A stretch of DNA of 64,000 bases from a virus (IMGVR_UViG_3300025015_000011:64001-128000); one strand, 5' to 3'; positions 1-64,000 are shown, numbered from the stretch's first letter. Program-made: numbers and translations. Notes: generated by a model from the sequence alone, not told the origin.

Positions 1-592
1 CAGACTCAATCATAGCATTGTAGGCTGTGAGAGTTAGCGTAGCTGTGACCGCTGATATATTCCTGTTAAGATTCACATCAGCAGCATAGGTGGTGAGGTT
101 AAGTTCAGCTGTTAAGGCTGGTATGTTCGTTTCTGCGTTAACCCCCGCCGCCGGTGTTGCTAGTATAAGCGCTGCTGTGGCTGTAATTATATTTCTATCA
201 AGATTAATATCAGCATTGTAGGTTGTGAGCGACAACGCAGCTGTTGTTGCGTCTATATTGATTACTGAAACCAATGAAGCTGGGTAGGTTGTAAGTGTAA
301 GAGGCGCAGACACTGCCTGAATATTTGTAGACGCGTTCACTACTGATTGATAGGTTGTGAGCATCAATAAAGCTGTTGTGGTGACAACATCCTTGCCTAA
401 CGACACACCAGCTGTATTGGCTGTAAGCATCAATAAAGCTGTTGTGGTGACAACATTGACATTCAACCTTATGGCTGCTGGAAAGGTTGTTAGAGTAAGC
501 GGAGCTGTTATCGTGTTGACATTTTGTATCAGTGTAACGGCTGCTGGAAAGGTTGTTAGAGTAAGCGGAGCCGTTGTACATGTAACATTGGT
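1..592 (-). repeat. 66-bp (22-codon) degenerate tandem repeat
   Basis: Identical cores 66 bp apart: ggctgctggaaaggttgttagagtaagcggagc (473 and 539) and agcatcaataaagctgttgtggtgacaacat (360 and 426). Confidence 0.85.
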
Positions 593-1129
593 TCCAGCGG
601 CGAGACCATAAGTGAACCCTGTAATATAGCTGTAATACACACCTGAACCTGGATTACCAGACAGCAGTATTTGACCGTATACATCGCCATCGAAAGTACC
701 AGTCGACGTATGGCGATAAAAAGTCCACGTGGCATTAACAAGTCTATCCTTTTCAGCGCCAGCCCAGCTTGAAACGGCCTCAGTGATATAGACTATTGTA
801 GCAGATGAAGTTTTACTGACACGACCAACAACCTTTACAGCATCTGTTGATACAAGTGATGTAGAAGGGCAAGACCATGTTGCGTTTTCGTTACCTGAAC
901 CGGTTGCACTTCGACTGGTTTGAGCTATCGCAGAACCAATTACGTCCTCTGAACCACCCGAATGGCGGACGATTACATCAAAATTATAATTATAAGTGCC
1001 AGTAAGTTCATATATGCGAGCATAGTCGCTTCCTCCGGTATGTGTCGAAGTAAGGAGACGCTTGGCAAGAAGACCGTTGACTGTGTGCGTATCAGGCCAA
1101 TAATATCTTGTCTCAACTGTATCTGCCAT
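1..1129 (-). CDS. Fibre-like virion protein with 22-aa tandem repeats (runs off the left window edge; absent from ORF track)
   Basis: ATG at 1129 overlaps the TAA of the upstream ORF (TAATG). Frame is open to position 1: MADTVETRYYWPD..., then at least 9 units like TNVTCTTAPLTLTTFPAAVTLI / QNVNTITAPLTLTTFPAAIRLN. Confidence 0.75.
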   Translation of the reverse strand, partial: MADTVETRYYWPDTHTVNGLLAKRLLTSTHTGGSDYARIYELTGTYNYNFDVIVRHSGGSEDVIGSAIAQTSRSATGSGNENATWSCPSTSLVSTDAVKVVGRVSKTSSATIVYITEAVSSWAGAEKDRLVNATWTFYRHTSTGTFDGDVYGQILLSGNPGSGVYYSYITGFTYGLAAGTNVTCTTAPLTLTTFPAAVTLIQNVNTITAPLTLTTFPAAIRLNVNVVTTTALLMLTANTAGVSLGKDVVTTTALLMLTTYQSVVNASTNIQAVSAPLTLTTYPASLVSVINIDATTAALSLTTYNADINLDRNIITATAALILATPAAGVNAETNIPALTAELNLTTYAADVNLNRNISAVTATLTLTAYNAMIES

Positions 1130-1410
1130 TAGGGTTGGTCACTCCATCTGTTTTTCATTTCAGGATGAACCGAGTAAAAGACCGTCCATTGTTCCGGCGT
1201 GGTAAGCTCTTCGATGAAGTCAGCGGGATTAATAGCCAAGACCTCATCAACATCAAATCGCACAAGGGATTTATCACCAAGAAAGACCGCACCCCATTGA
1301 ACGCATGGATATTTATCTCCATAGCAAAGTTGTGGGTATCTACGACTCCCACCGCCTTCTTCGGATGGAATATCAACTGTTACGACAGGGCTTATAATCC
1401 AGCGTATCAT
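1129..1410 (-). CDS. Hypothetical protein (fibre-associated)
   Basis: 93 aa, abuts both neighbours in the operon. Confidence 0.55.
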   Translation of the reverse strand: MIRWIISPVVTVDIPSEEGGGSRRYPQLCYGDKYPCVQWGAVFLGDKSLVRFDVDEVLAINPADFIEELTTPEQWTVFYSVHPEMKNRWSDQP

Positions 1411-3096
1411 TTAGTTTCCAAACCATACCCACGAGGGTGCAGAGCTATAGGTTAAAGTAATTGTCTCATCCGGCTCTAACATGAAAATGCCCTGTGTCAA
1501 GCCCGTAGCCGTTCCATTTATGCTCACTCCGGTAACAGTCCCGCCAGTTATATGTACCCTGCAAGTCACGGGGAAATCATTTAAAAGAGCCACTCCAGAA
1601 GCGGGTATGCTCGGCGCGGTAAGCACCCCGACGGGGTTATAATTTATGAGATTGTGTGCATGGAGCTTGGAGTTTGTCCCCGCCTGTTTTGCTATCTGCC
1701 AAGACTGCGCTTTATTTTGACCACCGCACCCGCCGTGTATTTTTACTGTTGAAATCCCTGCCACCCTTACCAGATAATAATTTGACCCAGAAGACCCGCC
1801 CGGAGGAGGAACGCCGCCTGTTCCGCCTGTATCTGCCCCTGTCCAGCCGATGTTAGAAAAAGCCCATCCGAAAGAACTGGTCCTTGTAACATCAATTCCA
1901 ACGCAGGATAAATCAAAGTGAAAGTTCGTTCCAACTCCGTAGCTCTTTTCTAATCCATTTTGACCGTAAGGACTCGCCTCGATGCGCAGGCCTGTATGTT
2001 TGCCGAGCGTGAAGAAATTATGTATGTGCTGCTGGTCAGCTCCTCGTACACGCATTCCACAAGGGCCGTTTGGTGTAAAATTAGACCATCTTGATTGGTC
2101 AGTGAACGCTTGCCAGAACCCCTCAAAAATATTATAAAAAACCCAATGATGATTATTGGTGAAGTAGCAAACATCCCTTGTGTGGTCTACATTAATGCCG
2201 ACATTGAAAGCCCCTATATGGTTATCGCTGATTCTTGAGGTATGGCCGCCATCATTAAGAACAGTCCCAACCCCCATAGCGTCATAACTGTTAATGAATG
2301 TGCACCGTGTAATAGTGCAGGCTCCTCTATACTGAATAGTCATTGGGAAAACCCACGGCTGAATAGTCTCTGCGGTATCAGTTAACCGCATCTGCGTTGG
2401 ATAGAAAAAAGCTAAGTCTTGGATTGTGCAGTTCCACCCCATTGAAATCGCAGGGGTGATCTTATTCGTTATGTAAAACAAGGGGAAGGCTGTGCTGTAA
2501 TTATACGGAGTCCACGGGCCATGAGTATCACCCCGCAAGACCACTGGTATTCTCAGCGATGTGCCGCCGAGCACAATCTGCCCAGTGATTAAGTAAGGCG
2601 TGCCTGAACGAAAGATAACCTCACCACCAAAAACAGCTTTTGCAGCATCAACGGCATTTTGAACGGGTGTTGTATTGTCCGTCCCCCATACAAATCTTTG
2701 CGCAGATACGGTAGTTGAAGCTGCAACGCTTAACTGAACTTGAGATGAACTTGTAAAAGAAGTAATTGTCCCTTGAAGTTGATCGCCTGCCGCACCCGCG
2801 CCTGGAATGACAAGTGTCTTCCCAACATCGGCGGAAGAAAATGGATTCGAGGTGTTGGCGTAAACGACATTGGAGCCAGAGTTCATGGCTCCATCATTCT
2901 TAAACTGAGCGTCTCCGACAGCCCCATAGTCCTCTACTAAAAAAACTGTCGCACTTGAACCCACCACAGATGGTGTATAAGGTTCAAGTGCTGTCTCACC
3001 TACATTAGTTCGCCACGCCTTCAAGGAAGTCCCCACCAGAGTAGAAGGGAAATCCTTAAGATGGATTAATTTGTCTATCTCCCACTTAGCAGTCAT
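1411..3096 (-). CDS. Beta-helix tailspike/fibre protein (pectate_lyase_3-like N-cap)
   Basis: VEDYGAVGD and GTDNTTPVQNAVDAA motifs, then parallel beta-helix-like sequence. Confidence 0.75.
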   Translation of the reverse strand: MTAKWEIDKLIHLKDFPSTLVGTSLKAWRTNVGETALEPYTPSVVGSSATVFLVEDYGAVGDAQFKNDGAMNSGSNVVYANTSNPFSSADVGKTLVIPGAGAAGDQLQGTITSFTSSSQVQLSVAASTTVSAQRFVWGTDNTTPVQNAVDAAKAVFGGEVIFRSGTPYLITGQIVLGGTSLRIPVVLRGDTHGPWTPYNYSTAFPLFYITNKITPAISMGWNCTIQDLAFFYPTQMRLTDTAETIQPWVFPMTIQYRGACTITRCTFINSYDAMGVGTVLNDGGHTSRISDNHIGAFNVGINVDHTRDVCYFTNNHHWVFYNIFEGFWQAFTDQSRWSNFTPNGPCGMRVRGADQQHIHNFFTLGKHTGLRIEASPYGQNGLEKSYGVGTNFHFDLSCVGIDVTRTSSFGWAFSNIGWTGADTGGTGGVPPPGGSSGSNYYLVRVAGISTVKIHGGCGGQNKAQSWQIAKQAGTNSKLHAHNLINYNPVGVLTAPSIPASGVALLNDFPVTCRVHITGGTVTGVSINGTATGLTQGIFMLEPDETITLTYSSAPSWVWFGN

Positions 3097-3108
3097 AGTC
3101 GGCCATCA

Positions 3109-3552
3109 TTAAGCCTTGGTTATGGTGAATATACCGTTAGCAGGCCATGTTATCGTGAGGTCGCCTGCGGTCATATTGACAGGGCCGCCGAGGTCTACAT
3201 ATCCTACCGCATCCTTTGCTGGGTCTGTATAATTGTATATGATACCCCAATAAGCGTCAATGTCATTTGAGGTGTGCTGCGCCCACGAAGGGTTTGTGGC
3301 AGAGTCAAAGGTCATGGTTGTGCCGGTCTGTGACACGAGGGCTGAAAGTGCACCGAGGTTAGTGCCACCAGCCACATATGTCCCAGCCGTTCCTACCTCT
3401 GTGAAGTCCCCAAGTACGGGTGTAACGGTTGTAGCAGTCGGGGCCACAGTGTTATCACATATCGCTACATAAAAATTGTCAGTTGAAGCCCAATCACCAT
3501 CCAGCATTTTTGCCAGTGCCTCATTGAAAATTACAATATCTCCTTGTGCCAT
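3109..3552 (-). CDS. Putative virion structural protein (fibre base)
   Basis: 147 aa, Thr/Gly rich, SD AGGAG, ends ITWPANGIFTI; fibre-cluster context. Confidence 0.55.
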   Translation of the reverse strand: MAQGDIVIFNEALAKMLDGDWASTDNFYVAICDNTVAPTATTVTPVLGDFTEVGTAGTYVAGGTNLGALSALVSQTGTTMTFDSATNPSWAQHTSNDIDAYWGIIYNYTDPAKDAVGYVDLGGPVNMTAGDLTITWPANGIFTITKA

Positions 3553-3613
3553 TTATTTTCTCCTTTTTGTTATCTGAGGTCTTTAAGACCTAGTTGTATT
3601 TTGTCTAACCTTA

Positions 3614-4369
3614 TTATATACTTGTTCCTGTTACTTTTAATGTATATGTACTTTTTTGAGCTGCATTACCAGCTGGTAACCTTAGTTCTAACCAAATACC
3701 TTGATATTCTGTTGCAGGCAGCTCACCAGTAATAACATTTTTTGCTGAATTATTAAAGGTAATAGCACCAGGAGCAACTTGTCTGTTATTAGCTCCATTT
3801 GTTCCTGAATCGTTAAGAGTAGCAGCAACTCCAAAAGTTATAAGGCCTGTTGGGTCAGATTGTTCAGAAATTTGCCCACTAAGTAAAGATAAAGTAGCAT
3901 TTGTATTTTTAACAAATATTTTTTCATAGTAGGTCTTTTCAGCACCACCTGATGGGTCGGCCGCAGAGTTATAAAATGGAACTCTAACTTCTGTTAGTCC
4001 AGGTTCCATTGTACTCCAAACAGTTCCACCAGAAGAATTTCTGATTGTAACAGTACCTACTGCAGTTCCGCTTAAAGTAGCTTTAAGTATTCTTTCAAAT
4101 GTTAAAGCATCGAGAGCTACTGGAGAAGTTCCTGTTAGTACAACAGCTGAACTTATAATTGTACCAGCAGCATTTCTTCCTGTAACTGTAATAGTTTGGG
4201 TAGTATCAGAAACAGAGCTTGAAACAGCTTCTAATGTACTATTACCACTCATTTGAGTAAATTCAATTTTCTTTGTAAGTGCTATTGCACCGCCGATTGC
4301 GGTTGTTACATCATCCTCTGCCATAACAGCAGAACCATAAAATTTAATTTCATCTGTTGTAATACTCAT
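3614..4369 (-). CDS. Putative virion structural protein
   Basis: 251 aa, beta-rich Thr/Ser/Gly composition, SD GGAG. Confidence 0.55.
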   Translation of the reverse strand: MSITTDEIKFYGSAVMAEDDVTTAIGGAIALTKKIEFTQMSGNSTLEAVSSSVSDTTQTITVTGRNAAGTIISSAVVLTGTSPVALDALTFERILKATLSGTAVGTVTIRNSSGGTVWSTMEPGLTEVRVPFYNSAADPSGGAEKTYYEKIFVKNTNATLSLLSGQISEQSDPTGLITFGVAATLNDSGTNGANNRQVAPGAITFNNSAKNVITGELPATEYQGIWLELRLPAGNAAQKSTYTLKVTGTSI

Positions 4370-4379
4370 TTATTACTCC

Positions 4380-5741
4380 TTATTGTATTATCTTTATATT
4401 TTTTAATTTATTTGTTAGTACCTTCAAATTTCTTAAATACATTGTTCCATTAAATAAGATTATGCCATCATAATCAAAAGGTATTATACCAGATTCTATT
4501 ATTCCAAGTAAAGATTCATATTCAGCTACTTGCTCATTAGACATTGTTATCAGTGTCTCAATTGGAACAATAAAGTCTTTATTAAGAAATACTGTAGTTC
4601 TTAAACTATCAAAAGGTATTATACCAGCTACTATTAAATTTGTTAATTCTTCAAATGATATATTCTTGTTAACTGTTGTATTTTTTAAACTTTCAACGGA
4701 GATTGTAAAGTTTTTATCATATACTACCTCACCACGCCATTCAACTGGTATAGCATAATTTTTATCAAATAATGTTAAAGTTCCTGTCCATTCAAAAGAA
4801 ATCTCATTTTGTTTTAATGTATAAAATAGCGCCTCAAAAGGAATATGCTCATTAAATGATACTGTAGTTAAACTTTCGATTGGTACAGTTCTTTGTTTAT
4901 CTACACTCAATAATTCTTCAAATAAAGTTTGTTTATTAACTGTTATTCCAACTGAACTCCCATATGGAATAACATTTTGTGTTGATAATTCTAATAATTC
5001 TTCATAAGAAATTTGTCTATTAAGAGACAAACTCGTTGAACTACTAAAAGGAGTTACAACTTGGTCTGTTACTTGTGATAATTTCTCATATGACGCTAAA
5101 GCATTTAAAGAAATACCTTTATTACTTTCAAATGGAACTGCAAAGTTATTATCAAAATATACTATACCACCCCATTCTGTAGGGATAATAAAATTCTTAT
5201 CAAATACTATTATATCTTCCCATTCTACTGGAGACTCATTCTCGGATTTTACAGGTCCAAGAATATCTGATATATTTATTAAGTCTAATTCTAATGTATA
5301 TTCAGGAAAATATTCAGTCCAATAAAGGTTATTAAAATATGTGCTTGCAAAATATCCAGTATTGATAATTATACCAGATTGTTGAATAAGCATTAATAAT
5401 TCTTCAAATGAAAAAGATTTATTAAGAGTCAAATACTTTTGAATATCAAAATTTATTACACCATATTTATCAATTTCTAATATACCACCCCATTCTGTAG
5501 GGATATTTTTATTTAATGTTAAAGAAGAAAGAATTTCTAAATTTATATTTGTTTCTGATAATTCAAATGTAGGAAAATATGTTGCCCAATAATTAATCAA
5601 GAAAAAATTACTGTCAAAATAACTATTTGACAAAGAAAAAGATGTTGAACTCAATACAGAAGATAATATTTCTTTTGAAAATATTGCTTCTTTTGAAATA
5701 TTTATATAACCATCATCAGTATTTAGGAGTAATAATCCCAT
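4380..5741 (-). CDS. Repeat-containing fibre-like protein (14-aa units)
   Basis: SYEKLSQVTDQVVT/PFSSSTSLSLNRQI/SYEELLELSTQNVI/PYGSSVGITVNKQT/LFEELLSVDKQRTV. Confidence 0.6.
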   Translation of the reverse strand: MGLLLLNTDDGYINISKEAIFSKEILSSVLSSTSFSLSNSYFDSNFFLINYWATYFPTFELSETNINLEILSSLTLNKNIPTEWGGILEIDKYGVINFDIQKYLTLNKSFSFEELLMLIQQSGIIINTGYFASTYFNNLYWTEYFPEYTLELDLINISDILGPVKSENESPVEWEDIIVFDKNFIIPTEWGGIVYFDNNFAVPFESNKGISLNALASYEKLSQVTDQVVTPFSSSTSLSLNRQISYEELLELSTQNVIPYGSSVGITVNKQTLFEELLSVDKQRTVPIESLTTVSFNEHIPFEALFYTLKQNEISFEWTGTLTLFDKNYAIPVEWRGEVVYDKNFTISVESLKNTTVNKNISFEELTNLIVAGIIPFDSLRTTVFLNKDFIVPIETLITMSNEQVAEYESLLGIIESGIIPFDYDGIILFNGTMYLRNLKVLTNKLKNIKIIQ

Positions 5742-6283
5742 TAGCTTATAATCAGTATAGCTTTATCACCAGCTTGAGGAATAAATGGTAATGTTCCTGT
5801 TATGGTCAAAAATTTTGTAGTACCATTAAAACTTCCAGTGGCTGGTATTTTTTTAACTATACTGGTATTATTACCAGTAATGAATTTAATTAGTGATGGT
5901 GATTGAAAAAAATCAGTAGTTGATTCTGTCAAATCTGTTTTAAATGTGCTTATACCATTTCCTGCATCGCTTTGAATAGTAATATAAATATTTCCAATTA
6001 CTTCTAGTAATGGACCTGAATATGAAAATCCAGTCTCTTGATTAATGAAGATAATTTGATATTTATCTTCTAATTGTGGAGCAGTCCAACTATATTTCCA
6101 AACATTATTTGAGTCTGCTGTCATAGCTGAAGAATCTGCAGTCCATCCAGAATTCTTAAACGTCATATCATTAAAATCTAGCCAATATCCATCAGATAAT
6201 CTCATTATTTTAATTGAGACCCCAGTTGAAGTATCATTTAAGGCAAATGGTATTGTTATTGGTTCTTTTAAATATAGTTTCAC
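5741..6283 (-). CDS. Putative virion protein (two small beta domains)
   Basis: GTG start after SD GAGG and TATAAATA; C-terminal domain resembles those of 6309..6998 and 8752..9336. Confidence 0.55.
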   Translation of the reverse strand: MKLYLKEPITIPFALNDTSTGVSIKIMRLSDGYWLDFNDMTFKNSGWTADSSAMTADSNNVWKYSWTAPQLEDKYQIIFINQETGFSYSGPLLEVIGNIYITIQSDAGNGISTFKTDLTESTTDFFQSPSLIKFITGNNTSIVKKIPATGSFNGTTKFLTITGTLPFIPQAGDKAILIIS

Positions 6284-6300
6284 TATATACCTCTTTAAAA

Positions 6301-6308
6301 TATTTATA
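6301..6308 (-). promoter_or_regulatory. T4-type late promoter TATAAATA
   Basis: Exact consensus in the intergenic gap upstream of 5741..6283. Confidence 0.65.
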
Positions 6309-6998
6309 CTATTTTGAAGCTCTAATTCTGCTTAATATTTCCCAAAGATTTTGAGGAATTAAATAATATGTTTTACCAGCTGAGGTTGCAGAAAGGGTTG
6401 ATGCTAATGTTATAGTATCAGTACTTGAATTAAAAGATTTTATTATAGCAGTCTCACCATCTACTAAAGCAACTCCTCCAATATAAGCTCCTCCCATTGT
6501 AGAGGTTAAATTAACTGTATCTACTATAGTAGTAGATGTAGAACCTCCTTGGGCTGTTCCTGATATTGTTCCTGCAAGAACATAACCAGATTTATCAGAA
6601 TTTGTGGCTACACCAACAGTAGTCATTGTAGCTCCAATAACTTTAAACTTTACAGGAGCCTTTGCGAGTAATCCTAAGTAATTTCCTGAGCCTTCAACCC
6701 AAACAAAACACTCATCTTCATTATTTGGAGTTAAAACATCATTAGTTGTAAGTCTATAATATCCACCAAGTTCATCTGTAAGAGTATCACCAGTTTCATT
6801 TATTGTAGTTGCAGTAGAAGCACATTGTACTTTAATTACTATATCAGATAATGTTAATCCTGCTACACCATTTGATATTGTTGAAGTATCAAATATTCCA
6901 AATTTAAAAGTATTAGAAGCTGTTATTCTTTTATCAATAGCACTTGCTTCTAATATGAAGCAACTAAAAAATAATAAAGTTAATATTATTTTTTTCAT
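6309..6998 (-). CDS. Signal-peptide-bearing beta-rich protein
   Basis: MKKIILTLLFFSCFILEASA|ID: basic n-region, hydrophobic core, A-S-A cleavage site. Confidence 0.65.
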   Translation of the reverse strand: MKKIILTLLFFSCFILEASAIDKRITASNTFKFGIFDTSTISNGVAGLTLSDIVIKVQCASTATTINETGDTLTDELGGYYRLTTNDVLTPNNEDECFVWVEGSGNYLGLLAKAPVKFKVIGATMTTVGVATNSDKSGYVLAGTISGTAQGGSTSTTIVDTVNLTSTMGGAYIGGVALVDGETAIIKSFNSSTDTITLASTLSATSAGKTYYLIPQNLWEILSRIRASK

Positions 6999-7001
6999 GT
7001 G

Positions 7002-8750
7002 TTAATTATCTCCATTTCTTGAGTTAAATTTAATACGATTCTTCGAGCGGCCCACTGAGCTTTGAGTAATATATTCATATACACCAATGTCAAAATCTGA
7101 GCCTTGAGGTCTTGAGATTCCTATAATATCTGTTGTTACAACTGATGATACAGAAGAAGATCCTCCATTATATCCTGGTGATGTTAAATTGAGGGTAAAG
7201 TCATACGATGCAGGATTGACAAAATCAGGGTTGGCTGTGCTGTCTCCTGCCGACCAAGTCGGCGCAGAAGGTATGCCATCTCCACCGTTATACCAGATGT
7301 TGTTGGAATGAATTTCTGGTACATCTTCTTGTGTAGGGTACTCATAAGGTCTGTCATGAGTATCAACTACGATATTATTAATGTACTCCCATGTTCCACC
7401 AAATCTGTTGGCGTCGCCACCTGACTGGACATCTATGGCGTGGCCGTAACCAGATACGCCATAATCATAAATGACATTATTATATACCTTTACGTGGGAC
7501 TCATTAGACAGTCCACCAAGCGTAAAAGCTACATGATGATGTTCAGGACACCCACTGATTTCAAGTCCAACATTTATCATCAAATTATTATAAACCTCAA
7601 CAGGCATAGTAAAACGTGGATAACCATCATAGGCCATATTTTTAATTCCAAATCCTACGCCTACCTGATTGACAACTACATTATCATGGACCCTTAGCGT
7701 GCCAGTCCACCCTCCAGATATACCTTCGTCGTAGATGTGCAGGCCGTGATGGACTTTATTGTCAGACAAATAATTCCACCCTAATTCATAAGCTTCCTTT
7801 GCCACCCCGCTTCGGTTAGAGATATAAAATACATGATGCCATGCAGATGTTGTCTCACATCCAAAGTCATGCACATAATTACCGAATACCTTTATCCCGC
7901 CACCAGCAGCGTCTTGCCCGTTACTATTTCCTGAAATTGCTCCGGTAGCACCAGTAGCACATCCGCTGGGATAATTTGTTATCTCGTGAGCAATGGCTCT
8001 CATCCCCCTGTTAGTGTCCATGCCAGTACCATTGGATTTTATTATAAACTTTGAGGTATGTATATATGTTGAAGTGCCATAAGTGTTGCCGAGGCCGTAT
8101 GTGCCAGAGTTTTGTATTAGCACGGTCGCTCCTGGATACGCGATTAAAGCTATTGGGTTGTCGGCCGAGGCGAAGTGATTTCTCAAGGCTACGCCAGTCA
8201 GCTCTTGGACGCCGTTGCCTACATAAACGATATCGCCAGGTGCAACAGGGCTGACATCATTGTTGGCAGCATAGTTTAGCGTTGCCCACGGGCTCGCCCA
8301 TGAACCGGCGTTTCCGTTATTGCCAGTGGTCTTAACAAAATAGATGTTCCCGCTGCGCACGGTAAACGGGAGGGTATTTGACTGCACACCATCCACAGTG
8401 ACATATATTGTACCAACACCATCCGCAGCGGTGGAGCTCACAGCAAAGGCGATGGACTGCATCTTGTGGTAGGTATACAGCTCTGCTGGGCCACTTAAGC
8501 CAGCAGTGTCTGCGTTTTCCCAATAATATACATGGGATGCCAGTGCGCCGCCTATGTGGACAGTTGAGGAGCCCTGAGAACTACCAAGGTTATTCCCCCA
8601 TACGGTGACGATAGCTCCATCTCCAAGTCCATCTCCATTGCCAGTTTTAGGACCTGAGGTAATATCAGAGAAATTTAAAACTGGAGCTGATTGAGATATT
8701 GATGGTATTAAAAAAATAAAAAATAATAAAAATATTATAATTTTTTTCAT
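7002..8750 (-). CDS. Signal-peptide protein with IPT/TIG-like domain and parallel beta-helix
   Basis: MKKIIIFLLFFIFLIPSISQSA; IVTVWGNNLGSSQG (IPT-like); YFVKTTGNNGNAGSWASPWATL; C-terminal RPQGSDFDIGVYEY. Confidence 0.75.
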   Translation of the reverse strand: MKKIIIFLLFFIFLIPSISQSAPVLNFSDITSGPKTGNGDGLGDGAIVTVWGNNLGSSQGSSTVHIGGALASHVYYWENADTAGLSGPAELYTYHKMQSIAFAVSSTAADGVGTIYVTVDGVQSNTLPFTVRSGNIYFVKTTGNNGNAGSWASPWATLNYAANNDVSPVAPGDIVYVGNGVQELTGVALRNHFASADNPIALIAYPGATVLIQNSGTYGLGNTYGTSTYIHTSKFIIKSNGTGMDTNRGMRAIAHEITNYPSGCATGATGAISGNSNGQDAAGGGIKVFGNYVHDFGCETTSAWHHVFYISNRSGVAKEAYELGWNYLSDNKVHHGLHIYDEGISGGWTGTLRVHDNVVVNQVGVGFGIKNMAYDGYPRFTMPVEVYNNLMINVGLEISGCPEHHHVAFTLGGLSNESHVKVYNNVIYDYGVSGYGHAIDVQSGGDANRFGGTWEYINNIVVDTHDRPYEYPTQEDVPEIHSNNIWYNGGDGIPSAPTWSAGDSTANPDFVNPASYDFTLNLTSPGYNGGSSSVSSVVTTDIIGISRPQGSDFDIGVYEYITQSSVGRSKNRIKFNSRNGDN

Positions 8751-8751
8751 A

Positions 8752-9336
8752 TTATTTCCATATTATTTGACATATTGTAGAAGCAGGAGCAGATAAAAAT
8801 GGCCTGCCTGGCTCTATTATAATAAGATCTGGAGTTCCATTTACTGTAGCTACAACTTCTCTTATCTCAGTATTACATATTAAATATGTTCCGATATAGT
8901 TATTTGAAACAGCGATTACAGAAGTTTCATCAATTGGTATTCTCCAAGTAGAACTATTACCAGTCGAAGCTGTTACCATACTTACCGTCTTTGTTTTTTC
9001 TTGAGCATTACAATGTATGTCTAAAAAATTATGATAGTTTTTATGAGTAGCTGTAGAATCTTTCATGGTATAAACACCAGATTTACCATTACTAGTATAT
9101 GTGTATCTATACCAACCCAGACCCATTTCAGCTATAGCATTATTATTTAAAGATGTTGTACCATCAGTATAGAAAAAATCAAATCTAACTTCAGAAAGAA
9201 TTTTACCCGTTACAGGATCTCCTGCAGAATTATTCATTTGGCCCATGATATTATATATATTACCATTAATACAAGAAGAATAACTATAAATAGGCCAAAA
9301 AAGTAAAAGTAAAAGTATTAAAAGAATTTTTTTCAT
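8752..9336 (-). CDS. Signal-peptide-bearing beta-rich protein
   Basis: MKKILLILLLLLFWPIYSYS; EMGLGWYRYTY motif; architecture like 6309..6998. Confidence 0.65.
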   Translation of the reverse strand: MKKILLILLLLLFWPIYSYSSCINGNIYNIMGQMNNSAGDPVTGKILSEVRFDFFYTDGTTSLNNNAIAEMGLGWYRYTYTSNGKSGVYTMKDSTATHKNYHNFLDIHCNAQEKTKTVSMVTASTGNSSTWRIPIDETSVIAVSNNYIGTYLICNTEIREVVATVNGTPDLIIIEPGRPFLSAPASTICQIIWK

Positions 9337-9348
9337 ATATCTTTCTCC

Positions 9349-10095
9349 TTAAGTCACATTTAAGGTAACAGCTGTTCTGTTACCATTGTTGTCAACCGTT
9401 GCTGTTATTCTATTTAATGAATCTGCATGGTCTCTAAATATTAATGTGGAAGTTCCACCACCAGAAGATTTACCCCCAAGAACACCAAAAAATACTTTCA
9501 AGGCCTCTCTTAAAGTTAATGTATTTTCAATAACTTCATCTAAAATATTATCAATACCTGTTGGTGTTATACCAACATTATTTGTAACTGTTGTAGCAGT
9601 ATCAGTTATTACAACACCTTCAATTTTATGAGTTATTGGATTATACCCAATATCTACAAAATCTTTTAAATCTATTAGACTTTGTCCACTACCGCTTAAT
9701 GCAATAGTATCAGTTTCTAAAATATCTGAACCAAGAATTAATGAGTCATATACTTTAGCAGGAATAATCGAAAGTTCGTGAAATACCGGACAATGATTTG
9801 CAGAATCAGTAATAGCTAACATAGCTCTACCTACATAGTTTGTATTCTGTGCAGTCAATTCTAAATCATAAAATCCAGCAGTATCATTAGTTATATGAAC
9901 CATATCATTATTACCGCCAGAAGGAGTAGGTGATATGGCAGATAAAACTAACTCAGGAATGCCATTGTTATCTACTGTCATATTAATTTGACAATTTGTT
10001 ACTGTTAATGCCGTTTCTGGAGTTATTCCATCAGTTTTATCTAGAAATGGACCGACTGTAATTCTAGTTTCAGTATTTGTTCTAAGAAATCTCAT
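9349..10095 (-). CDS. Putative virion fibre-associated protein
   Basis: RITVGPFLDKTDGITPETALT N-terminus; C-terminal RITATVDNNGNRTAVT. Confidence 0.55.
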   Translation of the reverse strand: MRFLRTNTETRITVGPFLDKTDGITPETALTVTNCQINMTVDNNGIPELVLSAISPTPSGGNNDMVHITNDTAGFYDLELTAQNTNYVGRAMLAITDSANHCPVFHELSIIPAKVYDSLILGSDILETDTIALSGSGQSLIDLKDFVDIGYNPITHKIEGVVITDTATTVTNNVGITPTGIDNILDEVIENTLTLREALKVFFGVLGGKSSGGGTSTLIFRDHADSLNRITATVDNNGNRTAVTLNVT

Positions 10096-11259
10096 TTATG
10101 ACCACCTCTGTCTATATTGATTAATAAAAATAGGAATTAATGCCCCATTAGGGCCAAAAGATAATGTTGATACTATAATGTCATAATTACTGCCATTAGA
10201 TTTAGTATAAAGAAGTGCTATTTTATTCGTAACTGAAGAATAAGTACATGTTAAATCAGTACCATCTGTAGTTTCTTCTATATCAATCCAACCAGACCAA
10301 GAATCGAGAGAAGTTGTGTATTTATTATAAGATAAAGTTTTATTGGCGTCTCCTCGAATAACAAAAGCCCAAATATCAGTATTATCAGTAATTAAACAAA
10401 TTCCTGAGTTTATATTTAATCCATTCGTTGGCCATGTTGGGGCTGTTGAAGAGCTAACAGAAGTTCCATTATGTTTATAAAATGCAAAAGTATTTGTAGC
10501 ATTTATGCAAAGTATTTTTATATCATTAGATGTAACTTTTACAGCATCCCATTGACGACCATCAGCCCCTACTGTTGCGCTGAAAAAGTTGGTGGCCACG
10601 TCCCATGTAGTTCCAGTATTTAAACATTTATTCCATCGTAAATAGTCATTTCCACCAGAGGTATCATTCCAGATTGCTAAAATACTATCAGATATATCAA
10701 GTATTTTAAGACGCCAAATCCAATTGCCCAGACTTATACCAGAGATAGTTATCCATGAAGTCCCAGTATCAGCAAATGATGGCCCTATAGTATTAGTAGA
10801 GCGTCGAATGGATATATTTCCACTAACATCATCATACGCATAAATTATTTTATTATCACTTTGTAAGCAAAGAGCATTACATCTTTCAGCACTTGCGTTA
10901 AATGTTAATGAAGAATTAGATGCATCTAATTCAGTTCCCCATGAAATAGTAGTTCCAGATATTACACCACGCAGGTATGTTCTAGGAAGTGAAGAATCAT
11001 TTAAAAAACTAAGTATAACTACAGTATTATTATATAAAACATCTAATGTTCCACCATCTTGATTATTTACAGATATTAAACCAGTAGAACTTTCATTCCA
11101 TGATGTTAGATTAGTAGAATAAGCATAAAAAAGTGTATTAGCATTTCCACTCTTTTTATAAAATGTCCACCAGTAAGTGCCATCATGTATTATTGTTCTT
11201 TGTTGAGAGTTTTTAGTTGACCTTGCAATAGTCCCAACAGAGCTTATAATATTTCCCAC
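10096..11259 (-). CDS. Putative beta-propeller (BNR/sialidase-like) fibre tip protein
   Basis: Repeated Trp-containing blades (YAYSTNLTSWNE, TGTTWD, LDSWSGW). Confidence 0.5.
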   Translation of the reverse strand: MGNIISSVGTIARSTKNSQQRTIIHDGTYWWTFYKKSGNANTLFYAYSTNLTSWNESSTGLISVNNQDGGTLDVLYNNTVVILSFLNDSSLPRTYLRGVISGTTISWGTELDASNSSLTFNASAERCNALCLQSDNKIIYAYDDVSGNISIRRSTNTIGPSFADTGTSWITISGISLGNWIWRLKILDISDSILAIWNDTSGGNDYLRWNKCLNTGTTWDVATNFFSATVGADGRQWDAVKVTSNDIKILCINATNTFAFYKHNGTSVSSSTAPTWPTNGLNINSGICLITDNTDIWAFVIRGDANKTLSYNKYTTSLDSWSGWIDIEETTDGTDLTCTYSSVTNKIALLYTKSNGSNYDIIVSTLSFGPNGALIPIFINQYRQRWS

Positions 11260-11487
11260 TTATTCTGCCTTTTTCTGCCCAATATTAATATTTGGTCCTA
11301 CTTTATTGATAGCGTATAAACTACCAATTAAAAATGCTAATTGATACGGAATATCTGGTATAACTTTTGTTGTATATGTAATATACGTAGCCCAAACTAA
11401 ATATCCAAATATACAAGAGAATTGTGTTAGTCTTGTCATGGATAAAGCTAAACACTCATCTTGAAAAAATTCTAATATACGTTTCAT
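11260..11487 (-). CDS. Putative holin
   Basis: 75 aa, two TM segments, LSMTRL motif; lysis-cluster context. Confidence 0.5.
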   Translation of the reverse strand: MKRILEFFQDECLALSMTRLTQFSCIFGYLVWATYITYTTKVIPDIPYQLAFLIGSLYAINKVGPNINIGQKKAE

Positions 11488-11494
11488 AATTTCC

Positions 11495-11692
11495 TTAAAA
11501 GTATTTTTTTAACATTTTAAAATTTTCTTTTATATCAACACCTCTAGTTAAATTCTCAAAAAACTTCTTTGAAAAGTTAATATCATTATCAACTTTTGAA
11601 ATAATAATTGAATTGAGCTCATTAATAAGCTTAGCAACTGAATCTATGTTAGTATGATTATCTTGCTCTTTCATTCTTAGCAGCATACTCAA
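11495..11692 (-). CDS. Hypothetical protein
   Basis: 65 aa in operon. Confidence 0.4.
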   Translation of the reverse strand: MSMLLRMKEQDNHTNIDSVAKLINELNSIIISKVDNDINFSKKFFENLTRGVDIKENFKMLKKYF

Positions 11693-12023
11693 TAGTTTTT
11701 GCTAATAATTCAATAGAAGCTGTTATTTTAATTAACATCTCTCGAAGAGGTTGGTGTTCAGTCAAAGATACTAATTCTAATTCCTTTTTTAGAGAAGACA
11801 CCATAGTTTCAAGCGAATCTAAAAGATCTTTTTTACTTGCAAGTAATGCATCTTTAATATTTGATTCTTGTAAGGAACAGTGACTTGAAGCAGAACAATA
11901 AGTATATGCTCTGTATATAAGAATCACCAGACCTATATTTACTGCTACTGATAAAAAAGACAGCACTCCCAATATTCCAGCCCCGGCAAATATAGCTCTT
12001 ATTATTTCTGCTAATACTTCCAT
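11658..12023 (-). CDS. Membrane protein (holin-like) with N-terminal TM and coiled coil
   Basis: Hydrophobic residues ~10-37 followed by a helical tail. Confidence 0.5.
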   Translation of the reverse strand: MEVLAEIIRAIFAGAGILGVLSFLSVAVNIGLVILIYRAYTYCSASSHCSLQESNIKDALLASKKDLLDSLETMVSSLKKELELVSLTEHQPLREMLIKITASIELLAKTIEYAAKNERAR

Positions 12024-12467
12024 TTAAAGTAATATTACCCCCACACCTAATATTATACCTATGCCAATCAATCCAACTGCATTTTTAGCTTTAGTCCAAA
12101 AAGAGGGTTTACTTTCTTTTATTATTAACTCATACATTTTTTTCTGTTCTGTTAAAAGCCCATCATATTTTATAATAAAACTATTCATAGTTTCTAAATA
12201 CTTTTTTTGATTCTCATTTTCTTTTTGAAGAATAACATTTTGAGCTTCTATAGTAGAAATTGTTTGTTCTAAAATATTTATATCAAAAGAATAAGTATTT
12301 ATTTGGTTTAGAAGAACTATATTTTCTTCTTTTAAAATTTGACATTGTTGAAGTTCAGTAGTTAAATATGTTATATCCTCAAATACAAGGGTATCTTTTG
12401 CTGAACTATTGACAGTCTGTAATAGTATTAGTATAGCCAAGATTATTGAGTGTTTTAGATGCTTCAT
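12024..12467 (-). CDS. Exported coiled-coil protein with C-terminal TM (spanin-like partner)
   Basis: Signal peptide MKHLKHSIILAILILLQTVNSSA, coiled coil, C-terminal GLIGIGIILGVGVILL; overlaps the upstream gene by 62 nt. Confidence 0.5.
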   Translation of the reverse strand: MKHLKHSIILAILILLQTVNSSAKDTLVFEDITYLTTELQQCQILKEENIVLLNQINTYSFDINILEQTISTIEAQNVILQKENENQKKYLETMNSFIIKYDGLLTEQKKMYELIIKESKPSFWTKAKNAVGLIGIGIILGVGVILL

Positions 12468-12810
12468 ATATATCCTTTGGGTCTTGTATGTTCTTCTTTT
12501 TTTCTTGAATAGTCTTTAATTCAACAGATAAACTATTAATTTTAACTTTTAACGTATTTCTTTCTTTGACTAATTTATCTTTATCTTTTTGTAAATCTTC
12601 ATAAAGAGCTTTATATGTATCAGATTGATGTTCAAATTTATTTTTTTCTTCTTCAAGTGTTTTTACAATATTGGTATAATCTTTAGTAAAATTATCTTTT
12701 ATATAATTCACATAATTTTTACCTGTATTTGTATTAATAAGCAAAGAAATAAGTATTATACCAAATATTAAGGCTATCCATTTATAGAATTTTTTAATTA
12801 TAGTAATCAT
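12406..12810 (-). CDS. i-spanin-like protein
   Basis: N-terminal TM plus long coiled coil; nested-overlap arrangement. Confidence 0.5.
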   Translation of the reverse strand: MITIIKKFYKWIALIFGIILISLLINTNTGKNYVNYIKDNFTKDYTNIVKTLEEEKNKFEHQSDTYKALYEDLQKDKDKLVKERNTLKVKINSLSVELKTIQEKKKNIQDPKDIYEASKTLNNLGYTNTITDCQ

Positions 12811-13814
12811 TAGGATATTCTTTCTATTGTAAATTTTGAACCATTTCCAGCAACGTTTGTAGAAGGAATTCCTGCACTAATAGCCATTGTTACTGTAGTA
12901 TCATCACCCAATATTAAAGTATTTACATCCATATCATATCCATAAATTTTTCGTCCAAAACCAGAACTACCAGATCTGTCAAAAGTTATACTAGTATTTA
13001 ATGATATTCCTTCTATTGAAGCCACTTGAGTATAAGTCCCAGAACTATCTTGACAAGTAGCATTACTTTCAAGAATTAATTGCCAAGTACCTGCAGGCAA
13101 AGTAATATTCCTAGTACCTGCAGTAGATCCTGCTGTTGGTAATATATGTATAGAATTTAAACTTTCCGAAGGACCAGCTTTAGAAGGATTTAAAATTATA
13201 AAGTCCGTTCCATTATATTCAAAGTCATATATTCCACCAGCTTGTATATCACCTTTATAGAGAGCTCCAGTATTTCTTTTAATTGTCTTAGGCCCCAAAC
13301 TACTTAAATTTATAGTTGGTGTAGTTGAAGTGTTAGCATTTGTAACTTTAGCAGTAAATTTAGTATTTGTATAAGTAGTTAAGGCAGGTGTTAAACTACC
13401 AGTATAAGTATTAGTTCCACTTAAAACAGTATAAGTATGAACATTATTCTGCAAATTAGATTTAGTAACAGTATCATTTAAATTAGAATCTGGTACATAA
13501 TACCAATAATCTTCTCCTAAGATTAATTTAAGTTGATACCTGATTCTTTCAATTTCACCATATAATGTTGTAGCTAAAGACTCTACTGAAGCAGGGTATG
13601 GATTTACCTGGCTTCTCATCTGAGTTAAAGTATTAGAGTATCCACCCATTGAAAGATTTGTTAGTAAGCTATATATATAATCTACATTAGCTTGAATCTC
13701 TTTATGTGGTCTATTAGATTTACCAGTAGAACCACTCAAAGGAGTTCCTGTAGTATCACCTATTACAAGGTCATTTTTAAATATGCAATAAGGATTTGGA
13801 TATGGTAAAGACAT
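12810..13814 (-). CDS. Tail fibre protein (anchor type A)
   Basis: MSLPYPNPYC anchor; NANTSTTPTINLSSLGPKTIK fibre motif. Confidence 0.7.
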   Translation of the reverse strand: MSLPYPNPYCIFKNDLVIGDTTGTPLSGSTGKSNRPHKEIQANVDYIYSLLTNLSMGGYSNTLTQMRSQVNPYPASVESLATTLYGEIERIRYQLKLILGEDYWYYVPDSNLNDTVTKSNLQNNVHTYTVLSGTNTYTGSLTPALTTYTNTKFTAKVTNANTSTTPTINLSSLGPKTIKRNTGALYKGDIQAGGIYDFEYNGTDFIILNPSKAGPSESLNSIHILPTAGSTAGTRNITLPAGTWQLILESNATCQDSSGTYTQVASIEGISLNTSITFDRSGSSGFGRKIYGYDMDVNTLILGDDTTVTMAISAGIPSTNVAGNGSKFTIERIS

Positions 13815-13845
13815 TTAATCTCCTGAAATCATTTTAAATATTTAT
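13786..13845. repeat. 60-bp perfect direct repeat, copy 1
   Basis: caataaggatttggatatggtaaagacatttaatctcctgaaatcattttaaatatttat, identical to 15622..15681. Confidence 0.95.
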
Positions 13846-15650
13846 TAAGCTTCTATTACTCCAAAAGTCTTCCAAACACCTGAAGGACTGGCAGTTGTAC
13901 ATATCCATCCTTCGGTTCCACCAGCTGCTGGATATGGATTCCAAACTCTATCTCCACGTTTCCAGGAATTAGTAGTAGGGGCTGTGGTGCTTATTGTTGT
14001 TTTCTGTTCAGTTCCTGTTGAGTTATAAACTGAATATTGACTTGAGCCAGTTGTAAAAGAACTTAAAGATTCACAAACTTCAGAAATTGTTCCATCATAT
14101 ATTCTGATATATCCTGAGTATGCAGATCCAACACTTTGTTCATATATATTATTTTCTAAAATTGAATTATAAATCTTTACTATATAATAACCAGCTGCTC
14201 CTGTTGCTGTACCTATAAAACGATTATTTACTGCAACAACATTATGTAGATAAATTTCATCAACATCACTTGCATGAGCATAAATAGTATTTCTTTCAAG
14301 TATTAAAGGCCCAACTGAAGCAGCTGTTGTAATTCTATATCTAGTAATTATACTATCAATTATACGTACCATACTTGCACTAGTGTGCATATAGTTATAA
14401 ATTTCGCCTTTCCAACCAGATATAATAACATCAGTTAGAACCCCATAAGTAGTATTATATCCCAGGCCTAATGCAAGATAAGCAGTAGATAATCCACTTC
14501 TTATACCATTAACTGTAAGTCCATTAGTTGCTTTAGAATAAGCTCCGCGATTATACGTTAATATACCCCAGCTGGCACCTATATAATTACCATCTGCTAT
14601 AACATTAACACATCCTTGAAATTGCAGACTTATTATATTGGTAATATTGCCTCCACATACATTACTATTAAAAACACTGTCTTCAAGATAGACTGTGCAA
14701 ATTCCAGATGAGTGGTCAAATACGTTTGAAGCTCCTACTTTACGAACAATATTATTAGATACTGTTGAATTTCTTATACCTTGTATCTTATAAGCAATAC
14801 CATGATAATCTTGTGTAGAACAATCAATAATAAATTGATTATTACAAAATACTAGAGTATCAATTAATGTTCTTACAGGTACGCTGTCCCCTTCATCATA
14901 AATTATATCAACCCCACCTTGTATTCCTTCTTGTGAACCATATCCAGAAAGTGTAGTATTATCACCACCACTAAGGAAAAACTTATTATTTGAAATATCC
15001 CAATTAGTTCCACCAATACACTGTCCAGTAATTCCAAATCTTGAAATATTTGTAAAAGTACAATAATTTATAAACAGACCATCTGTACCTGAAGAATCTC
15101 CAGTATCAGGATAGTCAATATAAATAGCATTACTGCTAATACTACCAATAGTTGCAGCATTACCTGTAAATTTAACATATTGAAATCCACAATTCTGGAG
15201 ACTTTGAATTCTAAACCCAGCTATAATAGGATAATTATCTACATTACTTAAATCTGTAGTTACATCGTCTATATAAATGGTACCATTTATTACAATAACA
15301 TTGGATTTATGGTCAATAGTTTTTGTTACTCTCCATGTTTTTCCACCAAGGTCAACTAAAAGAATTCCATTAGTATTAGCAGCATTGATAGCCTCTTGTA
15401 TGGCTTGTGTATCATCAGTTACACCATCACCAATACCATTATGAGCTCTTACATCCACCCAGGCTTTATGAGTCCCATCATCATTATGTTCAAGTAATCT
15501 TTTAGTATTTAAATAATCTAAATTAGCTTGTATTTCTTTTGATGTTTTATTAGCAGCTCCTGTTGAACCACTTAGAGGAGTGCCATTTGTATCTCCAAGA
15601 ACTAAATCTGTTGTTTTAATACAATAAGGATTTGGATATGGTAAAGACAT
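13845..15650 (-). CDS. Beta-helix tailspike (anchor A; body paralogous to 56933..58687)
   Basis: GIGDGVTDDTQAIQEAINAA; C-terminal GWICTTASPSGVWKTFG. Confidence 0.8.
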   Translation of the reverse strand: MSLPYPNPYCIKTTDLVLGDTNGTPLSGSTGAANKTSKEIQANLDYLNTKRLLEHNDDGTHKAWVDVRAHNGIGDGVTDDTQAIQEAINAANTNGILLVDLGGKTWRVTKTIDHKSNVIVINGTIYIDDVTTDLSNVDNYPIIAGFRIQSLQNCGFQYVKFTGNAATIGSISSNAIYIDYPDTGDSSGTDGLFINYCTFTNISRFGITGQCIGGTNWDISNNKFFLSGGDNTTLSGYGSQEGIQGGVDIIYDEGDSVPVRTLIDTLVFCNNQFIIDCSTQDYHGIAYKIQGIRNSTVSNNIVRKVGASNVFDHSSGICTVYLEDSVFNSNVCGGNITNIISLQFQGCVNVIADGNYIGASWGILTYNRGAYSKATNGLTVNGIRSGLSTAYLALGLGYNTTYGVLTDVIISGWKGEIYNYMHTSASMVRIIDSIITRYRITTAASVGPLILERNTIYAHASDVDEIYLHNVVAVNNRFIGTATGAAGYYIVKIYNSILENNIYEQSVGSAYSGYIRIYDGTISEVCESLSSFTTGSSQYSVYNSTGTEQKTTISTTAPTTNSWKRGDRVWNPYPAAGGTEGWICTTASPSGVWKTFGVIEA

Positions 15651-15681
15651 TTAATCTCCTGAAATCATTTTAAATATTTAT
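15622..15681. repeat. 60-bp perfect direct repeat, copy 2
   Basis: Identical to 13786..13845; on the minus strand it contains ATAAATA, SD AGGAG and the first ~10 codons. Confidence 0.95.
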
Positions 15682-16157
15682 GATAATGGATGCTCGTTAT
15701 ATAAGCAATCTCTATATAATCTTATAGTTCTTCTGACCCAACCCTTGAGATATTTAAGAGAAGTTGGTCTTTTATCAACTATATCTAACATATCTTCAAT
15801 TCTCTCTATAATTAAATCTTTCCAATCAGGATACTGTTTAAGATTAGAAAGAGCTGCACTTACTCCAGAATGATAAGCATTATCACATACAATTATATTT
15901 AAAGGGTAATTTAATTTATCACATCCAGCTTTTTTCCAATAATCAGTTTCAAATATAAGTTTAGCATCTTCAATTTTTAAATTTTTTATATCTAACATAG
16001 GATAAGCTCTAGCAGAAATGCCAAATTTAGTACCTCTGCACTCACCCTTTCCTATATCTCCACCAGACCAATTACCAGGGTCTTTGGGGTCATTTTGAAA
16101 TCCACCTTCTTCACCAACAGTAAATTTAAATGCTTCATCAAACCAATGATTTGACAT
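15678..16157 (-). CDS. Endolysin, glycoside hydrolase family 108
   Basis: EEGGFQNDPKDPG...GTKFGIS...YWK...KGWVRR motifs. Confidence 0.9.
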   Translation of the reverse strand: MSNHWFDEAFKFTVGEEGGFQNDPKDPGNWSGGDIGKGECRGTKFGISARAYPMLDIKNLKIEDAKLIFETDYWKKAGCDKLNYPLNIIVCDNAYHSGVSAALSNLKQYPDWKDLIIERIEDMLDIVDKRPTSLKYLKGWVRRTIRLYRDCLYNEHPLS

Positions 16158-16173
16158 TATCTGTATCTCCTAA

Positions 16174-18063
16174 TTAAGCTTTAATTTCTGTTATAGTTAT
16201 TGAAGATGCCATAACACCACCAAATAAGCGAACACCACCAGAACCATTAAATGTTATAGTGGTGGCACCGGCTGGTCCTGCTCTAAATTTGAAAGTAGTG
16301 GGAGAAGTAGTACCTGCTGTCATAATATGTTTTAATGTTAAAGGCATTGGGGCCCCATCCCAACCATTTACTGTATTACCTATACAATTTGCTGCTAAAG
16401 CATTCACATTAGAATCTTGATATAGAGCGCCACCTATTTTATTTGCTGATGCTGCTGATAATTGAGCTTCAATTTCTATAATTATTTTATTTGTAGCTGA
16501 TGTTGGTGTAATAGCCAACGACATAAGCTCAGTGCCTTCTGTATTTGTAGGAATAGAATCATCAATAGGCATAACAGTTGCACCAGTATTAACAGCGCCT
16601 GTCTGATAAGTGATAACTTGTACTATTTCACCAGAATTTGCAGAATTAATAGTACAAATCCAATATGTTCCATCAAAAATACAATTCAACCTATCATTGA
16701 CCTGTCCTAAATAATCTTGATTATTATTTCCCTTTAAATTAGTTCCTGTAAAATCTATAGTAGTATTATTATCAGTAAAAATTACTGATATTTCCTGGCC
16801 AATAATACCATCATCAAACATTGTAATAGTAGTGGGTGCAGTACTTTGAGTTTTAAATGTTTGTTTTCTTGCACCAAAAGCAACGGAAGGTGTAGCATCA
16901 TTTAGATACAAATTAGGAAATCTAGGGTCTTCTCCTGCCGTAAAGGTATTATATGCAGTATCTTCTATATTATAAGTTCCAAGTTCAACTCTTTTAGAGT
17001 TAGCAAGATTGAATGCTGTATGCCCACCAATATCATCTCCAACAAATCTTAGATGGTTCATTTTAAGACCATCAACATTATTGGTGAATACTGCAGTAGT
17101 ACACTCATACATAGTTAAATCTTCAAGTCTTAAATTATGAATATTATAAGACGAGGTTGTTGTAGCACTTATACCTCTGATAGAAGTATTTTCTATTAAA
17201 GAATTTTCTATTAAAACTTCTCTATAAAAATCTTTTATTCTTATACCATAATCATGATTACCAGCTGCACACTGTCTTATAGTCATATTACCACCACGAT
17301 TGCTCATATCATCAAAGAGGAACCCGGTTCCACTATATTGCGCTAAACAGTTGTCGAAAGTGATATGGGTCGTGTGTACCGGGTCTGCTGTCGTCGCCCC
17401 GACCTTGAAGCAGGCCTCTCCCTTTTTCCCTGCTCCTGTCGAGCCCATGCGGACATAACAATCTTTATGTAGTATCTGATACGCATGGTCTAATTGTAAT
17501 CCAACTGCAGTAGTTTTGTAGAATCCATAAATTTCTATTTTTTCAAATTCCCATTTCGTGATAAATTCTGCATAAATCCCGCCAAAGGCGTTTGTACTTC
17601 CAGCTCCATCAATAGTTAAATGGGAAATAGTTGTATAGGGTAACCAATCACTAGTTGAACCATCAGCACTTTTTATTACAAAGTCTGTTAGTCCAACAGC
17701 AGCTCTTAATATAGTGTTACCTCTACCAGCACCAAATAAATGTCTGAAACCTCTAACATTTAAAGGAGCTGATATAGTCCATATACCTTTTGGTATGTAG
17801 ATTCTTTGTCCTGCAGTTATCGCTGCCTGAATATATGAAGTATAATCTACTGACCCATCTATTACGTATCCTGAAGGTAAATAATCCTTGAGGTTTACCA
17901 AAGAACTTCCATATAGACTGTAAAGATAATTTACATTCTCTTGAATTTCTTTTGAAGGCTTATTAATAGGTCCGCTAGAACCACTTAAAGCAGTTCCATC
18001 AGTATCTCCAAGAACTAAATCAATTGTTCTAATGCAGTATGGATTTGGTTTTGGTAAAGACAT
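16174..18063 (-). CDS. Beta-helix tailspike (anchor A)
   Basis: MSLPKPNPYC anchor; DGSVDYTSYIQAAI...IYIPKG; C-terminal SSITITEI. Confidence 0.8.
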   Translation of the reverse strand: MSLPKPNPYCIRTIDLVLGDTDGTALSGSSGPINKPSKEIQENVNYLYSLYGSSLVNLKDYLPSGYVIDGSVDYTSYIQAAITAGQRIYIPKGIWTISAPLNVRGFRHLFGAGRGNTILRAAVGLTDFVIKSADGSTSDWLPYTTISHLTIDGAGSTNAFGGIYAEFITKWEFEKIEIYGFYKTTAVGLQLDHAYQILHKDCYVRMGSTGAGKKGEACFKVGATTADPVHTTHITFDNCLAQYSGTGFLFDDMSNRGGNMTIRQCAAGNHDYGIRIKDFYREVLIENSLIENTSIRGISATTTSSYNIHNLRLEDLTMYECTTAVFTNNVDGLKMNHLRFVGDDIGGHTAFNLANSKRVELGTYNIEDTAYNTFTAGEDPRFPNLYLNDATPSVAFGARKQTFKTQSTAPTTITMFDDGIIGQEISVIFTDNNTTIDFTGTNLKGNNNQDYLGQVNDRLNCIFDGTYWICTINSANSGEIVQVITYQTGAVNTGATVMPIDDSIPTNTEGTELMSLAITPTSATNKIIIEIEAQLSAASANKIGGALYQDSNVNALAANCIGNTVNGWDGAPMPLTLKHIMTAGTTSPTTFKFRAGPAGATTITFNGSGGVRLFGGVMASSITITEIKA

Positions 18064-18073
18064 TTATCCTCTT

Positions 18074-18526
18074 TTAATTGTTAGTAATTATAAAATAACA
18101 TGATAATTCAAAGTACTCAGTTTTCAGTAAAGTATTATCCCAAACTACTCTATTAAATAAAGTACCATCAGCAGAAAATAAGCCAAATTCTTTTATATAA
18201 ATGCCATTTCCTTCAGCAGAACCAACAGTAAAATTGATTCTAACTTGATTATATGCAGGGAAAGTATAATTAAGGATATTACCCTTAAAATGAGTATCAC
18301 CCTGCAAATCAATCATATTTGAAGTAGTTGCTACAACAGAATCGCCTATACCATATTTACTAATTATTTTATTAGAAGTGTTATTACCTACTAATAATTT
18401 ACACACCAATTCTTTACCACTATTGACTATGGTATTAGGAGATTTGAAGGAAAAATCTAACTTTCCTTCTTTAAAAACATCTACGAATAATTGTCCGGTT
18501 AAATTAAAGTTATCTTGTAATCTCAT
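18074..18526 (-). CDS. Baseplate/tail-fibre attachment protein
   Basis: NTIVNSG...GIGD...EGNG..IKEFGLF..GTLFNR motif. Confidence 0.65.
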   Translation of the reverse strand: MRLQDNFNLTGQLFVDVFKEGKLDFSFKSPNTIVNSGKELVCKLLVGNNTSNKIISKYGIGDSVVATTSNMIDLQGDTHFKGNILNYTFPAYNQVRINFTVGSAEGNGIYIKEFGLFSADGTLFNRVVWDNTLLKTEYFELSCYFIITNN

Positions 18527-18537
18527 TATAAAAGTAT

Positions 18538-20532
18538 TTATAATAAAGGAACTGAATTTAATCCATCGTAAACTTCAGTTCCATCATAATATAAAGGAAT
18601 TTCACCTCCAATAGTATCAGTTTCTTGAGCTGCCCTAAATAATAAAGGATATGCAAATATATCACAGGAGCCATCTGCTGTTTGTGACCCATTAAAATAA
18701 TGGGGGCCACTTTCATTTAGGTTTATACATTGAGTCCCGTCAAAGATTAAATCATCACTATATTGTAGGTCTATACTAAAAGTATCAGATAATGAAAATG
18801 TTTCATCAAAATCCTGTTCTAATATTATGGCTTTAAGTTCAGTATATGCTGGTTTAACTGTTTCTATCAATGATTTTATTGTTGATATAGTATCATTATT
18901 AAAAACAGATGTTATTTTTATATTAAAATAATGAGTTTTGAATAATTTACCATCATATAACACAAATCCATAAAAACTTTGTGGTTTATATACTTCTGCT
19001 CCTATTTGTTTCTTCCATAAATATAATACTTTGTTACTACTATCAGTTATTTTATATTTAGTGGCAAATTCTCCAATTTCAAAATTGTTAGTAAGCATGA
19101 AGTTTTTATATTCATAGGTATCTTCATCATGAAATACTTCTTCATGTTTAATAGTATTGTTTATATAGTCATAAATTCCAATACCATTTTCACTTAAAAA
19201 GAATAAAATAGATTCATCTATTTTCTTTAAAGCTACTAATGATTGTAAAGTTGTTGGTATTTTAAGATAACTATATGTTACAGAATAATCAGAAGCAAAA
19301 GATATTGATAACTTATGTAGTACACCAGAGCTAATGAAAAAGATATAGATATAATTATCAAAGATATTTTCGATTATTGAATTATCTCGGTCTACTAAAG
19401 AAAAATCATAACCACCAGCTGGTATAAGGCTAGAATAAGAAGTGGATGATTTAACTATAATAGGACTGTTGGCAACTGAAAAATCAATTATAAAATATTC
19501 TTTATTTGCTTCACAGAAGAAGACCCAAACATCTTCTTTTAAATTAACAATGGTATTTATCGAATTAGAATTTTCTTTAGTTACCCTTCCAATAATACTG
19601 TAATTGTTTATATCTCTTATTTGAATCTGAGTACCTGTATCTAGTACGATATATTCAATTTCATTTAAAGTGATAGTATCAAACCAAACACAGCCAATGG
19701 AAAAAATAGTTATTTCTGGTTCTAAATGATGGAATGCTTTAAATTCGCTACCATCTATAACAAATACTTTATTGTCATAAATTTTAAACTTTGTAGTATT
19801 GACAGAATAGTGAAACCATAAATGGTTATCATCTTCAAAAAATAATCCATTATTTGTTTGAATAAAATTATAACTATAATCACTTGTTTTATATTCAGTG
19901 ATTTGGGTTATTCCAGAACTTGTACCTAAAGATTCTTCTATTTCTGTTATTATATAATAAGAATCACTGTAAATATAACCAGCATGATAGCTTGAGTCAT
20001 CTTCATAAGTGCCTTCATAGTCAACACCTAATTGAAAGTCTTTTATAAACATATCAGGATTAACTACAAATTCTTCATAGTCTCTTGTCCACACATCTTC
20101 AAGTTGAACAAGTATAGCAATACCATAAAACAATCTGATTATACTTTCAGGTGTTCCTTTAAGTAGATATCTATCAGCAGATTCTTTAACATATAGCCTT
20201 TGCTTTTGTATTAAGACATCATCAAGGGAAAAAGTTAAATCTTCTAAATCTGTTAATCCTAAAAGTAATCCTAACTGATAAACATACCTAGGATGAGCAG
20301 AATTAATATCATATATTTCATATATCTTCTTTAATTTAGTATAGACTATATTAAATATGTCTTCTGTTATATTAAAGAATTTTAAAGAGCGATATTGTTC
20401 TGTACCTAATATTTTTTCAGTGTAAAATTTAGGCAGAAGTTCTAGTATTTTACCATCAAAACTAAAAGGCTTTTTTGTAGAAACAGAATATTCGCCCTTT
20501 GATGTTAATTTAAGGTCTATAGTATCAGTCAT
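18538..20532 (-). CDS. Baseplate wedge protein (gp7 / P2 gpI-like)
   Basis: YLLKGTPESI and IETVKPAYT motifs; follows gp6. Confidence 0.65.
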   Translation of the reverse strand: MTDTIDLKLTSKGEYSVSTKKPFSFDGKILELLPKFYTEKILGTEQYRSLKFFNITEDIFNIVYTKLKKIYEIYDINSAHPRYVYQLGLLLGLTDLEDLTFSLDDVLIQKQRLYVKESADRYLLKGTPESIIRLFYGIAILVQLEDVWTRDYEEFVVNPDMFIKDFQLGVDYEGTYEDDSSYHAGYIYSDSYYIITEIEESLGTSSGITQITEYKTSDYSYNFIQTNNGLFFEDDNHLWFHYSVNTTKFKIYDNKVFVIDGSEFKAFHHLEPEITIFSIGCVWFDTITLNEIEYIVLDTGTQIQIRDINNYSIIGRVTKENSNSINTIVNLKEDVWVFFCEANKEYFIIDFSVANSPIIVKSSTSYSSLIPAGGYDFSLVDRDNSIIENIFDNYIYIFFISSGVLHKLSISFASDYSVTYSYLKIPTTLQSLVALKKIDESILFFLSENGIGIYDYINNTIKHEEVFHDEDTYEYKNFMLTNNFEIGEFATKYKITDSSNKVLYLWKKQIGAEVYKPQSFYGFVLYDGKLFKTHYFNIKITSVFNNDTISTIKSLIETVKPAYTELKAIILEQDFDETFSLSDTFSIDLQYSDDLIFDGTQCINLNESGPHYFNGSQTADGSCDIFAYPLLFRAAQETDTIGGEIPLYYDGTEVYDGLNSVPLL

Positions 20533-22184
20533 TGTAATGTAATTGTAATATCATTTAATTTAGGAAATTCTGTTCCTATTAATTGAATATTAGCATTCGT
20601 AGGGTCAGAAGGACTATCTTCTCTTTGCATTTCTAAATTTATAGACTTTACACCTTCAATACTTTTTAATAAATCAACTAAATCAGAATGTAGTAATAAT
20701 TCCCCTATGCTTCTATTTTCTTTAGTGAAGTAATCTGTTATTACTTCTTTAAGTTTCATTTCAATTTCCGCAATAGTCTTACTAGTTGATGTTTTAGTAT
20801 ATTTTACATCTATATTTACTAGAATGTATTCAGGATCTAAATAAATATGGTTCACAGTAACCATTTTATAGTCAGCCAAGAAAGTATCAATATTATTTCT
20901 TAATGTATTTGTTATATAATCTCCAAATCTTGGAACCATTAATAAGTAAATATTATTAAAATAAATAATATTTTTGGTTTGTTCAGGTCCGTACATTATA
21001 GTATGTGCTTCTGCTTGAGTTAACCCTGCATTGAGTAATAAAGTTTCTAGCTCAATTAGTTCTTCTTCGGACAATCTTTCATTTAGTTGTGATTCGCTAG
21101 AAATTAAATCTTTATAATTTAAAGCTTTTACTGCATAAATATATTCATTAAAATTAGAAGTGATAATATCTTCATAATCCTGCTTTGTCACTGCCCTATT
21201 TTGAGTTCTATAAAAAGCAGGAGCATACTGTCTGAGTTGGTCTTCTGATTCTGGATTCAGTCCACCAGTAGCCTGTTCTGACTGGGTTATGGTAAACTTT
21301 GACAGTTCGAGGACTATAGAATTAACATCAGAATCTGTTTCTATAATATCATTTTCTAAAGAAGTTATTAATCCTGTATTAATATTACCAAGAGAACCAA
21401 GAGAGCTGATATATCTAATCTTTATTGTATTATCAACAGGCGGAATAGCCCCAAATATACCATCACCAAAAGCTATTTCAACTTTTTTATTTTTATTGAA
21501 TCTTGTAGTATATATTTTAGAGGTAGAATCAGTATTTTTATACATATTATCTACCTGTTCCCATACTACATCATTTACTGTAACTATGATATATTCTTCA
21601 ATTGCATTCTCATCTGTTATAATAAATTTTTGAAATGCAGAACCATCTGAAACAAATGATACTTCATCACCAATATTTGTAGGATTCCCTTGCACAAGCG
21701 GAATATCAAATGCTATTGATTGACCACTTAAAGGAGCCGATAAAGAACTTGTATCTATAACAAAAACAGCATCAATAGGATTGGTGAAATATATAACATC
21801 ACCATCAGCAGATGGTTCAGAACAAAGGAATCTACTAAATTTAGGAATAGTTATTTTATAATTATCTTTATTTGTTAAATTATACTCTGCACTTTTAGAT
21901 GTTAAAGTAATATCAACAGTAGATGATTTATAACCCCCAGGCTTATAACCCACTAATTCAGACAATTTATTTAAATTTTCATATAATGAAGCGGTTTGTA
22001 TAAAAGATTCATTGGCTATCATATTAGTATAGTAACCAAAAATATCACCAACATAAGATATTAATTCAAGAAGTGTGTTGATATGAGCACCAGAAAAATT
22101 ATAATCTTTCCAGCTTTCTTCTTGTGAAAGTTTGGCAATAAGGGCTTCCTTAATAGCTAAAAAATCATATGCAGTATAGTTCAT
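20529..22184 (-). CDS. gp6: Baseplate wedge subunit gp6
   Basis: DFLAIK...WKDYNFSG..., FGDGIFG, TQNRAVTKQDY. Confidence 0.9.
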   Translation of the reverse strand: MNYTAYDFLAIKEALIAKLSQEESWKDYNFSGAHINTLLELISYVGDIFGYYTNMIANESFIQTASLYENLNKLSELVGYKPGGYKSSTVDITLTSKSAEYNLTNKDNYKITIPKFSRFLCSEPSADGDVIYFTNPIDAVFVIDTSSLSAPLSGQSIAFDIPLVQGNPTNIGDEVSFVSDGSAFQKFIITDENAIEEYIIVTVNDVVWEQVDNMYKNTDSTSKIYTTRFNKNKKVEIAFGDGIFGAIPPVDNTIKIRYISSLGSLGNINTGLITSLENDIIETDSDVNSIVLELSKFTITQSEQATGGLNPESEDQLRQYAPAFYRTQNRAVTKQDYEDIITSNFNEYIYAVKALNYKDLISSESQLNERLSEEELIELETLLLNAGLTQAEAHTIMYGPEQTKNIIYFNNIYLLMVPRFGDYITNTLRNNIDTFLADYKMVTVNHIYLDPEYILVNIDVKYTKTSTSKTIAEIEMKLKEVITDYFTKENRSIGELLLHSDLVDLLKSIEGVKSINLEMQREDSPSDPTNANIQLIGTEFPKLNDITITLQ

Positions 22185-22188
22185 TTAA

Positions 22189-22575
22189 TTATACTTTCTC
22201 CAGAATTAATGAAATTGTGCCACTCTTTTGAGTGTTTAAAATTTGATACTCCATAAATAGTTCATAACCAGAAATATCATAATTTACATTAATTGATATT
22301 TCAGTCAGTTTGATTCTCTCCCATTCCCATCTTGTTAAAGCAAATTTAAGTTCATCAATAATAGCTGAAGCAGTTTGTGTATCTAAAGGCTCAAATAATA
22401 AATTTTGTAAATTAGTACCATATTCTGGATTGCATAATCTTTCACCTTTCATAGTAAAGAAAAGTGAAGTAAGAGATTGATTTATGGCAGTGTCATTTGT
22501 CACTGCTAAAACATCATTTGAACTAGAAACTTTTCTATATTTAAAATCAAGGTCAGAGTAAATTATATCTGCCAT
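22189..22575 (-). CDS. gp25: Baseplate wedge subunit gp25
   Basis: YSDLD...AINQSL...KGERL.NPEYG..L..LLFEP. Confidence 0.9.
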   Translation of the reverse strand: MADIIYSDLDFKYRKVSSSNDVLAVTNDTAINQSLTSLFFTMKGERLCNPEYGTNLQNLLFEPLDTQTASAIIDELKFALTRWEWERIKLTEISINVNYDISGYELFMEYQILNTQKSGTISLILEKV

Positions 22576-23078
22576 TATTCTATCCTAAAATAGTTATAAG
22601 CAAAGGTAGCATTAACAAGTACATCATCAGCATTATCTGAAACATACGTAAATGGTATTTCTGAAAGGTTGACTGGGAAAGCATCAAAAAAGGTTATGAT
22701 AGCTTTAGGGTTCTTTTTATTTGTTAATATATGCAGGGATATATCTGCTTTAGTCCTCTCATTTAAACCGAACCTTGATGGGTCTTTAGCAGCAATAATC
22801 CAATTATATATGAATTTATAGTTAGTAAAAGGTTCATTCAAAGCATAAGTAATAGTGAAGTTTTCAAAAGTAATATTCTTTGATGGTTGTTTAAAATCAA
22901 GAAACTGAGATGGAAGGATGGTTAGTTCCATACTGACCTGAGGTAGATTAACCCCTTTGCAGTATAATAGAACCTGGTCACCTCTTTCTTTTTCTGCACC
23001 AATCTCAAGGAAAGGTAAAAAAGGAAAAAGTAACTTATAGTTTGTTTCTTGTGCAGTACTAAGGTTTAAGGTAGAAAT
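22575..23078 (-). CDS. gp3: Tail tube terminator gp3-like; probable ATT start at 23078
   Basis: Track ORF (ATG 22931) extends 49 codons in frame (ISTLNLSTAQETNYKLL...YCKGVNLPQVS) to an ATT 7 nt after AGGAG; FFDAFPVNLS...ATFAY C-terminus. Confidence 0.7.
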   Translation of the reverse strand: MSTLNLSTAQETNYKLLFPFLPFLEIGAEKERGDQVLLYCKGVNLPQVSMELTILPSQFLDFKQPSKNITFENFTITYALNEPFTNYKFIYNWIIAAKDPSRFGLNERTKADISLHILTNKKNPKAIITFFDAFPVNLSEIPFTYVSDNADDVLVNATFAYNYFRIE

Positions 23079-23080
23079 GG

Positions 23081-23129
23081 TAAAACTCCTTCACTATTTA
23101 AAATATTTATAATAAGTGAAGGAGTTTTA
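23081..23129 (-). promoter_or_regulatory. SD-sequestering hairpin with late promoter TATAAATA (23104..23111) in its loop
   Basis: Perfect 15-bp inverted repeat taaaactccttcact / agtgaaggagtttta; the 3' arm on the minus strand contains the gp3 SD. Confidence 0.8.
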
Positions 23130-23131
23130 GA

Positions 23132-23509
23132 CTAAAACTTTATATCTTCTGGTGGTTTTGGTTCAAACTGACTACAATATCCCTTTCTCATAACATATTT
23201 ATTCGCCATTGGACAGAAAAGGTCTGTCCCCATACTATATGGATATGCACAATTACCGCAGACCTTTCCTGAAACAGGTCTATTAATATCTGGGTCTTCC
23301 TGACTTGATGGAACTTCTGTAGATTTTGTTCTCAATATTTTATCTGGTTCAGCATAAAAGATTTCAGTTTCTATTGTAATTTTGACAAGAGAAGGGACTT
23401 TAATTGATATTTTAATTTTTGAGTTATTGTCAATATTTAACCCATTTTTAATCAACTCAATAAATTCTTCACTTGTGAGTTCTATTCTCTTAGATTCTTT
23501 GATGTTCAT
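23132..23509 (-). CDS. Hypothetical protein with C-terminal Cys cluster
   Basis: CGNC...C...C motif. Confidence 0.5.
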   Translation of the reverse strand: MNIKESKRIELTSEEFIELIKNGLNIDNNSKIKISIKVPSLVKITIETEIFYAEPDKILRTKSTEVPSSQEDPDINRPVSGKVCGNCAYPYSMGTDLFCPMANKYVMRKGYCSQFEPKPPEDIKF

Positions 23510-23516
23510 CTTTTAC

Positions 23517-23777
23517 TCAGCTTTCTTTATGTGTTATTTGTATTGAAAGAACTCTGTTAAATTCTGTTGTAATTTCTTCTATATTTTCTATTGGCTGATC
23601 CTTCCAACGATTTCCAGAATGAAGGGAAATCATTAAATAATCATCAAAGGCAGTTTGAGCTAAGATATAAACATCTCCACCATCTTTTTCTTGCCACAAA
23701 GAACCACGATGTTCATCAAGGTTAACACGAGGTACCGGTAATGATTTAATGATTTCTATTTCATTGAAAATTTCCAT
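23517..23777 (-). CDS. Hypothetical protein
   Basis: 86 aa, SD GGAG. Confidence 0.5.
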   Translation of the reverse strand: MEIFNEIEIIKSLPVPRVNLDEHRGSLWQEKDGGDVYILAQTAFDDYLMISLHSGNRWKDQPIENIEEITTEFNRVLSIQITHKES

Positions 23778-23778
23778 T

Positions 23779-25128
23779 TTACTCCTCCTTATACTGTTTT
23801 ATTTTATTTAAAAGATAATCACTGTTATTCTTTTCTGGATCTTCAAGGACTTCTTCAAATAAAGCCTTGAGAACTTGCCCCACTTCAGGGCCCGGAGAGA
23901 TATTGAGCACTTCCATAACGTCATTTCCACAGACCTTTAAATCAGCAATCTTGAAAGCAGCATCTTCCTCAAGTATTTTTTGGAATCTCTGTTTTAGTTT
24001 AGTATCAGCAATGTTAAGTTCAGATACAGATTTCTTGCCATTTCCAACTCTATCACCATATTTTAAAATACATAGAGCATCTACGTGCTCTAGACCTAAA
24101 GAAGATACAAATCTTCTGATAGCAGAGTCCTTCATATCATCTGAACATTTGAACATATGGTGAGACACCAAATTCAGGATATAGTTAGAATCATCATTAC
24201 TGAATTTCATCCTTCTCATGATTTTATCTGCTATTTTAACAGACTCTAACTCGTGTGTATGGAAAGTATAATCACCATTTTCAAATTTCCTTGAAGGGAC
24301 TTTTCCTAAATCATGAAAAAGAGTGGCCCATCTGATTAATGGATATTCCTTTGGTATAGCATTTAGAGCATGAATGGTATGCCAAAAGACATCATATTTA
24401 TGGTGTTTATTTTGCTCAAATCCATAAGTCTCAGAAAGTTCTGGCATAATTTTATCCAGGTTCACTGTGGCACTTAAACAGGCTATCATTGTACCTGGTT
24501 TATCTGCTTTAGCAAAACATTTATCAAATTCAGCTTTTATTCTTTCTATAGAAACAATCTTTTCCCAAGGATGAACAGATGCCTCCCATAATGCTTCTAT
24601 TGTCTGGTCTTCTATTTCAAAATTTAAAGTAGCCTTAAATCTATAAGCTCTGAGCATCCTGAGATAGTCTTCTTTAAACCTATCCACAGGGCACCCAACA
24701 GAGCGTATCTTCTTGTTTCCTATGTCAGCAATGCCATTGTATGGGTCAATGTAAGAACCATTGAGTACATCAAAGGCTAACGCATTTATGGTAAAGTCTC
24801 TCCTACTTAAATCTTCTTCAATAGAATCAGCATATTCAACAGTGGCATTTCTACCATCACATGAAACGTCTTTTCTGAAAGTAGTTATTTCATATGGGAA
24901 GGTATCATACAAAACAGTAACAGTCCCATGAGCAATACCAGTAGGAAGGACTTTATATCCTAATTTATTAAATATATCAAAGACTTCTTCTGGTGTAGCT
25001 TTAGTTGCTATATCAATATCACCTGAAGGTACTTTAAGGATAGTATCTCTTACCCATCCCCCAACAATATAAGAAGGGAATCCTTTGCTGTGAAGGATTT
25101 TTATTATTTCATAAGACCCAGATATCAT
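23779..25128 (-). CDS. cca: Class II CCA tRNA nucleotidyltransferase with HD domain
   Basis: VGGWVRD, DIDIAT, RRDFTINA, EDYLRMLR, SIERI..E, FHDLGK. Confidence 0.92.
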   Translation of the reverse strand: MISGSYEIIKILHSKGFPSYIVGGWVRDTILKVPSGDIDIATKATPEEVFDIFNKLGYKVLPTGIAHGTVTVLYDTFPYEITTFRKDVSCDGRNATVEYADSIEEDLSRRDFTINALAFDVLNGSYIDPYNGIADIGNKKIRSVGCPVDRFKEDYLRMLRAYRFKATLNFEIEDQTIEALWEASVHPWEKIVSIERIKAEFDKCFAKADKPGTMIACLSATVNLDKIMPELSETYGFEQNKHHKYDVFWHTIHALNAIPKEYPLIRWATLFHDLGKVPSRKFENGDYTFHTHELESVKIADKIMRRMKFSNDDSNYILNLVSHHMFKCSDDMKDSAIRRFVSSLGLEHVDALCILKYGDRVGNGKKSVSELNIADTKLKQRFQKILEEDAAFKIADLKVCGNDVMEVLNISPGPEVGQVLKALFEEVLEDPEKNNSDYLLNKIKQYKEE

Positions 25129-25460
25129 TTCTTACCTTCAAATTTCTTCTTAAGTCTCTCAAATTCTGCAAATTCCTTTGCTTCTTTCTCGAATTTAGCA
25201 TTTTTGTTAGCTAATGCAATTTTTTTCTTTTTCTCTATTCTCTTATTATATTCAGCATCAGTTTCAAATCTAGTCCCAATTAAAGCTAAGTCCCAATTAT
25301 CACTAAATTTATCTTGGCGATTTTCAATTGAAAGATTAACATAACCCTTTTCATGGTATTCTTTAGAAAGTTCCTGTAAAGAAACTATTAAATCTTCAAG
25401 TTTCTTATCTCCAAAGTCCAAACAAGAAATTAAATCCTCTGATATTAATTTCCTTATCAT
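25125..25460 (-). CDS. Hypothetical protein
   Basis: 111 aa, RFETDAEY motif, basic helical C-terminus, SD GAGGTG. Confidence 0.55.
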   Translation of the reverse strand: MIRKLISEDLISCLDFGDKKLEDLIVSLQELSKEYHEKGYVNLSIENRQDKFSDNWDLALIGTRFETDAEYNKRIEKKKKIALANKNAKFEKEAKEFAEFERLKKKFEGKK

Positions 25461-25489
25461 TTATATCACCTCATTCATTTGATATAATG

Positions 25490-25517
25490 ATTATATCAAA
25501 AAGGAATTGTTTGTCAA
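25490..25517 (-). promoter_or_regulatory. Sigma70-type early promoter
   Basis: TTGACA-N16-TATAAT with extended TG; shares TTCTTGACAAACAATTC with the promoter at 47492. Confidence 0.75.
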
Positions 25518-25524
25518 GAATAAT

Positions 25525-26229
25525 TTATTCTATCACACCATCAATTCCTTTTATATACCACCTGGCTTGAGTGAATATAGGAATTTCTTCATCTTTTACC
25601 CATTGACCTTCAGAATCTTGTATTATACACCAACCTCTCTTATAACCAGTTTTCAAATCATTCCAATTAAATCCTTTTTTGAGCATGAGCATATCTTGAA
25701 TCTGAGAATTATTCTTTCCTTGTAGTTCTTTATGTGAAAAATGAGCCTGACCTAACATCTGCACTGAATTTCTTGAAGCATCCTGCTGTCTCCAGACAAA
25801 GTAATTAACTACTTCTTCTTTTGGAACAGTAAAAGCTCTGCTATCAAACATGGCTAACTGAGGGTTAAGCTCATAAGATGAAGCCAAACGATTAAAATGT
25901 GCAGTAGCAATACTTGCAGAAACTGATGTTATTTTCTGTAGATTCTTCCCAAACCAAGGTTCAGTATTCAGTTTGTCATAATCAGTTACTAATATGGATA
26001 TTTCATCTGATTGAACATAAGCCAGCTTAGCTCCAGGAATATTCATACATAACTGAATAGCGGTATAGTTCATGCAGTTAATTAAAGTATCATCCCATGG
26101 CCTTTTCAATCTCTTTGTAAATGTGTGAAATGCTTTACCATCAATTCTGATAATTAAAGGCATTCTTCTTGTTAAATGAGTCTGAGATACTGCTTCATAT
26201 TTCTTCATTCTGTCACCAAGTGAATCCAT
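25525..26229 (-). CDS. thg1: tRNA(His) guanylyltransferase Thg1-like 3'-5' polymerase
   Basis: MDSLGDRMKKYE, IRIDGKAFHTFT, YVQSDEISIL, FDSRAF, WRQQDASRNS. Start likely 26229 (TAATG coupling, SD GGAGG). Confidence 0.92.
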   Translation of the reverse strand: MDSLGDRMKKYEAVSQTHLTRRMPLIIRIDGKAFHTFTKRLKRPWDDTLINCMNYTAIQLCMNIPGAKLAYVQSDEISILVTDYDKLNTEPWFGKNLQKITSVSASIATAHFNRLASSYELNPQLAMFDSRAFTVPKEEVVNYFVWRQQDASRNSVQMLGQAHFSHKELQGKNNSQIQDMLMLKKGFNWNDLKTGYKRGWCIIQDSEGQWVKDEEIPIFTQARWYIKGIDGVIE

Positions 26230-26999
26230 TATTTCCTCCCATTCCAAAAATCTTCAAGTAATGATATTTGCAATTCATTTATCTTTTCATAATCAGGTTT
26301 AGATGGTAAATTTGAATTAATATAAGATAGTTCTAATTGTCGTTCATATACTTCAAACATTTCCATTATCTCTTGAAGAGAATATTTGCCTCTTTTGATA
26401 TCTAGTAACAAATTGTTATGGTGAGTTGGGAGAGTTAAATTACCTTCTTTAAGAAGCTCTATCCCGAATAACATTAAACGGATAGTATGACTTGCAAATT
26501 TGCAATCAAATCCATATTTATCAAAAATTTCTTTACGTGAACCTATTCTGTTTTGACTTAGCATCTTCCATTTTTGAGAATATGCATATCCTCCAAAACG
26601 GTGTTTTATTCTCAAGGATAAAAAAATCTCTTTATTTGTTAAGATTCTTTGACCAAATTCTGTTTTATGTTGTATACATTTTTCTGGCACAAATAAAGTC
26701 TCAATTAAAGAAGGATTTCCTTCTGCAAGTAGATGAAAATACTTTATAAGAGAATAAACAACAAAATCTTTATCATCTTTGGTATTTCCTACTCCTGAAG
26801 ATGATGAGTTAGTCCTTTCTTCAAACTGTTCAAATTTACCAAGACCTATTACAAAATCCTTAGGTGGTATACAAACACCCATGAAATCTTCATCAGAATC
26901 TTGAGTATTAGTCCCATACATCTGAGACCCTACTCTAAATTTGAGTATCATTCCATTTTCAGATATTTCTTTTTTGAGTTTATCTGTTAGCGTTATCAT
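26229..26999 (-). CDS. RlaP-like pol-beta nucleotidyltransferase
   Basis: GSQMYGTNTQDSDEDFMGV, GNPSLIETLF, FDCKFASHTIRL, LLDIKRG, LPSKPD. Confidence 0.85.
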   Translation of the reverse strand: MITLTDKLKKEISENGMILKFRVGSQMYGTNTQDSDEDFMGVCIPPKDFVIGLGKFEQFEERTNSSSSGVGNTKDDKDFVVYSLIKYFHLLAEGNPSLIETLFVPEKCIQHKTEFGQRILTNKEIFLSLRIKHRFGGYAYSQKWKMLSQNRIGSRKEIFDKYGFDCKFASHTIRLMLFGIELLKEGNLTLPTHHNNLLLDIKRGKYSLQEIMEMFEVYERQLELSYINSNLPSKPDYEKINELQISLLEDFWNGRK

Positions 27000-27244
27000 T
27001 CTACTGTCTCTACAAAGTCACTATATTCCAAAACAGGTAAAGTTAATGCTTTCTTCATCATATTTAAATCATTTTTAAGTTCTGCTAAAGTACTACCATG
27101 AGGTTCCATTGAGTCTACTGATATTGAATAAGGCTTCTTTGACCTTTTGGTTTTGTAGTATGCTTCATGAATGGCATACAATTCTTCAATTTCTCCAAAA
27201 ACTTTTACTACTTCTTGTCTAACTATTCTATAATTCCAGGGCAT
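26996..27244 (-). CDS. Hypothetical protein
   Basis: WNYRIV...AIHEAYY motif. Confidence 0.6.
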   Translation of the reverse strand: MPWNYRIVRQEVVKVFGEIEELYAIHEAYYKTKRSKKPYSISVDSMEPHGSTLAELKNDLNMMKKALTLPVLEYSDFVETVE

Positions 27245-27246
27245 AA

Positions 27247-27672
27247 TTATCTCCTTAAAATTTCAATTGCTTTATCCGCATGTTGTTCTTGAAGTCCAAT
27301 TTCAAAACTAGTTTGAATATGTTTAGTATTTCCCACAAGATTCTCATCATCAAGAATAACAAAATTTTCAACTTCAGGATGAGCCCTTATCCAAGTTCTT
27401 ATTTCATCCCATCTTGACAGGCAAGATAAGATGGGAGTAGTAGATAAAACTCTGCTGCTATCAAGACCTGATAAAGTAAACCATTCTTTTATTTCTGAAA
27501 TACTTTTACCATATCTCCAAGTACTTGAAAGAACTACCATAGCATCAGTATTATCAAGTATCTTTTTTAAATGTGGTATATGGTCAGGATGAAACGGCTT
27601 GCCCTTCCAAGGAAAAGTCAATCCACCTCGGTGGTTCATTACACCATCAATGTCTAAAAATATTATGTTCAT
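27247..27672 (-). CDS. HAD-family phosphatase (RNA-repair HAD_SAK_2-like)
   Basis: IIFLDIDGVMN, VVLSSTWR, R.DEI..W, FVILDD, GL. Confidence 0.85.
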   Translation of the reverse strand: MNIIFLDIDGVMNHRGGLTFPWKGKPFHPDHIPHLKKILDNTDAMVVLSSTWRYGKSISEIKEWFTLSGLDSSRVLSTTPILSCLSRWDEIRTWIRAHPEVENFVILDDENLVGNTKHIQTSFEIGLQEQHADKAIEILRR

Positions 27673-27680
27673 ATAAGTTT

Positions 27681-27754
27681 TGGTGGGCTTACCAGGAATC
27701 GGACCTGAGTCAATCGGTTAAAAGCCGAAGGCTTTACCACTAAGCTATAAGCCC
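27681..27754 (-). tRNA. trnK: tRNA-Lys(UUU) with encoded CCA
   Basis: GGGCTTA TA GCTT-AGTGGTA-AAGC C TTCGG-CTTTTAA-CCGAT TGAC TCAGG-TCCGATT-CCTGG TAAGCCC A CCA. Confidence 0.92.
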
Positions 27755-27804
27755 ATATTAAATTTTAAGCAGTTTATTACCGTGACATGCTCAGGTCAGC
27801 TTCA

Positions 27805-27927
27805 TTATTCTTCTTTCTTTACTTTACCACATCTTTCCATTCTTTCATCATATATTTTCTTGATTACCTTTTCAACCTTTTTCCTTTGCTCATCCTTTAT
27901 ATGTTGTTTCAAATCAAACTTTCCCAT
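27805..27927 (-). CDS. Small basic hypothetical protein (40 aa)
   Basis: MGKFDLKQHIKDEQRKKVEK..., just downstream of a late promoter; below track cutoff. Confidence 0.45.
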   Translation of the reverse strand: MGKFDLKQHIKDEQRKKVEKVIKKIYDERMERCGKVKKEE

Positions 27928-27945
27928 ATAAATCTCTCAACTTTC

Positions 27946-27959
27946 TATAAATATTTATA
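27946..27959. promoter_or_regulatory. Palindromic bidirectional late promoter
   Basis: TATAAATATTTATA gives TATAAATA on both strands at a divergence point. Confidence 0.65.
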
Positions 27960-27990
27960 ATGAGAATGATAATATCAAAGGAGCATTAAA

Positions 27991-28719
27991 ATGTCAAGTG
28001 GAAATTTAGAAGAAATTCTTCAAAATCTAGAAACTCATGAGTATACTTTCAGAACTAGTCTTTTATCTGATAAATCAATAGAAGTTTCATTCAGACCCAT
28101 GAAAACCAAGGACCAGAAAGTCCTTCTGGTCAATACTGAAAATGAAACATATGTTAACCAATTAAAAGGTCTTGCTGAACTGATTAAATCCTGTATAAAA
28201 AAAAGCAAGATTAAAGTGGAAGAATTATTCATTCAAGACTTTGTATGGCTTGTCCTTAATATCAGGATGAGGTCTCTTGGTGAAAGCTTAGATATAACAG
28301 GTATTTGTACTGAATGTTCTAAAAGGACTCCAAACCTTAAAATAGACCTTGAAAAAAATATTATAGCAAAATATAGCAGTGGACTCAAGAATAATATTGT
28401 TGCTGTTACTCCAGACTTAAAAATGGTGTTAACTTTCCCTAAGGTTAAACACCTTTTATCAAAGAAATCAGATGCTCCAGTTCTTGACCTCATTGCGGAT
28501 GGTATAGATTATGTAGAATTTAAAGATAAGGTTGTTGATTTAACATCAGAAGAAAAGATAGACCTTTTAGATAAAATAGATATTAAATTCATAACCCAAT
28601 TTGAAAAGTTTGAGGCTGAAAATGATTTTGGTGTTATAATAAAGTTTGACTTTAAATGTACTCATTGTGGGGCTGATAATAAAATTGAAGTGAAGGAAAA
28701 TATCCTAAGTTTTTTTTAA
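27991..28719 (+). CDS. gp26: Baseplate hub assembly protein gp26-like
   Basis: FRPMKTKDQKVLL, IRMRSLGE, two CxxC, ends SFF*. Confidence 0.85.
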   Translation: MSSGNLEEILQNLETHEYTFRTSLLSDKSIEVSFRPMKTKDQKVLLVNTENETYVNQLKGLAELIKSCIKKSKIKVEELFIQDFVWLVLNIRMRSLGESLDITGICTECSKRTPNLKIDLEKNIIAKYSSGLKNNIVAVTPDLKMVLTFPKVKHLLSKKSDAPVLDLIADGIDYVEFKDKVVDLTSEEKIDLLDKIDIKFITQFEKFEAENDFGVIIKFDFKCTHCGADNKIEVKENILSFF

Positions 28720-28880
28720 GTTCTTTGAGGAATTGTCAAATAACAGATATTCTCGATGAAATATTTTACTTGAACCTTTATGCTAAAATGTCACCAGAGT
28801 ATATAGAAAATAGTACAGCATTTGAACGAGAATATTATTTACATTTACTAAAAGAAACACTTAAGAAGGAAGCAGAATAA
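28710..28880 (+). CDS. gp51: gp51-like domain in the -1 frame of gp26 (not in track)
   Basis: LDEIFYLNLYAKMSPEYIENSTAFEREYYLHLLKETLKKEAE*; frame opens through the T8 run at 28710..28717. Confidence 0.7.
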   Translation, partial: FFLSSLRNCQITDILDEIFYLNLYAKMSPEYIENSTAFEREYYLHLLKETLKKEAE

Positions 28881-30772
28881 TGGCAATTAAATACGGAAAG
28901 AAGAAAGCAGAGACCCCAGAAGACCTTCTAAAAAATGCAATAGAAGGTGCAATAGAGGGAATGAGGATTTCTGGTAGTCTAACAGGTCATTTTAGTAAAT
29001 CTGATTCTGATAGATTGATGAAAGCCCTGAAAGAAACTCTTTTAAAATATAAAAGTGCTACTATAGAATCTACTAAAATTTTAAATGATGTTATATCCAA
29101 ATCAGGCTCACTTACTGGTAAACCTAAAGCCGAGAAAATTCTTAGAGATATATTTGACCAAGCTCGAGAAGAATCTGGGCTTAAAGAAAAAGAAGATAAA
29201 AAAAGAGATAAAATACTAAAAGATATTCATAGAAGTGCTAAAGAATTTAATGATAGCACTTCTAAAAATTTAGAAGCTTTAAATGATAAAATGGGAGTAC
29301 GTGGCTATCTTGAGCGAAAAGATAAACCTATTGGTAAGTTTTTAGATATTTATGAACAAATTAAGAAAAGGGATGGAAAACAAGGGTTTAGTCCTATTTC
29401 ATTAATAAAGGCCTTCGGGTCTTTGTTTTCTAATTCTAAGATATTTAAATTTCTTGGATTTAGTCTTGGTTGGTTTGGAAGATTCCCTGCTTTGATTGGT
29501 TATAAAATAGGAAGCATTTTTGAGGATTATAAAAAACATAATGCAGATGTATGGGATACACAAAAGGAATACTATAAGAGATTACTTGAAGAAGGTCATA
29601 CTAAAAGAGATATTAAATCAAAAATGCAATCATTACCTGGTGGACTCGAAGGTAATGATTACACTAAAATGGCATCAGAAGCTTTTCAAGAATATATAGC
29701 TGATGCTAACCGGATGTTTAGAGTTATTGCTAGTGATTTAGCTTTATCAAAATATAAAACACCTGAAGGCAAGGAGCAGATAGCTGCTAGAGCAGAAGAA
29801 GCAGGAATAAATCCTAATATACTTAAATATATTAAAAGCGAAAATAAGTATATGAGAGAATTGAAAAAACTCATGAAAGGTCAGAAATCAGAAGGTCAAA
29901 GGTTTGAAGTAAGTGAAACACAAACAAAAGCAACTGAAGCTATTGTAGAAAGTGTTGCTGAGTCTGGTTCATATTTACAAATGATTTTTGAAGAATTAAA
30001 AATGCTCAGAGAAGACCTGCTCAATAACTCTTTTAGTGTTGAGAATCATTTACTCCTTATGAGGGAAAGTCTTGGTTCTGTTATTGAAGAATTTAAACTA
30101 TTCAGAGAAGATTACTTAAGAGAATTATTAACTCAAGAAAAAGGGGCTAAAGAAAAGGGTAAGGGCCTTTTTGGTAAAATATTAGAAATGTTACCTGGTT
30201 TTGGGCTACTCAGCAAATTATTTAAAGGTGGTGGGCTAATAAAAGGCTTAGTTGGTTTTGGTGCTGGTTTAGCAGCAACAACTGCTGCTTTAGGAATTGC
30301 TGCTTATGCTGGTTGGAAATTCGGAAAATGGTTAGATAAAACTCTCAAGCTTGGTGATAGATTCACAAGTTTATTCACTGCTCCACCAGAGACTGAAGCT
30401 GAGAATCAAAAAAGAAACCAAAAAATGGTTGAACTTTCCAAACAATGGAGAGAAGCTATAGCTAAAGGTGATAAAGAAGAAGTCAAGAAAATCCAAGCAG
30501 AGCAGAACAGAGTTCTTCATGGGGTTGAGTTAGACAAGCCTCCAGTAATAAAAGAACTTAAAAATATTATAAAAGAAAATAAACACACCGAAAAAGTTAA
30601 GTCTCAAATTGAGAAAGAAGTTCTAAAAAAGATTACGGAACAAGGTGGTGCTGTTGATAGTAAACAGCAACAAATTAATATCAATACTCCAATGCCAGCA
30701 AGATTAGATACAGTACCAAGTGGAGTAGAAGATATTGCGTTGAGAACATTTTCAGAGGGATTTTTAAGATAA
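28880..30772 (+). CDS. Tape measure / gp29-like protein
   Basis: 630 aa, helical, Gly/Ala-rich hydrophobic segment; lies between gp26/51 and gp48. Confidence 0.65.
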   Translation: MAIKYGKKKAETPEDLLKNAIEGAIEGMRISGSLTGHFSKSDSDRLMKALKETLLKYKSATIESTKILNDVISKSGSLTGKPKAEKILRDIFDQAREESGLKEKEDKKRDKILKDIHRSAKEFNDSTSKNLEALNDKMGVRGYLERKDKPIGKFLDIYEQIKKRDGKQGFSPISLIKAFGSLFSNSKIFKFLGFSLGWFGRFPALIGYKIGSIFEDYKKHNADVWDTQKEYYKRLLEEGHTKRDIKSKMQSLPGGLEGNDYTKMASEAFQEYIADANRMFRVIASDLALSKYKTPEGKEQIAARAEEAGINPNILKYIKSENKYMRELKKLMKGQKSEGQRFEVSETQTKATEAIVESVAESGSYLQMIFEELKMLREDLLNNSFSVENHLLLMRESLGSVIEEFKLFREDYLRELLTQEKGAKEKGKGLFGKILEMLPGFGLLSKLFKGGGLIKGLVGFGAGLAATTAALGIAAYAGWKFGKWLDKTLKLGDRFTSLFTAPPETEAENQKRNQKMVELSKQWREAIAKGDKEEVKKIQAEQNRVLHGVELDKPPVIKELKNIIKENKHTEKVKSQIEKEVLKKITEQGGAVDSKQQQININTPMPARLDTVPSGVEDIALRTFSEGFLR

Positions 30773-31609
30773 ATGAGCTGGAATAAAATTAATGGAATAT
30801 CACCAAAAAATTGGGCGAAGATGTTCCCAGGGACTGATGGAGCTTCAGATTTTGTAAAGAAAAATTTTATAAAATTTACAGCTTATTCCTCACCTGGTAT
30901 AAGATATGAAGCAACATCCACTCAAGGTGCTACTATACCTGGTAGCCCTTTGGGTTCTTATTCTTTTTATTATCCAAAAAATACTATAAGAGAAGAAATA
31001 TCACATGATTATTCTCCTTTAGAAGGAGCTTATGCTGATACCCTCCGAGCTGGTAAAGAACTAGCAGTTGATGCTGTTCGTGGTGGTATTGCTATTGCGA
31101 ATATAGGTAAAAATACTTCTCATGGTGTTCTAACAGAAGAGCCAACATATTTTTTAAAATCTGAAAAGAGAAGATTTGATATGACAATAGATTTATATTC
31201 TATATCAACTACTTCTGCTAATGATGATGTTTACAATCCTATTTTATTTTTTAAAAGGTATTCTCATGCTAGAAGAGGTGGCTCAATTGGTGGCTCATGG
31301 GATATACCATTTACTGAAAGAACAATAAATGCTAGAATTGATACAATTCACTTTCCTGGGACATTTGTATTATCAGGAGGAATGTTTGAAAGTCCAGCTT
31401 TAAGTCCTGTAAATGATGATAAAAAACATTTAGTTTTAAGAAATATGTCTGTTGAATATAACCCTGAAATTCAATTTGTTGATGAATCTGGTTATCCAGT
31501 TCATGCTAGGATGACTTTAAGTTTTGAAGAAATACAATCATTAATGCAAGAGGACTGGGCAGGAACTCCTTTAAAAGAATCAATATCAGTTACAGGTAAA
31601 AGGAGTTAA
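30773..31609 (+). CDS. Baseplate-tail tube junction protein gp48/gp54-like
   Basis: KRRFDMT, LVLRNMSVEYNP, GYPVHARMTLSFEE. Confidence 0.7.
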   Translation: MSWNKINGISPKNWAKMFPGTDGASDFVKKNFIKFTAYSSPGIRYEATSTQGATIPGSPLGSYSFYYPKNTIREEISHDYSPLEGAYADTLRAGKELAVDAVRGGIAIANIGKNTSHGVLTEEPTYFLKSEKRRFDMTIDLYSISTTSANDDVYNPILFFKRYSHARRGGSIGGSWDIPFTERTINARIDTIHFPGTFVLSGGMFESPALSPVNDDKKHLVLRNMSVEYNPEIQFVDESGYPVHARMTLSFEEIQSLMQEDWAGTPLKESISVTGKRS

Positions 31610-31611
31610 TA

Positions 31612-31944
31612 ATGGCTACTTTCAAATCAATTATAAATCTTTTTGGTGAAATAACATATAATGATGTTTCTGCTCTTAATATTTTCTCTAAATATAAACT
31701 GTTTGATAAGTATAAATCAAATATACAATATTATTTTGAATATACTATCCTTGAGAATGATAGGTGGGATATTATATCTCAGAAATTCTATGGCACTTTC
31801 GAACTATGGTGGTTAATTGCTTTGTTTAATAATGTCATAAACCCATTTGAAAAAATGATGGTTGGGGAAACATTAAAAATTATTCAACCTCAACATCTTT
31901 CTGAATTACTATTGGCTATAAGAAATGTTAAGAAAAATCAATGA
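31612..31944 (+). CDS. gp53: Baseplate wedge gp53 (LysM-like)
   Basis: YTILENDRWDIISQKFYG...LWWLIALFNNVINPF. Confidence 0.85.
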   Translation: MATFKSIINLFGEITYNDVSALNIFSKYKLFDKYKSNIQYYFEYTILENDRWDIISQKFYGTFELWWLIALFNNVINPFEKMMVGETLKIIQPQHLSELLLAIRNVKKNQ

Positions 31945-33158
31945 TAATCAACTATACATTAAAAGATAATCAAAATACTTATATAATTAATCCTATATAT
32001 GTTCGTAGATTCTTTTTAGTAGAAGATATTGAGCAAATGTATATTACTGCAGAAATGGAATTTGAAGATAAGCAGGGCTGGGTTGAAAAACTACCTATTA
32101 CAGGTAATGAAATATTTGAAGTTGAGTTAATACAAGAAACAGAATCGGCTAATATTCAAAAAACAATCTCTTTTGAAGTGTATGATATTAAAATGAAAAC
32201 AGGCACTACTGGTAGAGTAAACATCTATACTATATCTTTAGTCGAAAAAGGATTCTTTCAGTTACTAGATATACATTATTCAAAGAGTTATTCTAATAAA
32301 AAGATTAGTGAAATAATGACTGATGTTCTTAAAAATCAACTAAAAAATTCAAAATATGAAGTAGAAGAAACAATTGATAAAATAAATTTTATTATACCAT
32401 ATTGGAAGCCAACTACAACTATTAAATATTTATCTAAGATAGCCAAAAGAAGTAAAACACCACAAGAAGCGGGTTTTGTATTTTATAGTACTTTATCTGA
32501 TGATAAAAAGAAAGAACCAATTAAAAAATTTACTTCATTTGGAACCCTTCTTGAACAAAAACCAAAAATAGAGGCTAAGGATAAATATTATTTAAGGGAT
32601 GGTGGTAAGCCAGTAACATTCATTAATAATATATTAGAAATCAAAAATCTATCCATGTGTAATAGGAAAGCTCTCAAAAATGGTATTCAAGGTAAAACCT
32701 TCTTGGGTATAGATTTTCATAATGATAAAAATATAATTAACCATTCAGTTAAATTATCTGACTATGTAAAAAATGCTACCTTTTTAGGGGAAACTATTAA
32801 CTTTGCTCAAAATATAGAAAGTACAAAAGCAGATGTCCAATTTAAGGGATATCCAAATAGTGCTCTGATAAAAAATGAACTTGAACATGACTTCAGAATG
32901 AATTTTGAAGATATAAATGTGAGAGAAATTCTTTGTAAGGGTGTATTAACTAGATATGCTGGCCAGATGATAAGCATAGCAGAAATCAGTGGAGATAATG
33001 CTGATATTATAAATCAGGTATATTCAGGAACTTGGCTTATCAAAAAAATAGTACATTATTGGATAGCCAATTCTTATGAACATAAAATGACTATTATAAA
33101 AAATGCTTCGGGGGCTACTACCAAATCTTTAATGAGGACTAAAAAGAAAAATGTTTAA
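31941..33158 (+). CDS. Baseplate hub protein gp27-like
   Basis: LPITGNE, FIIPYWKP, YSGTWLIKKIVH; precedes gp5. Confidence 0.7.
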   Translation: MIINYTLKDNQNTYIINPIYVRRFFLVEDIEQMYITAEMEFEDKQGWVEKLPITGNEIFEVELIQETESANIQKTISFEVYDIKMKTGTTGRVNIYTISLVEKGFFQLLDIHYSKSYSNKKISEIMTDVLKNQLKNSKYEVEETIDKINFIIPYWKPTTTIKYLSKIAKRSKTPQEAGFVFYSTLSDDKKKEPIKKFTSFGTLLEQKPKIEAKDKYYLRDGGKPVTFINNILEIKNLSMCNRKALKNGIQGKTFLGIDFHNDKNIINHSVKLSDYVKNATFLGETINFAQNIESTKADVQFKGYPNSALIKNELEHDFRMNFEDINVREILCKGVLTRYAGQMISIAEISGDNADIINQVYSGTWLIKKIVHYWIANSYEHKMTIIKNASGATTKSLMRTKKKNV

Positions 33159-34173
33159 TAGCATGGAGAAGAACAATACCAACTTTCCTGGTATCTGGTT
33201 GGGTTGTGTTGAAGATAATACAGACCCAAATAAAGCAGGCAGGGTCAGAGTTAGAATATTAGGTATACATTCAGACAATAAATCGATAACAGAAACTGAT
33301 GGTATTCCCACTAAGGATTTACCTTGGGCAATACCAGCTATACCTATTGCTGAAGGAGCTACAAGTGGCTTGGGTATGTTTTCAGTCCCAGTGACTGGTT
33401 CATGGGTTGCAATCTTTTTTATTGGTGAAGACCATAGTTACCCAGTTTACTTCGCTTCTATTGCAGGGAATCCAAAAACTAAACCAAATTCATCAAAAGG
33501 ATTTTCAGACCCTAATGAAAAATATCCTCTTTATACTGGAGAGCCTGATTGGAATAGGAATGCCAGAGCAGAAGGGGAATTAATTAAAGATGTCAAAAAT
33601 GATAATCGTAAAACAGGTATTGAACAAATGAAATCAGGAACTTGGGATGAGCCTAACAGTCCTTATGCTGCTAAGTATCCTTATAATACAGTATTTGAAA
33701 CAAGAGATAATGGATTGGTTATAGAATATGATTCTACACCAGGAGCTGAAAGGTATCATATTTATCATAAAAAATCTAAAAACTATTTTGAAATTTCCAA
33801 TGATGGTCAAACAGTAATAAAATCTAATGCCAATCATTATGAAATTTCTATGAAAGATAGAAATATTGCTATACAAGAAAATCTAAATCAATCAATATCA
33901 GGCAATAAAGATGAGTTAATCGAAGGCAATTCTGATTTAAACGTTTCTGGTAACTCTGATAGTAGAATAGAAGGTAGTTTAAATATTAATGTTGGTGGTT
34001 CTTGTAATATAACAGTTAATGGTAAATGTTCAGTATCTGGTGATATAATTGAACTTGATGGTACTGGTGGAGGTGGCATAATTTCAGGAATATTAACAAA
34101 TGAAACTATTTGTCATTTAACTGGTTTGCCTCATGCTGATTGTTCAATAAATGTAAAAGCAACTAAAACATAA
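33151..34173 (+). CDS. gp5: Baseplate central spike gp5 (OB-fold and beta-helix, no lysozyme domain)
   Basis: VEDNTDPNKAGRVRVRILGIH, LPWAIP, YPYNTVFET, EYDSTPGAER. Confidence 0.9.
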   Translation: MFNSMEKNNTNFPGIWLGCVEDNTDPNKAGRVRVRILGIHSDNKSITETDGIPTKDLPWAIPAIPIAEGATSGLGMFSVPVTGSWVAIFFIGEDHSYPVYFASIAGNPKTKPNSSKGFSDPNEKYPLYTGEPDWNRNARAEGELIKDVKNDNRKTGIEQMKSGTWDEPNSPYAAKYPYNTVFETRDNGLVIEYDSTPGAERYHIYHKKSKNYFEISNDGQTVIKSNANHYEISMKDRNIAIQENLNQSISGNKDELIEGNSDLNVSGNSDSRIEGSLNINVGGSCNITVNGKCSVSGDIIELDGTGGGGIISGILTNETICHLTGLPHADCSINVKATKT

Positions 34174-34182
34174 GGAAGAATT

Positions 34183-34374
34183 ATGTTAGATAAAACAGGT
34201 TTAAAAAATAGGATAATAACAGAATTAGAAGGTTTGGGGTTTGAGCAAGGGTCTTATTCATGGTTTGATAAACTAGCGCAGGCTTTAGCTAATGCAGTGA
34301 TTGATGAAATACAAACTAACTGTGAAGTTACATCAAATGGAAATCATTCTCATCCTGCTGGAACAGTTAAATAG
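34183..34374 (+). CDS. Small spike-associated hypothetical protein
   Basis: 63 aa directly after gp5. Confidence 0.5.
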   Translation: MLDKTGLKNRIITELEGLGFEQGSYSWFDKLAQALANAVIDEIQTNCEVTSNGNHSHPAGTVK

Positions 34375-34382
34375 GAGCAATT

Positions 34383-34967
34383 ATGTCTATAGATAATCCA
34401 ATATGTAATATGTTACCAAATGCTATCAAAGCAGGCAAGTCACAAATGTCTAGAGGAATATCAACACAGAAAGCAGCAAAGTCTCAAGCAGATGGTATAC
34501 TTAATTCTATTAATCTAAGTGATGTTCTTGAAGGAATTCCTGATTTAGATTTTACTTTAAATACTGAGGCTATTAATGCAATAAAAAACTCATGTCCAGG
34601 GCAATTTCCTGATTTACCATCAATCAATAATCAGTTTTCATTAGGGTATGGAGATTACCTCAAAGATTTAAGAGCAAGCCCAATAGGTCAATTAGATAAT
34701 ATAGCTAAATCACTTGAATCTTTTATGAAGAAGATTTCTAGCATTCCAGATAAACTATATAATTATTTAACTTGTTTAAGAGCTATATGTTCTCTTTCTC
34801 CAGAAGAATTTCAAACAGAATGGGATGAAATAACCAGTCTAAAAAATCAACTAGATTTGGATGAAAATGGTTCTCCTAAAATTTTAAGCGAATCTATAAA
34901 AGGTACATTAGATAATTACAATACTAAAGTATCTAAGATTACTAAACAGATTAAAAAATTTACTTGA
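34383..34967 (+). CDS. Hypothetical protein
   Basis: 194 aa, SD GGAG. Confidence 0.55.
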   Translation: MSIDNPICNMLPNAIKAGKSQMSRGISTQKAAKSQADGILNSINLSDVLEGIPDLDFTLNTEAINAIKNSCPGQFPDLPSINNQFSLGYGDYLKDLRASPIGQLDNIAKSLESFMKKISSIPDKLYNYLTCLRAICSLSPEEFQTEWDEITSLKNQLDLDENGSPKILSESIKGTLDNYNTKVSKITKQIKKFT

Positions 34968-35015
34968 CAATTAAAATGTGAATAATGATTAATATTTGTC
35001 AAGAACATTATTAAT

Positions 35016-35044
35016 TTGACAATAATTTAACTTTAATATATAAT
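35016..35044 (+). promoter_or_regulatory. Sigma70 consensus early promoter
   Basis: TTGACA-N17-TATAAT, exact consensus. Confidence 0.75.
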
Positions 35045-35070
35045 GTTTATATTATAATTGTTATTCAACC

Positions 35071-35595
35071 TTGAATAGGAGTAAAGTTATGGAGCACTAC
35101 AGGTTACATTTGAGACAGAAGGCAAAGGAGTTAGATTTAATTCTTTCACAGATTAAGTCTGGTGCAATATCCAGAGACCAGTTGGTTGAAAGAATTATAA
35201 GAAGTTCAGCCCGAAATGCAAAGGTTAATGATGTTTGTGACTATCCTTTATATAAGATGTGTGTTTGGTTATCAAAATACACGAATGACCAATTAAATGA
35301 TAAGTTTGCTACAAGAGTGGACTTAGCAAAAACAATAGCTAAAGAAACAGATACACCAATTCAAACTGTTGTTGCTATGCTTGCACATGAACCTTTAAAA
35401 ATTCCTGAACACTTCAAAAAACCTCACCGAAAATATACACGAAGATTTAATCAACCTGAATTGCCTCTCAACCCAGTACCACAAACCAAATCTGAGATTG
35501 TTTTACCTGAAGGAATAGAAGAACTAACACTCAAAGCTAATGGGATTGAGCTCACAATCAAATTAACTAAGAAGGTGAATTATGAAACAATATAA
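35071..35595 (+). CDS. Hypothetical early protein
   Basis: Downstream of the promoter; likely ATG at 35089 after AGGAG. Confidence 0.6.
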   Translation: MNRSKVMEHYRLHLRQKAKELDLILSQIKSGAISRDQLVERIIRSSARNAKVNDVCDYPLYKMCVWLSKYTNDQLNDKFATRVDLAKTIAKETDTPIQTVVAMLAHEPLKIPEHFKKPHRKYTRRFNQPELPLNPVPQTKSEIVLPEGIEELTLKANGIELTIKLTKKVNYETI

Positions 35596-35797
35596 AAAGA
35601 TGTCTACTTCAAAGAAGATATGCAGGATGAGTGAAAGAATCCTTCTCGAAAATGAAAAGAGAATTAGGTTGTATGATTTGAAGGAAGAACTTATAAAGAG
35701 ATTAAAGATGAACATACGAATAGATTTACTGACTTTAACACTCAGTAGTGATGAAAGATTTACCTTAACCAAAAACAAAGAAATTAAATTGAATTAA
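35582..35797 (+). CDS. Hypothetical basic protein
   Basis: 71 aa, overlaps the previous gene. Confidence 0.45.
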   Translation: MKQYKKMSTSKKICRMSERILLENEKRIRLYDLKEELIKRLKMNIRIDLLTLTLSSDERFTLTKNKEIKLN

Positions 35798-35809
35798 AGG
35801 AGATTGAGT

Positions 35810-35983
35810 ATGGAAAATTATAAAGAAGTATATGATGAAGGTTTCAAGGATGGCAGGGCCTGGCGATACTTGTTTGGGTTCAAATCACAGATAGCAATTA
35901 ATAGCCCAAGAAGAGGTTATGCCGACGGTTATATAGATGGGTTCAATTCAACCCCTACACTAAATGAAATTATAAATGGTTAA
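35810..35983 (+). CDS. Hypothetical protein (57 aa, Y..G..DG motif twice)
   Basis: SD AAGGAG; MENYKEVYDEGFKDG...GYADGYIDG. Confidence 0.5.
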   Translation: MENYKEVYDEGFKDGRAWRYLFGFKSQIAINSPRRGYADGYIDGFNSTPTLNEIING

Positions 35984-36699
35984 TCTCTATACCATAAATT
36001 TACTACCTTCATCAACCCATCCTTCTTGATGATATTAGGTAGTAAATACTTCTCTCTCTTGTCTTCCATTTTCTTTATAAGGTCTTGACCAATGGGATTT
36101 TTAAGTGGAGAAGTATAAAATCCAGTCACTTTCTTGAATGATTGAAGTATAACATCATCTGTTAACTCCCCTTCATTGTTGTTTACTTCAATCATAAAAT
36201 TGAACTTAGATTTATAAAAATCTTTCATGGAAGATATTTTATCATGGGTCTTCCTAATAAAATCCTCTGGGACTTTACGCTCTCTTTGTTTAATCCGCTC
36301 TAATGCAACTTCCAGGTCAGTATTAATAAACACTACCCCAATATCATAACCAATAGATTCAAGAGCACCATACCTAAGTAATAAATTTCTACTGTTAGAA
36401 GATGTTGAATCTATAACAAGGGGTAATATACCATTTAAATATTGAAAAAGAAACTCTTTTGTTAATATTTTAGATTTATCAATTAAGGCCTTTTCAAGAG
36501 GAACAGATAAATCAAGATTTTTAGTCTTCCCAAAATATTCAACTACTCGGTCAGTATTAATTATTCTGGGTTCAATATTACCAGATTTAATTTTGGACAA
36601 AGTATAAGACTTGCCACTTCCTGGAAATCCTACCAGGAAGATGGCTTTCAGTCTACCTATATCATTGATGGATTCATTTACAAAGGATTTAAAATCCAT
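35980..36699 (-). CDS. P-loop kinase (AAA_33/zeta-like) with capsid-targeting-like N-terminus
   Basis: MDFKSFVNE; GFPGSGKS; LVIDST; VALERIKQRERKVP. Confidence 0.8.
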   Translation of the reverse strand: MDFKSFVNESINDIGRLKAIFLVGFPGSGKSYTLSKIKSGNIEPRIINTDRVVEYFGKTKNLDLSVPLEKALIDKSKILTKEFLFQYLNGILPLVIDSTSSNSRNLLLRYGALESIGYDIGVVFINTDLEVALERIKQRERKVPEDFIRKTHDKISSMKDFYKSKFNFMIEVNNNEGELTDDVILQSFKKVTGFYTSPLKNPIGQDLIKKMEDKREKYLLPNIIKKDGLMKVVNLWYRD

Positions 36700-36701
36700 G
36701 A

Positions 36702-37235
36702 TTAATCAGCATCACCTTCAGAGAACACATGATAGTCATAGCTAAATGTAACTGGGAATAATTGAATCTCAGAACTCTTAGTATCAAGAGTGACTTCACC
36801 TAATGCTGATGGGAATACACCAAATAATTTGATAGTCCCTACAGTATTCTGAAGATTATCTAACTGGCTTAGTATAATATTACCTTTATAAACAGAAGGG
36901 GGAGTCATTACATTGGGAGTGTCCCCAGCCCCAGGTCTAACACCATCAATCCATTTTCTAAAAGCACTATACACTTTAAGATTTGTATCCATTCTAAAAG
37001 TAACAGTCCAATCAGGATATTCAATATTACCAGCGAGTTTAAACTGCTGACCCATGAATTGTGCATCTACTGGGGTTACGTTTTTAGTAGGTAAAGATGT
37101 TGATTCTACTAGTATAGTTGTAGTTTCATTGAACCCCCCACCAACTAAGAAACTAGCAAATTTAAGTTTAAACATGAACTGACGGGAAAGGTCAGTAAAA
37201 TTTGAGCGGAAATTATCTACTGAAAAAGCACACAT
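36702..37235 (-). CDS. gp19: Tail tube protein gp19
   Basis: STSLP, YPDWTVTF, LFGVFPSALGEV, FPVTFSYDY. Confidence 0.88.
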   Translation of the reverse strand: MCAFSVDNFRSNFTDLSRQFMFKLKFASFLVGGGFNETTTILVESTSLPTKNVTPVDAQFMGQQFKLAGNIEYPDWTVTFRMDTNLKVYSAFRKWIDGVRPGAGDTPNVMTPPSVYKGNIILSQLDNLQNTVGTIKLFGVFPSALGEVTLDTKSSEIQLFPVTFSYDYHVFSEGDAD

Positions 37236-37262
37236 TTATTTATTCTCCTATAATTTATATTG

Positions 37263-37319
37263 ATATATTTAGTGTGGCAATAATCATATATTAAATGAAG
37301 TCTACCACACTAAATATAT
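37263..37319. other. 15-bp inverted repeat between sheath and tube genes
   Basis: atatatttagtgtgg / ccacactaaatatat. Confidence 0.6.
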
Positions 37320-37327
37320 TTTAGTAA

Positions 37328-39004
37328 TTACTGACCTATTAATTCTTCGAATGAGACCCCACTACGTGTTGCATTGAAGCGAAGGACTAAATTCTCTGCA
37401 GATCTTGTTGGTGAAATGTAAATATCACACCACATTTCGTTTCGGTCTATTCTCTCTGAAGTATTGACTGCTGAAGAAACATCAACCATGAAGTCATAAA
37501 TACCTCTTCTACCCTTCACGTCCTTCAAGAATGGTTCTATCATATTTTTAAGCTGTGACCTGGTGAACTCATCATTCTGCTCAAAAATCATGTACTTAGA
37601 TGCTGTTGATATAGCCTTTTCAAGGACGATGAATAATCTTCTGACGTTAACTCTGTCGAAGGCTGAAGGTTTACTTAATAAGGTTTTCTGCCCCCATATA
37701 ACTATGCCTTGAGATGGGAAAGAAACAACCGAATTGATACCTTTTGTATACAGTATGTCTCGGTATCCCTTATCAGGATTCATGGCAAGTTTCAGAACAT
37801 TTTTAAGGACCCCACGATTTAGGCCTGCTGGAGCAAACCAAGGCTCAGCGGTATAATCATTCTTGGCATATATACCAGCATGATAACCAGAACCAGGAAT
37901 CCATCTATCTTTATCATTGTACTTATCCTTAATTAAATACCACTGGGCATAAAGGGCAGCATAACTGGTATTTGGATTAAGTTCAGATTCTCTGTACTGA
38001 AGAACATTGTTTATTGCTGTTGATATATTAGCAACATTAACTATATCAGATTTAGGAACATCAAGGATACCAAAACAATCCATCCTAGTTTCACATACTG
38101 TTATAATCTTTTGTGCTACAGCAACACCTGTATTACTGCCACTTAAAAGAAGATTTACATCAAATTCTTCTGGGTTGGCAAATAAATCATAGCCAGATAT
38201 TACATCTGATTCTGTAGGAGTTCCATCTGCTCCACTTGTTAGTAACCTTTCAGCAAAGGATGCTGGTTCTCCTGACTGACCTGTGTTGTGGAAAGCAAGT
38301 AAATACTGAGATTTAGTATTTATCATTTGCTCAACATACATATTCTCAGAGAAGTTATTCTTCTTGTTCTCAGTTGTTGAAACCTTAAACTGCTCAGATA
38401 ATCCATAAGTGCCATCAGGATTCTGAACAAAAACTAGAAGCACAAATTCATCAGTGCTTGCTGGAGGATCAACTACTGTATTCTTATAACCAGAAAGAGT
38501 GGGTGAAGTGGCTATTGTGCCCCAATCAGTGTTATTAATTAAAGCAGTCTTTATTTCAGTGTTACCATATACACCTGGATACTTAGCAAATAGCTGAAGT
38601 ATTTCTCCACCACCAAAACTTGGGGTGTATTCTATACCAGATGAATTTAGAATTTCTTGTGAATTAACATACTGAATGTAATCACCTGCACCTGAAGTAG
38701 CTACTGAAGTTGTAATATCAATTTCAGCATTCTTTGCAGTTGCTTTATCTACTACCCTTACAAAATAAAGGGTATTACCAAACATAAGGTAACCAGCAGC
38801 AGTGAAGAAGTCCTCATAAGTATTTTCTGTTGGTTCTCCAAATAGTTCCGAGAAATACCTTTCATTTGTAACTAAAGTTCTTTGCCAAACTGGCCCTTTC
38901 TTTGCTGTACCTACATATCCTGCTATGCTTGTGGCAACTGCAGGTATATAAGTGCTCAGATCTCTTTCCAGGACATATTGCCCTGGGCTCAAGTAGAATC
39001 CCAT
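37328..39004 (-). CDS. gp18: Tail sheath protein gp18
   Basis: LSPGQYVLERDLS, WFAPAGLNRG, WGQKTL, AFDRVNVRRLF. Confidence 0.95.
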   Translation of the reverse strand: MGFYLSPGQYVLERDLSTYIPAVATSIAGYVGTAKKGPVWQRTLVTNERYFSELFGEPTENTYEDFFTAAGYLMFGNTLYFVRVVDKATAKNAEIDITTSVATSGAGDYIQYVNSQEILNSSGIEYTPSFGGGEILQLFAKYPGVYGNTEIKTALINNTDWGTIATSPTLSGYKNTVVDPPASTDEFVLLVFVQNPDGTYGLSEQFKVSTTENKKNNFSENMYVEQMINTKSQYLLAFHNTGQSGEPASFAERLLTSGADGTPTESDVISGYDLFANPEEFDVNLLLSGSNTGVAVAQKIITVCETRMDCFGILDVPKSDIVNVANISTAINNVLQYRESELNPNTSYAALYAQWYLIKDKYNDKDRWIPGSGYHAGIYAKNDYTAEPWFAPAGLNRGVLKNVLKLAMNPDKGYRDILYTKGINSVVSFPSQGIVIWGQKTLLSKPSAFDRVNVRRLFIVLEKAISTASKYMIFEQNDEFTRSQLKNMIEPFLKDVKGRRGIYDFMVDVSSAVNTSERIDRNEMWCDIYISPTRSAENLVLRFNATRSGVSFEELIGQ

Positions 39005-39060
39005 GTTTTCTCCTTTAAACTTTGTTGTTATTTGGAACGGTTAATAATTCATGTTACAAG

Positions 39061-39068
39061 TATTTATA
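39061..39068 (-). promoter_or_regulatory. Late promoter TATAAATA
   Basis: Upstream of gp18. Confidence 0.65.
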
Positions 39069-39669
39069 TTTTATGCCAAAGTTCATCAAGGTCTATTTTA
39101 GTATTTACTCTGATTCCATAATATTCTGTGCAGATTAACATTATTTCAGACCTTGAACGAAATCCATCTACTAAATTTTTATTGGTGTATTCACCAGATT
39201 CAACAAATTCTTCCATAGAACCATCAGGATATTCATCTTTAAGGATATCTTTAGCATAATCATTGGCATATAAGAAATCTTTAAATTCAACAAATACATC
39301 TGATATATGAGGGCTCCACCAATATGTATAACCATCTACTGGGAAGATTATATAAGGTTCTTTGCCTTTAGCATAAAATTGAGTATCCATTTCAGACCCA
39401 GTTGAAAATACTGCTTTAGCCCTTATATTAGATTCACCATACAATTTTTCAAAAGCAGCATTAAAATCTTCCTGCATTTCAGGACGGGAGTTTTTAGGCT
39501 TTCTATCAATCCTTGGTACTAATTTTATAAATTCATCTGTTTGATTAGGTATGCCTCTATAAAGATAATATTGTTTTGACTCTTTTAAGAATTGTGAACA
39601 GTCCTGTTTGATTAATTCAATAATATTCTCTTGATTTAGATCTTCTGTTAAAAATCTTTTAAAGTTCAT
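39064..39669 (-). CDS. CTS-tagged ART-fold-like paralogue
   Basis: MNFKRFLTE; LYRG; AVFSTG; SEIMLIC. Confidence 0.6.
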   Translation of the reverse strand: MNFKRFLTEDLNQENIIELIKQDCSQFLKESKQYYLYRGIPNQTDEFIKLVPRIDRKPKNSRPEMQEDFNAAFEKLYGESNIRAKAVFSTGSEMDTQFYAKGKEPYIIFPVDGYTYWWSPHISDVFVEFKDFLYANDYAKDILKDEYPDGSMEEFVESGEYTNKNLVDGFRSRSEIMLICTEYYGIRVNTKIDLDELWHKI

Positions 39670-41270
39670 TATGACCTCATTAGTTCCCTTTCAAATATTG
39701 CTATATCGCTAAAATCTTCATCTGAATAAACATCAAGAGGTTCTTCATAAACTTCTTCATCTTCTTCTTTTGTTTTAGTTCTAATATTTGTAAAATCTTC
39801 TTGGTCATAATATTGAGGAAGTGTTGTTATGTAAAGACCCCAATAAAGAGAAGTCACATAATCATCATGTTCGTTATCATCGGCCTGAAATCTACCAGGA
39901 GCTGTTTCAATGAATCTAGCAAGTTCATATATAGTATTATTATCAACAATATTAACAGCATTATCTTCGAGCATATCTTTTAATGTAGTAACAGCTCGAG
40001 ATTTTGTTTTAGTAGTGGCTCTGATACCAATATCTTTTTTACCTGTATCAACATCTACTAGGTTATCATATTCCTCTTCATTCCAAATAGTTTGAGCGGC
40101 TGCATAGCCTTCAGCATTATTTTCAATCATTATAAAGGCATTATTATACATCTTGGCGACTTTAACTACATACTTTCCAAACTTTCTTGGGTTGAGATTA
40201 TTGTCTCCAAAAACAGCAACTTGTTGAATAGGTGTTACACTAAGGTCAAGAACTTGAATAACAGAATTATCACCTTGAACACCTTTACCCACATCTACAC
40301 CAAGGACATATTTATGACCAGCTTTTGGTGTTTCATAAATATGTAGACCTTCAGGTGTGATACTTATAGGAGATTCAGAATCAAAAGCTTCTAAAGTCTT
40401 GGCATTAATTAAAGTTCTGGAACTTCCTAAGAATTCACAAAGGTACTCAGAATTGACTCGAACCTCCCCAATATCTAGTTTCATTTGTTCAAGCCAATTA
40501 TCATCTCTACCAGGAACATCTCTCCAATGGACTTTAAATGGTTTAAAAGAATTCCGCCCTTTCTCTGCCTTCTTCCAAATATTATAAAAATGGTTCATAC
40601 CATTGGGAGTACTAACCATAATAATTTTAGCTTCTTCTGAAGATGATATAGTCGGAAAAACAGAAGATATAAAATCATCTGCTATATTAATAGGAAGAAA
40701 AGCAAATTCATCACATAAACATATTCCAGAAACTGTAATACCCCTTATTGCTGAAGCACTTGATGAACAACAAGAAATATCACTTCCATTCTCTAATGAG
40801 AAAGAAGTGGCGTTCCATTCTTTAACTCCTGGTTGCATCCAGTGAGGTAAATTTTCATATAAAACTTTTGTTTTATAAAATATTTCTTTTGATATTTTCT
40901 CTTTATTTGCAAGTATAACACTTTTCTTTGAAGAATGAAAAATAGTATACCAAGTCATATAAATGGCGGAGATAGTCGATTTTCCACTCTGTCTGCCTGA
41001 GAGGATACAAGAGTGTCTGTTTTCATGTATATGATTAAGTAAATTTTTTTGGTAATCCCTCAGCTCTACTATCACTTTGCCTTTATCTGCACTTAGGATA
41101 TAAGCATAATGCTCAGCAAAGTACTGAGGGTTTTTGGCACATCTTACTAGCTCTTCAATTTGCTCTTCTGAGTATTCTGACTTTATGAAAGCTCTCTTTA
41201 AGTTGGGATTGCCTTCATATCTTGCAAATCTTGGTAATTCAGTATCAGTTAGTCTAATTATTTGTTCCAT
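39669..41270 (-). CDS. gp17: Terminase large subunit gp17
   Basis: RQSGKST, CDEFAF, STPNG, GVDVGKG, IENN, HDD. Confidence 0.95.
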   Translation of the reverse strand: MEQIIRLTDTELPRFARYEGNPNLKRAFIKSEYSEEQIEELVRCAKNPQYFAEHYAYILSADKGKVIVELRDYQKNLLNHIHENRHSCILSGRQSGKSTISAIYMTWYTIFHSSKKSVILANKEKISKEIFYKTKVLYENLPHWMQPGVKEWNATSFSLENGSDISCCSSSASAIRGITVSGICLCDEFAFLPINIADDFISSVFPTISSSEEAKIIMVSTPNGMNHFYNIWKKAEKGRNSFKPFKVHWRDVPGRDDNWLEQMKLDIGEVRVNSEYLCEFLGSSRTLINAKTLEAFDSESPISITPEGLHIYETPKAGHKYVLGVDVGKGVQGDNSVIQVLDLSVTPIQQVAVFGDNNLNPRKFGKYVVKVAKMYNNAFIMIENNAEGYAAAQTIWNEEEYDNLVDVDTGKKDIGIRATTKTKSRAVTTLKDMLEDNAVNIVDNNTIYELARFIETAPGRFQADDNEHDDYVTSLYWGLYITTLPQYYDQEDFTNIRTKTKEEDEEVYEEPLDVYSDEDFSDIAIFERELMRS

Positions 41271-41697
41271 TATTTTTGTTTAAAATTTTATCTAAAATAT
41301 CACTAGTTGAATATACATTAAGTTGGTTTGTAACATTTCTTACATTTCCATTACTATCTTTATTTAACTGTATTTCAAATTTCTTCTCTTCTGTATTTAA
41401 ACTTAATAAAATATCAGTTAATTTAGCAACAGAATCAATTAGCTTAGCTACACTTTCTGTTGCTTTTGCATCTGGGGCTGAATTATGAACATCAAGAGCA
41501 GCATCAAGAGCAGTATGAGCTTTTTCTAAAGTAGTCTTCAATTGTTTCCTTATTGCTTTTGAATCTTTAACTGTATCCTTTATATTTGCTGATGGTTTTT
41601 CTTCAGTAAATTCTATCTTGGTTGGTTCAGAAACTACCATTGCTACTTCTTCTACATTGAATACTTCATTTAATTTTCTTGTCATTATTCTACCCAC
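41254..41697 (-). CDS. gp16: Terminase small subunit gp16-like
   Basis: Helical protein directly upstream of gp17; VTNQLNVYSTSDIL. Confidence 0.7.
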   Translation of the reverse strand: MGRIMTRKLNEVFNVEEVAMVVSEPTKIEFTEEKPSANIKDTVKDSKAIRKQLKTTLEKAHTALDAALDVHNSAPDAKATESVAKLIDSVAKLTDILLSLNTEEKKFEIQLNKDSNGNVRNVTNQLNVYSTSDILDKILNKNNGTNN

Positions 41698-42449
41698 CCA
41701 TCTTCTATAACTGTATAATCATCTTGAGACCCAGATACTGAATATGTATGAGTTGCCAGTAAATCATTGCCTGATGGTGTAAGTGTTGTCATATCAAGAA
41801 GCTCAGTATAAACATTCTTAATGATATTACTCACAAGAACTGGTTTATAAATAAAACAATCACAAGTAAAGTTTAAATCCCAAGATATTTTCCTTATATC
41901 AGTTTCATCAATATCATCCATAAAATTAGGTACTGTATTTACAAGATTGATTTTTATATCCCTTGTAAGGCTTGGAATCATATCAAACTCTTGTATGGTC
42001 AATGTCTTGCACGGATTAAAGTATGGAAGTATCTGCTCAAGAATTTGATTGACTTCTGTTATATGTAAAGATATTAAAGTAACAGTAAAATCTAAAGTAT
42101 ATGCTGAAGGTCTGTAAATAGCATCAAACTGTTCTGAATTTATAGAATTTCTAAATATTTGCTGTATCTCACTTCCTTGAACTTTTACTGAAGTAGGATT
42201 CAACCCAGTAATTATCACTGCTATCTTTGGTAGATAAGTACTAAAATCCATTTGTGAAGACTTTTTAATGGATGTTATAAATTTCTGTTTCTGTCCGAAA
42301 ACTACAGGAACATTCCTATAATTAATAAGAGTACCATCAGTATCAAATTTACCAATACGAATATCAGTAAATAAAGACATGAAAGCCGTAGTGACCTTTT
42401 TAATTATATTTGGGAAATAAAATTTTCTATCGTTATCAGTATAAGACAT
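41685..42449 (-). CDS. gp15: Tail sheath stabilizer gp15
   Basis: VPVVFGQKQKF, QILEQILPYFNP. Confidence 0.88.
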   Translation of the reverse strand: MSYTDNDRKFYFPNIIKKVTTAFMSLFTDIRIGKFDTDGTLINYRNVPVVFGQKQKFITSIKKSSQMDFSTYLPKIAVIITGLNPTSVKVQGSEIQQIFRNSINSEQFDAIYRPSAYTLDFTVTLISLHITEVNQILEQILPYFNPCKTLTIQEFDMIPSLTRDIKINLVNTVPNFMDDIDETDIRKISWDLNFTCDCFIYKPVLVSNIIKNVYTELLDMTTLTPSGNDLLATHTYSVSGSQDDYTVIEDGWVE

Positions 42450-42450
42450 A

Positions 42451-44007
42451 TTAGCTTAGCCTATGAATACTCATATAAGTCACACTAGTGCCATTCACAA
42501 TGTTCTGCAGGGAAACAGCATCATGATATACGAATAATTCAATATATTGTGCAGTATCTGTTATTTCTATAATATCATTAATAGGCACATCTATTGTGGA
42601 TGAACTTACTGAAGAAATAACTCTAGATGATGCCCAGATGGTGCTTGATAACTGAAGGGCCACTATATATTGTTTATCTTGTTCTGTGCTATTAATTTGT
42701 ACTTTTCCAGAAATAGAATAAAATCCTTTAATACCTGGTTGAAATCTAAAATTAGTAACATTATCAAATTTACTAGCAGAATCAAATGTCTCACCATTCA
42801 ATTCTACTTTGGTCCATTGTGAACCACTAACAGATTGTGTTGTGGCATCTAAAAATGCTCTGCATCTTAAATAATTAAATGTTGGCTTATAAACTATAGT
42901 GGAGCCAGTACCTGAATAAATTATCTGGTCTGAATATTCTGTGTTAATATACAATTTACTATCAACTGGTAATGATATAGTTCCATCATTACCAGTTGAG
43001 TCCCATTTACCACCATCTATATTTATTTGAGCATTAACATTAGTAAAATCTAATAAAGCAGAACCTAAGGTATGTAAATGGCAATTTTTAAAATAAATAG
43101 GACTGCAATTAGCAGTACCACTAGGAGTATCAGGCCTTTTAAAGATTGCTGATGTTGAATTTTCAAACCAGCAAGAGTCAAAACCATATTCAGCTATAGT
43201 ATCATTTCCAGAATATTTTATATCAATACTATTTCCAGTAAATATAACACCTGAACAGTTAGCACTTGAGGAAGCCTTTGTTTTAATACCAGCTTCAGTA
43301 CAGCCTGCAATAGTACCTCTATTAATTTTCATTGCTTGTGCTCCAATATTAATACCTACAGCTGCTGTTTCAATTATAATATCTTCAATTACAGAATCTG
43401 CTATAGCTTGATATCCTGTAGTCGAACCTGTATCTATTGCAGTTCCTGTAATATTTTGAACAGTGACTCTTTTTATAAAAATATGAGTGGGATGAAATGC
43501 ACCAGAAGTAAAGCCCATTTTGATTCCATTAACTGCTAAAGCGTCGCCATCAAATCCCATGTCTTCTATTTCATAAAAATCACTACCTTCAAAATTAAAA
43601 AAACTATTAATAGTACTTGAGGCTTTTAAAGTTGAGCCTCTCCATATAGAATCTCTTCTACGGTGCCCAACTATTCTAAAATTAGCCTGACCAGAATATA
43701 CTATTGGTGCAGTAATCTTATAATCACCAGCAGGGAAGTAAATGGTTACTCCTCTTCCTCCAGTAGGTATTGTATTAAAAACTAATTGTAAAGCAACAGT
43801 ATCATCAGTTACACCATCACCAACAGCTCCATATGCTTTAACATCAAACCAGGGACCAGATTTTAAAATTAAATCATTAGCAGTGATTTCATCATGTGTG
43901 CCATCAATATTATGTTCAGACATCATTAAACGATTGAGCGTATCCTCTCGGGTAGGATGATTAGCACCTACCATCCGTTCTATATGTTGTATCCTTTTAT
44001 CTTCCAT
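42451..44007 (-). CDS. Beta-helix spike with C1q-like C-terminus (anchor B)
   Basis: HPTREDTLNRL anchor; DVKAYGAVGDGVTDDTVAL; YFPAGDY. Confidence 0.8.
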   Translation of the reverse strand: MEDKRIQHIERMVGANHPTREDTLNRLMMSEHNIDGTHDEITANDLILKSGPWFDVKAYGAVGDGVTDDTVALQLVFNTIPTGGRGVTIYFPAGDYKITAPIVYSGQANFRIVGHRRRDSIWRGSTLKASSTINSFFNFEGSDFYEIEDMGFDGDALAVNGIKMGFTSGAFHPTHIFIKRVTVQNITGTAIDTGSTTGYQAIADSVIEDIIIETAAVGINIGAQAMKINRGTIAGCTEAGIKTKASSSANCSGVIFTGNSIDIKYSGNDTIAEYGFDSCWFENSTSAIFKRPDTPSGTANCSPIYFKNCHLHTLGSALLDFTNVNAQINIDGGKWDSTGNDGTISLPVDSKLYINTEYSDQIIYSGTGSTIVYKPTFNYLRCRAFLDATTQSVSGSQWTKVELNGETFDSASKFDNVTNFRFQPGIKGFYSISGKVQINSTEQDKQYIVALQLSSTIWASSRVISSVSSSTIDVPINDIIEITDTAQYIELFVYHDAVSLQNIVNGTSVTYMSIHRLS

Positions 44008-44021
44008 TATATCTCATCTCC

Positions 44022-44600
44022 TTAAATGTTCCCATCTGCTAATATACCTAATGGTAAACCAGCATAAAAATATCCATACGCTGTATATTCTATAATATTG
44101 TACATTGAACCTGTTGCTAGAATTAATGTTGGATATCCAGCAAAATAATCACCATTAGCAATATAATCAACAATTACTTCTGTGGTCACATTGTCATTAT
44201 CTAATGATATTGGTATACCACCACAATATATTTTAGGACTAATTGTAAGATATTGACCTGCTTCTAATGTTATAGTATCTGGAAATTTTACTATTTCAAT
44301 TAATTTATTTGAATTACATAAAAAATATCCCGAAATATTCCAGTTCTGAAGTAAAGGATTGAAATATAATATTCTATTCAAATAAGCTGACATTTCAAGG
44401 TCATCTATTATCCAATCATATTTTGGAATAGAAATTCTTTCATATTCAGAATAAGTTAATTCATAATCAGTAAATGAAGACAAAACTTCATTTTCAGTGA
44501 GGACAGTATTAGAATACCACAAACCAAGATAGAGAGTATTCTTTGGAAAATACTCTTCTAATAATTTAATTCTAAATTCAGTATTTAATATAGTTTGCAT
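44022..44600 (-). CDS. Putative neck-associated structural protein
   Basis: Paralogous to 44600..44992 (LGLW, LSSF..YEL, EY.RI.IPK..W). Confidence 0.55.
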   Translation of the reverse strand: MQTILNTEFRIKLLEEYFPKNTLYLGLWYSNTVLTENEVLSSFTDYELTYSEYERISIPKYDWIIDDLEMSAYLNRILYFNPLLQNWNISGYFLCNSNKLIEIVKFPDTITLEAGQYLTISPKIYCGGIPISLDNDNVTTEVIVDYIANGDYFAGYPTLILATGSMYNIIEYTAYGYFYAGLPLGILADGNI

Positions 44601-44992
44601 TAAACCATCTTAATCTTTGGTTGGATTGTCAAAACTGCTATTCCTTTTGTCAAAATTTGAGAAGAATCATATTGAGTTATACTTAAAAGAATTCCTGAAT
44701 TATCATAACTTGAGGAAATAAAATACCCATATATATCAGTCCAATCTTGATATATGGGAGAAAAGGTAATATCACTGGCAGTATAAATTAAATCATCTCC
44801 AAGTACCCAAGTTCCCTTTGGTATAACAATTCTTTTATATTCCTTTAAATTCTTCAATTCATAAAAATTAAATGAACTTAAAGTAAAATTATTCTCTCTT
44901 ATCTTGCCTGTACTTGTCCAAAGACCTAACCACAAGTCATAGGTATTCAGATAATTCTCTAATATTTCTTTTTTACCTTCATTTATCAACAT
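44600..44992 (-). CDS. Putative neck-associated structural protein
   Basis: Paralogous to 44022..44600. Confidence 0.55.
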   Translation of the reverse strand: MLINEGKKEILENYLNTYDLWLGLWTSTGKIRENNFTLSSFNFYELKNLKEYKRIVIPKGTWVLGDDLIYTASDITFSPIYQDWTDIYGYFISSSYDNSGILLSITQYDSSQILTKGIAVLTIQPKIKMV

Positions 44993-45567
44993 TATTCAAA
45001 TGCTCCAAAAATTGACTCATCACCTATTTTTTCCACTACTATACCACTGACTGCTTGTGATATAGCACTGTTATCATTTATGTTATCTGTAATATTTTCA
45101 TAATTAGTTATGGTGTTCAATGTATTGAGAAATTCCTCTCCAGAAATATCTGCTGCTTTTAATTTAATTTCCCACACAAATTTCTTTTGAAGGAATATAG
45201 CATTCTCTTTATCTATATCTGTAACGATGAATAACCGTGACATATAATCAACCCAAACATAATCACCAGCCTTTGGGTCTACACCAACAGAATCTGAAAA
45301 TTCTTTAACATCAATACTTATTGAAAGAATATCATTTGAACCTAAACCAAAACGAGTCAAAATCCAGTCTTCTTGGATTGTCTCTGTGTATGCTTTTAAT
45401 TTATATTCTGCTTCAATTAAAGGTTTAGAATCTTCACTATAGATAGGTTCTTTACTTTCATTAAAACTAGTAATATAGTATTTAATGTTAATCCCAAAGA
45501 TTTGAATTGCTTCTCTGGTGACAGCTTCAAAAAGAGCTCTATCTGGGTTATTAGTGAAGTTAAACAT
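44992..45567 (-). CDS. gp14: Neck protein gp14
   Basis: EAIQIFG, YSED, LTRFGL, PKAGDYV. Confidence 0.85.
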   Translation of the reverse strand: MFNFTNNPDRALFEAVTREAIQIFGINIKYYITSFNESKEPIYSEDSKPLIEAEYKLKAYTETIQEDWILTRFGLGSNDILSISIDVKEFSDSVGVDPKAGDYVWVDYMSRLFIVTDIDKENAIFLQKKFVWEIKLKAADISGEEFLNTLNTITNYENITDNINDNSAISQAVSGIVVEKIGDESIFGAFE

Positions 45568-45598
45568 TATTTCCTTTTAAATATTTATGATGAATGTA

Positions 45599-46336
45599 CT
45601 ATCCAATTAGAAATCCAAGGGGTTCTGACTCATAATTTATCATTTCATTCATCCAATATTCTCTTTCTTGTATACCTTCATTCTTTAAAGAATCCCCATT
45701 TAAAGTTCCACCTCCAGGAAGAGGTATACCATTATACTTGCCCCAAATTGTACCAAGGACTATTTTAGTATAAGCAAGAGCTAAATTCTTAACTACTGGT
45801 TCATCAAATATAGTTGTTTTAACATTATGTTCCCAGAAAGAATAAACAGTTAAGATACCAGTTAAGGCCTTTGTTGGTTTAGGTGTTAGTTTTAATTCTC
45901 TCGTATATTTGTTATAATTGACAAAGAACCTTGCTGCTAATTTATCTTTCATCAATTCAATATATTCTTGAGCTAATTCCCATGTAACCATTTCCATAGG
46001 AGCATGACCTGCAAGCATGCCTTCATTGTAAAGTATATTCTCTACTGTAAATAATTGAGTAATTGAACCACCAAAAGAATAGGAAGTATCAAAATCTATT
46101 ATGCTAGCAACATTTTCATTTAAAGTATAAGTATCTATACCAGGAGCTAAATCTATAATAAGAGCATTTTGGTAAGTTACACCACCAGAATATCTCTGAA
46201 ACCATTGAATAGCATCATTGATATTATCTAAGATGACAGAATCATCTATCTCCAGGTTAATCGTAGGATAGCCTAATTTCCTTTTAATCCAAGAGCATAG
46301 TTTGATACTACTATCAATCTCTGTCCTTATTGACAT
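45599..46336 (-). CDS. gp13: Neck protein gp13
   Basis: KRKLGYPTINLE, WGKYNGIPLPGGGTLNG. Confidence 0.92.
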   Translation of the reverse strand: MSIRTEIDSSIKLCSWIKRKLGYPTINLEIDDSVILDNINDAIQWFQRYSGGVTYQNALIIDLAPGIDTYTLNENVASIIDFDTSYSFGGSITQLFTVENILYNEGMLAGHAPMEMVTWELAQEYIELMKDKLAARFFVNYNKYTRELKLTPKPTKALTGILTVYSFWEHNVKTTIFDEPVVKNLALAYTKIVLGTIWGKYNGIPLPGGGTLNGDSLKNEGIQEREYWMNEMINYESEPLGFLIG

Positions 46337-46611
46337 TTTTCTTCCTCTAGTTTTTGTATAAATTTAAATCCATCAACTTTATTTTTTATTGATTTATGAA
46401 TTAAATAAGCAGTAATGTTTTCTTTTTGAACAGCATCTTTTATACAACCATAAGCATTACCATTAACTAATACTTTTATAGCTTTACCATGACCTGGCCC
46501 TTTATTTGCATCACTAATCTTTTTTCTAACTTCAGGTCTTTTATTAGGATTTTTCTCACTTTTCATTATTTTACTTAATTTTTCACGAGTTATTTCTGTT
46601 CTTACACCCAT
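46327..46611 (-). CDS. NUMOD3-containing homing-endonuclease remnant (no nuclease domain)
   Basis: EKNPNKRPEVRKKISDANKG, then V.VNG..Y..I.DA. Confidence 0.6.
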   Translation of the reverse strand: MGVRTEITREKLSKIMKSEKNPNKRPEVRKKISDANKGPGHGKAIKVLVNGNAYGCIKDAVQKENITAYLIHKSIKNKVDGFKFIQKLEEEKCQ

Positions 46612-46613
46612 TA

Positions 46614-46925
46614 TTAATCCTTTTTATAGATAGAGTCTAATTTCTGCTCTAACACTTCTTTTTCTTTGAGAGACCTTCTATACTCAGCTTTCATCTCAGA
46701 TGGCATTGTTTTATTTTGATATCTATCCTCAATGCTCCAAATTCTATTTTGTAAATGAGTTATATTATCTTCAAGTATTTTAATGTCAAGGCGCTTTTCA
46801 ATCATTTTGACTTCTTCTGCATGAGCATACTTCAAGTCAAGAAAAGAATAAGCACCCCAGGTAATACCAATTATGGTTGCTAATGTTCCTAGAACTCCAA
46901 TAGCTTGTTTCCAATATTTAGACAT
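46614..46925 (-). CDS. Membrane protein with coiled coil
   Basis: N-terminal TM segment. Confidence 0.55.
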   Translation of the reverse strand: MSKYWKQAIGVLGTLATIIGITWGAYSFLDLKYAHAEEVKMIEKRLDIKILEDNITHLQNRIWSIEDRYQNKTMPSEMKAEYRRSLKEKEVLEQKLDSIYKKD

Positions 46926-47396
46926 TTACTTACCCTTTAAGAATTGTAACATCTCATTCGTATCGACTTCAGGGACGTCATTTGGTTTAAATTCTAAATC
47001 AGCTTTAGTTGGCCAATACTCTTTAGGAAAGTAATTTTTATCAGCCAAGGACTTACTATCAAGGTCTACTTTCCTTATATAAAGGGCTTGTGGATTTGCT
47101 TTGGCTAAATTGATTAATAATTCGACTACCTCACCAGTGACAGGTTGACCAGCTGGGATGAGAACAAATCTACCAGTGTAATCTATTACTTCAAAATTGC
47201 TAGCATTATCCTTTTCAAATTCCTTCTGAACCTTTTCTGGGGTTAAGAATTCAGCACCAGGTCCTGGCTTCATAGAAGTCTTTTCTCTTGATTTCTGCCC
47301 TACTTGACTTATTAACTGATTTAACCTGGATTTAATTTTTGAATTAAGCCCTGATTTTTGAACTGTTACTGATATTGATTTGAGTGTATCTGTCAT
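46926..47396 (-). CDS. Hypothetical late protein
   Basis: SD AAGGAG; late promoter upstream. Confidence 0.6.
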   Translation of the reverse strand: MTDTLKSISVTVQKSGLNSKIKSRLNQLISQVGQKSREKTSMKPGPGAEFLTPEKVQKEFEKDNASNFEVIDYTGRFVLIPAGQPVTGEVVELLINLAKANPQALYIRKVDLDSKSLADKNYFPKEYWPTKADLEFKPNDVPEVDTNEMLQFLKGK

Positions 47397-47429
47397 GTTA
47401 AACTCCTTAGTTATTTAACCTCTTGCAAA

Positions 47430-47437
47430 TATTTATA
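47430..47437 (-). promoter_or_regulatory. Late promoter TATAAATA
   Basis: Heads the neck operon. Confidence 0.65.
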
Positions 47438-47491
47438 ATTCTATGCCATAATAATGATAGAAATTGAACATTTTGAGGAAGAATAATGTTC

Positions 47492-47520
47492 TTGACAAAC
47501 AATTCTTCTTGTATTATAAT
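47492..47520 (+). promoter_or_regulatory. Sigma70 consensus early promoter
   Basis: TTGACA-N17-TATAAT, exact consensus. Confidence 0.8.
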
Positions 47521-47547
47521 GTATATAAATAAATTGATAAAGGAGAA

Positions 47548-47958
47548 GTGAAAATGATATTCCACCCATCAGATATTTGTACATGTGGTCATTCACAAAT
47601 GGTTCATATTGGTCGCTGTTGTGGTAAAAAAGAAGGTAAGGGTTGTAACTGTAAAAAATTTGAATTGAGGCCAGACCCCGAGAAAGGTCCAATTGAGCCT
47701 ATGACATATGATTTCATGTATGAAAAAGTAATCAATAAAGAATATGACACCATACCATCCCCCAGCCAGCAGTTTCGCTCAGATCTCAGAAGTATGCTTG
47801 AACATGAGTCAAGACATTTATTGACAGACGAACAATTTAGTGTAATCTTTGAGAATGTATTTGAGAATGTATGGCCCTTGGGGCATTCCTCTGGATTTAG
47901 CGAAGTACTGAATTATGCTGTTGATTTTATAGAACTAATCAAAGTCTTCAAGGACTGA
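47548..47958 (+). CDS. Hypothetical protein with N-terminal Zn-binding motif
   Basis: CTCGH...H...C...CNC; AAGGAG SD, GTG start. Confidence 0.6.
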   Translation: MKMIFHPSDICTCGHSQMVHIGRCCGKKEGKGCNCKKFELRPDPEKGPIEPMTYDFMYEKVINKEYDTIPSPSQQFRSDLRSMLEHESRHLLTDEQFSVIFENVFENVWPLGHSSGFSEVLNYAVDFIELIKVFKD

Positions 47959-48031
47959 TTATTGAAGAGGAAAAAGGGAAATCCAGCGGTTGCAACTTGG
48001 GTGATTAAAAACAAATAACAGGGGCCTGATT

Positions 48032-48217
48032 ATGAAAACTGCCATTGTTCTCTATCCACAGGATTTAAAGATTCTAAAACTCACAGAAGACCAGATAAAT
48101 GGGAAGTCTTCCTTTGTTTCTGACCTTCTCGATATAGGCTATTTTCATCCAAAGGAATACAAAGTTGTTGCAAAGCGAATAATAGATGGGGCCCTCATTG
48201 TTGAATCTGTGAGGTGA
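48032..48217 (+). CDS. Hypothetical protein
   Basis: 61 aa in early cluster. Confidence 0.45.
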   Translation: MKTAIVLYPQDLKILKLTEDQINGKSSFVSDLLDIGYFHPKEYKVVAKRIIDGALIVESVR

Positions 48218-48237
48218 GATATGTATATATGACCTTA

Positions 48238-48266
48238 TTGACAATAAGAAATATTTGTGATAAAAT
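48238..48266 (+). promoter_or_regulatory. Sigma70-type early promoter
   Basis: TTGACA-N17-TAAAAT with extended TG. Confidence 0.65.
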
Positions 48267-48295
48267 ATCTTTATTAAATTTGAGGAGGTCATTAT

Positions 48296-48496
48296 ATGCT
48301 TAAACTTGTCCTTGAAACCCAATCTGAAACCAAAGAATTTTCAGTCACAGAAGCCCAAAGAGATATAATCAATGACTGCACTAGTGCAGAAGCTGAAATA
48401 AAAGGGGTAAATCTCTTCAAAGAAATCACAGGCAAAAATATCAATTATTTTGTCTGTATAGATAAAGGTAACTGGTTCTTCTGGGAAGGCGAATGA
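48296..48496 (+). CDS. Hypothetical protein
   Basis: SD GAGGAGG. Confidence 0.55.
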   Translation: MLKLVLETQSETKEFSVTEAQRDIINDCTSAEAEIKGVNLFKEITGKNINYFVCIDKGNWFFWEGE

Positions 48497-48735
48497 TGGA
48501 AAGAAAAATATATGAAGTTATATTTCCTGCAAAATATACCAAAAGGGATAAAGTCAATGACCTTCTAAATTCATTCAAACCATTTTTCAAGGTTAATAAA
48601 GAAGAGAAAGAAATACGGATAGAAACACCAAATTCTTACTCCGCGAAAAGTATTCAAGAAGCATTGTCTAGTGCTTCTATCCCTTTTACTGAAATTACAG
48701 TTGATGTTTTTTATATACTTGGAGGTAATATATGA
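48493..48735 (+). CDS. Hypothetical protein
   Basis: ATGA coupling to the previous gene. Confidence 0.5.
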   Translation: MMERKIYEVIFPAKYTKRDKVNDLLNSFKPFFKVNKEEKEIRIETPNSYSAKSIQEALSSASIPFTEITVDVFYILGGNI

Positions 48736-48926
48736 GTGTGAAACCTAAATATATCCATATACCAGCAGTTATTATTGCAGAGGTTGGCCGGATGGATAAT
48801 CGAAAAGAATTAGAAAAAGAACTAGTCAATTGCATGATAGGTGTTGGAATAGTATGTGAAGCTGGGAACATTGGTGTTCATGAAATAAAAATTTTAAGGA
48901 GGTCATATGCTAAAACTAATTGTTGA
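48732..48926 (+). CDS. Hypothetical protein
   Basis: SD GGAGGT. Confidence 0.5.
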   Translation: MSVKPKYIHIPAVIIAEVGRMDNRKELEKELVNCMIGVGIVCEAGNIGVHEIKILRRSYAKTNC

Positions 48927-49138
48927 GCACCCATTTATCATATTGATGGTCTTCTTTGGAGTATGTGTAATAGCAGAAGTTATATTGCAGATAGCAAGGA
49001 TTAAATAGGAAAATTAAATGGTCAGTGAAGTCAAACTAACTAAACTCAGGATATATTGTCCAAATCAGAAAAGAGAAGTCAATATCAAAATGTAAATGTG
49101 GTAAAGCACATATTATAATCCTTTATAGGAGAAAGTAA

Positions 49139-49330
49139 ATGTCTGACATTAAAATTTTAATATTAAATAATGAAGTATCTCTTGACCATGTTTGTTGGGA
49201 TTGTCAAGGGGATGGATATGAAGAAATAACTTCTTCAGATAAAATACCATGTGAAACCTGCTCAGGCAAAGGATATCAATTAACTGCCGCAGGGCGGTCA
49301 ATAATAGACCTGGTAAGAAGGCATGGATAA
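49139..49330 (+). CDS. DnaJ-type zinc-finger small protein
   Basis: CWDCQGDG...CETCSGKG. Confidence 0.65.
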   Translation: MSDIKILILNNEVSLDHVCWDCQGDGYEEITSSDKIPCETCSGKGYQLTAAGRSIIDLVRRHG

Positions 49331-49589
49331 AATTCAAGAAATTGAAAATGATATTATTTTACCCAATCATATAGATGAACAGGGGAATAAGTTCTATATA
49401 GATAAAATTTCAACTGATTATGCAAAATCAAAACGATTGAGTGATGTATATGGTTTGTTTATCAAGAAACCAAATGGTTATATAAGCCGCTGCATTGTTG
49501 ATTATAATGAAATAGTGTTCGAATCTACCAGTCTTGAAGAAATTGGTACTTATATTGATATGATTGCATTATCAAAAAAGTTTGAATAG
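49323..49589 (+). CDS. Hypothetical protein
   Basis: 88 aa. Confidence 0.5.
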   Translation: MDKIQEIENDIILPNHIDEQGNKFYIDKISTDYAKSKRLSDVYGLFIKKPNGYISRCIVDYNEIVFESTSLEEIGTYIDMIALSKKFE

Positions 49590-49597
49590 GAGAAGAA

Positions 49598-49759
49598 ATG
49601 ACCATAATCTGCAGTTCTTGCGAGAAAGAAGCGCATGATGTTAACCTTGGGGACTCTTTAGAAGGTTGGTCTATGTACTTAGGCCATGTTAGGTGCCCTG
49701 ATTGCACAATCAAATATTTACTTGAACGAGGGTTTACTGTAAATGAGTATGGTCATTGA
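49598..49759 (+). CDS. Small zinc-finger protein (53 aa, not in track)
   Basis: SD AGGAG; MTIICSSC...RCPDC. Confidence 0.55.
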   Translation: MTIICSSCEKEAHDVNLGDSLEGWSMYLGHVRCPDCTIKYLLERGFTVNEYGH

Positions 49760-50408
49760 TACTAACTACCAACTATTCCTTAAAGAGATAAATAAATATC
49801 CAATCCTCTCAGCAAATGAAGAATTTACTGTAGCTAAGAGATATTATGAACATAAGAAAGAGGAAGATGCTTATATCCTTGTTACTTCCAATCTTCGTTA
49901 TGTTTTAAGAATAGCTCTTGAATTTAGAGATTATGGATTTAACATTCAAGACCTTTTTCAAGAAGGTTGTATAGGTTTAATGAAAGCTATAAAGAAATTC
50001 AATCCTTTAAAGGGATTTAAACTCATTACATATGCTACTTGGTGGATTAAAGCTCAGATTCAATCCTTTATTCAGAAAAATAAATCCATTGTTAGTAGAA
50101 GTGATAAAGCTCTAAGAAGACAGTTATTTTATAAAGGGAATAATGAAGATAAGAGTATTGTAGTAGAATTTGATGATACATTTATGCTTGAAGCAGATAG
50201 TGAAATATCACCTGATACTAAACATATCAATGGATTACTTTTAAATCTCAATGACAAGGAAAGATTCCTTGTCGAGAAAAGGATAATGACAGATGAACCA
50301 ATGACCTATAAAGAAATAGGTGAAAGATTGAATATATCTAAACAGAGAGCAAATCAGATTGAGAAAGAAGCTTTAGAGAAATTAAGGAGGAAGTACATTG
50401 AAGAATGA
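49743..50408 (+). CDS. RNA polymerase sigma factor, RpoH/sigma32-like, shortened
   Basis: LVTSNLRYV, DLFQEGCIGLMKAIKKFNP..GFKLITYATWWIKA; region 4 TYKEIGERLNISKQRANQIE. Confidence 0.88.
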   Translation: MSMVIDTNYQLFLKEINKYPILSANEEFTVAKRYYEHKKEEDAYILVTSNLRYVLRIALEFRDYGFNIQDLFQEGCIGLMKAIKKFNPLKGFKLITYATWWIKAQIQSFIQKNKSIVSRSDKALRRQLFYKGNNEDKSIVVEFDDTFMLEADSEISPDTKHINGLLLNLNDKERFLVEKRIMTDEPMTYKEIGERLNISKQRANQIEKEALEKLRRKYIEE

Positions 50409-50625
50409 AAAGAAAATAACAAGAGAAGAGTTTAAAACACTTCTTAAAGAACTGAATCCTGCTCTTGCCACTTATTGGAGTGCTGGACTTGACCTACCAA
50501 GAGCCACATGGGATACTGCTGCATATTGTTTTATACATAAAATTAATCATAAAGGAACAAAAGAAGTAAGAAGACAACTGTTAGAACTAAATAAAAAGGG
50601 ATTATTTGATTTTAAAGATGAGTGA
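50398..50625 (+). CDS. Hypothetical protein
   Basis: 75 aa. Confidence 0.45.
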   Translation: MKNEKKITREEFKTLLKELNPALATYWSAGLDLPRATWDTAAYCFIHKINHKGTKEVRRQLLELNKKGLFDFKDE

Positions 50626-50962
50626 GAAATCTAATTATCTTACATATCGAGGAAAATGTAAAGAGCTTAGTGAAATAGCGGTAACTAATGACCCATCATT
50701 GAAACTAATAAGAGGGCATTATTATTGCCCATTATGGAATAGAAATGAACCACATTGGTGGACAGAGAGACCAGATGGTACAATTTTTGACCCTTCTAGC
50801 CTTCAGTTCCCATCAAATGGTTCAGGTATATACACTCCATTTAATGGAACAGTAGAATGTTCAGAATGCGGAAAGAAAATATTAGAAAATGAGGCTCAGT
50901 TTGCAGGTAACTATGCTCTGTGTTCTTATGAGTGTTATGGTAGATTAGTCGGTATTATATAA
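50606..50962 (+). CDS. Hypothetical protein with C-terminal zinc finger
   Basis: YRGKC, HWW...DP, CSECG...CSYEC. Confidence 0.55.
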   Translation: MILKMSEKSNYLTYRGKCKELSEIAVTNDPSLKLIRGHYYCPLWNRNEPHWWTERPDGTIFDPSSLQFPSNGSGIYTPFNGTVECSECGKKILENEAQFAGNYALCSYECYGRLVGII

Positions 50963-50979
50963 TAAAGGAGAATAATATA

Positions 50980-51111
50980 ATGGAAGAAACAGTCACAATT
51001 TCGAAGAAGGAATATGAGAAGTTATTAAAGGATAGCAGATTTCTTCAAGCTCTAGAAGCTGCTGGTGTTGATAACTGGGAAGGTTATGAATTTGCTTTTG
51101 AATCTGATTAG
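50980..51111 (+). CDS. Small acidic protein of the GVDNWxGY family (often annotated host RecBCD inhibitor)
   Basis: SD AAGGAG; MEETVTISKKEYEKLLKDSRFLQALEAAGVDNWEGYEFAFESD; not in track. Confidence 0.6.
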   Translation: MEETVTISKKEYEKLLKDSRFLQALEAAGVDNWEGYEFAFESD

Positions 51112-52751
51112 ATAGTAATAGATATCCTCATCTCATATCTATTACTACCACAATCATATATCTTTCTAACTCCACATTTCTCAGTTAATTCCTTTTCAGA
51201 CAAACCATCTTGAGCTCTATATTTAAATCTACCTTCCCTGATTGTTCCGCCAGTATAAAAATAGTTAGGTTTGGTACTACCTATAAATTCAAAGCCATTA
51301 GTTGAATATACTAATCCCTCACCAAATCTTAAATCTGCATATGTTAATAAAGATTTAAATCCTTCTTTTTTACTCCACTCTAAAGCATATTTAAGTAACT
51401 TTGAAAATCCCCCAACTACAGAAGTATTTAATTTGGAACAGAACCTAGCAATCTCTATAACCCTTGATTTACCTTTAGTAAATGGTTTCCTGAGAGTTAA
51501 AGTAGAAACAGTTTCATTCTCATCATTTACAAGAGAAAATGATTTAAGATAATTAGTATGCCCTGATATATGATTTGTATCTGTGAATTCTTTAACCTTT
51601 AGATCTTCTACTACTTTTAATTTTCTGGCAAATAATTTAGTTGGTGTAATACCCATTGAATTAATAATCATAGATTTGATTATTTCAGGTTTGAATTTCC
51701 ATTCATCTTCAAATATTTGAATTAATTTTATTCCCCTTTCTTTTGCTAACAAATATTTATTAAGATGATAATTTTCATCATTGAAACTATGCCAGTATAG
51801 GCCATGATATTCTATGCCTAATTTTAATTCTGGTATGTAAATATCTAATTCAAGTGGAGAAATAATCTTCTTAGTATTACTTAATACTTCTCCAGTATAA
51901 ACACTTTGAACAAATTCTAATACTTCTTTCTCAGCTCGTGATATATTTCCACTTTGACATTTAGGGCAGAGATGGTTAGTTGTCCCTAACATATTAACGA
52001 ATTGAGAAATACAAACATTAGTGAGAGTACCATGTTTTAAACATTTTAACGGATACACTTCCAGTAACTGATTTATTCTTCCAAGTTCTTTTCTTTGTTG
52101 TGTTCTCAAATCACAAAATTCTTGCTCTGAAAGTAATAGCCCATATTCATTCTTTTCTTGTAGATATTCAATTATACGAGTATAGTATTCTTTATCCCCT
52201 TTAAGTATCTTATCAGGACATTGTCCAAAATTTTTGATGGTCATATTCCATTTTTTACTTAAAGTGAGAAGACCTTTCTCATGTATCCTTGCTTTTTCTT
52301 CAGGTGTTCTATTCGCATGAATATCTTTGAATTTATTTCTTACTTCAATAGTCTGAGATGTATAATCAACATTATATTTTTCTTTTACTGTTTTATGATA
52401 AGTTTTCTGTGCTTTCTCTCTTGAACCAGGAACTTGACTGGGATTAGTCACTTCATATTTTTCAAGTAAAGTTTTCTCCATACTTTTCATTCTTTTAGAA
52501 ATAATACCAGGGTCATTAGTAGCACATTTTTCACTGCAGTATTTTCTGAATCCATGTACTATATTTTCAAAAGTAGTATCTTTACCACATAAACATTTAC
52601 CTGCGGTAGAATCAATATAAAGTTTATAATAGTCTCCAACTGAATTGATATTTGGATGGACCTTCTTGAGATGTGATTTAAAATTGTAAACTTCTTTTTG
52701 GCAAATTTGACAAAAAGAATAAGGTCTGCTGTGAGGTGTTTTACTTGACAT
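51108..52751 (-). mobile_element. Free-standing Hef-like homing endonuclease
   Basis: Zn fingers, EKYEVTNPSQ repeats, LELDIYIPELKLGIEYHGLYWHS, LIQIFEDEW; C-terminal EIARFC...YADLRFG. Confidence 0.85.
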
Positions 52752-52850
52752 TATTAACTCCTATATAAATATTTTTAAGGGAAGACAGCCTGATTGAACT
52801 CCTCAGGTTTCCATTTAATTAGAGGTTAAATGGATTATTCCCTATACAAA

Positions 52851-52858
52851 TATTTATA
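52851..52858 (-). promoter_or_regulatory. Late promoter TATAAATA for the endonuclease gene
   Basis: Exact consensus ~100 nt upstream of the ATG. Confidence 0.6.
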
Positions 52859-52907
52859 TCCACTTCCATTAAAATCTCATTAATTTTCCATTAAAATTTT
52901 AGATAGT

Positions 52908-52941
52908 GAAACAGCCAAGATTTTTAGGTCTTGGCTGTTTC
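52908..52941 (-). terminator. Stem-loop terminator after gp23
   Basis: 13-bp inverted repeat gaaacagccaaga / tcttggctgtttc. Confidence 0.7.
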
Positions 52942-52970
52942 TTTATGGCTAATTTACTTTATATTATCTA

Positions 52971-54146
52971 TTAAAATATACCTGTGAAATCAACATTTAC
53001 TTGGCGGAAATAATTAGCTGCGCCGAATAAATTGTCAGTGATAGCATATCTGCTCATTATACCAACGACTGGGTAGAAGCTTTGGACTTCCATAGTCTTG
53101 GAAATTACAACTGGAACATAAGGGCTGTATATAATACCAGCATCAGCAGCTCCAGGCCCTTTGTAACCAACCAAGGCATAATCTGAAGTTGCAAATGTAT
53201 CCCTATAAACATCAAACCTACCTTCAATGCTACCAACCTTTGCTATACCAGGAGCTAACTCCATTGGTGAGCTATTGGTAGGTGAAAGCAAGAAGTTGCC
53301 TATGGCATCAAGAGCTGTTACAACATTTGAAGAAGCTATGATGAAGTTACCAGGGCCTCTCCTAGATGTAATAGCTATTTGGTTTGCTTCCTTTACTAAC
53401 CTTGTGTAGAGAGTTCTGAACTTCTCCTGCTCCCACTGACCATCGCTGGAATTGACAACATAAGTTGAAAGGTTGCCATTACCAACTGTGCAAAGGCCCT
53501 TCATCTTATTGACAAGTTCCCTGTCGATCTCAGCAGAGATTTCATACTGAAGCATGGTGATAAGCTCAGATTCAATATCAACACCGTGCATGTTCTTGAG
53601 GTCCTGTGCAGACTCAAGTGACCACCTGCTCTTTAACTTCCTGGTCTTGGCTGTAACTGTGGTTGACTCAATTGACAGACCTGCTTCAAGAATTTCAGCA
53701 GTAGCTGTTGGGTCAACAGAGCTTAAACGCTCACCAGCTGAGGTTGCAACACCACCAGCACCAGAAGCTGGGTTGGCTGTAGCATCACCAGAATAACCCT
53801 GAACAACTGAGTTATAACCGATTTCAGTACCATCAGAAGCACCACTCTTATACTTAAACCTTAAAGCATATGCAAGACCAACAGGGCCAGTCATAGGCTG
53901 AACTGAAACAAGGTTGTTAGCTATAAGATTTGGGAAAATCCTACGAGTTAAAGGCATTACTATTTTCTTGAAATCAGCTACGTCAGTTGAAAGAGTGGAA
54001 CCAGCTTCAGTTATATACCTGGCTTCATTCTCTAATAGCATAGCAGTATTCCTTGCAACATTCACATCGGATATCTCAGAGATTTTAAACCCCTTCTTAT
54101 CCCATTTCTCGACCAGTTGATCGAGCTCCGGTTTCCTAAGATTCAT
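52971..54146 (-). CDS. gp23: Major capsid protein gp23
   Basis: VQPMTGPVGL, AKTRKLK, AQDLKNMHG, EIDRE, YSPYVP, SRYA. Confidence 0.97.
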   Translation of the reverse strand: MNLRKPELDQLVEKWDKKGFKISEISDVNVARNTAMLLENEARYITEAGSTLSTDVADFKKIVMPLTRRIFPNLIANNLVSVQPMTGPVGLAYALRFKYKSGASDGTEIGYNSVVQGYSGDATANPASGAGGVATSAGERLSSVDPTATAEILEAGLSIESTTVTAKTRKLKSRWSLESAQDLKNMHGVDIESELITMLQYEISAEIDRELVNKMKGLCTVGNGNLSTYVVNSSDGQWEQEKFRTLYTRLVKEANQIAITSRRGPGNFIIASSNVVTALDAIGNFLLSPTNSSPMELAPGIAKVGSIEGRFDVYRDTFATSDYALVGYKGPGAADAGIIYSPYVPVVISKTMEVQSFYPVVGIMSRYAITDNLFGAANYFRQVNVDFTGIF

Positions 54147-54181
54147 TTTATTTCTTTATCCTCCTAATTCTTTATTATAAG

Positions 54182-54189
54182 TATTTATA
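54182..54189 (-). promoter_or_regulatory. Late promoter TATAAATA
   Basis: Upstream of gp23; near-identical context (tataagtatttata) upstream of gp22. Confidence 0.75.
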
Positions 54190-54209
54190 GTTCTTGACTT
54201 TTTAAGAAA

Positions 54210-55007
54210 TTAAACTAATCTTGCCCATTCTTTTTCAAGTTCATCAGTTATGTGACCTGAACCAGTTGGGGAATAATCTTCTACAATTTGCTTCTTCTTT
54301 ATAGAAACAACCTTATCAGACTTCTTAGGTTCAACTACTTCATCTTCAGTAAGAACAAGTTCCCTGACTGACTTAAATCTCTTCTCGATATCTTCATAAG
54401 AAGCACCTTCAAAGATTTTGGTAACTTTCTTCTTCTGGTCAAGTGTTAAGCCATTGCACTTCTCATTTAAGAGATACTTACCAAGAAGCTGTTCAGTCTT
54501 TGCTTCAAGAGCCATTTTCTCTGCTACTGCTTCATCCAGTTTCTTCCTGGAAGAAACAATTTCATTCCTGGCATCCTTGAGGAGACCAAAACCCTTATCA
54601 TCTATCTTAAGACCTTTCTCATTGAAAGTCCTCTTGATGGATTCAACTAAGGGCTCATACACTTCTAGTTTGGCTTGGGCTTCAACTAAGTGCTGAGGAA
54701 TGGCTTTGTTGATTGCAAAATCAAGATACTTGGATAGTTTGTCAACCATCTTCTCTTCAAACAGTTTAACCTGCTTGGCAACTTCAGTCTTCTTAGTAGT
54801 CCTAAGAGCTTTTATTTCCTCAGCAGCTTCCTTGAGAATACCCTTTAGTTCATCAACCTGAGCTTTAACAGAAGTTACTTCTGAACTTACTTCAGAAGTC
54901 TTCTCTGTTACTGCTATGTTGAATGACTCAGTAATAGTATTCTTAAGGTCTTCATTTAACACGACTTTATTCTTTTCAAGAAATTTAATCATTTTAGAAA
55001 CAGACAC
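54210..55007 (-). CDS. gp22: Prohead scaffold gp22-like
   Basis: Coiled coil, KLSKYLD, GLTLDQKKKV; between gp21 and gp23. Confidence 0.8.
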   Translation of the reverse strand: MSVSKMIKFLEKNKVVLNEDLKNTITESFNIAVTEKTSEVSSEVTSVKAQVDELKGILKEAAEEIKALRTTKKTEVAKQVKLFEEKMVDKLSKYLDFAINKAIPQHLVEAQAKLEVYEPLVESIKRTFNEKGLKIDDKGFGLLKDARNEIVSSRKKLDEAVAEKMALEAKTEQLLGKYLLNEKCNGLTLDQKKKVTKIFEGASYEDIEKRFKSVRELVLTEDEVVEPKKSDKVVSIKKKQIVEDYSPTGSGHITDELEKEWARLV

Positions 55008-55039
55008 TATTTGTTTCCTCCTCTCATTTGTATTATAAG

Positions 55040-55047
55040 TATTTATA
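55040..55047 (-). promoter_or_regulatory. Late promoter TATAAATA
   Basis: Upstream of gp22. Confidence 0.7.
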
Positions 55048-55065
55048 AAAGTTAACTTTTTAAGA

Positions 55066-55383
55066 TTATGCTTTTTCTATCATTCTTCTTATTGCTGCCA
55101 TTGAACCAGGCTGGTTGGTATCTTCCATGAATTTTCTAATCCAAGGAATAAAATATGACTTGAGCTGACCTTCAGCAGGATTTCCCCCATATATATCCAT
55201 TTTTGAAAGTTGTCTTGCTAAATTTATAGCTTCCCAGAGGTGATTTTCTATTTCTTCAATCATTTCTATAGCATCATCAACTGGTCCATTCCTGGCTTCA
55301 TCCAGATTACCAGCTATTGATTCTAGCTCTTCAAAGTCTTCCTTTACCAGAATTCTGCCCAATCTCTTTAAAATGTCACTCAC
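55066..55383 (-). CDS. Putative prohead core/internal protein
   Basis: Acidic helical protein in head operon. Confidence 0.5.
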   Translation of the reverse strand: MSDILKRLGRILVKEDFEELESIAGNLDEARNGPVDDAIEMIEEIENHLWEAINLARQLSKMDIYGGNPAEGQLKSYFIPWIRKFMEDTNQPGSMAAIRRMIEKA

Positions 55384-55694
55384 TTGTTCATCCCCTTTCC
55401 TAATTTAGTTATTAACTTTCTCAATTGGTATTTATGAGATCTTTCATCTTCTCTAATCTCTTCTAAAACTTTGACAATCTCAGACCAGAATTCTTTTGTT
55501 ATCCTACCATTATTAAACATTTTATCTATTTGTTTAATAGAATCAGTATAAGAATATTCAGCAGTATCTTCTTCAGCCATTAGCTTATTTAAGACTAGGT
55601 CTAATCTACGTAAGCTTCTATCATCTGGATGAGATACCTCTTGCTCAATTGGAGTTTCTTCTAAGAAGTTATTTAGTTCGTTTAAGATATCCAT
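55380..55694 (-). CDS. Half-ferritin-like head-associated protein
   Basis: LMAEEDTAEYSY...VLEEIREDERSH (ExxH). Confidence 0.5.
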   Translation of the reverse strand: MDILNELNNFLEETPIEQEVSHPDDRSLRRLDLVLNKLMAEEDTAEYSYTDSIKQIDKMFNNGRITKEFWSEIVKVLEEIREDERSHKYQLRKLITKLGKGMNK

Positions 55695-55972
55695 TATTTT
55701 TTATCCCACCCTAAAATTTTAACCTTAACAGAATATTCATCTCCTGTGGCAATTGAAATAATATCATCACCTAAATCTCTTACTAGTGCTCTACCTTTCA
55801 TTGTTTGTATAAGAGCCTTTTTAGCATCTTGTACATCATCACCCTCTTCAATTGGCTCAATATCTACATCAAATTCATCAGGAACTTCCGATGTTCCTAC
55901 TCCTGAATCTAATGATGGAAGAGTAGCAAGGTCTTCATTTAGAATTTTATCTATTCTATCTATTAATTTCAC
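55694..55972 (-). CDS. Putative prohead core/internal protein
   Basis: MKLIDRIDKILNE, acidic. Confidence 0.5.
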   Translation of the reverse strand: MKLIDRIDKILNEDLATLPSLDSGVGTSEVPDEFDVDIEPIEEGDDVQDAKKALIQTMKGRALVRDLGDDIISIATGDEYSVKVKILGWDKK

Positions 55973-56649
55973 TTACTTTTAATCTCCTTAATGAATTCTT
56001 GTATAGCTTCAATTAAATATAACTGAGCATTATCTTTTGGAATCTTTTTAAATCTCTTCTCTAGACCTTTGACTGGAGCTTCAAAGACTTCTCCCTTTTC
56101 ATTCATCAACCATTTTCTGTTCTCATATAAGGCTTCCATAAATGCGCCTGGGGCACTTGGGTCTGCAACTATATCCACAGTTATAAGTTTAAAGTCTTCT
56201 GAAACCTCTCCATCTTCTGCTACATCACCCAAGCCTCTTGAAGAAACTCCAAGTTGATAACCATCTTTGACGAGAGTCTGAGCAACAAGACCCATCGGTG
56301 TATTAGCTAACTTGGCTTTACCATAAAACACATCACCTTCACATCTAAGTTCTTTTATATAGTGAGATATCCTATCAAGATTGACAGTTGGTGATTCTGG
56401 ATGGTTAAGCTCTCCGCCAGCTCTGTTATTCTTTATCTTATCTGAGGTAAAGGACTGAACTTCCCTTTCAATTACATTCTTCTTATAGACCCTGCCATTC
56501 TTATTTCTTTGTTCTGAAACCATGAATGGTCCTGCGAGATAAATAGATTTAGATTGTGCCCCAGTCCCATCAGATTCCATTATAGTTTCAGCTTTTAATA
56601 GCTTAGGGTCCATTATCTCAGACAGAAGTCTGAGAGGCTTAGATATCAT
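55969..56649 (-). CDS. gp21: Prohead protease gp21
   Basis: NKNGRVY, GELNHP, TPMG, GVSSRGLG, DIVADPSAPGA. Confidence 0.95.
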   Translation of the reverse strand: MISKPLRLLSEIMDPKLLKAETIMESDGTGAQSKSIYLAGPFMVSEQRNKNGRVYKKNVIEREVQSFTSDKIKNNRAGGELNHPESPTVNLDRISHYIKELRCEGDVFYGKAKLANTPMGLVAQTLVKDGYQLGVSSRGLGDVAEDGEVSEDFKLITVDIVADPSAPGAFMEALYENRKWLMNEKGEVFEAPVKGLEKRFKKIPKDNAQLYLIEAIQEFIKEIKSK

Positions 56650-56675
56650 AAATTCTCCTTGATAAACCTTTTAAA

Positions 56676-56683
56676 TATTTATA
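56676..56683 (-). promoter_or_regulatory. Late promoter TATAAATA
   Basis: Upstream of gp21. Confidence 0.65.
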
Positions 56684-56687
56684 CAAC

Positions 56688-56858
56688 TTACTTTTTTAAG
56701 GGCTGGGTAGGGAATTTCTCAGCCTTGACAGTTTCGAGCTTCTTTCTGAGCTTACCCTTTACAACCTGTTCTAATACATCATTAGCATCTGAGAACTTAC
56801 CTTCAGATATACTACCATATACTTTTGTTAGCAATTCACGTGTTTTAACTTTAGCCAT
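56688..56858 (-). CDS. Small prohead core protein (gp67-like position, 56 aa; not in track)
   Basis: SD AGGAG; MAKVKTRELLTKVYGSISEGKFSDANDVLEQVVKGKL. Confidence 0.55.
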   Translation of the reverse strand: MAKVKTRELLTKVYGSISEGKFSDANDVLEQVVKGKLRKKLETVKAEKFPTQPLKK

Positions 56859-56932
56859 TTTGTGATTCTCCTGTTATAGTTTATTAAAAATATTTATGTT
56901 AGATGTTGACGTTGTTACTGTCCTCACCTTTA

Positions 56933-58687
56933 TTAAGCTGTCACTGCTCCAAAAGTCTTCCATGTGCCAGGGCTTCCGGCCGTGGTACAGACCCATCCAA
57001 TGTAACCACCAGCTGTGGGCCACGGGTGACTGACCCTATTCCCTACCTTCCAAGAACCTGCGGTAGGGGCAGATGTATCTATTGTGGTTTTCTGGTAAGT
57101 GCCGGTGCTGTTATAGACAACATATTGGCCAGCCCACGGGCTCATGTTCTCAAGGCTCTCGTATATTTCACTCGTTGTCCCATCGTATATTCTTATAAAG
57201 CCCGTGTATGACGCAGCCTCTGGGTATTCGTATGTATTATTTTTAAGTTTGGTGTTGTATATCTTCAGAATGTAGTAGCCTGCCGCCCCCGTTGCAGTGC
57301 CAATGAACCTGTTATTCACAGCCGTCACATTATGTAGAAATATCTCGTCAGCATCCGACGCTGAGGCGTAAATCGTATTCCTTTCTAAAATGAGAGGCCC
57401 TGCCGATGCCGCAGTAGTGTTTCTGTATCTGGTAATCGTGCCTTCTTTTACTCGCACACCGCTCGCGCTGGTGTGCATATAGTTGTATATCTCACCATGC
57501 CAGTCAGTCACCTCAACATTGGTCAGGACGCCGTAGGTCGTTCCATAGCTTAATCCAAGGACGAGAGCAGCGGTAGACAAACCACCTCGCATACTTGTTA
57601 TATTGAGACCATTACTGTTTTTAGTATAGGCCCCTCGAACATAAGAGATAATAGCCCAATTGTTGTATGTATAATTCCCCACGGCTGACGAATTAACACA
57701 ACCCTGGAATTGAAGGCTGGTAATGTTTCCAACATTCCCGCCGCAGACATTACCATTGAACATGCTATCTTCGAGGTAAACGACTGATATGGCGGAAGAG
57801 TGGTCTACAACACTATTCGCTCCGACCTTTCTAACGACGTTATTAGAGACGCTCGCATTCCTCGCGCCTTGTATCTTGTAGGCTACGCCATGATAGTCCT
57901 GAGTTGAGCAGTCTATAATAAACTGGTTGCTCTCGAATATAAGCCCGTCAATCAGCGACCTTGTAGGAGTACCACCACCCTCATCATAAACAATATCTAC
58001 GCCGGCCTGTATTCCCTGTTGTGAGCCATACGTTGGCAGAGTGGTTAAGGCTCCTCCACTCAAAAAGAATTTATTATGTGAGATATCCCAGTCCTGTCCA
58101 CCGAGGCATTGCCCTGTTATTCCAAATCTTGAGATATTGGTAAATGTACAGAAGTTTATAAAAAGTCCATCAGTCCCGACCGTTGAAGGGCCACTCGTAT
58201 ATGGATAATCAATGTAAATGGCACTACAACTCACGCTACCAGACGCATCAGAATTCCCTGTGAACTTAACACAATGAAAGCCACAGTTCTGGAGACTCTG
58301 TACCCTAAAGGCCGCTACAATAGGGTAGTTGTCTGCTGTGTACGCGCCTGTCAGGTCGCCCACTATATCATCGACGTAGATGGTACCGTTTGTTAGGAAG
58401 ACATTCGACTTAAGGTCGACGGTTTTAGTAATTCTCCAAGTTTTACCATTAAGGTCTATCAACCATTTCCCTGAAGTATTGGCAGCGTTTATAGCGTCTT
58501 GCATTGCTTGTGAGTCATCAATTACTCCATCCCCAATACCAGCATACTGCTCAACATAAACCACACCATACTTGTGCGTCCCGTCGTTGTTGTGCTCGGC
58601 AAGTATGAGCCTGTTCAAGGTATCTGCCTTCGTGGGATGGTCAGAACCTATCATCAATTCTGTTGCTTTTATTCTTAAGTCAGTCAT
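56933..58687 (-). CDS. Beta-helix spike (anchor B; body paralogous to 13845..15650)
   Basis: HPTKADTLNRL anchor; long identical stretches with the 14-kb copy (e.g. CTFTNISRFGITGQC, NQFIIDCSTQDYHG). Confidence 0.8.
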   Translation of the reverse strand: MTDLRIKATELMIGSDHPTKADTLNRLILAEHNNDGTHKYGVVYVEQYAGIGDGVIDDSQAMQDAINAANTSGKWLIDLNGKTWRITKTVDLKSNVFLTNGTIYVDDIVGDLTGAYTADNYPIVAAFRVQSLQNCGFHCVKFTGNSDASGSVSCSAIYIDYPYTSGPSTVGTDGLFINFCTFTNISRFGITGQCLGGQDWDISHNKFFLSGGALTTLPTYGSQQGIQAGVDIVYDEGGGTPTRSLIDGLIFESNQFIIDCSTQDYHGVAYKIQGARNASVSNNVVRKVGANSVVDHSSAISVVYLEDSMFNGNVCGGNVGNITSLQFQGCVNSSAVGNYTYNNWAIISYVRGAYTKNSNGLNITSMRGGLSTAALVLGLSYGTTYGVLTNVEVTDWHGEIYNYMHTSASGVRVKEGTITRYRNTTAASAGPLILERNTIYASASDADEIFLHNVTAVNNRFIGTATGAAGYYILKIYNTKLKNNTYEYPEAASYTGFIRIYDGTTSEIYESLENMSPWAGQYVVYNSTGTYQKTTIDTSAPTAGSWKVGNRVSHPWPTAGGYIGWVCTTAGSPGTWKTFGAVTA

Positions 58688-58703
58688 ATTAGTCCTTTTT
58701 ATT

Positions 58704-58864
58704 TTAGAATATTAAATATTTAAATAATTTATCTGCTTCTTTAGCTTCTTGACTATTATACCCAAAGGCTATTTCTATTGCAGTACTTGCATCTAATAAT
58801 CTTTTAACAGGAACAGTTGTTCCTTTTGGTAGCCCTCAATTATTAAAAATAATTGAAAATTCAT
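58704..58864 (-). pseudogene. Small CTS-like gene broken by an apparent 1-nt deletion
   Basis: MNFQLFLIIE continues in a shifted frame as GLPKGTTVPVKRLLDASTAIEIAFG...; 161 nt plus 1 gives 54 codons. Confidence 0.35.
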
Positions 58865-58873
58865 TTCTTTTCC

Positions 58874-59320
58874 TTATTTTAAATTAGTTAACTTGAAGCC
58901 AAAAGCTCCCTTTTCTCTCCAACCTATATAGAACTTAAACTTCCCTTGCCATGATATAAATGGTCTGAATAAGAAAACAACAAATATTAAAGCCCATATA
59001 ATAGACCCATACCATAATGTATTTGCAAGTAGTAAAGCTAATATGATACTTTGTAACCTATCTGGAATATAAAAGAACCAAGTAAGATTGAGGCCTCCGC
59101 CTGTTTTAAATACTTCTCCAGGGGCAATTCCAAGTTGAGTCTTATCTTCTATATCTCTTATACCTATTATATAATTAGTGAAGTTATGAAGAGGATTCCT
59201 TAAATACATCCAATAGAATTGACGCTTCCGAAGTGGCCAAGTTTTCTCATACCAGTCTGGAGCCACTGGGTCATCATTTTTAAACCACCAGATAGGGTTA
59301 AGCTTCTGATACCATTTCAT
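58874..59320 (-). CDS. Trp-rich membrane protein
   Basis: Likely start MKWYQKLNPIWW after GGAG; LRNPLHNF, FYIGWR motifs; TM segment. Confidence 0.6.
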   Translation of the reverse strand: MKWYQKLNPIWWFKNDDPVAPDWYEKTWPLRKRQFYWMYLRNPLHNFTNYIIGIRDIEDKTQLGIAPGEVFKTGGGLNLTWFFYIPDRLQSIILALLLANTLWYGSIIWALIFVVFLFRPFISWQGKFKFYIGWREKGAFGFKLTNLK

Positions 59321-59469
59321 GTGTGTCTCCTTAATGTTCAAATAATTTGAACATACTTTAATCCTGAACAAACTCTTTCAAATATTTATTGTTTCTTTAA
59401 GTCTCTTAATCTTGAACCATTAGGACTTATACTAAGATATCTTGTGTTCCTTCTGTTATTATATATTGC

Positions 59470-60057
59470 TTAAAGGTCATCTATTTGACCTTTTCGTAAT
59501 TCCACACTAGAATATATACGGTCTATCCAGTCCAAGACGACATAGTGATTATTACGCACAGCATAATACTTGTCACAAAGAAGCATTATTTCATTACCAG
59601 AACTAATAGCCTTTAGTAAATCTGTATTAATAAAAGTATGACTATTAATAATATCTGCTACAATATAATCAGACATGTCTTCTAGCTCTCCATAAAGGTC
59701 GTCAATGGTTGGACTCCACCAATAAGAATAATCACCAATTGGAAATATATTATATAGGGTTCCAAATGCTATAGCATTATCAGTGTGACCTGTGCAAAAT
59801 ACAGCTCTAGATCTTATGTTGTCAACATTATACTTCTTAGCAAATTCTACATTAATAATATCATGATGTGACTTTTTCGTGTCTAGTGGTTTTCTATTAC
59901 TACGAGGACTTATCTGTTTAACAGAATCTACTAGGCCTTTCATACCTCTATATAAAGATCTATTTTCAGATTCCTTAAGGAAAGGCATACACTCTTTTAC
60001 AATATCTACAGCGATTTGCCTATTATAATCTTCTGTTATAAATGATTTAAAGTTCAC
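59470..60057 (-). CDS. CTS-tagged ART-fold-like paralogue
   Basis: MNFKSFITE; LYRG; AVFCTG; GNEIMLLC. Confidence 0.6.
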   Translation of the reverse strand: MNFKSFITEDYNRQIAVDIVKECMPFLKESENRSLYRGMKGLVDSVKQISPRSNRKPLDTKKSHHDIINVEFAKKYNVDNIRSRAVFCTGHTDNAIAFGTLYNIFPIGDYSYWWSPTIDDLYGELEDMSDYIVADIINSHTFINTDLLKAISSGNEIMLLCDKYYAVRNNHYVVLDWIDRIYSSVELRKGQIDDL

Positions 60058-60629
60058 CAGAATTTCCTTCCTATATATTTTAAAATATCATGAGCTTCAT
60101 AATGAACTACATAATATTCCTTACATAGAAGCATTATTTCATTACCAGTATCCAGTGCTTCTTCTAAGTTAGTATTAATATACCCATTCGTTGGTAATTT
60201 TATAAAATTATAAAGGATTTCTGGAGTGACAAGATCTAACTGCTGTACTGTCATAGTTAAATCTGGAATTCCTTTTGACCACCAATATGAATAACCATCT
60301 ACTGGGAAAACCTCATAAACAAAATTACTATTAGCAAAATAATTGGCATCTCCATAATTACCAGTGCAGAATACAGCCCTGCTCCTTATATCCTTAACTC
60401 CATAAGCCTTTTCAAAAGCTAAATTATAATAATCATGTACCCTTTCTTCTGTATCCCGAGGGGTTCTATCTGACCTTGGAACCATCAGATTTATCTGGCC
60501 TTTGTTGGATTTAAGGCCTCTATACATTTTACCAGCAGAAGAAAGTCCTTTTAGAAATTGAGAACAATTCTTTATTATATCGTCTGCTATAGGGGTTATA
60601 GCTTCATTTGTATATTCTTTAAAGTTCAT
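60054..60629 (-). CDS. CTS-tagged ART-fold-like paralogue
   Basis: MNFKEYTNE; MYRG; AVFCTG; GNEIMLLC. Confidence 0.6.
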   Translation of the reverse strand: MNFKEYTNEAITPIADDIIKNCSQFLKGLSSAGKMYRGLKSNKGQINLMVPRSDRTPRDTEERVHDYYNLAFEKAYGVKDIRSRAVFCTGNYGDANYFANSNFVYEVFPVDGYSYWWSKGIPDLTMTVQQLDLVTPEILYNFIKLPTNGYINTNLEEALDTGNEIMLLCKEYYVVHYEAHDILKYIGRKFW

Positions 60630-62094
60630 TATTTTCTATATAGCTTTTTAATTTAATATTAATAGCTTCAATGACCTCAGGTCCATTATTGAATCCATAT
60701 TGATATAATTGTTTTCTAAATGTTAAATTATCTTCTAAATCAAAAATGGTATCTTCCAGGCCAGGTAAATTATCTAGCCAATGTTGTATGTCGTCTTTAC
60801 CATAATGAGAATTATTATAAGTACCACTTAAAGGATTATTAATAGTATCAAATATATTATTTACTAAGGTTAAAGATTCTTTAACTACTTTGCTACCTTC
60901 TTTTGGATTAACCTTAGTTGGGAATGTATATTCAATCCCTCTTATGTCAGCACTGAACTTACCACCAACCCACTTAGCGGTTTCTGGCCAGGCAGAATAA
61001 CCACCATCCCCTAAAGAGAATATTCCACCCTTGAAAGTACCATTCTTAAACCTAGCACCAGGCTTAAAGATACCATTTTCAAAGGTTCCTCCATTAAATA
61101 CCCCATCTTGGAATATACCATTTTTGAATGTTCCGGCTAAGAATATTCCTTTGAAGTTTCCATCATACCATTCTCCTGTAAAGCCTACATAATAACCCTG
61201 GTCCTTCAACTTAGTAAAGGTCCCTGAGAACTTACACTGGTCGATATGAGGGAAGTTCTTTCCCAGCTCAGCTAAGGTCAGTCCACCGTCAAGTCCTTTT
61301 ATCATATCCTTTATCTTATCATAGTTTATTGCAATAGAGTCTATAGAATCATCATCATAAAGTCTAGGGTGTTTATCGAAAGTTCCAAACAGTCCTTCTT
61401 GCTTCTCATCTATCCAATCCTGTACAGCTTCTTTAAATCCAGGAACAGTAGTACCATAAACCTTTCTTTCTGGAACTAGATAGACTTCTTCATTGTCATT
61501 TATAAATGGTTTAATAAGGAATCGTCCTATAGGATAATTAATATTCTTATCATCAGCATTAATGAGATATGCTATCAAAGAACCTTCTTTTATATCATAT
61601 GCACAAAACTTGGATAAAGACCCAGACTTTAAATCCATACAAGAAGTCCAACCTCTATCAGTACTCATTCCAGCTATGTCATATGGATGTCTGGATATAG
61701 CTACTATAGCTGTTTGTAATCTTGATGTTCTTCTGACTGGGTCTGATATGAACTTCTGATAAGCTTCTTTATAATAATTATCCGCTTCAAACTTCTTCAT
61801 AGCCTTTTGAAGTATAGAACCTATCTTGAAGACTCTCTTATCATCACCATCTGTCTTCTTGGCTAAGCCATTACCATAATCAACTACTTCAAAACCTTCA
61901 TAATATAAAACAGAATTGACATTATTTGGAATTGGTAGTTCAAATTTATCATCCATCTTCTTCTTTAAAGGTAAATAGATTCTATACTTACCACCAAACC
62001 ACTCAGAGTATCTAGTCTTATCCCAGTTCTTAGCATACCTCTTGGCCGAGGATAAGCTTAATTTTTCATTAAGTAAAAAAGTTTTAAAGCTCAT
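60619..62094 (-). CDS. CTS-tagged protein with WTSCM domain and GxFxx pentapeptide repeats
   Basis: MSFKTFLLNE; SRHPYDIAGMSTDRGWTSCM; GTFKNGIFQDGVFNGGTFENGIFK. Confidence 0.6.
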   Translation of the reverse strand: MSFKTFLLNEKLSLSSAKRYAKNWDKTRYSEWFGGKYRIYLPLKKKMDDKFELPIPNNVNSVLYYEGFEVVDYGNGLAKKTDGDDKRVFKIGSILQKAMKKFEADNYYKEAYQKFISDPVRRTSRLQTAIVAISRHPYDIAGMSTDRGWTSCMDLKSGSLSKFCAYDIKEGSLIAYLINADDKNINYPIGRFLIKPFINDNEEVYLVPERKVYGTTVPGFKEAVQDWIDEKQEGLFGTFDKHPRLYDDDSIDSIAINYDKIKDMIKGLDGGLTLAELGKNFPHIDQCKFSGTFTKLKDQGYYVGFTGEWYDGNFKGIFLAGTFKNGIFQDGVFNGGTFENGIFKPGARFKNGTFKGGIFSLGDGGYSAWPETAKWVGGKFSADIRGIEYTFPTKVNPKEGSKVVKESLTLVNNIFDTINNPLSGTYNNSHYGKDDIQHWLDNLPGLEDTIFDLEDNLTFRKQLYQYGFNNGPEVIEAINIKLKSYIENNEL

Positions 62095-62665
62095 TATCTA
62101 AATCCTTTAATAATTCATCATTTTCTTTTATAGGTATAGCATAATAAGAATCACACAGTAACATAACTTCAGTATATTCATATTTAGTAATAGCCAAGGT
62201 CAAGTCTGTGTCAATATAAAGGCCTTTTTTAACAATGTCAACCATATCTGAAAAATCTTCTATTCCAAGGGTTCTTTCTGATAACCATTCAAACAAATCA
62301 TTAATCTTTTTAGACCACCAATATTCATAATGCCCTATTGGGAATATCCTGAACATTTTACCATAATAATTATTATCTTTAGTTCCAGCACAGAATACAG
62401 CCTGACTTCTAATATTATCTACACCATGAATCTCCTTAAAGGCTTGATTGAAAGAATTATGAAAGGATAGCCTAGTATGTTTTGGATATCTATCAGACCT
62501 TGATACTATCTTATTCAGAAGTTTTCCTGGATGAGGACTTTTAATCCCTCTATATAGACCTAGATTACCTACTTCATTAATGAACATAGTACAATCCCTT
62601 TGAAGTGTAGAAAGGATTTGTTCTTGAGTAATCTCTTCTGTTATAAAGGATTTAAAGTTCATCAT
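62084..62665 (-). CDS. CTS-tagged ART-fold-like paralogue
   Basis: MNFKSFITE; LYRG; AVFCAG; TEVMLLC. Confidence 0.6.
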   Translation of the reverse strand: MMNFKSFITEEITQEQILSTLQRDCTMFINEVGNLGLYRGIKSPHPGKLLNKIVSRSDRYPKHTRLSFHNSFNQAFKEIHGVDNIRSQAVFCAGTKDNNYYGKMFRIFPIGHYEYWWSKKINDLFEWLSERTLGIEDFSDMVDIVKKGLYIDTDLTLAITKYEYTEVMLLCDSYYAIPIKENDELLKDLDNEL

Positions 62666-62765
62666 ATATTAATTATTTATGCAAGTCCTTCTTCTATTGA
62701 ACATGTTTCATCAAGTAATATAAGTCCTTCCAAGCACGAAGGTCCTGTGCAGTCTGAGCAAGGTT

Positions 62766-63407
62766 TTAATGACTATCAGGAACTGCCCAATAAGAATTAC
62801 AAATGAACATTATCTCCACACCAGACTTAATAGCTGATACCAAGTCAATATTCTTATAGTTAGCCCATTTTATAAATTCCACTATGGAAGGATATATTAA
62901 TTCATCTACTTCAGGGCTTTTAAACAAACCTTCAGCCCATTTATAGTAGACCCAGAAAGAGCCAGCCTTAGGATATAACGGAAACCATATGTCTTCTGCA
63001 TCCTTATCAAAGAATCTGGACTTAGTATGGTCAGCCCACTTCCTAGAATAGTTAATGTCTAACACAGCATCAGACCACCAATAAGAATAATCACCAATTG
63101 GATATATTTTGAATGGTTGGCCAAATTGGTTAGTAGACCCTTTGTCTCCTGTAGCAAATACACATGAAGATCTCAAGTCCATAACACTATGGACTTCTTC
63201 AAAGGCTTTATTGAATAAGCGCATTATGTGGTTGCCCATACCTTTGGGCTTCCTATCTTTCCTCACTGGTAGCTTGACTGGTTGGTTTAACCCATCTTCA
63301 ATCCCCCTGTACACTGCATAGCCGTGCGTCTCTTCAATGAACTTAGCTGAGTCATGATTTATTGTAGCATCATATAGTCCTTCTGTTATAAATGATTTAA
63401 AGTCCAT
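62766..63407 (-). CDS. CTS-tagged ART-fold-like paralogue
   Basis: MDFKSFITE; VYRG; CVFATG; GVEIMFIC. Confidence 0.6.
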   Translation of the reverse strand: MDFKSFITEGLYDATINHDSAKFIEETHGYAVYRGIEDGLNQPVKLPVRKDRKPKGMGNHIMRLFNKAFEEVHSVMDLRSSCVFATGDKGSTNQFGQPFKIYPIGDYSYWWSDAVLDINYSRKWADHTKSRFFDKDAEDIWFPLYPKAGSFWVYYKWAEGLFKSPEVDELIYPSIVEFIKWANYKNIDLVSAIKSGVEIMFICNSYWAVPDSH

Positions 63408-63981
63408 CTAAGCCCTCAGCCACAGCGTAATATTCTTCACATTGAAAAAGGATTTCATTTCCACTTCTAAGACCCTTAGCTAAATCTTTCATCTTATAAG
63501 ATGAGACTAATTTCTTCATGGCCTTTTGTTTATCACTCAGTTCAGGCCCGGCACCCTTATATTCTAATTCAGTCATAACAGCATCCCATTCTATATAAGC
63601 ATCTTCTACTTTAGGACTCCATATATAAGAGAAGTATCCAATTGGATATATTTTATAAACATCTCCATAATCATTAGCAACATCTATATTACCAGAACTG
63701 ACTACAGATATAGATCTTATCTTTGGAATATGGAACTTCTCCTCAAAAGCTTTATTGAATAAATTAAAGTATTCATTATTGCCCAACAAGGGCTTTCTAT
63801 TCTTAATAACCTTAATCTTATATAGCCCAGGTATAACCCTTTTAAAGTATTTGGTATTAGCATAGCCTTTATATAACTCCAGGGCGTGGGACTCTTTTAG
63901 AAAAGGATAACAATCAGCTGATATTATCTTATTAATCTTATCAGGCTCATTATCTTCGGCTACATATGATTTAAAGTCCAT
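63397..63981 (-). CDS. CTS-tagged ART-fold-like paralogue (R-to-K variant)
   Basis: MDFKSYVAE; LYKG; SVVSSG; GNEILFQC. Confidence 0.55.
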   Translation of the reverse strand: MDFKSYVAEDNEPDKINKIISADCYPFLKESHALELYKGYANTKYFKRVIPGLYKIKVIKNRKPLLGNNEYFNLFNKAFEEKFHIPKIRSISVVSSGNIDVANDYGDVYKIYPIGYFSYIWSPKVEDAYIEWDAVMTELEYKGAGPELSDKQKAMKKLVSSYKMKDLAKGLRSGNEILFQCEEYYAVAEGLDGL

Positions 63982-64000
63982 CTAATCCACCTTTATATTT

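Follow-up and report, generated by a model that had tools for sequence, protein, structure and literature searches.

An island of four RNA-end enzymes and a tRNA-Lys(UUU) gene in a T4-like phage most plausibly forms an early-expressed kit for healing and rebuilding tRNA ends, coupled to a supply of tRNA and probably directed against host defenses that target tRNAs, a reading to which we assign a probability of roughly 60%. The source phage is uncultivated, has a 167-kb genome, and was recovered from groundwater metagenomes only; the window analyzed here is a 64,000-nucleotide stretch of that genome.

Layout and boundaries of the island

From tRNA-Lys(UUU) through the CCA/HD enzyme, the island spans 3,976 bases, with every gene on the minus strand (Table 1), in the order tRNA-Lys(UUU), HAD_SAK_2, orf82, RlaP, Thg1-like protein (TLP), orf111, and CCA/HD. 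All four enzymes exceeded their Pfam gathering scores, retained their catalytic motifs, and received concurring PHROGs assignments. An earlier, sequence-only reading had named these five parts, described them as co-oriented within ~4 kb, and placed them among baseplate genes; its identifications were correct throughout (ARAGORN and Rfam for the tRNA, Pfam and PHROGs for the enzymes), and both the orientation and the location held. The cluster occupies the divergent junction between two baseplate operons, with the hub gene on the plus-strand flank and the tail-tube-like, gp25, and gp6-like wedge genes on the minus-strand flank.

Overlaps of 4 nt (ATGA) occur at orf82/RlaP and at orf111/CCA, the RlaP/TLP overlap is 1 nt when the TLP start is taken as the ATG at 26229, and the genes of the island are translationally coupled. 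A consensus scan placed candidate promoter P1 ahead of the 40-aa ORF, the tRNA, and the HAD-to-TLP genes, and candidate promoter P2 between TLP and orf111. These two sigma-70-like promoters and the terminal hairpin, which marks the boundary with the tail-and-baseplate genes, set the island apart from the latter. The island is probably an accessory operon of two transcription units behind host-type promoters. Gene calling on another assembly of this phage likewise picked out the 40-aa ORF.

Junctions of this kind commonly gather accessory genes, and the orf82 family is very large, is uncharacterized, and occurs in varied contexts. Both observations would suit an unconnected assortment of genes that settled at a permissive insertion site (the divergent promoter region) and whose products act on different substrates, the HAD protein perhaps on nucleotides or proteins and RlaP on other RNAs. 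We consider such an assemblage very unlikely: the genes are translationally coupled, and random placement of the 9 RNA-end genes of the genome among 257 ORFs would bring any 4 of them within 6 consecutive ORFs with a probability of ~0.0016.

Table 1. Features of the island, its flanks, and a kinase gene outside it, in window coordinates
Feature	Position	Strand	Description
Baseplate hub (phrog_150)	from 27991	+	PHROGs; flanking gene
P1, sigma-70-like promoter (candidate)	27969..27997	-	TTGACA, 17 nt, TATTAT, with TG; 11/12 matches, consensus scan
40-aa ORF	27805..27927	-	Lys/Glu-rich; first gene of the unit
tRNA-Lys(UUU)	27681..27754	-	ARAGORN; Rfam 65.6 bits; 74 nt including encoded CCA
HAD_SAK_2 (PF18143) phosphatase	27247..27672	-	Pfam 97.8 bits (cut-off 27.5); 141 aa
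orf82	26996..27244	-	Small protein, 82 aa; overlaps RlaP start
RlaP (PF10127) Pol-beta nucleotidyltransferase	26229..26999	-	Pfam 92.1 bits (cut-off 23); 256 aa
Thg1-like protein (TLP)	25525..26229 (alternative start 26247)	-	Pfam Thg1 (PF04446) 110.2 bits (cut-off 29.2); 234 aa from 26229
P2, sigma-70-like promoter (candidate)	25490..25517	-	TTGACA, 16 nt, TG, TATAAT; 12/12 matches, consensus scan
orf111	25125..25460	-	111 aa; Lys-rich C-terminal tail; overlaps CCA start
Class II CCA-adding enzyme with C-terminal HD/HDIG	23779..25128	-	449 aa; Pfam PolyA_pol 118.9, HD 35.7, tRNA_NucTran2_2 38.3 bits
orf86	23517..23777	-	Among last genes of the run
orf125	23132..23509	-	Among last genes of the run
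Hairpin	23081..23129	-	Perfect 15-bp stem; TATAAATA in loop
Tail-tube-like gene, gp25, gp6-like wedge gene		-	Flanking baseplate/tail genes
AAA_33 P-loop kinase	35980..36699	-	239 aa; outside island; weakly similar to tRNA kinase PSTK

Enzymes predicted to act on 3' ends

The HAD_SAK_2 protein carries motif I as DIDGV and motif IV as LDDE, and residues D7, D9, S50, D108, and D109 were invariant across 50 homologues. It is predicted to act as an RNA 3'-phosphatase. It is encoded here as a stand-alone protein and not within one of the multidomain "Swiss Army Knife" proteins of RNA repair, and 342 stand-alone homologues with lengths of 77 to 247 aa were found. The predicted fold is that of a capless HAD, matching MDP-1 (Z 10.6), CTD phosphatases (Z ~9), and the phosphatase domain of T4 Pnkp (Z 7.9; rmsd 3.2 over 116 residues); generic capless HAD phosphatases fit better than that of T4 Pnkp, the nearest being protein and sugar phosphatases. 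Stand-alone HAD_SAK_2 genes were without RNA-repair neighbors in 3 of 4 metagenome contexts and in the cultured phages KP27 and Perkons. The fold affinities and these occurrences among unrelated genes are what an accessory gene gathered independently of its neighbors would be expected to show.

RlaP displays the active-site signature GS...DSDED and matched phrog_388 (E 1.2e-62), while at the sequence level no solved structure matched at E <= 1. Two relatives, PfRlaP and PaRlaP, add one or two NMPs to RNA 3'-OH ends and are inactive on 3'-phosphate ends (bioRxiv 10.64898/2025.12.29.696909); by analogy, the phage protein may add one or two nucleotides to 3'-OH ends. Because RlaP requires a 3'-OH, a phosphatase gene upstream of it makes biochemical sense.

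The sequence-only reading had proposed instead that both tRNA ends are repaired without a ligase, RlaP supplying the joining or adenylylation step. RlaP was named after its association with RNA ligases, and the window contains no RNA ligase or RtcB, so the reported absence stands at that scale. It fails for the genome, which outside the window encodes RtcB with a Metallophos neighbor, an Rnl5-type ligase, and a second ligase-fold protein. Furthermore, the characterized RlaP enzymes show no ligation, and the motifs of the phage RlaP are those of a Pol-beta nucleotidyltransferase and not of a lysine-adenylate ligase. A joining role for RlaP was therefore not borne out, and the ligase-free proposal is hardly credible. 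No ligase adjoins RlaP in the window; the nearest, RtcB, lies ~51 kb from the island, and its chemistry is mismatched to the 3'-OH product of RlaP. A clear Rnl1 was not found in the genome (best score, 20.5 bits against a cut-off of 28.3). The AAA_33 P-loop kinase is a candidate 5'-kinase partner.

The CCA-adding enzyme contains the motifs GGWVRD, DIDIAT, RRDFTINA, EDYLRMLRA, and ERIKAEFDK, and its best solved relatives are the CCA-adding enzymes 6IBP (E 9e-42) and 1MIV (E 3e-39). As to whether it is a full CCA-adding enzyme rather than a CC-adding, A-adding, or poly(A) polymerase, the top NCBIfam models were CCA equivalogs, which scored under their cut-offs (283 against 438.8 and 257 against 290), as did PcnB (136 against 305.65). 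The C-terminal HD domain scored 35.7 bits against 22 for HD and 31.1 against 27.6 for HDIG and keeps its H...HD...D residues; such a phosphohydrolase domain is likewise found at the C terminus of the multifunctional E. coli CCA enzyme.

A bacterial-type Thg1-like protein

The TLP matched phrog_4717 (E 1.6e-93) and is ~55% identical, as counted from the alignment, to BtTLP (PDB 4KGK) over its full length (E 6e-73). The alignment with BtTLP and independent gene calls favored the start at ATG 26229; in one assembly, the TLP gene is frameshifted. The RIDG and SDE motifs align with their counterparts in 4KGK. The match to Candida Thg1 was far more distant (E 1.7e-13), with DASRNSV where the Candida protein reads HINNLYN, and by these alignments the TLP is of the bacterial type and not a eukaryotic Thg1. 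We take the RIDG/SDE carboxylates to be equivalents of the metal-binding Asp, Asp, and Glu of BtTLP. The TLP is predicted to repair 5'-truncated tRNA by templated addition in the 3'-5' direction.

tRNA-Lys(UUU) and the demand for tRNAs

The acceptor stem of tRNA-Lys(UUU) is fully paired and its anticodon loop, CUUUUAA, is canonical, with no evasion-type change seen in that loop; the T-loop reads UCCGAUU, with C in place of the expected U55. The tie of this tRNA to PrrC and PARIS is one of analogy with the literature. A tRNA-Leu(UAA) is also encoded, outside the island.

These two tRNAs could simply serve the AT-rich codon usage of the phage, with the enzymes maintaining the tRNA pool, for example after shut-off of the host CCA enzyme. 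In that regard, AAA is the most-used codon of the phage (58.7 per 1,000) and TTA the top Leu codon (42% of Leu codons), 28 of 77 phage loci had a tRNA gene no more than 7 kb from the TLP gene, and the neighboring tRNAs in other phages were without an encoded CCA. Such housekeeping is nevertheless unlikely here. The codons GAA, AAT, and GAT are equally common yet have no phage tRNA. Each of the three phage tRNAs already has an encoded CCA and a fully paired acceptor stem, and so would mature without the CCA enzyme or TLP. Nor would a 3'-phosphatase and RlaP make much sense for routine turnover, because turnover leaves 3'-OH ends.

Recurrence in other phages

The gene set recurs in other phages. 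Among 80 phage loci anchored on the CCA/HD enzyme, a set dominated by one gut-phage clade and counted irrespective of kinship, RlaP lay within 7 kb in 75 (mostly directly upstream), a Thg1-like gene in 38, and HAD_SAK_2 in 3. All four enzymes and tRNA-Lys(UUU) were found within ~14 kb in an unrelated phage (L139/G052), HAD, RlaP, and CCA genes in the same order as in the island in another (L178/G053), and RlaP, CCA/HD, and TLP with a Metallophos phosphoesterase and tRNA-Ser in a third locus (L027). That these families recur jointly in unrelated phages is hard to square with independent accumulation of genes at an insertion site.

Proposed mechanism and significance

Documented defenses strike tRNA anticodon loops and CCA tails (PMC10264068, PMC12851939, PMC11245113, PMC10435456). 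If the island counters such damage, attack by host nucleases or toxins would leave tRNAs shortened at the 5' end or in the 3' tail, or ending in a 3'-phosphate or a 2',3'-cyclic phosphate. Blocked 3' ends would be converted to 3'-OH by two activities, the capless HAD phosphatase and the HD domain that the CCA enzyme carries; RlaP, dependent on that 3'-OH, would return one or two lost nucleotides, and the CCA enzyme would rebuild the tail. The Thg1-like enzyme would refill missing 5' nucleotides by copying the 3' strand of the acceptor stem. Breaks that need sealing could pass to the Rnl5-type ligase, the second ligase-fold protein, and RtcB encoded elsewhere, with the P-loop kinase providing the 5'-phosphate, and the co-transcribed tRNA-Lys(UUU) would top up a classic nuclease target that reads the commonest codon of the phage. 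Weighing against this reading are the generic fold and frequent isolation of HAD_SAK_2, the mismatch between RlaP product and RtcB chemistry, the unaltered anticodon loop and odd C55 of tRNA-Lys, a codon usage that suits simple tRNA supply, the frameshifted TLP of one assembly, and the dominance of one clade in the survey. The two-ended repair and counter-defense proposed from sequence is plausible in outline, in agreement with published predictions for these families in phages (PMC7824862) and with the recurrence in unrelated phages, whereas the joining role that the proposal gave to RlaP is not supported.

A more ambitious version, which we consider quite unlikely, would make the island a self-sufficient, ligase-independent pathway for rebuilding the acceptor arm: HAD and HD would unblock the 3' end, RlaP would restore the discriminator and adjacent nucleotides that the CCA enzyme cannot add, the CCA enzyme would rebuild the tail, and TLP would refill the 5' strand. 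The pathway would have evolved specifically against tail and acceptor-stem defenses (Cas12a3-like nucleases, toxSAS pyrophosphorylation, and MenT/AbiEii-type extension), with orf82 and orf111 as specificity or tRNA-handling subunits.

Defenses that put tRNAs out of action, whether by cutting the anticodon, cutting the CCA tail, or blocking the 3' end, are now turning up fast, and what is said of phage countermeasures beyond T4 Pnkp/Rnl1 and phage tRNAs is mostly prediction. Read as an end-healing and rebuilding kit, the island shows no new principle; at 4 kb, it ranks among the most compact natural groupings of tRNA 3'-end and 5'-end enzymes with a tRNA. Such compactness makes it a convenient cassette for experiments on possible cooperation among phage Thg1-like, RlaP, CCA/HD, and HAD_SAK_2 proteins and on the defenses that they might oppose.

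Comparison with known systems

IMG/VR phage modules such as the three described above resemble the island in families, co-orientation, and nearby tRNA genes, with HAD, RlaP, and CCA proteins 32 to 39% identical and TLP 45 to 48% identical to those of the island. They differ in layout: RlaP is the gene just before CCA, and several kilobases separate TLP from the pair, whereas in the island TLP and orf111 lie between RlaP and CCA, all within 4 kb.

With T4 Pnkp/Rnl1, the island would share, by analogy, a logic in which end healing precedes the restoration of a lysine tRNA hit by host defense, and the T4 Pnkp phosphatase domain and the phage HAD_SAK_2 both belong to the HAD superfamily. Unlike T4, this phage has no bifunctional Pnkp; kinase, phosphatase, and ligases are separate, dispersed genes. 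End-rebuilding polymerases, present in the island, are not known to be part of the T4 pathway.

BtTLP from Bacillus thuringiensis, of known activity (PMC3061083) and structure (4KGK/4KGM), has its catalytic carboxylates in common with the phage TLP, and both lack HINNLYN; the latter differs in being phage-encoded, in an operon with 3'-end enzymes. Likewise, the Pseudomonas proteins PfRlaP and PaRlaP share their Pfam family and Pol-beta signature with the phage RlaP but sit in RtcB-RlaP-RtcA operons, whereas the phage gene neighbors a phosphatase and TLP and no ligase.

A further precedent is the catalogue of RNA-repair genes in phages and jumbo phages, which comprises RlaP, CCA-adding enzyme, Thg1, RNA ligases, kinases/phosphoesterases, and tRNAs (Iyer et al. 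2021, PMC7824862, citing Burroughs and Aravind 2016). There, RlaP was predicted to restore lost 3' nucleotides, the CCA-adding enzyme the CCA tail, and Thg1 the 5' nucleotides, with phage tRNAs substituting for cleaved ones. Families and predicted roles are alike; in the present phage, a tRNA and the four enzymes that act on ends share one 4-kb early cluster with the ligases apart, the phage is a 167-kb T4-like one and not a jumbo phage, and HAD_SAK_2 stands alone instead of within a multidomain protein. Since the parts and the module type were already known from other large phages, the island is a tidy, complete example of that repertoire rather than a new system.

Organization of the island

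The sequence-only reading described a co-oriented tRNA repair island between baseplate genes, and both its parts and its placement were borne out. Pfam scores for all four enzymes were well over gathering thresholds and PHROGs assignments were concordant, the tRNA was called by ARAGORN and Rfam, and baseplate genes on both flanks (hub proteins on one side; tail-tube-like, gp25 and gp6-like proteins on the other) confirmed the location. The whole run from the first predicted promoter to a hairpin lay on the minus strand (27997 to 23081). ATGA stop/start overlaps coupled orf82 to the nucleotidyltransferase RlaP (PF10127) and orf111 to the class II CCA-adding enzyme. RlaP overlapped the bacterial-type Thg1-like protein (TLP) by one base, provided that the latter starts at the ATG at 26229, where its alignment with the Bacillus thuringiensis homologue (BtTLP) begins and where independent gene calls in another assembly agree. 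The sole real intergenic gap of the island was occupied by the second predicted promoter. A permutation test gave P ~0.0016 for any 4 of the genome's 9 RNA-end genes falling inside 6 consecutive ORFs (257 ORFs).

Features of the island, its flanks and related loci (window coordinates unless marked genome)
Feature	Position	Strand	Evidence or remarks
Hub protein, then more wedge and hub proteins (flank)	from 27991	plus	
Sigma-70-like promoter, predicted	27997..27969	minus	TTGACA, 17 nt, TATTAT, with TG
40-aa ORF	between first promoter and tRNA-Lys(UUU)	minus	
tRNA-Lys(UUU)	27754..27681	minus	ARAGORN; Rfam 65.6 bits
HAD_SAK_2 phosphatase, 141 aa	after tRNA-Lys(UUU)	minus	Pfam
orf82	26996-27244	minus	between HAD_SAK_2 and RlaP
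RlaP nucleotidyltransferase, 256 aa	after orf82	minus	Pfam
Thg1-like protein (TLP)	after RlaP	minus	Pfam
Perfect sigma-70-like promoter, predicted	25517..25490	minus	between TLP and orf111
orf111	between second promoter and CCA enzyme	minus	
CCA-adding enzyme with HD domain, 449 aa	after orf111	minus	Pfam
orf86 and orf125	after CCA enzyme	minus	
Perfect 15-bp hairpin	23129..23081	minus	loop TATAAATA
Tail-tube-like gene, gp25, gp6-like wedge protein (flank)		minus	
AAA_33/Zeta_toxin P-loop kinase	35980-36699	minus	inside window; adjoins gp19-like tail tube gene
tRNA-Gly(UCC), marginal	genome 24701-24771 (locus L109:4801-4871)	plus	outside window; Rfam 29.7 bits, cut-off 29
RtcB neighbourhood	genome 37232-39390 (locus L005)	plus	outside window
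tRNA-Leu(UAA)	genome 62031-62115		CCA encoded

The window covers bases 64001-128000 of an IMG/VR virus record that is 166,689 bases long (CheckV completeness estimate, ~72%), and the same phage is present at 99.4-100% identity in several groundwater metagenome assemblies. One sequence of this phage from another assembly (L096; window 27319-25444) showed 10 mismatches and a single gap, with TLP called as two fragments of 75 and 108 aa; this is either a variant in the population whose TLP is broken or a fault of the assembly.

At the far boundary (22575-23129, minus strand), the tail-tube-like ORF had its first ATG at 22931, and its frame was open upstream to an ATT at 23078, 7 nt past the GAAGGAG that forms the 3' arm of the hairpin. 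This gene could use a non-ATG start and a ribosome site masked by the hairpin; the Pfam gp19 match did not reach into the residues so added.

Enzymes and small ORFs

The TLP was ~55% identical (hand count on the alignment) to BtTLP (PDB 4KGK; E 6e-73), with the RIDG and SDE catalytic motifs kept and the eukaryotic HINNLYN absent. The CCA enzyme carried the class II motifs GGWVRD, DIDIAT, RRDFTINA, EDYLRMLRA and ERIKAEFDK and an HD/HDIG domain over cut-off with its H...HD...D residues, and its nearest solved structures were true CCA-adding enzymes (E 9e-42). Because its NCBIfam equivalog scores were under cut-offs, full CCA specificity is probable rather than certain. RlaP carried the Pol-beta signature GS...DSDED and matched no solved structure at the sequence level. 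The HAD protein had DIDGV and LDDE motifs, with catalytic aspartates invariant among 50 homologues, and its predicted model (pLDDT, 93.7) adopted a capless HAD fold. The best structural matches of this model were MDP-1 (Z, 10.6) and CTD phosphatases (Z, about 9), and the 3'-phosphatase of T4 Pnkp scored a Z of 7.9 (rmsd, 3.2; 116 residues). The fold search did not separate RNA-end phosphatases from other capless HAD phosphatases; the modelled fold is compatible with a macromolecular phospho-end substrate, without proving one.

Two small ORFs are interspersed among these genes. With 767 representatives at 50% identity, the family of orf82 is very large; its members measure ~80 aa and have the consensus start MxWNYRVVR. 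orf82 itself is predicted to form a long beta-hairpin and a helix (pLDDT, 93.8); it fell in no Pfam family, Foldseek returned nothing at E <= 0.001, and VIA Z was <= 2.6. A HicB/UPF0150-like assignment was dropped, as it depended on a single weak member match (E 0.014). For orf111, tblastn found no phage homologue, and there was no homology with the 89-aa ORF that precedes the CCA gene in a phage locus discussed below (L027).

tRNAs and codon usage

The tRNA-Lys(UUU) is 74 nt long, with an encoded CCA, an acceptor stem paired throughout and a canonical anticodon loop (CUUUUAA). U55 is near-universal in tRNA T-loops; here C takes its place in a T-loop of UCCGAUU, and the usual UUCGA was present in the tRNA-Lys genes of other phages and in this phage's tRNA-Leu and tRNA-Gly. 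The marginal tRNA-Gly(UCC), which ARAGORN did not call, has a short D-arm and likewise encodes CCA. Since the phage's own tRNAs encode CCA, neither the CCA enzyme nor the TLP is needed for their maturation, which suggests that the island enzymes serve in repair or maintenance, not in tRNA biogenesis. Plain tRNA supply stays live as a partial explanation, because AAA is the commonest phage codon (58.7 per 1000) and TTA the main Leu codon.

The HAD start codon lies 8 nt past the tRNA-Lys 3' end (window 27672-27681, minus strand: AAACTTAT, then ATG). The HAD gene has no Shine-Dalgarno sequence, and AGGAG-type sites occur at neighbouring genes; HAD translation may depend on tRNA processing that yields a near-leaderless mRNA.

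RNA ligases and the role of RlaP

The sequence-only reading had noted that no Rnl1 or RtcB was present and had suggested that RlaP supplies the joining or adenylation step. The absence held for the window but not for the genome: the search of the remaining genome for RNA ligases found an RtcB (383 aa; 333 bits), an Rnl5-type ligase, in which an N-terminal OB fold is combined with RNA_ligase (E 1.5e-16 to Naegleria Rnl), and a second ligase-fold protein, the last with no sequence-level match among solved structures. RtcB has a calcineurin-like phosphoesterase after it, with which it seems to form a second RNA-repair pair; the gene ahead of RtcB encodes a 79-aa protein carrying a prepilin N-methylation motif. 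Among NCBIfam models, the P-loop kinase within the window came closest to that of the tRNA kinase PSTK, at a score far under cut-off (E 1.4e-7); it is a candidate 5'-kinase for polynucleotides or tRNA.

The proposed joining role for RlaP was not supported. Characterised RlaP adds one or two NMPs onto an RNA 3'-OH, prefers the broken end of cleaved tRNA and refuses 3'-phosphate ends (bioRxiv 10.64898/2025.12.29.696909), so the phage protein is best regarded as filling in nucleotides rather than joining ends. The phosphatase gene directly upstream makes sense in that regard, because its product would generate the 3'-OH on which RlaP depends.

Recurrence in other phages

Members of the same families were found together in unrelated phages; no diverged close relative turned up for a comparison of synteny in the stricter sense. 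Peptide patterns of the gp6-like, RlaP and CCA proteins had no relatives in IMG/VR, and each assembly carrying orf82 was the same phage (99.4-100% identity). A TLP-anchored tblastn survey gave few neighbours; HMM searches of whole TLP-carrying records revealed common co-occurrence at variable distances. Of 50 such IMG/VR records, 25 carried RlaP (as did 14 of the 19 near-complete ones), 13 a CCA-type enzyme and 6 HAD_SAK_2. In the best 80 phage loci anchored on the CCA/HD enzyme, a set in which one gut-phage clade predominates and whose counts ignore kinship, 75 had RlaP no more than 7 kb away, in most cases immediately upstream; over the same distance, 38 had TLP and 3 HAD_SAK_2.

Individual loci resembled the island to differing extents: (i) L027 held RlaP, the 89-aa ORF, CCA/HD, TLP, a Metallophos phosphoesterase and tRNA-Ser in one orientation over ~11 kb; (ii) L139/G052 held RlaP, CCA, TLP and HAD_SAK_2 on one strand over 8.8 kb, with tRNA-Ser, Asn, Lys(UUU) and Ser upstream; and (iii) L178/G053 held consecutive HAD, RlaP and CCA genes in the island's order. 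tRNAs beside RlaP-CCA modules (loci L123, L125, L130, L139 and L150) were often Gln(UUG) or Lys(UUU). Both carry a modified U34 and are typical targets of anticodon nucleases.

A 19-kb phage-like metagenome contig (L114) encoded a HAD_SAK_2 homologue (38% identity to that of the island), CCA/HD, a short RNA ligase and, as one protein of 758 aa, a kinase-Metallophos-Rnl1 fusion, all inside 12 kb. By its predicted genes this is another dense RNA-repair neighbourhood, and the fusion has the domain layout of bacterial Pnkp of the Pnkp/Hen1 system. Stand-alone HAD_SAK_2 genes were also found in contexts without RNA-repair neighbours; in the cultured phages Perkons and KP27, no RNA-repair neighbour was annotated beside them. 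The context of TLP was checked in two cultured phages, Fusobacterium phage Fnu1 and Bacillus phage 0524phi7-1; in both it stood away from RlaP.

Proposed function and comparison with known phage modules

The island is most likely an early-expressed kit for healing and rebuilding tRNA ends, coupled to a replacement tRNA. The HAD protein and HD domain would unblock 3' ends, RlaP would put back one or two lost 3' nucleotides, the CCA enzyme would rebuild the tail, and the TLP would refill the 5' strand, templated by the 3' strand; internal breaks would be sealed by the ligases and kinase encoded elsewhere. Gene order, motifs, gene overlaps and recurrence are directly observed; we infer all the enzymatic steps and a counter-defence purpose from characterised relatives (PMC3061083; bioRxiv 10.64898/2025.12.29.696909) and phage predictions (PMC7824862). 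Plausible opponents include anticodon nucleases such as PrrC (PMC10264068), Cas12a3, which cleaves CCA tails (PMC12851939), toxSAS enzymes, which pyrophosphorylate the CCA end (PMC11245113), and MenT toxins, which extend acceptor ends (PMC10435456).

Published work already describes these families, where they occur among large phages and what they are predicted to do (PMC7824862), and in the present survey modules of RlaP-CCA/HD, with TLP or lacking it, were common in phages. The island would not surprise a specialist, but its compactness makes it a handy cassette for tests. Its particulars are the packing of four enzymes and a tRNA into 4 kb, a stand-alone HAD_SAK_2 ahead of RlaP, a TLP between RlaP and CCA, and a location where baseplate operons of a T4-like phage meet.
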